From Chiloscyllium plagiosum (Eukaryota): a DNA stretch of 64,000 nucleotides. Below, one piece after another: positions 1 through 64,000 of this stretch. The number at the start of each line of letters is the position of its first letter. The first letter of the stretch is position 1. The stretch covers positions 39,968,872 to 40,032,871 of the forward strand of contig NC_057719.1 of assembly GCF_004010195.1 (NCBI RefSeq), read 5' to 3'. Under the pieces are notes generated by a model that saw only the letters and a program-made list of their open reading frames with translations, was not told the DNA's origin and did no database searches. A program made the position numbers and the translations under genes.

Positions 1-1714
1 GTCAAGACCATATAAGATATAATAGAATCAGAATATGTACTATTTCATTAAAATGATAACTTGTTAAAAAAAAAATTCAAGCTGGTGGAGGTGTTTAAAG
101 ATGTAATAGTAGATGGGGAAAAAGAATATTTCCATTGATTGGTGGGTTTGACATATTGTGTAAAAGATTGGATTTCTTATGTTCAAATCACTGGAATGGG
201 GCTTCTGTCCACTCACCTAAGAGGCTAATGCTTTGATAATTATGGAACATAAGGTTTTGATTTAGGTTAATCTTAAATTTATGTTGTCCAGTCATGCAGC
301 TGCATTGGCTACAAGCAGTTCACAGGTTGAGTGTTCTGCAACAAGTAATACCTGACTATCCAAAGCTGTTGTACCATCTACAAAGAACGTGTGAGTAGTA
401 CATTGGAATCTTTTCCACAAACTTGGCAGCTCCAACACAAGGAGTTTGTCACCCTCTAGGACATAGCATTCAAATATAATGATAAATGTTCACCACTTCA
501 ACCACTGTACCAGCCTGACTGTAGTGTGCCACCATTGATACTTCACAGCAACTCACGATGGCTTTTTCAACAGTACCTTTTGTACCTGTGATCATTAATG
601 CATGGAGGGGGAAGGGAAACAATGACATTGGAACTGAAATAACTACACATAGGCCAGTATTCCTGTTACCAAGTCACCCTTTGTTTACTTGTACACAGTA
701 CACTGGCTGTGGCCAGCCAGCTTAGAGTCAGTCCCCTGAACTGAGGGGATACCAAATCCCTGTTTATATTTTTTTCTCTAACAGGGGTAGTACTTATTTT
801 TCCCCAGCACTCCAGTTTTGTGTGTTTGTAGGTGTAAGACACAGTAAATGAACAAGTGCATAAAACTTTATTCATAATCCCCCACCAGGAAGAAAGAAAA
901 CACCTGGATGGCATTGCCGCCCTCCCATGTTTGTTTTTGTTTCTAACTGAGAAGATTCTAATCTTCTGGTTATTTTTTTTCCTCTTTTTTTCTCCCACAC
1001 TACTACCTAACAGTGGTAGTGCTTATTTTTCCCCAGCACACATGTTATGTGTGCAGATGTAGGACACAGTATATGAACAATGAGTACATAAATCTTTATT
1101 CATTGTCCACCACCAGGAAGGAAAGAAATACCCGAGTGGCCAGTGACCAGCAATGCCCTTCTCATCAAAGAGGAATGCTGTGTGATCAGGAGGTGAAGGT
1201 GGGGTGGGGTGCAGGGACTAAATCAAAATAGAGTCAGAGGGGGCAATAAAGCACTCCACACCCTGCGGTGTCCACCTCTCCCTTAAAACCTCAAGAGTGT
1301 CGGTAGACAGTGTGCTCCTCCTTCAGGGGCATCCAGGTTCAAATGTAAGCGCGCAAGAGGGGCAGGCAATCTGCCCTAAGGCCTCCCACTGCACGGCCAG
1401 CTGCCTGGACCGGTTTATGGCCAGTTTGGCCAGGCCCAGAAACAGATCCATGAGGAGGTCCTCTGACCTGCCTTTCTTCCCTCTGCACCTGGTGCCTGAA
1501 GATCAGGAGTGTGGGGCTTAAGTCTAACCAAAAGCAGAGGAGAAGGTTTTTCAGAAAACTAAAAAGGGAGTGCAAGTGCCCACACTCAATATATACATTG
1601 TACATGGACTCCATCCACTGTTTATTTATTTTTTCTTAACAAGCGTGTAAATCTTTATTTATATTCCACCACCAAGAAGCAAGGAAACACCTGAGTGGCC
1701 AGTGACAAGCAATA

Positions 1715-1925
1715 GAGATGGAAATGTGTTGCTGGAAAAGCGCAGCAGGTCAGGCAGCATCGAGGGAACGGGAGAATCGACGTTTCGGGCATTAGCCCTT
1801 CTTCAGGCTAATGCCCGAAACGTCGATTCTCCTGTTCCCTAGATGCTGCCTGACCTGCTGCGCTTTTCCAGCAACACATTTCCATCTCTGATCTCCAGCA
1901 TCTGCAGACCTCACTTTCTCCTCAC
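1715..1925. mobile_element. Palindromic Penelope-type terminal-repeat insert nested in a Tx1 unit
   Basis: ~85-bp inverted arms; TGACAAGCAATA duplicated at 1703-1714 and 1926-1937; CTGAAGA...CGAAACGTC core on the minus strand. Confidence 0.8.
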
Positions 1926-3594
1926 TGACAAGCAATACCCTTCTCGACAAAGGGGAATGTTGTGTGATCAAAAAAGTTAAGGGGAGTGCAGGGATTAAAT
2001 CAAAATAGAGATGGAGGGGGTATAAAACACCCACTCCCTGCGGTGACCACCTCTCCCTGAAAACCTCACGGGTGTTTGTAGACACTGCATGCTTCCTCTC
2101 CAGGGACACCCAGGCAGGGACATAACTATGGAAGAGGAACAGGCAATTGGCCCTAACGACCCCCTCCAATGCCCACTGCATTTATGGCCAGTTTGACCAG
2201 GCCCAGGAGTAGACCCATGAGGAGGTCCTTTGACCTAGCGTCCCCCCTCCTCCGCACCGGGAGCCCAAAGTTCAGGAGCGTAGGGCTGAAGTGCAACCAA
2301 AAACAGAGGATAATGTTTTCAAGAAAATCAAAAAGGGACTGTAAATGTCCACACCCTATATATATATATACATGGTCCATAGACTCTATCCACTTTTTTT
2401 TCCACACTACCGCCTAACAGCAGTACATCCCTGTTTATATTTGTTCTCATTTAAAAAAAAATCAGACCCCATTAAAAAGGAATACCAGTTAACTGACTAT
2501 ATAATACAGCAATCAGATCCTCCCCCAAAAAAGCGGAACCCAACAGCAGCAGTAACACGTTGACTGTGGTCCGGCTAGCTCAGAGTCAGTCTCCTGAACT
2601 GAGGAGATTCTAAATCTCTTGTTAACGTTTTGTTTTCCCTTTTCTTTCTTCCAAACTAAGACAATTCTAATCTCCTGTTAATTTTTTTTTGTGCTTATAT
2701 TTTCCCCAGCACCCATGTGTGTGTGTAGGTGTGAAACACAGTGAAAAACAGCAGGTGTACAAATCTTTATTCAATTCACACCACCAGGAACAAAGGAAAC
2801 ACTTGAGTGGCCAGTGACAAGCAATGCTCTTTTCATCAAAGGGCCATGCTGCGTTATCAAACAAGTGAAGGGGAGGGCAGGGATTTAATCAGAGTTGGAG
2901 GGGGGAAATGAAACACTCCACTCCCTGCAGTGCCCACCTCTCCCTGAACAGCGCAAGGGTGTTAGTAGACACTGCAAGTTCCTCCAGGGACACCCGGGCG
3001 TGGACATAGCTGCGGAAGATGGGCAGGCAATCGACCATAACGACCTCCTCCACGGATTGCTGCCTGGATCTGTTTGTGGCCAGTTTGGCCAGGCCCAGGA
3101 GCAGACCCATGGGGACATCCTTTGACCTACTTTCCTCCCTCCACACTGGGTGCCCAAAGATCAGGAGCATGGGGCTGAAGTGCAACCAGAAAGAGGAGAA
3201 GGTTTTTAAGAAAATCAAAAAGGGGGTATAAATGCCCACACCCAATATATACATGGTCTATGGACTCGATGCCTTGTTTACTTTTTCCACACTGCTGCCT
3301 AACAGCAGTACATCCCCTGTTTACTTTTTTTCTCAGTGAGCTGGTTGTCTGACACTTATGTTTTTTCCCTTTCTTCCACCAGAAAGTAGTAGTGTCATGT
3401 TGGGCATGTGTCGGACATAGTGAAAAACAAGTGTGTAAATCTTTATTTATATTCCAGTGCAAGGAAGAAAGGAAACACCTGAGTGCCCTTCTCCAGGGAC
3501 ACCTGGGCCATCCCCTGTTTGTAGTGTCTCTGCCTCAGTCAGTGTAACTGAGATTGTGAATTAAATATTGTGTCTCTGCCCCAGTCAGTATATT

Positions 3595-3891
3595 TTAGAT
3601 TACATTTCCTACAATGTGGAAACAGGCCCTTTGGCCCAACAAGTCCCACACCGACCTTCCGAAGAGCAACCCACCCAGACCCATTTGCCTCTAACTAATA
3701 CTCCTAACACTAAGTGAATTGGCCATGTTAATTTGCCCAGACCTGCACATCTTTTGGACTGTAGGAGGAAACTGGAGCACCCGGAGGAAACCCACGCAGA
3801 CACTGGTAGAATGTGCAAACTCCACATAGACAGTCGCCCGAAGCTGGGTCCCTGGCGTTGTGAGGCAGCAGTGCTAGCCACTGTGATGCCT
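3595..3891 (-). mobile_element. tRNA-derived HE1-like V-SINE nested in the Tx1 array
   Basis: tRNA-like head, GTGGAGTTTGCACATTCT core, AATCT tail. Confidence 0.85.
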
Positions 3892-5439
3892 CATTCCCTG
3901 TTTATATTTTTTCTTCTTTTTCTTTTTTTTTCCTAAGGTGATTCTAATTTCCTGTTTTTTCTTCTCCCTTATCCCCACACTATTGCCTAAATGTGGTTGT
4001 GCTTATATTTTCCCCAGCACCCATGTTGTGTGTGTGTGCAGGTGTGAGACACAGTGAAAAGACAAACAGATGTACCAATCTTTATTCAATTCCCACCACC
4101 TGGAAGAAAGGAAACACCCGAGTGGCCAGTGACAAGCAATGCCCTTCACATCAAAGGGCAATGCTGCGTGATGAAAAAAGTGAAGGGAAGGGTCGGGATT
4201 AAATCAAAATAGAGTTGGGGGTGGGGGGGGAATAAAACACTCCAATCCCTGCGGTGTCCACCTTTCCCTGAACAGCTCGAGGGAGTTGGTAGATACCACG
4301 TGTTCCTTCTCCCAGGACACTCTGGCTCGCCCAAAGATCAGGAACGTAGGACTGAAGTGCAACCAGAAACAGAGGAAGGTTCATCCTGTTTATTTTTCTT
4401 TCTTTTTTTAAGAAGAAGAAACAAATACTTCAAAATAAACTCCTCCTCAATGGGAAGACACCAACAGAATCTGTCTCCTTTTTAATGCAAGAAGAAAAAA
4501 AAAGCAGAGCCCTTCACTCACACTGATCCAGCTCCCTCAGACAGCTCTGAGTGAACAGGATGTCTGACACTCCTGTTCTTTTTTTACTCATTTTTTTTCT
4601 TTTCCCCAGCACCCATGTGTGTGTGTGCAGGTGTGAGACACAGTGAAAGACACAAGGTGTACAAATCTTTATTCAATTTCCATCACCAGGAAGAAAGGAA
4701 ATACCCAAGTGGCCAGTGACCAACAGTGCCCTCCTAAGAGGGCAATACTGCGTGATCAAACAGTGAAGGGAAGAGCAGGAATTACATCAAAATAGAGGAG
4801 GAAAGAAAGCACTCCATTCCCTGCGGTGCCCACCTCTCCCTGAACAGCCTGAGGGAGTAGGTAGATACCACGTGCTCCTTCTCCCAGGACACCTGAGCTC
4901 GTCCAAAGATCAGGAGCGTAAGTCTGAAGTGCAACCAGAAATAGAAGAAAGTTCATCCCCTATTTATTTTTTCTTCTTTTCCAGCACCCATGTTGCATCC
5001 CCTGTTTATATTGGTCAGCCAGTCCTCCTTGATAGTCCCAGATTAACAACCCTAATCAAGGACCTCATAGTCATCAAGCTCTACCTGATTCCAATCACTA
5101 CATGAATAAAAGCCAGTCTCTCCATGTTGACTCAAAAATATATTGTTGCTGAATCAAAATAGAGCAGACTATGGGTGTATCAACACCATGTGCGGGCCAC
5201 ATTCCATGAGCAAATAAAAAAAAAAAGTAAAAGATTACAAAGGGACAAATTTAAAAAGTAAAGGAGTTAGAAGTGATGTTTTATATGCAGCAACTTATTA
5301 GAATGTGGAATACCCTACCAAAACCATTAATCAAAACAATATTCTTAAATTACTTTTATCAGGGAAGTCGATTTACCTATATCTAACTTGGGAACGCTTG
5401 TACTCTCAAATGTGATTCCATACAGGGGTGTAATTTTAA

Positions 5440-5535
5440 AGAGTTGTAAAATGTGGTGCTGGAAAAACACAGCAGGCCAGGCAGCATCCGAGGAGCAGGG
5501 GAATCGACGTTTTGGGCATAAGCCCTTCTTCAGTA
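5440..5535. mobile_element. Single-arm Penelope-type terminal repeat
   Basis: Same sequence as the left arm of 1715-1925. Confidence 0.7.
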
Positions 5536-8064
5536 ATTTTAAAGATGTGACATATGAACATTTCATGTACTTTATATTGTCTTGCATTGTGTAGTGACTT
5601 GCATACAAATCGACTTTCAAATGGACTCCAGAGTGGAACCCGCTCACAACCCGTGGACTGTCTGCAAATATTTGAGAACAATATATTTTGCATATGGATG
5701 GGTATGGTGGATTGTTATTTTTGAGTGCTAGTGAAAATATAAAGAAATGTAACATCTATAATTTCATAACTTGTGATCAGGATCAACTGTTTTCTTTCTT
5801 CATAGCCCGCAAACTCCTGAAGACTGTACTCAAACTGTTGCCACAGCTGAGATCAGCTATACAAAGTTTAAGTAACAAGACTTCATATCCCATATTCTAT
5901 TTAAAAAAACCTGTTTCTAAAAAGCACTTAGCTTACGTAGAAAAGTCATATAAAAAAGACATAACACTCACCTGAAGATAATGGGTGAGATATACTTGTT
6001 ATATATCTGACTGAGAAGTTGCTGTATTTAGACTGAGAGCCTTGTTTAATCCTTATTGTCATGTACAGAATCCAAGATAATTAATTACTGCTTACTTTTA
6101 TTTGTTTGAATACTTTGGTTAATAGGAAAATTGATATTTATTAGACAATATAATCATTTATTTCAAATGTAATTGGTTTTAGGCATAGTAACAAGGTCCA
6201 GTTAAAGGGAGATCATTCAATATTTCTTTGAAGTCTGGCATCTAATCAGCAATACCAAATTTACAACTTAAATTCTTGGGTTGATGGCATGACCCCCAAG
6301 GTCAGCTACATTTGCCCATTCCTAGTTGACCTGAGAAGGTAGTAGTGGGCCTTTATAAAAATACTTTTACTGAGCTGACTGGGTTGTTAAGCCATGTTGG
6401 TGTCAGAGTGGAGGCATTTACATAGTGGGAGAATGATAGTAGGTTTCCTTCCCTAAAAGGTTGAATGAACGTTTGCTTTATGTTGAGACCAACTTTTTTA
6501 TTTACATATTCATAAGTTCAAATTGTGGTAGTATTTGAACTCCGTTTAGATTATTTATTCAGGCTTCTGGATTATTAGTTTGGTAATGTCACAGCAACAC
6601 GACAGTTACGTCAAATTTGATGCACAAAACAATTATGTTTCAGTGTTCTAGAATATCAGGTAAAGATATAGTGACCTAATTACTCAAGCCTAAATACTCA
6701 AGCTCTAGCTTTTTTGCAACTAAATATTGCAAATGAATTTGAAAAGCTTTACAGTGTAACTGTAACATGGAATAGATCAATTTTAAAAATAAGTCTCAAA
6801 GTCATTGGGGGGAAAAAGTATTTTGCAGTATTTCCCTTGTTTAATCTATATTAAAAGCAAAATTAGATGTTGCTGATTAATGGCTTGAAATGGCTATCGA
6901 ATTCAGTTACACAGGGCAGCTAAATTAATATGAACAGTTGAGATTGGTAATTCAAATGCTAGATGGTCTGAATCGTATCTCTGCACCTGAAAGCTTAGAA
7001 ATAACATTTACAGAACAAAAAAAAAATCATATTTAAATAATGTTAACAGATTAAAATTTTAAAATTGCTTCCAGTGTTCCCATAAATACAATTGATGAAT
7101 TTTAGTTTGATATGTGCATGATGTGTTCTTTCCCATGAAGAATTAGTGCTACATGCTTTACTGCTGCATTGTTTAAACCTTTCCTGTAATCATAAAACAA
7201 TAAGGCATTCATCTGAAAGATATGATGCAACAAGTCAAGTACATTGTTGTTTTCTTCTCTCACTCCTGTAATTAAAAGTTGTCTTAGAACCAGGAGTTTT
7301 AGCTTTAGCAGATATTAACATTGCTCCAAAGTTGAAACAACAGAAGTTTGGAACTAACAATGCACTGATCTGCGACATGGTATCGGGATAGTTAGCTTCT
7401 TCAAGCCAGTACGTTTACTTTGTTCTCCCCCACCTACCTCATTTTGATGCCATTCATATTTGCCTTATAAAAATGAACTGATGTCTTGAATAGTTAATAT
7501 TGATCACAATTTGTGATATTTGATTTGCTGTGTGAATGAAGATTCCACAGGTTGTTAAGCAATCAGTGTTGTTGGTTTCACAAAGTGCTTAGGTAAAATC
7601 TTGTGTAATTATTTGGTAACCTCTATACTGAAATATTTATTTGTGCAATATTGCTTTTAATTATGCATCTTTATTCTTCGATTGAGAACAAACACAAATA
7701 TTTTTATTTCCTAACTTTTGATTGTTGCAATTTGTAATATATTTTGCATTTTTTTTTATCCAAGGTTGAAGATGGGGTAACTAATTGAGTATTTCTGAGA
7801 GATTCATTTAACTTGCCATTGTTTAAAATAGGCAAGCAGTAAGTAAGAAAGAAAATCCTTGTGAATGCTTTTAAGATTGATGTTGTATTCTTGAGCAAAA
7901 CAAAAAAGCTGGTCCTTTTATACACCAGCTCTGAGCATTTGAAAATGCTGAATTTAAACTTTAACCAAGAAAATAAAACTGTGCAATGAAATATGTAATA
8001 TTCATGGGTATATGCTGTATGAAAGTTTACTTGTGAATTTTTCTCGCTCTTTTATAAATTGCAG

Positions 8065-8154
8065 CAACGAAATAATTGTTTGACAGAATCCAGAAGTCTG
8101 AGTGTCAGCCATAACGACCTGACACACTGTGGATCAACATTTGGAATGAACTAG
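8065..8154 (+). CDS. KLC1: Kinesin light chain 1, terminal coding exon of a long isoform (QRNNCLTESRSLSVSHNDLTHCGSTFGMN*); the rest of the gene lies left of the window
   Basis: TTGCAG acceptor. Similar to the recalled mammalian KLC1 C-terminus RNNCLADSRALSASHTDLAH. Position and strand match KLC1-XRCC3 synteny. Confidence 0.82.
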   Translation, partial: QRNNCLTESRSLSVSHNDLTHCGSTFGMN

Positions 8155-10165
8155 ACCCTCCATTTGGAAGAAATAGAATCCTCATTGCTGGAATTTCTTA
8201 TCACTTTCCAAATTAAAATCTCAAAATATTCTACTGTACAAATTCACCGGATGTTTCTGATACTGTTGTAGAACATAAACTATACCGTCTTATATTGTGA
8301 ATTGTTGTGATGCAATAAGAGTTTAAAAAAATACACAATGCCAATAGCATCAAAGAAAATTTGTTTTAAAGAACAAAATAAAAATGCCACAGCTGAGCTG
8401 GTTTTAGATATGTGGGTAGAAACTACTTTTGTGATACCTTTTTAGTATGACTTAATTTGTACAGCTGAATTTATCCTTCCTTATTTTAAAATAAGGTCTC
8501 ATACAAACCACTTTATCAGCTATATTCAATAAAGGCCACTTTACCTTTTTGGCATCTCATGTAGCTCATATGTACCATATGTTTGTCATTAAATAATTGA
8601 GTAGTCTGGTATATCAAATAATGTGTTAGTGAAGTCAACAGATCATTAATAAATAAATACTATCTAAAAGAGAATTCTGAGGTACTTTGTACAATGTCCC
8701 AATTCTTTGATTGAAGATATACCATGAACTTGCACTATATAATCCCTAGAATCAGAAACAATGCTGCTAATGTATGTGGAGGTCACTTTTATTGCAAAAT
8801 TGTTTTTATAATACCTCAATCAGCTATCCAACATCATGTTACAAAATCAATAACTGAATGAAAAAGAACACCAGACTTGGTCTTATTTACTAACCAGATT
8901 ACTTAGACTGAGAATTGTGGAACAGTTATGCTTGAATCATCTTAGATGAAAGAAAAAAATAGAATTGAACTAGATCTTAAGTAGTTTTTTTCTTAAATTA
9001 GCATGCTGTTTCAAAGAACTAAACATGATACATTTTTGAAATTACAGATGTATATACAGGAATGTTAATTTGGTGATGGCCAGGACAGCAGAAAATGATC
9101 AGATTACACAGACATTTTGAAATTTACAAATTGAAGGCCTTTATAGATAACTTCATCTATCATTGTCTGATTGTTTTGCACTTGTGTATATATTTAGCCT
9201 GTCCCATGTGTGATAATTTTATGTCCTTTTTGGGCAGTACCTGGAGTACTACTTGTCTGCTTTCAGAGTGATTTTATAAAGCATGTTTTGTCTGTTTTTA
9301 CTTGTATATTTGTGTACTAACAGATGTATTTGCACATATTAAAAATGAGGATGATGAAAAGTGGGATTACATTTGAAGATTTAAATCATGCCAGTTTGTA
9401 AAAATAGAATACACAGAAGACATTAGGTATTTAGATGCCTATGACATTAAAAGTTTTACATGTGGTTCTACAAACACTTGTGAATTTTTAATGAGTACAG
9501 CAGCTGTTAAGTGTTACAAGTTGAATTCTGACTACATTAGTTAGATTCAGTGCAATATAGCAAAACAATGGAAAAAGATGTTTGTTCAGGCTACTAAAAT
9601 TAATATCAATTGTAGCTGCAAATAAATTATTTACAAATTTTGCAGATTTGCAAATTTATTTAATACATTTATTCCAAGCTGCAGCCTTTAATCCCTAAAT
9701 GAACTATATGCCACCTCAAGTTAATGCAGTAAAATTGGATTTAACAGTTCAAAAGTGCTGTGATTACAAGACCAATTAAGAGGACAGTGATTTTTGCAGA
9801 TAGTCCATTTTAATGATGGGAGAGAGGGTGTTTAATAAGCTTAGCTAATGAGTTTGCATCCAGTTAACAAGCATTTAATTGTATATTGCACTTTAACTAA
9901 GACTAGCCTGTGTAGCCTTGATATTGCATGTAATGTTTTGACATAACTCACCTGGAAAAGTTCAGAGTGCTACGAGTAAGCAAGTATGTTGTTCAGAATT
10001 GAATATACTGTATTACTGTCGTAAATTTTCTTAGAACTGAAGACTTTTGCATTGTTATACTAGTTAAATTTGGCCTATGTTACAATATTTATGTCCAAAA
10101 TGTATGAAATTTGTGTTTTTGTGAAATAAGTAGTGAGAAATAAAAATTTAAAAAACAAACCTTTG
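8155..10165 (+). other. KLC1: Probable KLC1 3' UTR
   Basis: About 2 kb of AT-rich sequence without recognisable repeats after the stop, with several AATAAA, the last at 10139-10144. The end is approximate. Confidence 0.55.
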
Positions 10166-11969
10166 TATAAACTTAATGAACAAAGTGTCGCTGAAAGCAA
10201 GCAAATGGTAAGTCATTTTATTCATACTTGTTGGATAGAGGTTTATAACCAAGTCATCTTAATTGTTTAATCTGTAATTTTTCATTTTCTACTTGTATCT
10301 GTTGTTAACACTCATTATTTAAGATATAATTTATTTTAACTGTATTCTGTCACTTCTGTTAACTCTCCTCACACTTCAATCCTATTTTAGCTCATTTGCT
10401 GCCGAAGCCCTCATCCATGCCTTAGTACCTACAAGATCTCACCATGCTAACATTTTCCTGGTCTCTCTCATTCTATCCTTTGTAAACATGAAACTGTCTA
10501 AAATTTAGCTGCCCACATCTTGCAGTGTCACATTTCTGTATCACCTATGAGCTGACTGACGACTTCACAGCAACATCCTGTTAGGGAACATCACTCCTGT
10601 TGTTACTACATATCAGCACCATGAAACAGTTAGCTTCACCTGTTGCTCAAAGTTTTGAAATGTCAATGTAATCTGAAGTAGACTGTGCCCTTTTCAAAAT
10701 CAATAGTGATAGCCTCAGGGCCTGTCACAAGATTGCACAATATCCAGCTAGTGATTATCTGATCAGAGTAAGCCATTATCCTGAAGGATGGCTTTGATGT
10801 GCCCAATTTCAGATTTAGAAGTTAAACCAATGGCTGAGGCTAAATATAAAGGGTTGCCAATAAAGCCAATCTCATTGTGCCTGCAATTGTAGGAATTCCA
10901 ATGTGAACTGACAACTGATTAGATTTGTGTGGACAGTCGTAGAGAAATCCTTTGTTGATTTTCCAACCAGGGCGTAGAGGAAAAGGAACTTCTTTAATTG
11001 TTCCATTTCAAATTTGAATTTAAGCACAGGATGGAGCCCATTAAGAAAGAAGGAAATTCTTGGGAGTGCAACTGCTGATCCAAATATGGTAAATGTATAA
11101 TCTGCATGACAGAGATATGCAATAGTAGGTGGTTAGCTGTCCTTTCATTTCAGTCATACTTCCCATGGAATCCAACAAAGACATTTACAAGCTCTGGGCC
11201 CAGGAGGGATCCAATGGCAACACCAGTCATTTGAATATTTGCTGTGTCATTAATACTGAACTCAACTGCAAATTTACTGAGTTCTTAAGTTCAGCAAATA
11301 CCCAGTTTTCACAACAAAAGGTCTAGATCACCATGATTTATTGCTGCAATACAGGTAAATATGGCTTCCTTGAGTGATACGTGGTAAATGGCTAGTAACA
11401 TCGAATGAATGCATGGGCACGGCATTGCTATTGATATGCCTGGCAATTTTTAAAAAATCATTCATGGTGCATTTTTCCTGCCAGCGTCTCGACCAATCAT
11501 TCCACTCGTCAATCAACAGTCTCCTCTCATGCAATATAATATTGATTTTCTCCTTGAATTGGTATCTCTTACAAATTATCCTGATGAATCCAAGATAAGA
11601 AGCTTTGACAACATTTCTTTATACAGCAAACCTCATGTTCTGGATTAGTATTGTCGTCCAACCTGGTTGTCAAATCTTTCTGTTCCATGGCTCATCCCTA
11701 CCTCTGCACTCTTGACTAACCTCATAACCCAAGAGAAAGCTGTGCTTTTCTAATTCTAACCACTGTGTTCTCTACCATTGGTGGGCATGTCTATGGCTAC
11801 CTTGGTCCAAGCACTGGAACTTCTTCAAAACACTTATTTTCATAGAGCTACACAGAATTGCATGGAAGGAACAAGCAAAGCCTTAGTATTCCAGTAATTT
11901 ATAATAAAACCATCCATTGTTCCTTAGTAACAACGTATATTTTTACTAAGGAACAGATTAGATGCCAAC

Positions 11970-12992
11970 TGTCAAATTACTATATAGGGGCACAGTTTAT
12001 GAGGGACATCTGGATGGGATTATCTTGAGTTACCCAGCTTTTCTGCGATGTTTGAACCGTTGCTGATTTTTAAAAACCTTTAGCAATTTTGGTTTGGAGC
12101 TGTGAATTAAGAATTGTGAATGGAAGATTACTTAACTCTGGAAAGCAGTTTGTGGTAAAAGGAAAATAACAGACCTAACAATCTCTGTTTATTTGAGAGG
12201 CCATGCCTAAAGGTTAATTTCAGGCATATTCTTGATTGAGTTTCTACAGAAACACTGACCTCGGACAAAGTATTGTATTTAAACAGGTAATAGAAGTTGG
12301 CTATTAACGAGGGCTGTACCTGAATTTATTCCGATTAAGTCTGGAAAGGACATGATATTCAAACATTCCTGCTGAGGCCTCAGGAAAAGACAATTTCTCA
12401 GGGTGGAACCAGAGTTAGTTGTTTATTGAACATTTTTTCTGGGAGATGTTTGGTTGCTGATGATGCAGCATGAAGATTTGAAAGCTCCATGCCTAATCTC
12501 CCTCATCAGCTTTTGGAAGCCCAAAGAGAAGAAAGCTGAGTTGGAAGTATTACTACCTGTACTTGAGAGAACTGAAAAGGTGATCCTGATCAGCGTTCCC
12601 AGAAAGAAACCAAGGAGTCTAAGTCTATGCCTGTGAAACATGCATTGTAATCTGGCCAGTTGAGTTTTTAAAAAAATTATCCCTTAACTGTGTTTGTCTT
12701 TTGTGTGAATGGGTGATTGAAGGCAAATGCTTTGGGTTTAAAGTGTAAACCTTAATTAGATTACATTGTGTAATTTCTTCTCTGCTAAAGTTACTGTACA
12801 TTTAATAAATTAAGCCTTGTTTAAGATTCAAAACTGGTGTCTGGACTTAATTGTTAAGTCTGGTATTGGTTATTCAAAAGTCTGGTTAGAAATCATTGGA
12901 GTAACTATTTGAGAACCTTTGAAGGTTTTTGCTCAGTTGTGAACACACAGACAGAAAAGCCTATTTGGTTTGGCTATCTTGGTGTCATAACA
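11970..12992 (+). mobile_element. Possible solo LTR
   Basis: Begins TGT, ends CATAACA, with AATAAA near 12823 region. Shares an AAAC..GTGTCTGGA motif with the reverse complement of ~27520. Boundaries are uncertain. Confidence 0.3.
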
Positions 12993-13249
12993 GTGAGTAC
13001 CTCATCAGAAGATTGTCTGCTCAGTTGCAGTTTAATAAACAAAGTTACTCTAGTTAATTGCTAACCACAGAGAAACAGGACTGATGCAAATTTGTGTGTT
13101 TTTAATTGTGATTAATCATAATGGTGATAGACTAAAGCAACCTTTCTGGCACTTGAAATTTCACTTCTGTAAAATTTATTTAAATGCTATAGGAACAATA
13201 TTTGTTTCTGAGATTTAAAATAAAACTCTTTCTGTCGCAGAATTGTTTG

Positions 13250-14355
13250 AGTTGAAGAGTATGTTGCTAGAAAAGCACATATGGTCAGGCAGCATCCAAG
13301 AAGCAGGAGCGTCAATGTTTCATGCATATCAGGAATGANNNNNNNNNNNNNNNNNNNNNNNNNNNNNNNNNNNNNNNNNNNNNNNNNNNNNNNNNNNNNN
13401 NNNNNNNNNNNNNNNNNNNNNNNNNNNNNNNNNNNNNNNNNNNNNNNNNNNNNNNNNNNNNNNNNNNNNNNNNNNNNNNNNNNNNNNNNNNNNNNNNNNN
13501 NNNNNNNNNNNNNNNNNNNNNNNNNNNNNNNNNNNNNNNNNNNNNNNNNNNNNNNNNNNNNNNNNNNNNNNNNNNNNNNNNNNNNNNNNNNNNNNNNNNN
13601 GCACGCTAAGAGATAAATGGGAGGGGGTGGGGCAGGAGAGATGGTAGCTGGGAATGAAGGTGGGGGTGAAAGTGATAGATCGGAGAGGAAGCTGAAGCAT
13701 TTAGATGAGAAGGAAGATGAACAGGTATGACCATTCAAGAGAGTGGTGCTGAGTTGGAAGTTTGAGACCTGGATAAGGTGGGGGAGGGGAAATGGGGGAT
13801 GTGGTGAAATCCACATTGATCCTGTGTCGTTGGAGGGTCACAAGATGGAAGATGAGGCGTTCTTCCTCCATGTATCAGGTGGTTAGGGTTTGGTGATGGA
13901 GGCCCAGATCTTACATGTCCTTGGCGGAGTGGGAGGGGGATTTAGTGTTTAGCCATAGGGCAGTGGGGTTGTTAAGTGTGGGTGTCCCAGAGATGTTCTC
14001 TGAAACAATCTACAAGTTGGCAGCCTGTCTCCCCAATGCATCCAATGTGGTAACATATCATCTACTGCATCCATTGCACCTGATGTGGTAAACCCTGCTG
14101 ATCCTCCCCTTCCACCCCACCAACCTCTGGATACACCTCATCACACTCTGCTATTTCTGCCACCTACAAACAGACCACACCACCAGATATATTTTCCTCC
14201 CCACCTCTATCTGCATTTCAGAGAGGCTATTCCCTCCGTGACTGCCCAAAATGTTGATTCTCCTGCTCCTTTGATACTACTTGACTTGCTGTGTTTTTCT
14301 AGCACCGCACTCTTCGACTCTGATCTCCAGCAACTACAGTCCTCACTTTCTCCTA
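13250..14355. mobile_element. Degenerate Penelope-like element with a GIY-YIG endonuclease remnant and inverted structure, spanning the gap
   Basis: Minus-strand 13800-14040 reads IGETGCQLVDCFREHL...EEERLIFHL...INVDF with stops. The plus strand reads IIYCIHCT. Terminal repeats of the 1715/56897 family lie at both ends. Confidence 0.7.
13339..13600. other. Assembly gap (262 N)
   Basis: Run of n. Confidence 1.
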
Positions 14356-16013
14356 GAATTGTTTCACTTTACTACAATTTGTAGATGATTTAAATCTAAT
14401 TTGTATTTTTGAGACTCTTTGGTTTTTCTGTCTGATAGGAGAGCCCTGTTCCACATGTTACAGATCTTCTATAGAGGTTGCTGTGCTGGATCAGACACTT
14501 GGTGACAAGAAGTTGCAATTCAGAAGAATGTGACAGTAGTGGATAGCTGTCAGTTTAGCAAGAAACATACACCATTCCTTCAGCACTGACTGCAAAAGCT
14601 TAGCTATTACGTTACCAGGAAAACAACCTTGTTCTTTCCGTGATAGCAATCATAATATGCAGGATATATCCTCAATGTACTCAGACTAGTAACTAACATC
14701 AAATGGATTCGTTTGTTTGAAATTGAGTTCTTATAAGTAAAGGCAAAAGATTAATTTATGAAAGTTATCATAGTCCCAGATGAGATACTTTGTAGTAGAG
14801 AGAGTTTAATCTGAGGTTGAGAGTGAGGTTAGGAAAGTGTGCCTTCATGGTGCTGCTAGCACCACAAGACAGAGCGAATTTCCTGTTTTGCAAGTCACTG
14901 GAACAGACACACTAGGTCAGTTGGCTTCCTGTGCTCTATATTTCTATGATTTGATATATTTATCTTAAAATTGAAATTCTACCAAGCTGCCCTTAAAATA
15001 TGATTAAAAACTTGCAACGATAATTAGTGTACCTTAGAATTGGCAATTTAATTTTTAAAATTGTTACATGCATCTAAACTACCTTTTGTTCAGCTAGCAC
15101 ATGTAATCAGTTATTTTGTTTTTAGTTGATACATCACTTATGCTCTGCAACACCCGATTTAACAATTTTTTAAAAATCAGGTGTCTTTTGCTTACAGCTG
15201 TGCAGCTGATCTATTCTTTAAAACTATGGTATGCTTTACCTGAGAAATAAACTACACGTTGTGTAGCACCTGAGCATGTATCATGAAAAGTGTTGTAAAA
15301 GTATAAGTTGTTATTGCATCAGTTCATGTACTATATAACACCCATCACCAATTCCATCTTATCTGGGAATGCTAGCACAGTGGTAAACAAACTAGACTAG
15401 TAATCCAGGGTCCCTGATAAATGCTGTGGAAACATGAATTCAAATTCCACACAGAGGATAGTGTGAAGCTCCATAGGCTGTGGCATTGCCAGCATGCTGA
15501 ATACGTTTCATTCTGAATAAACAAAGGAGAAAGTGTTGTGGTCCGTCATGAGCAACAGCAGTGCATTTAACCACTGCCTATAACCTAACAACCCAATCTA
15601 CTCCCTCAATCTACCATTGCCATCTATCCAAACAACCAACTCCGGCTTAATGAGACGTGAAGGAGAGTACACGGAGAGCAGTATCCAGCATACATTAAAA
15701 CGTAAAGTGCAATCTATGAAATTACAATACAGGTGAGTGGTGTAAGTATGCAATAAGGCAGTCCAAGCAATGGATCAGTTTAAAACTCTGCAGATGTGCC
15801 ACATCCAGGTCCAAATGGTGCTGAATAATTAACTGGAGAAACCAGATCCACACCTATTCCAATGCACAACACTGGTAAAGTGTTTTACATTTATACTGAA
15901 TAAGATGTTTGCAGCCATCTTCAGCTAGATGTACTGAGCAATCTTGAGGTCACCAGAGTTGTCCCCACCTGCTAGTCTTCAGCCCATTTGATTGTTATAA
16001 GAAGTTGTAGACA

Positions 16014-16320
16014 TGGATACAGCAAAGGCTCAGTGGTTAGTACTGCTGCCTCACAGATCCAGGTTCGATTCCAGCCTTGGGTGACTGTGTGGAGTTTGCA
16101 CATTCTCCCTGTGTCTGCATGGGTTTTCTCTGGATGCTCCGGTTTCCTCCCACAGTCCAAAGATGTGCAGTTCAGGTGGACTGGCTATGCTAAATTGCCC
16201 GTAGTGCTAAGTGCATTAGTCAGAGGGAAATGGGTCTGGGTGGGTTATTCTTCGAAGGGTCAGTATGGACTGGTTGGGCCGAAAGGCCTGTTTCCACACT
16301 GTAGGGAATCTAATCTAAAA
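16014..16320 (+). mobile_element. HE1-like SINE
   Basis: GGCTCAGTGGTTAG A box, GGTTCGATTCC B box, shared core and tail. Confidence 0.85.
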
Positions 16321-17129
16321 TAGCTAAAAGGCTATTGGCCCTGACAACCATTGCTGACAAGGCACTTCATCAAAAGCCTTTTTAATATCTACATCCACCA
16401 ACCTGAAAATATACCATATCAACCACATGACTCTGCCAACCCTTTCCATTACCTTGTCAAAAAAAACCACCAAGGGTGTTAACTAAATTTGACCAAGAGT
16501 TTCGTTATTTTTGTCCTGTATTATTGTCTTTGAAAGCTTTCCCACAGCCTAGATTCAATTGACTGTCCTATAAGAACTGGGTTTATTTTTATGTCCTTTT
16601 TGAATAGGTGTTTAGCAATAGAATAGTGATTCAATACAGGTTATTTTTAATGCCTAATATAACAGCCAGAACATTGTTTTGATATAGATGCTAAAGGATA
16701 CTGGCATACAAATAAATGTGTGTGATGGAACACCAAAAGCAATGCCTATATATCTTGAGACCTGTCTTATTGGCAAATTCACTCAATAAAATAGTCCTGA
16801 AGACTTTGCACCAATGAGCAATTTATGATGTCTATGCAGTCACCACTCGAATGAAAGTTCAGAAGTTTGCACAAGCTAAAACTTTCAGTGGGACAAGTTT
16901 CTTGAAATTATTAAATCAGTTTATATGAAACAACAGACAGATTTAAACATACTCAAGTTGAATCCTGTAATCAAATCTCCATTTTCACTTTTCTAACAAG
17001 GTTTAGATGAGCCCAATTTACCAGAACGTTAAAAATTTTATTCTGGAAGGAAGAAGTGGAGAAATACAGGCAATTGATAAGAGTTCAAAATTCACCAAGA
17101 TAAAGTGCTGTATAGAAAGTCAAGTGTTA

Positions 17130-18220
17130 AAATCGACATGGCACCAGGACTGGATGAGGACTTTGAAAAAAAAGTATGGAAATTGTAGGTGCACTGGCTG
17201 TAACCCTTCAGTCTTTCCTGGACTCTGAGGTGCCAGAAAATTGGAAAATTGCAAACATTATAGCCTTGTTCAAGAAGGATAAGTAAAGCAATTACAGACC
17301 AGTCAGTTTATTTTCAATTGAAAACAAAAAATGCTGGAGATCACAGTAGACCAGGCAGCATCTATGGAGAGAAAGCAGGCTAATATTTTGAGTCTAGATG
17401 ACTGTTCATCAGAGCCCCAAGTTTATTTTCAATGTTGGGGAAGCTCCCAGAAACAATTATTTGATATAGAATTGGAAATTACAGAGAAAAAGTAGAGCTG
17501 ATTAGGAATAGCATGATTTTGAAAGGGAAAATCATGCTTGACTTAGTTTTATTAAGGGATAACATAAAAGCTTATTGAGGGTAACATTGTTGTACATGGA
17601 CTTAAACAAGTCATTTGATAGTGTCTCTCGCACAACCGCTCATGAAAATTATGTGGAATAAAAGAAAGTAGTAAGAAGGATATAAAACGGGCAGAGTGAT
17701 AGGAAACAGAGTAATGGTCCAATAGATATTTTTCTGGCTTGAAGAAGGTTTGAAATGAGTTCCTCAGGGATCAGTATTGGAACTCTTGCTTTCTCTGATT
17801 ACTGTATGTATTAATGACCTATATTTTTGAATGCAGGAGGCAATTTCAAAGTTTGCAGATGACTCAAAACTTGGAAGAATTATAAACTGTGAGGTCTGTA
17901 TAGAACTCTGAAAGAATATAGGCAAGTTGATGGAGTGGGTAGATGGGTAGCAGACAGGGTTCAATGCAGAGAAGTGGGAGGTGATGCATTTTGATGGGAA
18001 GAACATTAAAAACATTAAAAAAAAGGGGGGGGGTTTCAATTCTATACAGGATGGAACAACAAAAGGACCTGGTTGGAAATGTGTCCAGATCACTGATGAT
18101 GGCAGAACAGTATGAGTGATTAATTAAAGTGTACATACCTTCAGCTTCATTAAAAAGAGCACAAGAGCAAGGAGGTGGATGTTGACAGTGTATCAGATGC
18201 TCCATACCTCAGCTGGAGTA
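17130..18220 (+). mobile_element. CR1-clade LINE RT remnant
   Basis: Degenerate PENWKIANI..LFKK, GSVLELL, SKFADDSKL motifs. Confidence 0.75.
17319..17419. mobile_element. Degenerate Penelope-type terminal repeat inserted in a CR1
   Basis: 14-bp TSD AGTTTATTTTCAAT at 17305-17318 and 17420-17433. Confidence 0.65.
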
Positions 18221-19781
18221 GATTCATACAGCACAGAAAAGGCCCTTCAGTCAATCAAGCCTACTCTGACACAACTACCACTATAAGTACACTTATCTTA
18301 ATTTCTTGCACTTGTCCCAAATCCTTGAATGTTGTGATATTTGAAGTACTCATCCAAATTTTTTTTTAACAAGTTCTAAGATTTCCAGCCTCCACTACCT
18401 TCCAAGTTAGTGCATTCAAGATTCCCACCACCTGCTGAGTGAAACAGTTTTCTTCCCAAAACCCCTCTGAATCTCCTGCCCCTTACCTGAAACAATGCAC
18501 TCTTGTTGTGATTGACCCTTCAACTAAGGGGAACAGCTAATCTCTATTCACCCTGTCCATACCCCTCATAATCGTATACACCTCAATCATGTTCACCTCA
18601 GTTTTCACTGCTCTAAAGAAAACAATCCAAATCTATCTAATCTCCCCATCCCAGGCAACACCCTGGTGAACCTGCTCTGTATTCCCTCTAGTGCTATCAC
18701 ATCCTTCCTGTAGTGAGGTGACCAGAACTGCACACAGTACTCCAGTTGTGGCCTAACCAACACTCTATACAACTCCAACATTACCTCCTTGTTCTTATGC
18801 TCTACACCACGACTGATTAAATCAAGCGTCCCATATGCCTTCTTAACTATCCTATTCATTTGCTCTGTTGATTTCAGAGATCTGTGAACAATTACCCCAA
18901 GATCCATCTGTTCCTGCCACTCAATAATACATCCTCATTTTGTTTCTTCTTCCAAAATCACCCTGGTAAAATACCATCTGCCGCTGGTCTGCCCATCTTA
19001 CCAACTTATCTATACCTTCCTGTAACCTACAACCATCTTCTTCGCTATTAACCACTCTACCAATCTTGGTGTCATTTGCAAATTTGCTTAATATTCCCCC
19101 CACATTTTCATCTGTATCATTTATGTACATAACAAAAAATGAGGTCCCAGTACTGATCCTTGTGATATACCACTGGACACCAGTCTCAAGTCAAACAGCC
19201 TTCTACCACTACCCTTTATATGAGTTTCTGACCTATCTCTCCATATTTCCCTCAATTCCAAGTGCTTTAACCTCCTCAATCAGTCTCCCTTATCAAAAGC
19301 TTTGTTAAAATCCATATAAACATCATCAAATAAACTTCCCTCATCCACACACGATGTGTTTTCAAAACATTTAACAAATTTGTTAGGCATGATCTCTCTC
19401 TGACCAAGCTATGCTGACTACCCCTAATTAACCCATGCCTTTCCAAACAGGTATTAATTCGCTCCTTCAGAATTTTCTCCAGTAATTTCCTGACCACTGA
19501 TGTGAGACTCAGAGGTCTGTAATTTTCTGGTTCATCTCTACCAACTCTCTTAAAAAGTGGAACCAGATTAGCCATCCTCCAGTCCTCTGGCACTTCCTCT
19601 GTGGCCATCGAGGAATTAAAAACTTGTGTCAGAACCCCTGCAATTTCCTGCCTTGTCTCCCCACATCAGCCTGGAAAGCAATTCATCTGGGCCAGGGGTC
19701 TTTTGTGTTAAGCCTGACAGAGCCTTCAATACCTCCCCATTTCCCATGTCAAACTGCAAGTTCCTCACAGTCCCTTTTCCT

Positions 19782-20163
19782 CGGAGTGGGACCATTCGGC
19801 GCGGTCGGTTTGGCGCGACACATTTCGGCGCAGAACTGCTTTGCAGTTATTCAGTAGTAGTTATTAAACTACTATTATTAAAATTATTAAAATATTTTAA
19901 AATAAAACATATTAATATACAAATTATTAAAATAAAATAAAACTCATTAAAATGCCATCAACAATTTTGTATTTGCCTTATTTCTTTCATTTTTATTTTC
20001 TTTTTAACATTTTTACTGAAGACGATAAACATTATTTTCCTTTTTATTGCTTTCATTAATGCTTGCAACTAAGCCTGAAAAGGAATAAATAAGAGCTGCG
20101 CCGAAATGGGTCTGTGCTGAAATGGGTCGCGCCAAACCGGCCGCGCTGAATGGTCCTACACCC
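19782..20163. mobile_element. Non-autonomous TIR DNA transposon (MITE), Mutator/MULE-like
   Basis: ~50-bp CpG-rich imperfect TIRs, very AT-rich core, 9-bp TSD CCTTTTCCT at 19773-19781 and 20164-20172. Confidence 0.75.
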
Positions 20164-20321
20164 CCTTTTCCTGAATTCAGTATATACATTCTCCTTTTCC
20201 TGAGTGAAGACCAAAGAGAAGTATTCATTTAACACCTTTTGCAAACAGGTTGCCAGCTTGGTTCCTAATGGGCTCTCCTCTTTTCCTGGTCAACCTCTTC
20301 CCTTCACTGTATTTATAAAAT

Positions 20322-20635
20322 ATTAGATTAGATTCCCCACAGTGTGGAAACAGGCCCTTTGGCCCAAGAAGTCCACATTGACCCTCCGAAGAGTAACCCA
20401 CCCAGGCCAATTTCCCTCTCAATAATGTATCAAACACTATAGGCAATTTAGCATGACCAATCCATCAGACCCGCACATCTTGGATTGTGGGAGGAAACTG
20501 GAGCACCCGGAGGAAACCCACACATACATGGGGAGAATGTGCAGACTCCATAGTCCGTCGCCTGACGTTGCAATCAAAGCCAGGTCCCTGGCGCTGTGAG
20601 GCAGCAGTGCTAACCATTGAGCCACTGTGCTGTCC
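20322..20635 (-). mobile_element. HE1-like SINE
   Basis: Same family. Confidence 0.85.
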
Positions 20636-20734
20636 TAAATATAAAATGTATCTTAGGATACTCGCCCTAATCCAGTTGTAAGTCCTTTTCACGCTCCTTT
20701 TTTGCTTTTCTAATTGCTTTCTTCTGCATTCTGT

Positions 20735-21065
20735 ACAGTGTAGAAAGGAGGGAGTACAGAAACAATTTACAAGAATGGTTCCAGGAATGAGAAATTTAAG
20801 CTACGAGGACAGATATAAGTTGTTGTGATCCTTTTTCTTGTAAAGAAGGTTGAGTGAAGATCCAATAGAGGTTTTCAAACTTATGAGGGAGCTGGATAGA
20901 CGAGATAAGGTAAACTGTTCCTGCTCGTAAAAAGGATGAAGAATTAGAGCGCACTGATTTAAACTGATTTGCAAAAGAAGCAAATATGAGGTGAGAAAAA
21001 TTTTCTAAATTAGCTAGAGTTAGGTATGCACTGCTTGGAAGTGTGGTGGAGGCAAGTTCAGCATA
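20735..21065 (+). mobile_element. CR1 3' fragment
   Basis: EGVQKQFTRMVPGM-like start followed by CR1 ORF2 C-terminal sequence. Confidence 0.65.
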
Positions 21066-21217
21066 ATAGGCCAAAAGGTCTCTGTGCCATAACACTATGA
21101 ATGTCTGAATTCTGTTATTCAAATTCTGTTAGATGGTCCAAATTAAAGCTATGGTAATACTATTGGTTTATCACACTTAAGCTTTTTTTGGATTTGGAAA
21201 AGAATGAGTTAACAGAA

Positions 21218-21562
21218 TGGTGGTAGCATGGTGGCTCAGTGGTTAGCACTGCTGCCTCACGGCACCAAGGACCCGGGTTGGAATCCAGTCTTGGGCGACA
21301 GTCTGAGGGGACTTTGCACATTCTCCCTATATCTGCGTGGGTTTCCTCCTGGTGCTCCAGTTTCCTCCTGCAGTCCAAAGATGTGCAGGTTAGGTGGACA
21401 GTAAATTGCCCATTGTGTCCAGGTTTGTGCAGGCTAGGTTAGCCATGGGAAATGTAGGGTTACAGGGATGGGATGGGTCTGGGTGGGATGCTCTTCAGAG
21501 GGTCGGTGTGGACTCGATGGTCTGAATGGCCTGCTTCCACACTAGGGATTGTATGGTTCTAG
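21218..21562 (+). mobile_element. HE1-like SINE
   Basis: Same family. Confidence 0.85.
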
Positions 21563-24500
21563 AATTAAAATTGCACTTCTTTATAAATGCAAGATCGAAT
21601 GGCACATCTGTGGTTTTGACCTTTAATGCTATTCCAATTTTAAAAAATCCTAACTTTCTCTACATTCACCGTAAAGTCTTACAAAACAATATCTGTGGAA
21701 AATAACCCCAAAGTTTAGCTTTAAGTTAGCAACAAAGATGATTTTAGTAATCTTAATTCATTGCTCATCAAATACCCAAGTTAAATCCTACAGTGGCATT
21801 AGGATTGTCTGTAGTTTCCTTGAAACAAGACAGCAATGATTTTAGTGATTGGGAGAAGCTTGCTAATACTCAATGACATAACTTGTTAATTATGCTGCAT
21901 CATGCTTTGAATTGCAGTATCTTAATGACGAAGTAGTGACAGCCGAGATGAAAAGATAAGAAGCAAATTTAAAGAAAGTTCTTCAGTATTAGCTAAATCT
22001 ACTTTAAATATACACCTATGGCGTATATCCTTCCTTAAACAAGGGAACCAAGATGTGCATACAATGTTCCAGCTACAGTGTCAACTAGGTTCCACACAAT
22101 TGAAGTAGGATATCTTTGCTCCTGTACTCTTATTCTCTCACAGGAAAGGCCAACATTCTGCTTGCCTTCCTAACTGCAACTACACTTGCAGATTAGCTTT
22201 CAATGACTTATGAACAAGGATACCAACGTTCATTTGGACAGAAATGGTAAAAGATTGGGAAGTATTCAAGAAACACTCTGTTCATCATCACATTATCCAT
22301 GTTATATTCCTTTCACAATGACCTACTTGCTCACTCAGCCTGTCCAAATTCCCCAGAAACCTCTGAATTATCCTCACAATACACATTTGTACATAAAATC
22401 CCATCTCAGGAACCTTTTAGGGAAGGAAATCTGCCATCCTTAACTAGTCTGGCCTGCACATGATTCAGATCCATAGCAATAACTTTTAATTATCCTCTAG
22501 ATTCCTCTATGGCCCGAGTGAGCCACTTAAATCAAGGGGCAATTGGGGATGAGTAATAAATGTTGACCCAGCCAGCAATGCCCACATCTAAATTAAAGAA
22601 TCAACCAAGTTGTGTACATGTTCAAAGCCTGGATAAACCCTCACTCCACACTATCCTCCCCCAAAACCAAATAAGTATGCCCATGAACTGTACTGGAGGC
22701 AACTCCCCTGTGACGTTATGACATGTTGCATTGCTTGCTGCAGATTCAATCTGCCTGGCATAAAGGCCATGTGGTGCAAGTGCTAAACTGACCTGGCACA
22801 CACACGGATGTACACGCTGTCACCTGAGGTCTGCTGTTTAGCAGGACCATCTGCCTGGTTGTCTGACTGGCAAATGGCAATGCAAGACACAGCCATCTCA
22901 CCCGAATCTACCACTTATCTTGATAGCCATGCTGTTCAGAGCCTGTTAAGATTCCAACCCAAAGTAATTATTTAGCTTCTCTGCCATGTCCCTATTTCTA
23001 ACTGTAAATTCTCACATTTCTACCTGTAATGGACTCACATTTGCCTTTGCCAATCTTCTCCTTTTAACTCAGCAGTGACATCTTTTAACAGTCCATCTTT
23101 ATCTTCCATGCTAGCTTACATTCATTCTATGCTACCTTGATCAGTTTCTTGGTCGTCCTTAGGTGAATGTGAAAATGCTCCAAATTCTCAGGCTAACTAA
23201 TTTTTCTGCAACTTTTTTATCCTCTTCCTTTGATCTAATGATGGGTAGAATGAGGTACTAAGAGTAAGCTGAATAGGGAAAGACTGCATTTATTCAGCAC
23301 AGGTTCCAAAGAAATGAGCTCTCTCCTTATCGCATAAGTTGCACAGGAATTTGCTAACAATAGCATTAAAGGCAACAGGCCACCATTGCACACCCAGACC
23401 ACCATGATCAAATCCCACCATTAACCTCCCAAAAAGCTACCCAAAAATAAGTGTTCAGCAAATACTGAGACCAGAAAACCACCACATGTTGCATCAGTAT
23501 TTCTTCCAAGTTATCTAAATGACAAAATAACTATTGGAACAGATGTCTGCAAACCTTTGATTTATTTTGATATATACATATATAAAAGTACTACTTCACA
23601 AATCATGAACTTGCACTTTTACATTGCAGTGTATGTGTAAACTGCATTATGATTATATTACCAATTTAACAGCCCGGATTTATTCTGGATAAACGTAATT
23701 CTAACATTTTATTACAAATCTGAAAAATACATCCAAGGAGAATTCAGCTTGTATGCTTGAAACAACAATTAAACCCACTGACAACCCTGGAATCAGTTCC
23801 CTTACTTCTGTTAGTACTGGAAAGGCCTTCATAATGCAGAAATTAAATTTACCCTGACAGATAATAAACATTTCACGTGAGCAGCTAGCACAGCTTCAGG
23901 GGTTAGAAATCAATATTATTGTTTTAAATAATTTAGACTGTGCAAAGTAATATTTATGGCTTTTGTGATTTGGTTAATGTAAGAAATCAGCATGTAAAGT
24001 AAATGCATACAGGTGACCAGAAGATAATTACTGTATATATACTGTCTATACTGTAGGACATGTGTAATAACAGGAAACTTTTTCAGAAAATAAAAGTCAA
24101 CTCTACATTCTATTGGTCTCAAATAGGGTATTTCAATTAAATTATTAATATTAGGGATTTTGTTTGCTTATTGAACTCAACATTTGGATCTGATCAAAGA
24201 TCATCTGCTGTGTTGCAGAATCTTCTTTAAATATCACAATCATTTCTGTTTAATGTTTAATCAGCAACTGACCATTTGGAGGGAGCAGTCTTATTTAAGT
24301 TGGAATACTGGTTCTAAAGCACATAAAACTTTTATTTAAACGGCAATAATTTAAATCATTTGCAAAGAAAAGAAGTGATCATTGAATGTTGATCAATCAA
24401 AAATGAGATTATCCTTGAACTAAGAGTAGTTTGGAAGTATTTTGCATATTTACTATAATTTTAAAGAAACAAAATCTATATTGTAGAAGTTAATTTTTTC

Positions 24501-25134
24501 AAAGACTAGCTCGTAGAACATACAACAGTCACATGTTTAGTACCATGACTGACTAATCAGCTTGAGAATTCTTTATCAATTTTCATGCAATGCAGCAGAT
24601 ATCAAAGAACAACTTAGGATTGAAAATGTTGACTTACTACGTAACCCCCATTGGAAGAATTTTTAAAAGGATTAATTCACAGTTTCTAAAAAAAAAAGGA
24701 GGTTCTGATTTTAAAGACCCAGACTCTGAAAGTTTGTCAAGACATCAGAAAAATCAGAGCATTACAGCAGTCGAATGGGGGGAGAAAAGAATATTTTGAA
24801 TATTAGGAATGTCATATCTTAGGTACATAATGTTACTACAGTCAGAGAAAACTTGCAAAATAATGTAATAAAATGTTAATAATATTTTGATAAAATCTGC
24901 CTATTTAATTTCATATAAGCAGAACTTTCAGCAATGCAATGATTAGAAATTAACACAATTAATGGAACTAGAAATGGTGACCCTTCTAGAACTGCCATAT
25001 TGATCTATATTGGTTAAAGTCAGACCCTTTAAATGAAACAGAGTGACTTCTTTTGGGCAGACTGGACCAGCCAGCAATATTAAATTCATTTGTATATGAA
25101 CGGTGACTGGCAATGAAGCAAGAGTATTGAGGGG

Positions 25135-25330
25135 AAACAGAACATGCTAAGAAACCAGCAGGTCTGGCACAATCTGTGGGAGAAAATAAAAATAACAGTC
25201 CAAAGGTTATTCTTCGGAAAGTTCCAAGCTCTATTTCTCACAACAAATGTTGCCAGACTTGCTGAGTTTCTCCAGAACCTTCTGTTCCTATTTCAGATTT
25301 CCAGCATCCACAATATTTTGCTTTCAGAAA
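25135..25330. mobile_element. Degenerate palindromic Penelope-type insert just 3' of the XRCC3 stop
   Basis: CAGCAGGTCTGGCA... / ...TGCCAGACTTGCTG inverted arms. Confidence 0.6.
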
Positions 25331-25400
25331 ATACTGAAAATAAGTTTGGGAAAAATAAAAATAGAGGAGAAAGAAAATACAGATTTTCCAATGGCCCCGG

Positions 25401-25650
25401 TTATAGTCCTACTTTCCTTATTCCCCTTACCCCTTCCTTGCAGATTATATAGTTGCAGAATGATTGAGGAAGATGAGGTGCAAAAATGATTTCCATTCTG
25501 CGTAGGACAGTCCCAGAATTCAAGATACAGGCTTTGTTGACAGGAAATTTGCCTTCAACACAGAGTTGTGTCCGACTAACCATTAGCCTCATCAAGAGCT
25601 GATTGGACCAAGTCACACCCAGAGCTGGTAGCACTTTTTTATCTAATAAG
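25401..25650 (-). CDS. XRCC3: XRCC3 last coding exon ([17 protein letters not shown]...[11 protein letters not shown])
   Basis: TTTTCCAG acceptor in phase 2; TAA at 25401-25403; within ORF 25401..25766. Confidence 0.96.
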
Positions 25651-28600
25651 CTGGAAAACAATTGTAACAGACATAAATACAGCAATATAATCACACATTT
25701 ATAAAATACAGCCCTTCCTTTCAAAAGGTTACTATGCAACACTCTGAATAACCTTAAATATTGCATGCTTCACAAATCTAACAAGTTTCTTTTTCAAATA
25801 AATCATCTTATACAACTTTGAGGAACTTCAATCTGATATTTCTTCCTCTTCATTTGATATGTAGACTTAAGAGGTCCTGAGTGAACAAACGAGTATCTTC
25901 CTGGCTCTACTTGTGAGGACATTCCTCATTATTGCTTCAGCCCTTACTTTGTTGACTTGTCTGAAATCACAACTTAATGCAGAGATGGAAAGAGGACAAA
26001 TATGGTTTTCTACTCTGACACAAAATACTGATATTGATATTTGCTGTGTGGAGATTTATTATAAACCACAGTCTACAACAGGCAAATATATATATGGATC
26101 TATTTTAGTTTACAATTGCAAAAATGTAACAGTTTCAATCAGATAAAAGACAAAATAGATGAAATATTCAAAAGCATGACTCAAGATCCGGCTTTCAAAA
26201 GGCATTTGAAGATAAACTGCTTCGGAAGATAGATGGTTTAAATACCAATGGAGTACTGGGCAAGGTGAGAGAAAGCACAGCCAACAAGGAGAATAATGAG
26301 ATGGGGAGAGGGATGAGTGGGGAACTGACAGAGACCAGAGTTGAAAAAAGGAGTTAGCACAGGACTTCAGGGCTTAAAAGTGAAGAGATTTTAAGTGGCA
26401 AAGTCATAGAATAACATGTAAAGAAGTACAGAAATCCTGAAGATATTTTGAAACCTGTAGAAATCATTCAAGGTCCATGTCAAATTGTTATGACCCGGTA
26501 TCAGACAGCGAACCAAAATGTAGAAGGATAAGTAATAAGTTTGCAGATGGCACGAAAATTGTTGGTGTTGTTGATGAGGAGGAGGATTATCTTAGGCTAC
26601 AGTCTGATATTGATCAGCTGGTAAATTGCGCAGAGCAGTGGCAGATGGAATTTAACCTTGTAAGTGGGAGGTGTTGAATTTTGAGAAAAATATGGAAAGG
26701 ATATACACATGAATGTGGGTCCCTAGGGAGTACTAATGAATATAGGGACCTTGGTGTACAAGTTCATAAGACTCCTGAAGGGGTCAGCACATGTGGACAG
26801 AATGGTGATGGCTGTACATGGAATGTTTGCTTTCATTAGCCAGGACATAGAATACAGGAGGAAGGAAGTCTTGCAACAAATTTATAAATATGGTTTGGCC
26901 ACAGATGGAATACTGCGTGCAGTTCTGGTTACCACATTATTGGAAGGATTGAAAAAGTGTGAGAGGAGATTCACCTGGATGTAGCTTGGGATGGAAAGTC
27001 TCAGTTGTGAGGAGAGACTGTGTTTATTTTCCCTGGAACAGAACAGGCTGAGGAGTGATTGAGAAACACAAAATTATAGTAGTTAGAGAACAGAGTAGAT
27101 TGTCAGAATCTTATCCCCGTGGCAGACATGTCTAAAACTAAAAAGGGCATAAATTTAAGGTGAGGAGTAAGTGGTTTAAAGGAAAATAAATTTTCAATAA
27201 GAGGGTGGTAGAAATAATGGAACATGCTGCCTGGAGGGTGGGAGAGGAAGGTATTTCTGGATGGGCACTTAAAATGCCAGGGTGTAGTCAACAATGGACC
27301 AAGTGCATGTAAATGGGATTAATGTAGTTTAGTGGTTGTTGTTTGGCATTAACATGACAGCCAAAGGGCCCGTTTCTATGCTGTATGACTGTGAAGTCAG
27401 GCTTTCAACCTCTCGACACAACACAGTAAAATTAAAACCTTCAAAGATTCTCAAAATTGACCCTAATAGTTCCTAACTAGACATTTTGCATAACTAATCC
27501 CAGATTCTGTGAATAATCAACTCCAGACACTGGTTTGTATTTTAAACAAAAGACATTGAAATTTATTAGCAATATAGAAATTTTAGGAGAGCAAAATTAG
27601 ATAAAGTAATCTGATTAGTCAATGCTACAAATCCAAAAACCTTCGTTTTCCGCCCATTCACACAAAAGGAGATAGACAGTCAAACAAACACAGATAAGGC
27701 AAAAATAAAAGAAAACAACAAAATTGGCCAGATTACTCAAATAGTTTTCATAATGTGTTGTTCCACAGGCATAAATGATGGTTTCTTGGTTGATTTTCTG
27801 AAGATGTTGATCAGGGTCACCTTTACAGTTAATTTGGATAAAAATGGTAATAATTATAACTTAGTCTTCTATTCTCTGAGCTTCCAAGAACTGCTCATAG
27901 GAGGATAGATAAGGAGCTTTCAGCTTTTTATACGTTGCAGCAACAGCTGGATTCCTTCTCTGCAAAAACACTGTCCAAAACCCAATCCTCCCTGATAGAC
28001 TGTCACCTCCATGAGGTCCCAGTTGCCATTCAACATCTGCCATCTGCTTGAGCACAAAGTCTCTGCTAGACTTGCTGGAACTAATTCCCAAGTACCAACC
28101 TCATAAATAGCTAACCTCTGCTATCTGATAATGCTCTTCTCCAGTGACAAAACATCTGCAGAACGCTTTGATCAGGAGTGCAGTTGCAATTAATTTCCAG
28201 GCTGAGCCTCATGAATACACAAAAGCTTGTTTGGTCTGTGTTCCTTTTAACACAAGCTGTTACTCAAAGCCCAAAAATTATCTTTAGTTCCTAGTTAACT
28301 GCTCTAAACAAAAGTTGATAAAAGAATAAAAGAAAAATAAACAAAAATCAGCGAGGGTTCGAATAAAATGGTGAGAGGGATTTGGTACAAAACAGCTATG
28401 AAATTTACTCATTCAGTTAGGGATTATGAAAATTAGGTAATCATTGAGAATATGTAGCAAAGTTAAGTCTAGAAATGGCAGAAACATGATTTAGTGTTTT
28501 ACCCCATTAATTACCAAGCTGTCAAACTTCTTTCAATCAAAGTGATGGATAGTGTTGTTAGTAGTGGAATAGTCTGTTCACTGATACTCCATTTGGGTTC

Positions 28601-31600
28601 CACGAGGGCCATTCAGTCTTGGTCCAAACATGGACAAAATAACTGAACCCCAGAGGTGAGGTGAGAGTGACTTCCCATGACATTAAGGTAGCACTTGACA
28701 GAGTATGGCATCAAGAAGCGCTAGAAAAACTAGAGTCAACAGGAATCAGGATAAAACTCAGTTAATTAGAATCATATCGAACACAAAGGAAGATGGTTGT
28801 GGTTTTTGAAAGTTAATCATCTCAGCTCCAGAGTATCACTGCTGGAGTTCCTCAGGTAATGTCCTAGGCACAACCATCTTCAGTTGTTTCAATGACTTTC
28901 CTTCCATCATAAGGTCAGAAGTGGAATGTTCACCGACGAGTCGACAATATTCAGCACCATTTGCCACTCCTTAGATACTGAAGCAGTTGGTGCTTGTATT
29001 GCAGCAAAACTTGGACAACATCCCAGATGGAAAGTAACATTCAGGGTCATTGCCTGGCACCTGTGAACCATGTCCAACAAAGAAGAATGGATCGATTGCC
29101 TCTTGACGATGAATAGCATTACCATTACTGAATTCCCAACTAAAAACATGCTGTGGATTACCAATGGCTGAACTGAACCAGCAATATAAATACTGTGGCT
29201 ACAAGAGCTGGTCAAGGCTAGGAATTATTCATCAAGCTCAGCACTTCTTGTCTTCCCAATGCCCATCCAACAGCTATGAGGCACAAGGCAGGAGAGTAAT
29301 GGAATGCACATCATTGACATATTAACCAACACCTTCAACATTCACTCTCTTCGCTGCAATACATAATGGTAGCAGTGTACATCAACTACTAGATGCACTG
29401 CAATAACTCATCAAGACTACTCCAATAGCACTTTCTACATTTGGAACACCAAAAAAAGTAACAGATACTGCAAGTTCTCTTCCAAACTACACACTATCCT
29501 GACTTGGAATTATATCATGATTCTTCACTATTGTTCAGTCAAAACCTTGGATTTCCCTACTTAACAGTACCACTTGGAGGACAGCAGCAGTTCAAAAAGG
29601 CAGTTCATTACCACCTTCTCAAGGGCAAATTTGGCTGAGTCAGTGACCTCCACAATGCAAGAACGAATAAAGGAAACATTGTAGTAGGGATGGAGACAGG
29701 GGTCATTACGTAAATGAAAATAGGTTGTCATGTTAACTAGATATGGGATCTAAAAGTCAGCATTTATCAATAAGATATAGAATTATTTTGGATTATGTTG
29801 GATTGATCTTGTGCTGGCACTGGCAGCCAGGAAGGAATGTGTTTAGTGGCTAGCTGTGCAGTTTTACAACAAATAAACAATATTGTTTTTGGTCTGCTGA
29901 CGTTTGAATCATACATGACTTGCTATTATGCTTTCAGTATCAACAGATATATTAATTCAAGGCTAGAGTTGAAAATAGGGCATAGTCAGTCTACAAAGTA
30001 CCTGGTAACTATCTAAACAAATTTGAAAATTACAGAACATTTTACATTGAGGTGCCATATCAATCAAGACCAGGATGCAACCTCAGGCCAGAGAAAATAA
30101 TAATTAATTCATTCCAGAGTCCATTGCAGATGCATTGGTTGAATAGACATGGATTCAAATAGAAAGAGCAGGGCATAGTAAAATAGTTGAAGGAAGACAG
30201 TCAATATGGAAAGGTACAGAGTTCAAAGTATAGCTTAGTATGGTTGCAATCAATGACAATAGGCCTCCAGTCCAAAAAACAACCCTTCACCACCACTCTC
30301 TGTATCTTGCTGTTAAGCCAATTTTGGGTTGAATTGGCAAGGTCACCATGAATCCCATGTGATCTCAAATTACTAATTAGATTACCACATGGAACCTTGT
30401 CAAAGGTTTTACTAAAGTCTAAGTAAACAACATCGCCTTTCTGTCCTCGATCCTGGGCGGCACGGTGGCACAGTGGTTAGCACTGCTGCCTCACAGCGCC
30501 AGAGACCTGGGTTCAATTCCCGCCTTAGGCAACTGTCTGTGTAGAGTTTGCACATTCTCCCCATGTCTACGTGGGTTTCCTCCGGGTGCTCTGGTTTGCT
30601 CCCACAGTCCAAGAATGTGTGCAGGTTAGGTGAATTGGCCATGCTAAATTGCCCGTAGTGTCGGTGAAGGGGTAAATGTAGGGGAATGGGTCTGGGTGGG
30701 TTGCTCTTTGGAGAGTCGGTGTGGGCTTGTTAGGCCGAAGGGCCTGTTTCCACACTGTAAATAATCTAATCTTCTTGGTTACTTCCTCAAAAAACTCAAT
30801 CAAGTTTGTGAGACACGATTTCTTTTGTACAAAACCATGCTGACTATCCCTAATTATTCCTTGCCTCTCAGATGCATATAAATCCTATTTTTCAGAATCA
30901 ACTCCAACAACTCCAAAGTCAGACTCACAGGTCTAAAGTTCCCAGTTGTACAGTTGTAAGGTCTCAGTTCTGATATGTTAATTACTTTTGCACCGTCTCT
31001 GGTGCTTTCCTGTTCTTATGTAATATGGAGACCAGAAAAATGCATAGTACACCAAATGATTCACAGAACCTTGGTTAGACTACACAATTTCCCTCTTTTT
31101 GAATTCTATTCCTCTGGAAATGACCAATATTTATCCATGATTAACTCCTTGATCCCATCTTGCCTCTACTCCATTTGATCCTATTAATTTTCTCATTCAA
31201 CAAAATGAATTCATAACATGCAAATGAAAGCTTTCAGAAAAATATACTTGCCCAAAATTACCCTGAGCCAAATGAGAGTCATTTACCACGTCTGCAATCT
31301 GTAAGAGATAAACAGAAAAATTAATTGTTCTTGTTACATTGTCCTAAGCTTACTTGGTTAAATATACCTTATACTCAATTTACTTCAACACTGAAGGCAA
31401 GAGAGAAATACTAGAGATCACCTTGTGAAGTAAAACAAAATACCATCTCGACAACTTGCAGGTGAAAATGTCTCAATTCTGCACTGGATAAGATCAAAAC
31501 CAACTTTTATCCTTGTGTAGTTTATTTTCTTGACATAAATTATTGGTTACATAATACAATTATTATAAATGTTTGTGTTTTATCTGCCATGATGAATTGA

Positions 31601-34600
31601 TTACTTCTAATGGTACAGCAGCTGAATCATCCTTTTTAATTTTGGTGATTGAAAATACTACCATAGTTCCAGTACTAAACAGATGGTAATCATGGTAATT
31701 TTATCTACATTTACTATCTATCTCATCTAAAATGTCTAAGACAATATATTTCATAATCCTAGTACGTTTTCCATTAAAAACAAAGCCTATTGTCTTGTAT
31801 TTATCTTTATACTATTATTTTATATTTTCAAGATGGGGAGTCAGTGTCAAAGGTGTAATTTATTTCCGAGAGGGGTTTTGAACCATCTTAGTGCCTTTAG
31901 TCAGGAACTTCCATGATTTTAATAGTAACAATATAAAAAGCAGCATTGAGAAAGACTTGGAGGAAAATGTAGAAGTGTTGGTAATATGTGCACCTTGCCC
32001 TTTAGTTTGGGGGGGTGCAGGTTAGGAGTTGCAAATGTGCAAAATGTGTAGCTAAGTGTTTAAATAATGTGAATTAAATATTAGTTTGAAAAGTCATACC
32101 TGATTGATACAGATGACAGGACTACTGAACTGATGGCTGAGGTGGTGGAGCATGGCTCCAATTTTCTGAAGATATTTGGCCTTGGCAATCGAATCGCTGA
32201 CTCCAAATTCACATCTGAATAAAGCTGCAATTGAATCAATCACCACTAGGCGTATCAAGCCTCGTGACAGTAAGATTGGTAGTCTTTTGCTAATGCAGTG
32301 ATTTAAGGACTCCTGTCAAAAACAAAAAGTAGACATTTTTCTAAAATATACTTAATACAGCAATTTTTATGCTATTTCATGAAATGTGGGGGTCTTTTGC
32401 AAGGCCACCATTTGTTGTCTGTCCTAATTACCCTTTACTGCTCTCAGAAATGCAAGTCATTCAGTTCAAAAGTCAACTTGTTAAGTCTGGAGACAAATGC
32501 AGGCCAGACCAGGTTAGAGTTGGCAGATTGCTTTCCCTAAAGTCTGTTGTTGAGGTAGATGACATTTTAACAACAATCAATGATAATTTCATGGTTACCA
32601 TTACGTAAATTCCACATTTTCTGAAAATGAATTTAAATTTCAACAGCAGTTGTGGTGGGAATTGAATCTATGTCCCTAGAACACAAACCTAAGCCTTGAT
32701 TACCAGTCTAACAACATTACCACTATATCCCCAAGTCCCCTTGTTGCCAATAATTTTATAACCAGATAGTTTGTGAAGAGGCTAATCTGACTTTTTAAAA
32801 TTGGCACAGCACCTTGTAAGGCAGCCCACAAAAATCATGCGACTGCTCTTTTTGATTCACAGTCAAGATGAACTAGTGCATTATCTCCATACCAATCACA
32901 AAAGGCAACATTAACCTTTGGATAATGGTGGATCTTCAGTTTGGGCAGCCAAATTTCAGAACAAACTCCCACAGTTTGGAATGCCTGTGCTAGTGTATCA
33001 CACTGTAATCTGTTATCAAATTAAAGAGATTTATTCAAACCAATCTTATTACATTAGTTTTTCATTTGGACATTTTTACGATCATGGAAAGTATTACAGG
33101 CAAAAGAACTACTTGTTGATGTTGGACTTACCACATCTGCAACATGTTCAATAAAAATGTTGTTACCAAACTTAATATTGTTGACAACATCGGGCGGCAC
33201 TTCAGTTCGTAACATGGATTGAAAGGCAATCAATTCCTGTAATCGTTTATTTGGAAAAGTATCCTCTGTACAAATATACACAGCTCCTGGAAAGATAAGA
33301 TATTCAACAAGTTCAAAAGAGGTGACTGGGGGAAAAGGCAAAATACTGGACATTTCCCAATGCTCTTAAACAACACAAAGAAAAACAAAAGTAAAAACTG
33401 AAGATAAAAACAGTGAAGATTGTCACATTTCATCATCATGAAGATTGTTTTGTAGAACTTTAATCTGTGCTCTGAAAAGTTATGCCCTGGCAAATCAGAG
33501 AAACTGTTAACGTTATTACAGTCAATGAAATGGTCGGCTCACCTATTTTTAACTCTCTTTCAGTTGGTCACCACAAATAATTTACATAAAATCACAGAAT
33601 TCCTACAGTGCTGATAGAGGCAATTTGAGCCATCGGGTCTGCACTGACCTTCCAAACAGCATCCCATCCAGACTCACACCAACCCTATCCCATACCCCCA
33701 CATTTATCATGATTAATCCACCTAACCCGCACACCCCTGGACACTTTGGGGTAAGTTACATGGCCTTTCTATCTAATCTGCACATATTTGGTCTGTGGCA
33801 GGAAACTGCCTACCGCTAACTCACTTTGAAAAATTTAATTAACTAGCTCAAAGAATTTAAGGGCACGATATTCCAAACTTTGAGGAAAAAAGTTTGTATT
33901 TTATGATCTAGCAAACATCTAACAGATATACACCACATAGGAGGATGGGGTGGGGAAAGCAGGCTGTTTGAACAGATAGTAAGGTATGGACAGTGCAATT
34001 TAAGATTTTTAAAAGAGTCATTGTATTGCAAAACTGAATTTGGTAAACTTGCAACCTTGATTTCTCTGTGAACAGTGATTTTCCCAAAAAAAACGAAATC
34101 TGAAACAAAAGCACAGTGTTGGATGAACACAGATATAGTAGCATTTGTCGAGAGAAAACTCAAGGTTGAGTCCTGAAGCCTATAAGGTACTGAGGCGGAA
34201 AACAAGGTGATCTTCCTCAGCTTTTCCAAAGTGCCTTTTCACCATCATTGATTTCTGAGATTGAGAAGAGATGTCAAAAAAACGTGTACTCGGTCTATGT
34301 TGCTTTCTCTCTCCTTTGTTACGAAAGACAAGCTCTTGATATAATCATTTGCATATTCCAAGTCAAGATCCACTGACTTTTTCAAACTCAAAACTCCTTG
34401 GGTAACGTTTCGTCCACAATGTGAAGTTATCATGTGGGTCAGTAAAACAAGAGATGCAAATTTCTTGATACCCACAAAATTTCAGTGCCTCTTGATTAAA
34501 ATGATTATTCTATTGATATCAGTTTTGTATATTCCATATGGGTTGCTTTGGCTTATCAAGTTATTGTAAGAGTCATTTTAGGTCAATAATGTCATATTTT

Positions 34601-37600
34601 TAAAATAGGTATTAAAGTAAAATGATGCTAGTTGAGGACTGATCATCCATTTTTATTATAATCGTAACAATTTACATCTTTTGAATATAAACTAACTTAT
34701 CTTGGAAAATATTTCTTGGGCAGTAAGAGAAAAAAAAGTACAAAAACAAGCAAAGGCCACATATATTAAAAAAAAATGCTGTCAATTTTGGATTTTTCAG
34801 GCACCTCAAATTCATATCCCTCAACTCACTGATCAATTTTTCTGCAAACGTTTAACCTGGTTATCATCACTATCCAAAGTGACAATCCATTTATTTTCTC
34901 AGTCTTTGAAGAAATAATTTAAAATTTAGCTCATGGTTCCCTGGTATAGCTACATCAAAAATTAATTAACACTTAAAAAATACCACATTTTTAAAAACGT
35001 CACTGCCCCCATTCCCTTTGGAGGTTAGACCTTGATGAGCTCCTGGGTTATCTGCTCCAAATTCATTTTTGACCAATCAGGTTAAGTTTTACGGCACTTC
35101 AAAGAATTTGAACGCTGTCTCTCTAGCTTATTGCTATATTTTTAATTTTCTAGCTTCAATCAAAGACTTTCAGAGATTATTATGTTAATTGCTGTAGCTT
35201 GACTGAGCTTTAAGGGAGGCAGACCACCTTTCAAGTGTACAGGCTAGCTGTATCTCATGCTAACAGCATCTGTTTCTGGGACCAATGCTGAATATAGAGC
35301 CAGCCAATAACACATTTCCACTGAAATCCTATTGAACAGCAGACAGATGTTTAACCAACTGCAACAGTAATCACACATTACAATAGAACTTTACAACAGG
35401 CCAATCCAATTTTTTTTAACTCATCGTGTTTGACTACATAACATCAGTAACTGCATTTCAAAACCAACTATTTGGATAATTTGAAGGCATGATAGGAACT
35501 ATATAAAGATTCCTGTCATTCTGAACTGAGCCTTTTTCTCCATCCTTTTTTTAAATAGGCCCGGTGAGAACAGCTTTGTCTCTCTTATCATCACATCATA
35601 GCAAAAGTGAAATGAAACAGTAAACCAAATATCTAAAACAATTTTGTTTGTACCTGCATCTTGTCCACCATAGCTACATGGAAACTGTACAGACAGGGAC
35701 AGCTGCATGCAAATTTGTGTCTTGCCTGCTGAACTCTCACCAACTATTTCAGTAATTCCCATTAATGGGATTCCACCTCCAAGTAGTGAGTCCACGACTG
35801 GACAACCCATGCTAAGTTTTCGCTTCTGGGTTGGAAAAGGACATTCTCCATTGTATATTTGCAGGGCTGAGGAAAACACATTGAACAAAAAAAACTTAGT
35901 TTATTGCATATAATTTTAATTATTTAGAAATATTTGTTAGAATCAAAAGCTTAAAGTATAATTTACAGTTGAAGAAGCATATACACACTCACTAAGATTA
36001 TAAACTTTGGAGAGATATATACTTTTCAATACATATTGTTATTCTATTTCACTTTAATAATTCAAAGCCATTTCTTGCCCTTCTTGTTACTTACAGATCC
36101 TAACAGGCAGGAAAGCAGACAATAATTATATTGGTTCATCTCATACTCCACATTACAATTCAAGGTGCACAAAAGTAAGAAAATTCAATTCACCAACTCT
36201 TTTGATCCTTCTCAATTATTCATTTAAAGAAAGGAAGTATGAAGTTGCATTCAAAGAAAGAAATTACTAAATGATGTTTACAAGCACAATCTGTTCTATA
36301 ATACAATTTGTTAATATGTTCAAGCAGTGAAACCTCGGTTCCTTGTTTGTGAAAAATAATCCAAATTATTTATTCAACTTACATTACCATTACTCTCAAA
36401 ATTTAGTGTTTTTCTGATAACAATTCACTTCTCTCTCTCTCCACAATTTCAAAAGCATTGGCTGTCCACAAGCATCTCACCCAATACCTACTTTTATTGT
36501 GTAACCCTGCAATGATTTTAGGAGCAGACCTAACCACAAAGAACAATACAGCTGATCACAAATCATTTTTCATATGACATCAGGTGCATGTTTTTAAGGA
36601 TGCAATCAGGATGGAGCGCTTGCAGATTTTGCCCATGCCTTGCTCAAGTGGTATTAAGTTAATCATTATGAACTAACTACCAAACCACTAGAAACTAACT
36701 TTAGATGTTATCTGCAGCTTGAACATATGTACCTGTGATTCCATATGACAGCATTTATCTACTATAAACCCAAGCTGTGTGTTCTTATTCTATTTACAGT
36801 TAACATTGAAATCTCACAGCTCTGTGGATGGCTTAATTCATAATTCCCTCAATCTCTGTCCAATGAATTTAAACTCAATAACTCAGAGTTAAGCTCTAGA
36901 TTGGCATTCATCACCATCAGCTACATAAAGGCACATTATTAGAAACTGGAACATAAATTATACCTGCATTGTGATTAAGCTCTGTAAAACTTACAAATTT
37001 TAAACATAACAAATCTGAAGATTTAAGCAAGTGTTAAGCAACTGTTTCAGCAAAATATTAAATTGAAGCCACTTAAATATCACTGAACATTAAATAACTT
37101 TAAAGATTCATTACAAGACATCAATTTGTTCAAAGTTTTAGAACAATTTGTGAATTATGTTAAAACATATTCAAGATATTTTTAAGTGTTTATTTGGCAC
37201 TGATTTCTGATCTTGCAGAGATATGATTATATTCTAACTTTTACACACCTGTTACCACAGGATCACTCTTTATTGTTGCTGCAACAGTTTTATGCAAATA
37301 TTGCACATCAGAACTGGACAACTTAGTGAGTCTCTGCAGATCTGGTCCCGAAAGACATAAGATTTCTTTCATTGTTTGGATGTTTGCTATGGGAGAAAAG
37401 ATTTTTTTGTAGAAATATTACTGCAAAACATACTTGGCTATGACAAACTAGACCAGAAACAACCATTATTACCAATTGAGCCATGTGGTCATACAGCTAC
37501 CAAATTCTATACACAATAATAGGTACATGGCACTAAATCCCTTACCAAAATAACAAATCCTACTGTTTTTTATTCAATGCAAAACAATAAAATGTCTACT

Positions 37601-39803
37601 AAACAAAACCATATTGTATATTCATATTTCCATGTTAATAATTATACAAAATTAGATAGATCTGAAACTAACACAGAAGAAAGTGAGGACTGCAGATGCT
37701 GGAGAGTCAGAGTCAAAAAGTGTGGTGCTGGAAAAGCACACCAGGTCAGGCAGCATTCGAGGAGCATCCCACCTCATCCCAGATCCAATCCTCTAACTCA
37801 GCAATGCCCTCTTCACCTGTCCTTCCTCCTTCCCACATATCCACTCCACCCTACCCACCGACCTATTACAATTAGGGGCAGCATGGTGGCACAGTGGTTA
37901 GCACTGCTGCCTCACAGCACCAGGGACCCAACTTCGATTCCAACCTTGGCGACTGTCTGCGTGGAGTTTGCACATTCTCCCCACGTCTGTGTGGGTCTCC
38001 TCTTGGTGCTCTGATTTCCACCCACAATCCAAAGATGTGCATGTTAGGTGAACTGGCTATGCTAAGTTGCCTATAATGTTAAGGGATGTGTAGGCTAAGT
38101 GCATTAGTCAGGGATAAATATTGAGTAACAGGGTAGGAGAACGGATCTGGGTGGGTTATTCTTCAAAGGGTCGGTGTGTACTTGTGAGCCATAGGGCCTG
38201 TTTCCACACTATAAGGATTCTAAGTTACTTTCTAAAAAAAAATTATCACTATACCTTCCCTCTTGGTCCCATCCCCACTATTTATGTCTCAGCCCCCTTA
38301 TCCCTCTACATTTCTAAAGGGCATGCCCAAAACATTAATTCTCCTGCTCCTCAATGCTGCCTGACCTGCTATGCTTTTCCAGAGCCACACTTTTACTCAA
38401 ACTAACACAATTAATTTCTCCCATATTCTACAGGTCTAGCAGCATCTGTGGAGAGAAATAACGTTTCAAGTTTGATATTAGTCTTCTGAAGAAAAGTCAA
38501 TTGAAGGACAGTGTTCATGGTCTGAAGTTGTTGATCAAAGTGTTGAATTCTGAATTTTGTAGAGTGCCCACATGAAAAATGAGGAGCTGTTCCTCCAGCT
38601 TGTGTGAGGCTTGCACTGCATTAGGCCTAGGACAGAAATGTTAGCATGAGAGCAAGGTTGTCTTGTAATAGGAAGTAACCATAAGTTTGGGGTGAAAATT
38701 GAAAAGCTGAGCTGTGTTGCACAAAGAAGTCACTCAGTCAGCTTCTAGTCTTGCTTCTCTCAAGGAGACCACAAATAAATGCAAAGTACTGCAGAAGCTG
38801 GAAATCTGAAATAAAAAAACAGGAATTGATGGAGAAGCTCAGCAGGTCTAGCAGTCTTCATGGACATAGAAAAACACAATGAAAGTTGAGCTCAAATCAC
38901 TTCAGAATTGAAGGAGACTACATTGTGAGCAGTGAATATAACAGACTAGGCTGAAAGAACAGTGAATCGCTGCCTCAACTGAAAGGTATTTGGGACGTTG
39001 GATGTAAATGCAATTAGGAAGGTATTAGATGTCACCACTCCCATGTTTTTGCAGCACTTTATTTTTATTCAGTGTTTCAGTTCTTTGCTTTTAATTTCCA
39101 TTTAAATATTACTCCATATTGGGTTAACATTACCAGCATGACATCTTTTACCTTCATTCACTGATTCTAGTTGCAATTGTACTGGACCTTAGTGATCCAA
39201 CATGTAGGGCTTTGTGTGCAGTTTTACCTGAAAAAGGGTTTATCTGGCTATGGAGCCAGTGCAACAAAGTGATTCCTGACTAATTCGTGATGTATGTAAA
39301 GAGACTAGATCAGTTGGACTACTGGAGTTTAGAAGAATAAGGTGATCTCATAGAATCCTATAAAATTCTAAAAGTACTGGACAGGGTAACCACAAGAAAG
39401 ATGTCCCTGATGACTGGAAAGTCCAGGACCAATGTGTCAAAGTTTAAGGACATAGGATAGAAGGTACCGTATTACAGCAGAATTTTCTTCACCCAGATTA
39501 GTGAACCTGTGGAATTTTCTGCGACAGAAAGTGGTCTAGAGCAAAACATTGCTTTTTTTAAAAAAGATGTAGTTCTCAAGGTTAAAGCAATGAAAGGGCT
39601 ATAGGGACAACATGGGAACGGGGTATTGAATTGGATGATCAGTCATAATCATATTGAATGCTAAAGCAGACTCTAAGGGCCGAAGGACCTATTTTCTATA
39701 TTTCCGTGAGGCTTCCTGACACGCAGTTTGAATTACTCACAAACACACCTCGCTTAACAGCAGCCACCACTTTAGGATTCAGATCTAAGTGACTCCAGTC
39801 CAT
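25401..39803 (-). CDS. XRCC3: XRCC3, RAD51-paralog DNA repair protein, complete spliced CDS join(39749-39803,37249-37386,35654-35866,33132-33286,32100-32312,31252-31298,25401-25650), 1071 nt, 356 aa
   Basis: The spliced translation is [22 protein letters not shown]...GESSAGKT (Walker A)...[16 protein letters not shown]...RLVVIDS (Walker B)...[11 protein letters not shown]...FAPHLP. It is colinear with human XRCC3 as recalled. Exon sizes 55/138/213/155/213/47/250 join with compatible phases and no stop. Confidence 0.97.
26520..27390 (+). mobile_element. CR1-clade LINE 3' fragment
   Basis: [13 protein letters not shown]...QWQMEFN (ORF 26477..26677), followed by the 3' end. Confidence 0.85.
28500..29670 (+). 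mobile_element. Degenerate CR1/L2-group LINE 3' portion
   Basis: GVPQGNVLGT and MFTDE RT-like motifs. The 3' tail resembles 290-630 and 22400-22600. Confidence 0.65.
30270..30945 (-). mobile_element. CR1 RT fragment with a nested SINE
   Basis: [10 protein letters not shown]...[12 protein letters not shown] on the minus strand. Confidence 0.8.
30455..30771 (+). mobile_element. HE1-like SINE, well preserved
   Basis: GGGCGGCACGGTGGCACAGTGGTTAG...GGTTCAATTCC head with CpGs retained. Confidence 0.9.
31252..31298 (-). CDS. XRCC3: XRCC3 coding exon 6 ([16 protein letters not shown]), GC donor
   Basis: TCTCTTACAG acceptor. A 47-nt exon ending in phase 2 at GG|GCAAGT is the only local donor that fits the phase of exon 7. 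Confidence 0.82.
32100..32312 (-). CDS. XRCC3: XRCC3 coding exon 5 (Walker B RLVVIDS...SPVICINQ)
   Basis: CAG acceptor, 213 nt open frame, donor CAG|GTATGA. Confidence 0.96.
33132..33286 (-). CDS. XRCC3: XRCC3 coding exon 4 (GAVYICTED...FIEHVADV)
   Basis: Within ORF 33054..33353; CAG acceptor, 155 nt, donor GTAAGT. Confidence 0.97.
33588..33810 (-). mobile_element. Partial HE1-like SINE
   Basis: 3' half of the same family. Confidence 0.7.
35654..35866 (-). CDS. XRCC3: XRCC3 coding exon 3 (Walker A GESSAGKT)
   Basis: Within ORF 35499..35888; CAG acceptor, 213 nt, donor G|GTAC. Confidence 0.97.
37249..37386 (-). CDS. XRCC3: XRCC3 coding exon 2 ([28 protein letters not shown]...PVVT)
   Basis: Pyrimidine tract + TAG acceptor, 138 nt, donor G|GTGTGT. 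Not in the supplied ORF track. Confidence 0.95.
37680..38400. mobile_element. Penelope-type remnant with a nested SINE
   Basis: Inverted arms at 37680-37765 and 38310-38400. Confidence 0.6.
37875..38222 (+). mobile_element. HE1-like SINE
   Basis: Same family. Confidence 0.85.
39200..39690 (+). mobile_element. CR1 3' fragment in XRCC3 intron 1
   Basis: RRIR/GDLIE-like remnant and CR1 3' UTR. Confidence 0.6.
39749..39803 (-). CDS. XRCC3: XRCC3 coding exon 1 ([18 protein letters not shown])
   Basis: ATG at 39803, 55 nt, phase-1 donor G|GTGTGT. Confidence 0.92.
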
Positions 39804-58156
<18,353 letters not shown>

Positions 58157-59400
58157 CCATTTTGAAGTTTCTGGAAAGATTGAATGTCACACTGAAGACG
58201 AGTGGCAAGAAACAACATTTTAGCCAGTTTTTTGTTTGCTCACTGCATTGATGTACAGTGAGCTTTTCTTATTACTTTTTTGTATTAAAGTAATTTTCTG
58301 AAAACACTTAGAATGCAACAAATGATAGATATTTTTTTGGTGCATTGAAGTATTCTCGAAGTATAGTGCAATATGTAGAATTTACAATGTCTTAAATGTA
58401 ACTTTCACAGTTAAATTGAACTTTGCTAAGTATTTTTGTTAAATCTTCGTATTTTTATCACTAACTGAAAGCTGCGGTGTAAACTGCTAAAATAAAACAC
58501 CATTTTTGTTACAGAATGCAGTTCTGATGTAGATTACTTTATTTTATTACATTATCAATAAGTATATAAATTTATAAAATTTGATTAAGTAGAAAATAAC
58601 TACAATTTGCATTTAGCTTCAGAAAAGCTTACACTGCAGCTCTGTACTCTGCAGGTGATTTGTCTTTCGTGATTAAGGGAAAGAAAATGTTTACATTTTG
58701 ATTTTGTTTGGCAGGAAATGCTAAAATCAATAAAAATTACTTTGTTCCAGTTCAGAAATGCAGTGTTGCTTATCTTTTCCCTCAAAAAATGAAATTTTCA
58801 TTGGTATACCAAAGGAAGTAACTTTGTATATAGTTAATACGTTACATAACTGTCCTTGTGCTCATGCTGCAATTATGTTACTAAGTAGGGAACAATTTCA
58901 TAGTTTTATTTGATAATCAGTGATTATATTTGGATGCAGTATGAAAACATCCATAATACCTATCCACAATGTGTTTTAATCAAACCAAGTTACTGCAGCT
59001 TGATTTTAAAAATAAAAACTGTTCATGCAGAAATAGCCTAGACCCTTGATTCAGTGAATCACCAATAAATGCAAAGGAAGCGATGTTAGATAACTCAATG
59101 ACAAATTTGGAAAACTGAGACTGATGCACAAACCAATCTTAGTGACTTTTCTGTTAGCATGTAATAATTCCAAAAATATTTACAATGCAGTTTGATTTGA
59201 GAAAGGGAGCATTCCAAGCTATGCAGGTTAGTTTTCTGGACCAAATGGCTGTAAAACTTCTGGTTGTGTAGAGAATTGATCTTAATTGAACGTCTGCACT
59301 GTCAGTTCCTGTATTTGTGGATATCTTGGATCAATGTAACTATTTGAACAGCTTCTGTATAAAATTTATTCATACTCAATAAAACTTAAACAATAGCCTC
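58157..59400 (+). other. ZFYVE21: Probable ZFYVE21 3' UTR
   Basis: AT-rich, with AATAAA at 58491, 58557 and further downstream; the end is uncertain. Confidence 0.5.
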
Positions 59401-61744
59401 TGCAGGTGCTTGTGATGTTTTAGTTTTTTTTTAAAATGTATCAGCATCAACTATATGTGGAACCCTTAAAGCTTGTTAGCAACAGGATAGATTGATGTTT
59501 TTTGTTAGTATTGTTCTTGTCCCTTTCAAAAAAAAAAATTGTAATTTCTCACCATGTTGGAAAGTCAAAATCTGTATGATTTGGAGAGATACCAAAAGAT
59601 AGCTGAATCAGTGAAGTTACAAATGCTTTCACCGTCCCCCCCCCAACCACCACCCTGGGTCAAGAGATTTTTATTTACTCCTTTTCATCTTTTACTCTAG
59701 TCCCTGGACAAAGGAAAACATCAAAACATTTCAGGTAGGCTGAAAAAGCATTACCCATACTCAGGGTTTTGCTGCAGGTGCCATAAACCAATCTCTATTT
59801 TGTTTAATAAAGTATTCAAAGTGCAAAAGAAGTACTTTGCAACTCCATCCACACACATTAAGGAAGAGATAGGTAGGATTTGGAAAATTCAGTGGGGTCA
59901 CTAAGTTCCTGGGGGTTTCCTTGGGGAGCTGAGCACAATATTTACCATTCTCACAGAAAAGTATGGACTTTGTTGTTAAGTTGCTGACTGAGCACCCACT
60001 TCACTACTGCATTTTGGAGCTCACTGGCACCTAACAATAGTGCTCCTGTCAGTTTACAGCTCAGGAACACACATTAGGAAAGCTTGCAGCTTGTGCAGCT
60101 GCATCAGACTAATGTCCCCATTTACTTTGTTCTTTCTTCAAAACATTTTACATCTAGCTTGCCAATTAGTGCAATCAGAAAGGTGGGCTGCTTGTTAGCA
60201 CTTAACCATTGAAGTTGGTATATGACTGCAGCCCAATGCCAAGCAGCAATTGTAAGCATGTGAAATCTAATTTCACTTCTTGGGCTAGAATAATTAATGA
60301 ATTGTTTTAAAAAAGAGAAAGCAAACTGTCTGTAAAATAAGATACTCATTCTGTAATCTGAATGATGAAAACCAGCAACAAAATGGAAAGAGGCAAAGAA
60401 CAGCATGGCCCATTGTATCTGATCCAATAAACATTAAAAGTTAATACACTATCCACCATTTCCTCATAGAAACAATAGAATTGGAAATGTTCAAGAAAAA
60501 TGCTTGAATTCCCTGAGATGTCTTGAGTGGAATATCCAAGTGTGAGCCAGAGGACTGCATCGGACCTGAAATGATGAAAGATGCCCCCGATAATTGTGAA
60601 TCCCTTTTCTCTCAAGGATTTAATGTAATTTGTCTCAGCAGTCTATAGCAGAAGGCAATGATTTTTCAAAAATTAGTATGTTCAGGTGCTTAACTTTGTC
60701 CACAGATGATAAACTCAAGGCTCTTAGGGACACTACCACTGTGCCACATGTCAGAGTTAGGAAGCCTGGATTAAAGTCCCACATTCTAGAGATATGTAAT
60801 AACATCTCTGAATAGGATGATTCAGATTTATCCATCTGCGATCCCACATAAAGTTGTCTGTATAATTAGTCTATACTCAATCCACTAAAATTTCAATATT
60901 CTCAATCACACATGCTTCAAACCAAATAATTAAAGCATTGTGCGATCATAGAGTAAACAGCTGAAAGCGGTTGGGCTGAGACCATTCCCTGAGAAAATGT
61001 GAGCAAGTATCCTCAATCATTCTTCAGTTGTGTCTTGGAGTTCAGGAAAAACACTGTTCCATGTCTTAAAAGAACTTGGAAGGGAATGTTTTTTATTTAT
61101 TTTTCCCTACTCAAAAACTCTAGGCCAAAGAGCTCTGAATAGCAAGATGTTGCCAAGTTCTAAAAAAATCATTCCTAGGATCAGAGTCGTGGGCAAGACC
61201 AGCGTTTTTTTTAAACCTCCAATTGCACCTTCAACCACTACAGGGATATGTAATGTGAATGTACACATACTACATGTTTCTATAGTAATTAGGCTATTTC
61301 AAAAGGCCAGTTAAGAGTCGACCCTTTAATAAATAAGTTTTATTAATTATGAGGGTATCAATATGGTTAAGTGATCTGTGCTGATGGCTACTCAACAATG
61401 CAAGATAAACTACATTGGCCCAGAGCTGTTGCGATGAAAGAAAAGCATGATACTTGACTAAAAACATGAAGGGCGGTTATCCTTGGAAGAACTGGAATTT
61501 TTCCACAGATCATCAGTTTGTTATTTTGCCTGCTAGTTTACCATTACATGTAAAATAATTCACAGACATTTACTGACAGTTAATTTGATTTTGAGAGAGA
61601 ATAAGGAACAAAGGAAAGAATACATACTTCACCACACCTCCCAGGCTTCCAATGAAACACTGGTTTCTGGCCAGTCATTATAAATTGAAATAGTCTTAGA
61701 ATTCTGATCATTGATTAGATAGAATTAATGTAATTTGCAAAATG

Positions 61745-62593
61745 CCTTTGTTCATGCCATTGTATTTTATTGTTTACGTTTACATAACACTTTTGTTAAG
61801 CAGTGTAGTACTATCAGCTATGAAAAAGTTACAGTTCAGTCACTTAGTCATACATAATATAGCCCACTGTTATCTTATACATCACAATATTTACATTCAA
61901 TACTACCCTGTGCTCAGTTAACAGAACTGCTTGTTAGGAAAAGGTTAGATATGAAACATGGTAAACAAGCCAAAGATTGTTTTGTTACATGTATAAACTT
62001 ATCATTTGTTAGAATGTTCACCTAGAATTATTTCAAAAAGAAAAATGTAATTGGAAAAAAATAAATGAAGGATTCTTCAATATAGAAATATACTTGAATA
62101 CTTATTTTAATGAAGTGCTGTAGTGTTTTGCACCAAAGTGTGGTGAAAGTTATTGCATCATTTCCATAAAATACACAGATTAATAGATGACAATATCCTC
62201 TGCTCATTCGCACGTCCACTGCTCCATTAATCACATACACTTCACTTCAAGCAACTCAGACAGTGCACCTTGTCTTACTAAAATCCTTGGTCATCCCACA
62301 CTTGCAGCATTACTATGTTACTTAAATTTTTCATGTCCAAGCATAATTTTTTATAATCCTTTAACAGCTTTAATTATCACAATACCAAATCAAACTCTGC
62401 TAGACCATCCACATTACCTTTCAATAAATCATTATAACTTCCTCCTTGAAACCAACAAAAATTGCATTAAAACATTTCCCGTATCACCACTGCCAGCCAA
62501 GCATGCCACATACTAACAATACTGAGGTCAAGTGGTTTTCAAATAACACCACTTCCTCTGTTTTGTGTGTGTTTAAGTGTGTGCATGAGTGAC

Positions 62594-62624
<31 letters not shown>

Positions 62625-62899
62625 CAGAGAAATGTGCAGGCCTGTTTGTGCACATTGTAGTGAGACTGTTCAGGTCTAAATGTGCGTGCATATGTGCACG
62701 TTTGAATGCACAATAAGGTTGTGCTGGAGTACACACGTGTGTTCTTTAGATGTAGCAATGTGACTTTGTTCAGAGAAAAAGCACCATGAACTACTGCATA
62801 TCCAAATTACAGCACGTAAATATCTACTTCCTCTTCTGGGTGGGGAGCACTTCCATTGTGTCTGTTCCAGATTCTGATTATAAGAGCTCGCCAATATTC
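61745..62899 (-). other. PPP1R13B: Probable PPP1R13B 3' UTR
   Basis: Follows the stop; minus-strand AATAAA at 61766-61771, with another at 61339-61344. Confidence 0.55.
62563..62630. repeat. Compound (GT)n(GA)n microsatellite in the PPP1R13B 3' UTR
   Basis: Direct reading. Confidence 0.9.
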
Positions 62900-62941
62900 C
62901 TAAGCCAGAGATCGCTGCCGAGGCTTTATTCTAGGGTACAA
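62900..62941 (-). CDS. PPP1R13B: ASPP1 (PPP1R13B) last coding exon (LYPRIKPRQRSLA*); the gene continues right of the window
   Basis: TTGTTACAG acceptor, then the ASPP-family C-terminus and TAG. Assigned to PPP1R13B rather than TP53BP2 by synteny with ZFYVE21. Confidence 0.9.
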   Translation of the reverse strand: MYPRIKPRQRSLA

Positions 62942-64000
62942 CTGTAACAAAATAAAAATAAGAGATGTTAGAAGGTAATAATATTACACTTTCCATATAA
63001 TTGTATTCTCTTCTTCAGCTGCAGGTTAAGACAATCTGAGCTATGAATGTTGCTATAATCAATATTAATACTGCTCTGGATCTGGCAATGTAGGATAATG
63101 ACAGGAGATGACAACAAAAGAGATTGACTCAAAGCAAAAAAGATATTAGGTGACTAAAAGCTTGGTCAAAGAGACAACTTAAGAAGACCTTAGAAAAGAA
63201 GAGAGGTAGAAATATAGGTTTAGAAAGAAATTTCTTAATTTAGGACCCATACAGCAAAGAAATACAGACAGATAAAAGTGAATGAAGCACAAATCCAAAG
63301 CTGAAGGACCACAGCATCCTTGGAGAGTTTTGATTCTGGAAAGAGATAGGGAAATGTGAGACTATACAGAGGTTTGAACTTAAGATTGGAAACTTTAAAG
63401 TTGTTTCCTCCATTTTGAGCAATTTTAAAAAAAAATACCCTCACCTAAATCCATCTTGTGACCATTACTGTCAAAAACAAGGCCAAATGTATTCAAACAT
63501 ATTAATCAACCTCCTCCATTTCAAATCAGAATTCTGATAAGAGAAGGATAAATTTACAGCACAGCAGAAACCTCACAGTCTATCACCTTTGTGCCTTAAA
63601 TACATATCTCAGTGCTTTTTAAATGCTTTTATTTAATTTAGGATTGATACTGCAATAGCCTATGTAGTCTTGCCCTCAACAAGAAGACGAAGTATGTGAA
63701 GTCACTAAACTATTGATATAAATGATCTGAGAAAAAGTAGGTGGAACTTCTTATATAGTTATAGCCACTAAATCTTCTTAGATACTCAGATGTTCTTCTC
63801 AGTAATAAGTTGTCATTACCTAACCCCAATAGTATTTGTCCAAAGTGCTATCAATAACCTGAATTTTATCGGATCCATATTCATCATTTGAAGAATGGCA
63901 AAGAGTATAAGTACAGCAAGTCCCAGTTTTCCTCATTTCATCCTACAACTATAATCTCCTATCAGCTTTACACAGCATACATAGTAATAATCGTATCATG

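Follow-up and report, generated by a model that had tools for sequence, protein, structure and literature searches.

The stretch analysed here (the window, 64,000 nt of Chiloscyllium plagiosum DNA) holds between 635 and 5102 a pile of T-tailed LINE fragments within LTR-like sequence. This raises the question of whether a LINE of the Tx1 clade selects the TATA box of an LTR element, regenerates that target at each insertion and lives as a hyperparasite of the LTR's promoter, as an earlier note proposed. Underlying this region is one solo LTR of ~225 bp from a Gypsy-like retrotransposon; its predicted TATA box is the point at which ~10 T-tailed inserts, all on the LTR's own (minus) strand, divide it. 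Allowing <=3 mismatches, a motif search of the entire 64-kb window finds 13 matches, of which 10 fall in 755-5012; by chance 2.46 are expected in the window, and none of 100 shuffles attains 13. All motif copies named in the earlier note are present at their positions, and further decayed copies are visible by eye near 958, 2388, 2613, 2670, 3269, 3947 and 4568. The accompanying statement that most copies are followed by poly(T) and a Tx1 3' end does not extend to every copy: exceptions are 2426 and 4382, which are followed by 5'-end fragments headed by LTR-like sequence, and 3509, which is followed by other sequence plus a SINE-like repeat.

The two outer parts had been taken for halves of one LTR, and both do belong to one ~225-bp repeat, bounded by TG...CA, of which uninterrupted copies exist elsewhere. 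The R/U5 or 3' part (635..770), of family A, carries TG at 635, ends in the target motif (756-770) and matches an uninterrupted copy at 87% over 134 nt. The U3 or 5' part (4996..5102) ends in the predicted TATA box (motif 4996-5012), matches an uninterrupted copy at 78% and has a terminus common to 40 scored genomic matches; the outer 5-bp duplication is decayed, with 3/5 positions matching. Between these parts the inserts begin with a T-tail and Tx1 3'-end unit 0 (771..921, reference 9-146), a decayed motif, T-tail and short LTR-A R piece with motif and T-tail (922..998, by eye) and unit 1 (999..1613, reference 1-614), which encodes the ORF2 C-terminus and is 79% alike to a full-length copy. 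Unit 2 (1638..2385) is interrupted at about 1715-1925 by a later unrelated repeat, which has a 12-bp duplication and is missing from the contig of organism C. A 25-nt Tx1 3' tip with motif copy 2425-2441 (2400..2441) is followed by a fragment from the 5' end of a non-coding family, ~1.6-1.8 kb long and starting with LTR-A R sequence (2445..2623; 78% to the head at L258, where the element is whole; head 63/72 to LTR-A vs 47/61 to LTR-B). Unit 3 (2691..3267, reference 21-612) shares its 5' end with unit 1, from which it differs by 22.5%. Next come a motif, a second 25-nt tip, motif 3311, an internally deleted Tx1 unit and motif 3509 (3268..3525), then an abundant SINE-like repeat outside the Tx1 system, given without strand (3593..3890; 70-84% matches at several other places in the window). 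Motif 3892 and a short R piece come before unit 4 (3986..4381, reference 8-343 and 494-548). Beyond unit 4, within this LTR-A host, an older Tx1 subfamily is represented by a fragment of its 5' end, beginning with LTR-B R sequence (4413..4584; head 68/71 to LTR-B vs 37/49 to LTR-A); a relative runs on into ORF1 (L259, 51%, E 2e-11). Unit 5 (4594..4953) has the internal deletion and 5' end of unit 4 at 12.5% difference, and a motif, T-tail and 15-nt Tx1 piece (4954..4995) complete the series. Inserts of different families are stacked at one LTR site. Contigs of three other runs span the left junction, so that within the part compared (1-3700) the stack is not an assembly artefact.

The minus-strand units encode, in translation, the C-terminus of a Tx1 ORF2 (43% to Xenopus Tx1 ORF2, E 2e-13). 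The best named match of the LINE's endonuclease region is likewise Xenopus Tx1 ORF2 (41% over 85% of 474 aa, E 7.7e-90), far ahead of human L1 (E 8.6e-17); by this best-hit comparison, as distinct from a tree, the LINE is assigned to the Tx1 clade, in agreement with the earlier note. The L121 copy has the layout of this clade, ORF1 plus an ORF2 with APE endonuclease, reverse transcriptase and C-terminal zinc motif: PF00078 is found at E 8e-13, whereas PF13966 (E 9e-5) and PF03372 (E 6e-4) fall short of Pfam's cut-off, and the ORF1 frame of that copy has no Pfam match. A search of the ESM Atlas returned only unnamed zf-RVT clusters, with a recognition score under the tool's threshold. The copies show 5' truncation, an A-rich tail and a target-site duplication.

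Target preference and the host LTRs

Outside the window the LTR lies in the same orientation at 47 of 86 Tx1-query loci (55%), a lower bound for an LTR scored within 1.5 kb of top-scoring matches; it lies in the opposite orientation at 3 loci, and the control gives 0/34. Samples throughout are the top-scoring matches of each search and not random draws. Random flanks at other copies, which the earlier note held would speak against targeting, are not what is found, and the 47/86 exceeds the >20% of flanks in one repeat type that Kojima takes as the criterion of target specificity. The motif core with <=1 mismatch is present at 98 of 161 5' junctions, vs 10% and 15% in two controls, and the exact core at 52 of 161 vs 0.8%; in 81 of the 98 motif-bearing junctions the motif begins 2-7 nt past the junction. 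Viewed from the host, Tx1-family inserts occupy 10 of 29 LTR-A copies (2 more have a T-tail at the site) and, by eye, 5 of 29 LTR-B copies, and 12 of 19 right-half matches adjoin Tx1, also by eye.

The preference is strong genome-wide, but the sequence-specific target proposed earlier is not absolute. No LTR lies within 1.5 kb at 39 of the 86 loci, 63 of the 161 junctions have >=2 motif mismatches, and there are clear off-target copies, which occupy look-alike words. Nine copies chosen by hand from outside the LTR lack the motif, and each is flanked by a 12-18-bp duplication of its own; the motif is thus the target and not, as the earlier note had allowed, a fixed part of the element's 3' end. 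Variants of the motif are locus-specific across junctions. Targeting of the LTR's predicted TATA box by the Tx1 LINE is confirmed, and it is genome-wide but leaky.

The host comprises two related LTR families, A and B, of ~225-240 bp, with the TG...CA ends, 4-6-bp duplication, pairing around an internal region and polypurine tract expected of LTR elements. Exact 5-bp duplications are seen at L008, L009, L011, L063 and L115, the last a two-LTR element, and most others match at 3-4 of 5 positions. Five two-LTR elements with gag, protease, RNase H and integrase remnants were found, each with one LTR broken at the target site and one left whole. Integrase_H2C2 is recognized in L113 (Pfam, E 1e-6), the remaining internal fragments having no Pfam match; in L112 RNase H presumably precedes integrase, as judged by its motifs. 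The host retrotransposon is best described from these remnants as Gypsy-like.

LTR-derived 5' ends and the host promoter

Uninterrupted LTRs contain a single copy of the motif. An initiator-like word stands at a fixed distance from it, +28 in A (13/19 uninterrupted copies) or +30 in B (17/19), and AATAAA lies downstream in 13/19 copies of each family; a clean TATA-like word is present only in 9/19 (A) and 7/19 (B), and CCAAT in 12 and 9. The earlier equation of the minus-strand motif with the LTR's TATA-like box is supported in so far as the target box is a predicted TATA box. Full-length Tx1 copies, the older Tx1 subfamily and the non-coding family all start with a copy of the LTR R region. 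Each head takes in the initial ~60-75 nt of R, with the predicted initiator spaced as in the LTR, and in all three lineages it ends before AATAAA. Moreover, every young full-length 5' end (29 of 29) is joined to a stretch of the element's own 3' end from which the poly(A) signal is missing: the fusion starts at reference 123-142 and AATAAA sits at 100-105. This 5' repeat consists of the ORF2 end and proximal 3' UTR, and is 19-664 nt long. No tblastn match to Tx1 proteins was obtained for the non-coding family in six extended loci (L253-L258).

It is probable that the Tx1 LINE favours the predicted TATA box of the two LTR families as its insertion site, enters it in sense orientation and duplicates an ~11-17-bp target that is then reused, and that it likely uses the LTR promoter. 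Its APE endonuclease would nick the T-rich strand in CCTGTTT/ATATT, the T-rich end would prime on the poly(A) tail, and the second nick would fall a few bases beyond the TATA word. An insert at the site would then come directly under the U3-CCAAT-TATA assembly, and with heads that stop before the LTR's AATAAA and a fusion that starts past the element's own, an LTR-started transcript could enter ORF1. Since the LINE carries pieces of the host repeat at its own front, it likely borrows that repeat's promoter. The LTR-derived heads thus lend indirect support to the idea of a hyperparasite of the LTR promoter. No transcript start, however, is seen in raw RNA run X21: in window 1-3700 it has no site where many molecules start or end, the copies here being old, and most of its reads are 90-95% alike to the window, i.e. 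derive from other copies. Among the sequencing runs searched, no RNA run is listed as containing the window sequence.

It is possible, though doubtful, that there is no true promoter link: the endonuclease would favour a word of CCTG plus a T-tract that by chance is this LTR's TATA region, and the heads would be passive by-products of read-through. Nicking at T-tract/A is typical of L1-type enzymes, and both the off-target copies in look-alike words and the result from run X21 fit this explanation. It is opposed by the R-derived heads of three lineages that all end before AATAAA and by the omission of that signal from the fusion in every young copy; the near-fixed orientation (47 vs 3) also counts against it, although a strand-asymmetric motif alone would fix orientation too.

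Shared 5' ends within stacks

The earlier note envisaged that each insertion duplicates the target so that successive copies pile up. Duplication and reuse of the target stand, but units in one stack often share a locus-specific 5' end, so that simple independent re-insertion is an incomplete account. The same 5' end is found in 48 of 227 within-locus unit pairs vs 213 of 20255 (1%) between loci. At the 34 same-end loci all 14 shared rare alleles lie <=150 nt from the shared end, with 0 in 3794 farther sites; 8 of the 14 are <=40 nt from the end, where alignment overshoot can mimic them. The 3' starts differ at 20 of the 34 loci. Counting against the preferred reading, same-end pairs are no closer in sequence beside the shared end (8.9% divergence) than at a distance from it (9.1-9.5%). 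Same-end pairs have 19 shared vs 431 private rare alleles, on which late DNA duplication is rejected as the main source of such units. In the preferred reading of promoter-directed insertion, a later insertion at an occupied site would often pair with the neighbour already resident there to close the 5' junction, copying that neighbour's last 50-150 nt and so acquiring a new tail with the neighbour's 5' end.

The same-end units could instead stem from unequal recombination among tandem units shortly after their insertion, perhaps triggered by nicks at the regenerated site, the targeting being as proposed above. Such recombination would likewise leave shared alleles close to the 5' end and differing 3' ends, and it does occur. 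In organism C one chimeric unit, joined at homologous points (2179 to 3093), replaces window units 2 and 3; as these units differ by 18% and organism C differs from the window by about 5%, the state in organism C is a loss by recombination. As the source of the shared ends, however, recombination is unlikely: the 19 vs 431 alleles indicate copying near the time of insertion, a third unit is needed as donor of the new tail whereas L018, L024 and L190 show only two aligned units, and the heads from the other LTR family within the window's LTR-A must have arrived as RNA. Another explanation has several units arise in one event, the reverse transcriptase copying a 5'-broken RNA, jumping to the target overhang, regenerating the T-rich end and re-priming on the same RNA. 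R2 is known to jump between templates (cited in PMC2718515), and one event would give the same 5' end, variable 3' starts, almost no shared age-related changes and runs of motif and T-tail without a body, as at L121 9300-9390. Yet it is improbable, in that shared rare alleles would be expected along the whole unit and not only within 150 nt of the end, and same-end units are sometimes parted by other families or a full-length copy. Hardly credible is the remaining proposal, that the motif belongs to the 3' end of the element itself, or that the array arose by local tandem duplication or through misassembly: the shared 5' ends of units 1-3 and 4-5 and the deletion common to units 4-5 are in its favour, but it is refuted by the locus-specific motif variants, the independent contigs that bridge junctions in 1-3700 and the off-target copies with other duplications and no motif, as well as by the single motif of uninterrupted LTRs and the 12-22% separation of the units.

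Relation to known systems

The principle that a Tx1 element may target another transposon is already known. The crocodilian Tx1-8_Crp and Tx1-4_AMi prefer specific LTR retrotransposons (Kojima 2015, PMC4494074), so that the earlier impression of an undescribed target must be narrowed: LTR targeting by Tx1 is in print, and what was not met with in the literature searched is a LINE that targets the TATA box of an LTR. The likeness to the crocodilian elements is one of target class; the main text of that paper gives no insertion site within the LTR element, and in the parts of it drawn on here LTR-derived heads and a 5' fusion are not described. Tx1L of Xenopus laevis inserts in the piggyBac-type Tx1D, and Tx1-Mar and SINEU in Mariner-N4_AMi; the 5' extension of SINEU-2B is taken from the target and proposed to be transcribed from it (parts of PMC4494074). 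Site-specific insertion into another transposon and non-autonomous partners with a common target are shared with these systems, but their targets are DNA transposons and here a predicted Pol II core promoter, and unlike the SINEU case it is the autonomous LINE itself that bears target sequence.

R1 of Drosophila forms tandem arrays parted by a 14-bp duplicated target and has off-target copies, and target sequence at the 5' end of its RNA can anneal to make the junction (Stage and Eickbush 2009, PMC2718515). Stacking through target duplication and the off-target copies are similar; R1 differs in its clade, its 28S rDNA target and the upstream, not downstream, target sequence on its RNA, and 5' truncations shared within arrays are not described for it in the parts of that paper considered. 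TART of Drosophila has a direct repeat in its 5' end and 3' region, for which neighbour read-through or a template jump has been proposed (Maxwell et al. 2006, PMC1636488, in part). The shark LINE has a comparable repeat, but TART is telomeric and of another clade, and here the 5' repeat of a full-length copy is no nearer to its own 3' end than to those of other copies: a TART-like identity was rejected on own pairs of 95.4, 91.2, 81.4, 90.3 and 92.3%, not best in row, a comparison limited by the age of the copies. Celine was discarded as a match because it has no fixed site within the LTR elements that it enters (PMC11288735, in part). Among the papers searched, a set that leaves Repbase, Dfam and most subscription papers outside its scope, no LINE with the TATA box of an LTR as its target and no such system in cartilaginous fish was found. 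New here are the LTR R-derived heads, the 5' fusion to the element's own 3' end and the locus-specific 5' ends shared within stacks.

If the preferred reading is right, APE-type LINEs gain a predicted Pol II core promoter as a further target. Natural loci in the hundreds to thousands (458-3243 first-look candidates per query, which are not copy numbers) would then be available for asking how target-specific LINEs are transcribed and close their 5' junctions, and the two-LTR elements would provide their own empty-site control. For targeted insertion work, an endonuclease with a predicted 7-17-bp preference would also be of interest. More tentatively, a guild of promoter-less LINEs, two Tx1 subfamilies and a non-coding passenger, may live on Gypsy LTR promoters, cutting at the TATA box, carrying an initiator copy and an own-3'-end fusion without poly(A) signals for LTR transcription and copying the resident neighbour at 5' junctions, a HeT-A/TART-like logic in dispersed LTRs. 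Were this so, a sizeable share of the host LTR promoters would have been knocked out.

The stack and its host LTR

The Tx1 inserts at window 635-5102 (minus strand) lie in a solo LTR of the family designated LTR-A, split at its predicted TATA box. Every motif copy listed in the earlier note is at its place; with up to three mismatches there are 13 matches to this target word in the window, 10 of them within 755-5012, against 2.46 expected window-wide. The units between the motifs are, as had been proposed, minus-strand LINE 3' ends, whose translation corresponds to the Tx1 ORF2 C-terminus (43% to Xenopus Tx1 ORF2, E 2e-13). Because contigs from three other sequencing runs bridge the left junction, an assembly artefact is ruled out for the part of the stack within 1-3700. 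Between 72 and 83% of the stack's sampled words are also present in several small sequencing runs of uncertain kind. The repeats of this 3.56 Gb genome resemble cartilaginous-fish repeats. Elsewhere in the window are a Rad51-family gene exon (35502-35900, minus strand; PF08423, E 5e-12), which we take to resemble XRCC3, and a 30-bp tandem repeat (40434-40670, ~8 copies, 77% matches) that falls within a minus-strand open frame of 190 codons.

Separate searches with each of the outer halves, thought earlier to be LTR-derived, bear this out by recovering a ~225-bp repeat with TG...CA ends. The flanking 5-bp duplications are exact in several copies, match at 3-4 of 5 positions in most and at 3 of 5 in the window. 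Two LTRs flank 3-4.5 kb in five of the seven loci extended to 10 kb, and at one (L115) an exact 5-bp duplication encloses the entire two-LTR element. Internal regions of five such elements contain broken gag, protease, RNase H and integrase sequence; one integrase fragment is above the Pfam cut-off, and a Pfam search of three other internal fragments gave no match. The host is presumably Gypsy-like, a label based on characteristic motifs and the order of domains. LTR-B, a sister family (162/209 identical to LTR-A), is also invaded, at the homologous site. On the minus strand of uninterrupted LTRs, CCAAT is found in 12/19 LTR-A and 9/19 LTR-B copies, a TATA-like word in 9/19 and 7/19, an initiator-like word at +28 or +30 in 13/19 and 17/19, and AATAAA farther downstream in 13/19 of each; on these partial counts the target is plausibly the LTR TATA box, as predicted from sequence. 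The target word is altered in many whole LTRs (e.g. AAG instead of AAA in LTR-B), and these may be the copies that insertion spared.

Targeting of the LTR site across the genome

A near full-length copy of ~7.7 kb (locus L121) lies inside an LTR-B and retains frames for ORF1, APE, RT and a zinc motif. The best named match of its endonuclease region is Xenopus Tx1 ORF2 (41%, E 7.7e-90), with unnamed turtle and sturgeon matches closer and human L1 far weaker (E 8.6e-17). Its 5' UTR (L121 7500-8900) contains a long, GC-rich array of tandem repeats whose copy number varies. Extension of 20 loci from the 5' end revealed long copies lying between two LTR halves at L160, L165, L167, L170 and L172.

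All targeting samples are top-scoring matches rather than random draws. The best 40 candidates were scored for each of three Tx1 queries (3' UTR, ORF2, 5' end) and 30 loci each were used, leaving 86 after removal of the window itself and one locus lacking an alignment. An LTR-A or LTR-B lies within 1.5 kb in the same orientation at 47 of the 86, in the opposite orientation at 3, and near 0/34 control pieces. The seven-letter motif core is exact at 52 of 161 5' junctions from 82 loci (control 0.8%) and within one mismatch at 98 (controls 10-15%); in 81 of these 98 it starts 2-7 nt past the junction, giving target duplications of ~11-17 bp. Conversely, a Tx1-family insert occupies the site in 10/29 LTR-A copies and in 5/29 LTR-B copies (the latter by eye), a T-tail stands there in two more LTR-A copies, and 12/19 right LTR halves adjoin Tx1 (by eye). 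Each of the five two-LTR elements has one LTR interrupted at the site and one whole, three of the five having been retrieved via the whole LTR. Nine copies chosen by hand from outside LTRs are each flanked by a separate 12-18-bp duplication of a word resembling the target, and the motif therefore belongs to the target, as first suggested, and not to the element's own 3' end. The LTR preference is strong but leaky. There is little doubt that the phenomenon is real and that an LTR-targeting, Tx1-clade LINE is involved. The same site also holds a different short repeat (L053 ~1640) and T-tailed inserts of unknown family (L063, L056), perhaps also mobilized by the Tx1 enzyme.

LTR-derived 5' ends

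Three insert lineages share the LTR site. The older Tx1 subfamily has a 5' end at 4413-4584 (minus strand) that begins with a head from the R region of LTR-B (68/71), the window host being LTR-A; relatives of this fragment continue into ORF1 (L259, 51%). A non-coding family of 1.6-1.8 kb, in which a search found no Tx1 protein match, has its 5' end at 2445-2623 (minus strand) with an LTR-A R head, matches the 5' region of an older Tx1 copy at 70% over 791 nt, and is present as a whole element at the same LTR site at L258. L119 has an LTR-B R head directly at the motif (59/73). These heads reproduce the 60-75 nt that immediately follow the motif and end upstream of the LTR AATAAA. The young subfamily has a decayed head (33/44), preceded in 29/29 loci (two possibly one locus) by a 19-664-nt piece taken from its own 3' UTR and the end of its ORF2, which starts at 123-142 from the Tx1 3' end, past the AATAAA at 100-105. 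As far as the age of the copies allows a test, this piece is not a perfect TART-type repeat, being no nearer to the 3' end of the same copy than to those of other copies. With the heads and the AATAAA-less fusion, transcription starting at the LTR promoter would be able to continue into ORF1, and on balance such promoter borrowing by Tx1 seems probable from the sequence features; no transcript start was seen in RNA reads over window 1-3700. Several 5' ends (L129, L131, L152, L173) stop near 760-786 from the 3' end, where the LINE resembles the last bases of the target, likely a microhomology hot spot.

Growth of the stacks and relation to known elements

The earlier proposal that stacks grow by repeated insertion holds in part: since one stack can contain several families and heads of both types, different RNAs must have arrived there repeatedly, but units also share 5' ends. 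A 5' end is common within 3 nt in 48/227 within-locus pairs vs 213/20255 between loci, and in a larger set, from which seven duplicate loci had been removed, the same end is found in 92/345 pairs and 34/133 loci. Of the window's units, 1 and 3 have the same 5' end and differ by 22.5%, and 4 and 5 share an end and a deletion and differ by 12.5%. At L122 (3200-9900) three long units have one 5' end (1937 from the 3' end) and differing 3' ends, and one unit of that stack is cut within ORF2.

Same-end pairs share 19 rare alleles vs 431 private ones, so that copying took place near the time of insertion. Taking one pair per locus, the 14 rare alleles common to both units all fall no more than 150 nt from the shared end (4206 sites), with 0 in the 3794 sites beyond (p ~1e-4, by hand; ~0.008 excluding the nearest 40 nt), and the 3' starts differ in 20/34 pairs. 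Total divergence along the pairs follows no such gradient. The preferred explanation, held at roughly even chances, is that a new cDNA would complete its 5' junction on a resident neighbour. Early unequal recombination is a less likely source of same-end units. Recombination itself is real here: in organism C, a relative ~5% diverged known from sequencing-run contigs, a single chimeric unit replaces units 2-3. Reiteration in one event would also yield same-end units and appears slightly less probable still. Organism C has the stack, which is thus older than the split, and lacks the later repeat that interrupts unit 2. That repeat (1715-1925, with a 12-bp duplication) is very abundant and partly palindromic, and another copy lies at 5449-5533.

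Stacking by repeated insertion, like the repeat arrivals here, is described for R1 (PMC2718515), and read-through or template jump has been proposed as the origin of the TART 5'/3' direct repeat (PMC1636488). Tx1 targets Tx1D, Tx1-Mar targets Mariner-N4, Tx1-8_Crp and Tx1-4_AMi insert in specific LTR retrotransposons, and SINEU-2B was proposed to be transcribed from its target (Kojima 2015, PMC4494074). A literature search, with Repbase and Dfam outside its scope, turned up no LINE directed at the TATA box of an LTR, and the crocodilian Tx1 sites in the supplement of PMC4494074 may bear on novelty. The Chiloscyllium LINE belongs to a kind of element already known; its insertion site and 5' architecture are apparently undescribed.

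Follow-up and report, generated by a model that had tools for sequence, protein, structure and literature searches.

Organization of the locus

The 64-kb window (the whole stretch of DNA analysed here) contains, on its minus strand, an LTR-like element of about 227 bases that reaches from position 635 to 5102 and is interrupted at its TATA-like box by inserts totalling about 4.2 kb (Table 1). Read along the minus strand, its motifs come in the order TG (at 5102), CCAAT, TATAAA, AGTAAA and CA (at 635); the label LTR is inferred from the end motifs, without a library match. The flanks of the element, checked for the target duplication of 4-6 bases expected of a solo LTR, are identical at three of five bases. 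Neither a primer site nor a purine tract was found beside its ends, sequence comparison revealed no second copy within the window, and scanning the viral, metagenome and genome contig collections with the LTR end pattern gave 0 matches. The arrangement may resemble that of an abundant LTR family of cartilaginous fishes.

The inserts include nine or ten LINE ends (A, B, C, D, E, D2, F, G, H and I), all on the minus strand, stacked at the TATA-like site and 72-85% alike over the longer overlaps. Unit E is 41% identical over 93 amino acids to the C-terminus of the Xenopus Tx1 ORF2 (blastp E 2e-11), the last 110 residues being alignable. By tblastn the Tx1 ORF2 end was matched in units B, C, E and G and weakly in H, and nowhere outside the array in positions 1-3590 and 3895-64000, the one exception being a weak reverse-transcriptase match at 19.4 kb that belongs to another LINE. 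The motif CCTGTTTATA occurs four times in the array and not once in the remaining 59.5 kb. Only about the last 140 residues of ORF2 survive in the array units; the reverse-transcriptase and APE endonuclease domains are absent from these truncated copies, and the assignment to the Tx1 clade is based on homology of the ORF2 end. The named proteins related to that of the LINE are from whale shark, sawfish, horn shark, sawshark, sturgeon, turtles and crocodile. Together with the Rad51-family exon described below, they indicate that the window is of vertebrate origin, a shark or ray being the likeliest source. Pfam and Atlas gave no name to the ORF2 end, weak Pfam-type matches were obtained for P0002 (RVT_1) and P0012 (zf-RVT), and locus searches of the collections with the ORF2 alignment confirmed 0 among 49, 51 and 17 candidates. 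Nested self-insertion into ORF2 was considered and rejected, as the displaced upstream part of ORF2 was not found by tblastn.

Table 1. Features of the LINE array and of the LTR-like element that harbours it.
Feature	Positions	Strand	Basis
Host element, downstream part: target core, short hairpins, AGTAAA signal-like hexamer, CA end; reference for the tails	635..772	-	sequence, fold; LTR label by motifs
Unit A: Tx1 3'UTR end, without tail	778..920	-	alignments
Tail of unit B: short, type C, 28 bases, with an A tract on either side; extra paired hairpin change	944..971	-	shuffle test, fold
Unit B: Tx1 ORF2 end and 3'UTR; 5' junction base as in C and E	995..1611	-	alignment, tblastn
Unit C: Tx1 ORF2 end and short 3'UTR, interrupted by hairpin element (~1715-1924); without tail	1636..2392	-	alignment, tblastn
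Unit D: 24-base Tx1 3' stem-loop stub and target copy (2426-2441)	2402..2441	-	alignment, fold
Extension of long type-C tail; possible unique tag of donor locus	2452..2563	-	without match elsewhere in window
Second tail of unit E: long, type C; resembles local LTR part at 83%, with three linked pairing-keeping changes	2564..2623	-	alignment, shuffles, fold
First tail of unit E: short, type C, 29 bases	2651..2679	-	shuffle test
Unit E: Tx1 ORF2 end and 3'UTR	2690..3267	-	blastp to Xenopus Tx1 ORF2, tblastn
Unit D2: stub, 5' junction as in D, and target copy	3287..3324	-	alignment
Short type-B tail of unit F, 29 bases	3333..3361	-	0/500 shuffles against 4500-4577
Unit F: internally deleted Tx1 end and target copy (3509-3522)	3372..3522	-	alignment
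Short type-C tail of unit G, 25 bases	3932..3956	-	shuffle test
Unit G: Tx1 end, internal deletion common to H, and target copy (4382-4394)	3966..4394	-	alignment, tblastn
Extension of long type-B tail; possible unique tag of donor locus	4409..4502	-	without match elsewhere in window
Long type-B tail of unit H; from target core, can fold into hairpin	4503..4577	-	shuffles, fold
Unit H: 5' junction and deletion as in G, and target copy (4954-4967)	4595..4967	-	alignment
Unit I: stub of ~17 bases and outermost target copy with TATA-like box (4996-5013)	4979..5013	-	alignment
Host element, upstream part: TG start, CCAAT adjoining TATA-like box	5014..5102	-	sequence; LTR label inferred

The extreme 3' end of the LINE (995-1025, 2402-2425 and 3287-3310) folds into a short stem-loop in which differences between the copies are paired and whose stability was reached by 4, 2 and 0 of 200 shuffles, respectively, and the stubs D and D2 consist almost exactly of this stem-loop. 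The hairpin-forming element that splits unit C (1715-1924) has a 12-13 base LINE duplication at its ends and gave weak Rfam hairpin matches only. Rfam searches of stretches of the array pointed to no snRNA or tRNA origin of the unassigned sequences: there were 0 matches in 3895-5400 and eight weak matches below the gathering score in 500-3590, seven of them on the inserted hairpin element. ARAGORN found 0 genes in 1-3590.

A tRNA-type SINE, which we take to be like the shark HE1 family, lies within the array at 3600-3891, also on the minus strand. Its 5' end abuts a target copy (3892-3910), which would fit placement by the Tx1 machinery or a landing in the same spot. Between its 3' end and the next target copy are 77 bases (3523-3599) with a 20-base direct repeat, and alignment to the window gave no match outside the array for 3524-3590. 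Elsewhere in the window are a Rad51-family exon at 35502-35900 on the minus strand (Pfam Rad51, E 5e-12), which we assume to be XRCC3-like, a 30-base tandem repeat of about eight copies rich in GATTGG/CCAATC motifs (40434-40670), and, far from the array, an assembly gap of 262 N (13339-13600).

Extra pieces between two A tracts

Five of the units carry six extra pieces of sequence, unit E having two in series. On the minus strand all five tailed units have the same layout, namely the LINE end, an A tract, the piece, a second A tract and a target copy. Every piece starts at the target core (CCTGTT-like) directly behind poly(A), and all six, with the extensions of the two long ones counted in, lie between two poly(A) tracts, as is characteristic of 3' transduction by LINEs. 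The A-rich flanks of the pieces hold 8-13 A in 14 bases, with at least nine in 11 of the 12 flanks against a background of 2% of 58,511 14-mers, a count that is partly circular as the piece boundaries were set by eye. Each tailed unit is bounded on both sides by copies of the target-site duplication, of which those at A and E have decayed; the target copies measure about 11-16 bases versus 25-60 bases for the pieces. The long pieces run on into about 110 (2452-2563) and about 95 (4409-4502) unrelated bases before the second A tract, and both leave LTR-like sequence ahead of the LTR's own poly(A) signal. When seven stretches were exhaustively aligned to the rest of the window, no score exceeded that of shuffled queries.

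The first-pass annotation had already listed these pieces, all of which are present with coordinates within 1-2 bases. It had described them as ending at a CCTGTT-like site followed by poly(T), in agreement with the core and the A-rich minus-strand tracts found on both sides of every piece, and had placed them directly downstream of a Tx1 poly(A) on the minus strand, which is borne out by the ORF2 and 3'UTR ends together with the layout of the A tracts.

None of the hexamers AATAAA, ATTAAA, TATAAA and AGTAAA occurs in any of the six tails over the 50 bases leading up to the second A tract, and in two tails a weak AAGAAA lies inside the first A tract. The poly(A) signals of the tails may have decayed, the copies being about 15-25% apart from each other. 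As a possible signal setting the length of the 25-30 base tails, we considered a hexamer formed by poly(A) and the TATA remnant, and rejected it, since no tail junction has such a hexamer. The bases TA precede the core in none of the six tails as compared with eight of the ten target copies.

Some further details of the tail ends were observed. The short tails (944, 2651, 3333 and 3932) end a few bases past an initiator-like motif, which lies at a distance of about 28 bases from the TATA-like box, and hence close to the expected start of the LTR's own transcript. The two extensions share a 12-base match in opposite orientation (2468-2480 and 4476-4487), the score of which was reached by one of 1000 shuffles in one of 16 comparisons; this may be due to chance or to antisense inserts in the donors. 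In both extensions, a plus-strand A run lies close to the point where the likeness to the LTR stops.

Two types of tail

The tails fall into two types. In type C, the long piece resembles the local LTR segment: 2561-2619 and 704-761 are 83% identical over 59 bases (E 1.4e-11 against the window), and 0/500 shuffles reach this score, in line with the earlier claim that 706-765 reappears diverged at about 2564-2623. The three short pieces, 944-971, 2651-2679 and 3932-3956, match 2545-2623 at scores reached by 0/500 shuffles each, and by 0, 1 and 1 of 500 when the first 8 bases are dropped. Their match to the local segment is weaker, with 6, 37 and 0 of 500 shuffles reaching the score for the full pieces and 2, 357 and 16 of 500 without the first 8 bases. 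The tails are closer to one another than to the local segment. All four type-C pieces share three bases absent from the local segment; at two of these the local copy may be the one that has changed, the ancestral state being unrecorded elsewhere locally.

The three linked differences of the long type-C piece are compatible with pairing in each of two alternative hairpins, and one further paired change is present in the piece at 944-971. These paired changes look like divergence between subfamilies, and can also come from repair between hairpin arms without selection. Hairpin stability was not significant in the long tails (29 and 62 of 200 shuffles) and was reached by 5/200 shuffles for the local segment. 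As judged from the alignments, the kinship of type C with the local LTR is shown, and type C would be its sister.

Type B comprises the long piece of unit H and the short piece of unit F. A different sequence had been noted at about 4520-4577 and 3345-3362, and the two do match each other: the score of 3333-3361 against 4500-4577 was reached by 0/500 shuffles. The first-pass annotation had counted both kinds of piece as LTR variants; this holds for type C, at 83% to the local segment. For type B, the match of 4503-4577 to the local segment was not significant either in the first test (161/500 shuffles) or in the anchored test run after that result (561/3000). Compared with type C, the score of 4503-4577 was reached by 6/500 shuffles, by 36/500 and 38/3000 with the core dropped, and by 0/2984 random stretches of the window, so that the likeness of the two types is weak. 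Scanning the viral collection with the type-B pattern gave 0 matches. Type B is carried by two distant units, F and H (3'UTRs 70% alike), from one starting core, which suggests a multi-copy target-like sequence, and it probably represents a more distant LTR subfamily.

Imported or local origin of the pieces

At base 7 of the core, all six pieces have A, while nine of the ten target copies have G and the tenth is unclear through a deletion (Fisher p 0.0009 on the assumption of independent rows, which does not hold). The local segment and the outermost target copy, which is certainly local, both have G. Some of the inner target copies may themselves have been imported, which would weaken the 9/10 control. 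The contrast at base 7 argues against local duplication and supports the view that the pieces are not copies of the local LTR segment.

In two small trees of seven and five short rows, units E, G and H form one clade with a support of 92 (3'UTR) and 94 (ORF end). The 3'UTRs of E and G are 90% alike, and their near-equal tails share an extra base. Taken together, this indicates that tails can be inherited. Units G and H have an internal deletion and the 5' end in common, yet the tail is short and of type C in G, and long and of type B in H; this, along with the presence of type B on both F and H, shows that tail type does not follow the LINE tree. By parsimony on this weak tree, the six pieces reduce to about four capture events, and the three short type-C tails may be one inherited capture. 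The earlier statement that the pieces independently support target specificity was therefore overstated, as some tails are inherited and about four events do not amount to six independent proofs. The tails do support the targeting of related LTRs, less independently than first claimed.

Proposed origin by 3' transduction

The locus displays stacked LINE units, duplicated cores, two-tract tails of two types and a difference between these tails and the local LTR. We consider it probable that the pieces are short 3' transductions from Tx1 parents that sat at the same core of other LTR copies, such parents being deduced from the tails. In the proposed course of events, a Tx1-type LINE would insert by target-primed reverse transcription at the core in the TATA-like box of an LTR family, and because the core is duplicated at each insertion, copies would stack. 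A parent at the same core of another LTR copy would sometimes be transcribed through its own poly(A) into the LTR, as the two-tract layout suggests. The read-through RNA would gain a new poly(A) 25-30 or about 170 bases further on and would then be copied into the present locus with its tail. At least two kinds of donor flank, type C and type B, would have contributed, and the serial tails of unit E could reflect two rounds through type-C donors. With tails passed on within a lineage, about four captures would suffice for the six pieces.

The pattern could also arise if one or two old captures had become fixed as the 3' end of a LINE subfamily and were inherited ever since, in which case the tails would say little about the sites of the immediate parents. 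The near-equal length of the three short type-C tails (25-29 bases), the similarity of E and G in both 3'UTR and tail, and the common 5' ends (B, C, E; G, H; D, D2), which show that fixed templates were copied, all fit such inheritance. We nevertheless find it unlikely, because the two tail types, their long and short forms, the two tailless units, the mismatch between G and H and the series in E need at least about four events. A purely local source appears quite unlikely; in this scenario the local LTR segment would have been copied once, through a long target duplication, gene conversion or unequal crossing-over within the array, and the copy would have decayed before being copied again. 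It is true that the array is repetitive, that C and E each follow a stub with the same junction and that G and H share a deletion, as would be seen with block duplication; the 83% identity of the long type-C piece to the local segment also lies within the range found from unit to unit. However, the target copies are only about 11-16 bases long and have G at base 7, in contrast to the longer pieces with A, the hairpin changes are paired, type B bears no significant likeness to the local segment, C and E belong to different 3'UTR groups (76%), and the extensions match nothing else in the window.

The third alternative needs no read-through donor: reverse transcription could have begun on a separate short polyadenylated RNA, or with another LTR copy as DNA template, before switching to the LINE RNA. 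Template switching has been described for Tx1-mobilised elements in the account of PMC4494074, and no poly(A) signal accounts for the tail ends. Still, all six pieces start at the core in the TATA-like box, which would lie upstream of the start of the LTR transcript, and a random jump is unlikely to give such a common start; we hold this explanation to be very improbable.

Comparison with known systems

In its layout the array resembles human L1 3' transduction as reported in PMC13009371, where the LINE end is followed by a first poly(A), a short flank and a second poly(A), and where tail length is typical of the source. According to that report, two poly(A) tails mark partnered transductions, 71% of which are shorter than 100 bp, and 79% of human transduction ends have a poly(A) signal. 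Most of the tails described here are likewise shorter than 100 bp. They differ in that they start in a relative of the target sequence, while those of L1 start in unique DNA, in that 0/6 have a strong poly(A) hexamer, and in that their sources are putative.

For the target-specific LINEs R1Bm and R7Ag, read-through and 3' transduction are stated in PMC7265360. There too a site-specific LINE is transcribed into the downstream target, and that sequence can be copied. R1Bm and R7Ag are R1-clade insect elements that reside in rDNA and were studied by assay, whereas the present elements are Tx1-type, reside in an LTR-like repeat, are read from old genomic copies and have tails from more than one target variant.

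Among Tx1 elements, the crocodilian families prefer LTR elements, and stacking at one target is described for relatives (PMC4494074). They thus share with the array a Tx1 LINE with an LTR element as the target; the main text of PMC4494074 gives neither a site within the LTR nor 3' tails. Tx1L of Xenopus laevis targets Tx1D, and its target-primed reverse transcription is directed by the endonuclease, as described in PMC1919474. Tx1L (P0086, YTX2) has in common with the array the ORF2 C-terminus (41% identical over 93 amino acids) and a fixed site in another mobile element, the target being a DNA transposon in Tx1L and an LTR-like element here. No report of Tx1 tails derived from LTR subfamilies was found in the literature covered, the scope of which left aside Repbase Reports and most subscription journals.

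Short units and the LTR promoter

The 5' ends of the units form groups: the first base is common to B, C and E, to G and H, and to D and D2, and both C and E follow a stub. At eight of the ten 5' junctions the core is followed by G, while T is found there in the local LTR and in all four type-C tails. Two independent cases only (D/D2 and I) have a G that clearly does not derive from the LINE, and at B, F and G/H a template could have supplied it. A target-like stretch coincides with the B/C/E junction, whose position could be fixed by microhomology. An extra 5' G has been taken as a copied cap in L1-type insertions (PMC2912911), and transcription from the flanking target was proposed for the Tx1-mobilised SINEU in PMC4494074.

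Rather than random truncations, the short units might be members of small non-autonomous families dependent on the LTR. The TATA box, being duplicated, would remain on the upstream side of every insert, transcription from the LTR promoter would yield a capped RNA beginning a few bases inside the insert, and the tail would come from the downstream LTR. We regard this as a rather doubtful lead. If the LTR promoter did drive short families, it would explain the common 5' ends, the composites of a stub and a long unit, and the junction G.

Implications

The ingredients of the proposed mechanism, namely L1 transduction, read-through of R1Bm and R7Ag into the target, and the preference of Tx1 families for LTR elements, are already known. 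The finding would gain in importance if the short units turned out to be driven by the LTR promoter, in which case the tails would be a record of hops between LTR subfamilies. If the interpretation as 3' transductions is right, the tails are tags by which parent copies can be traced, and one LINE lineage would have used the same core in several diverged LTR subfamilies. The tails would then also map the tolerance of the endonuclease, with AACAGG kept and base 7 free, which would be useful for work on site-specific LINEs.
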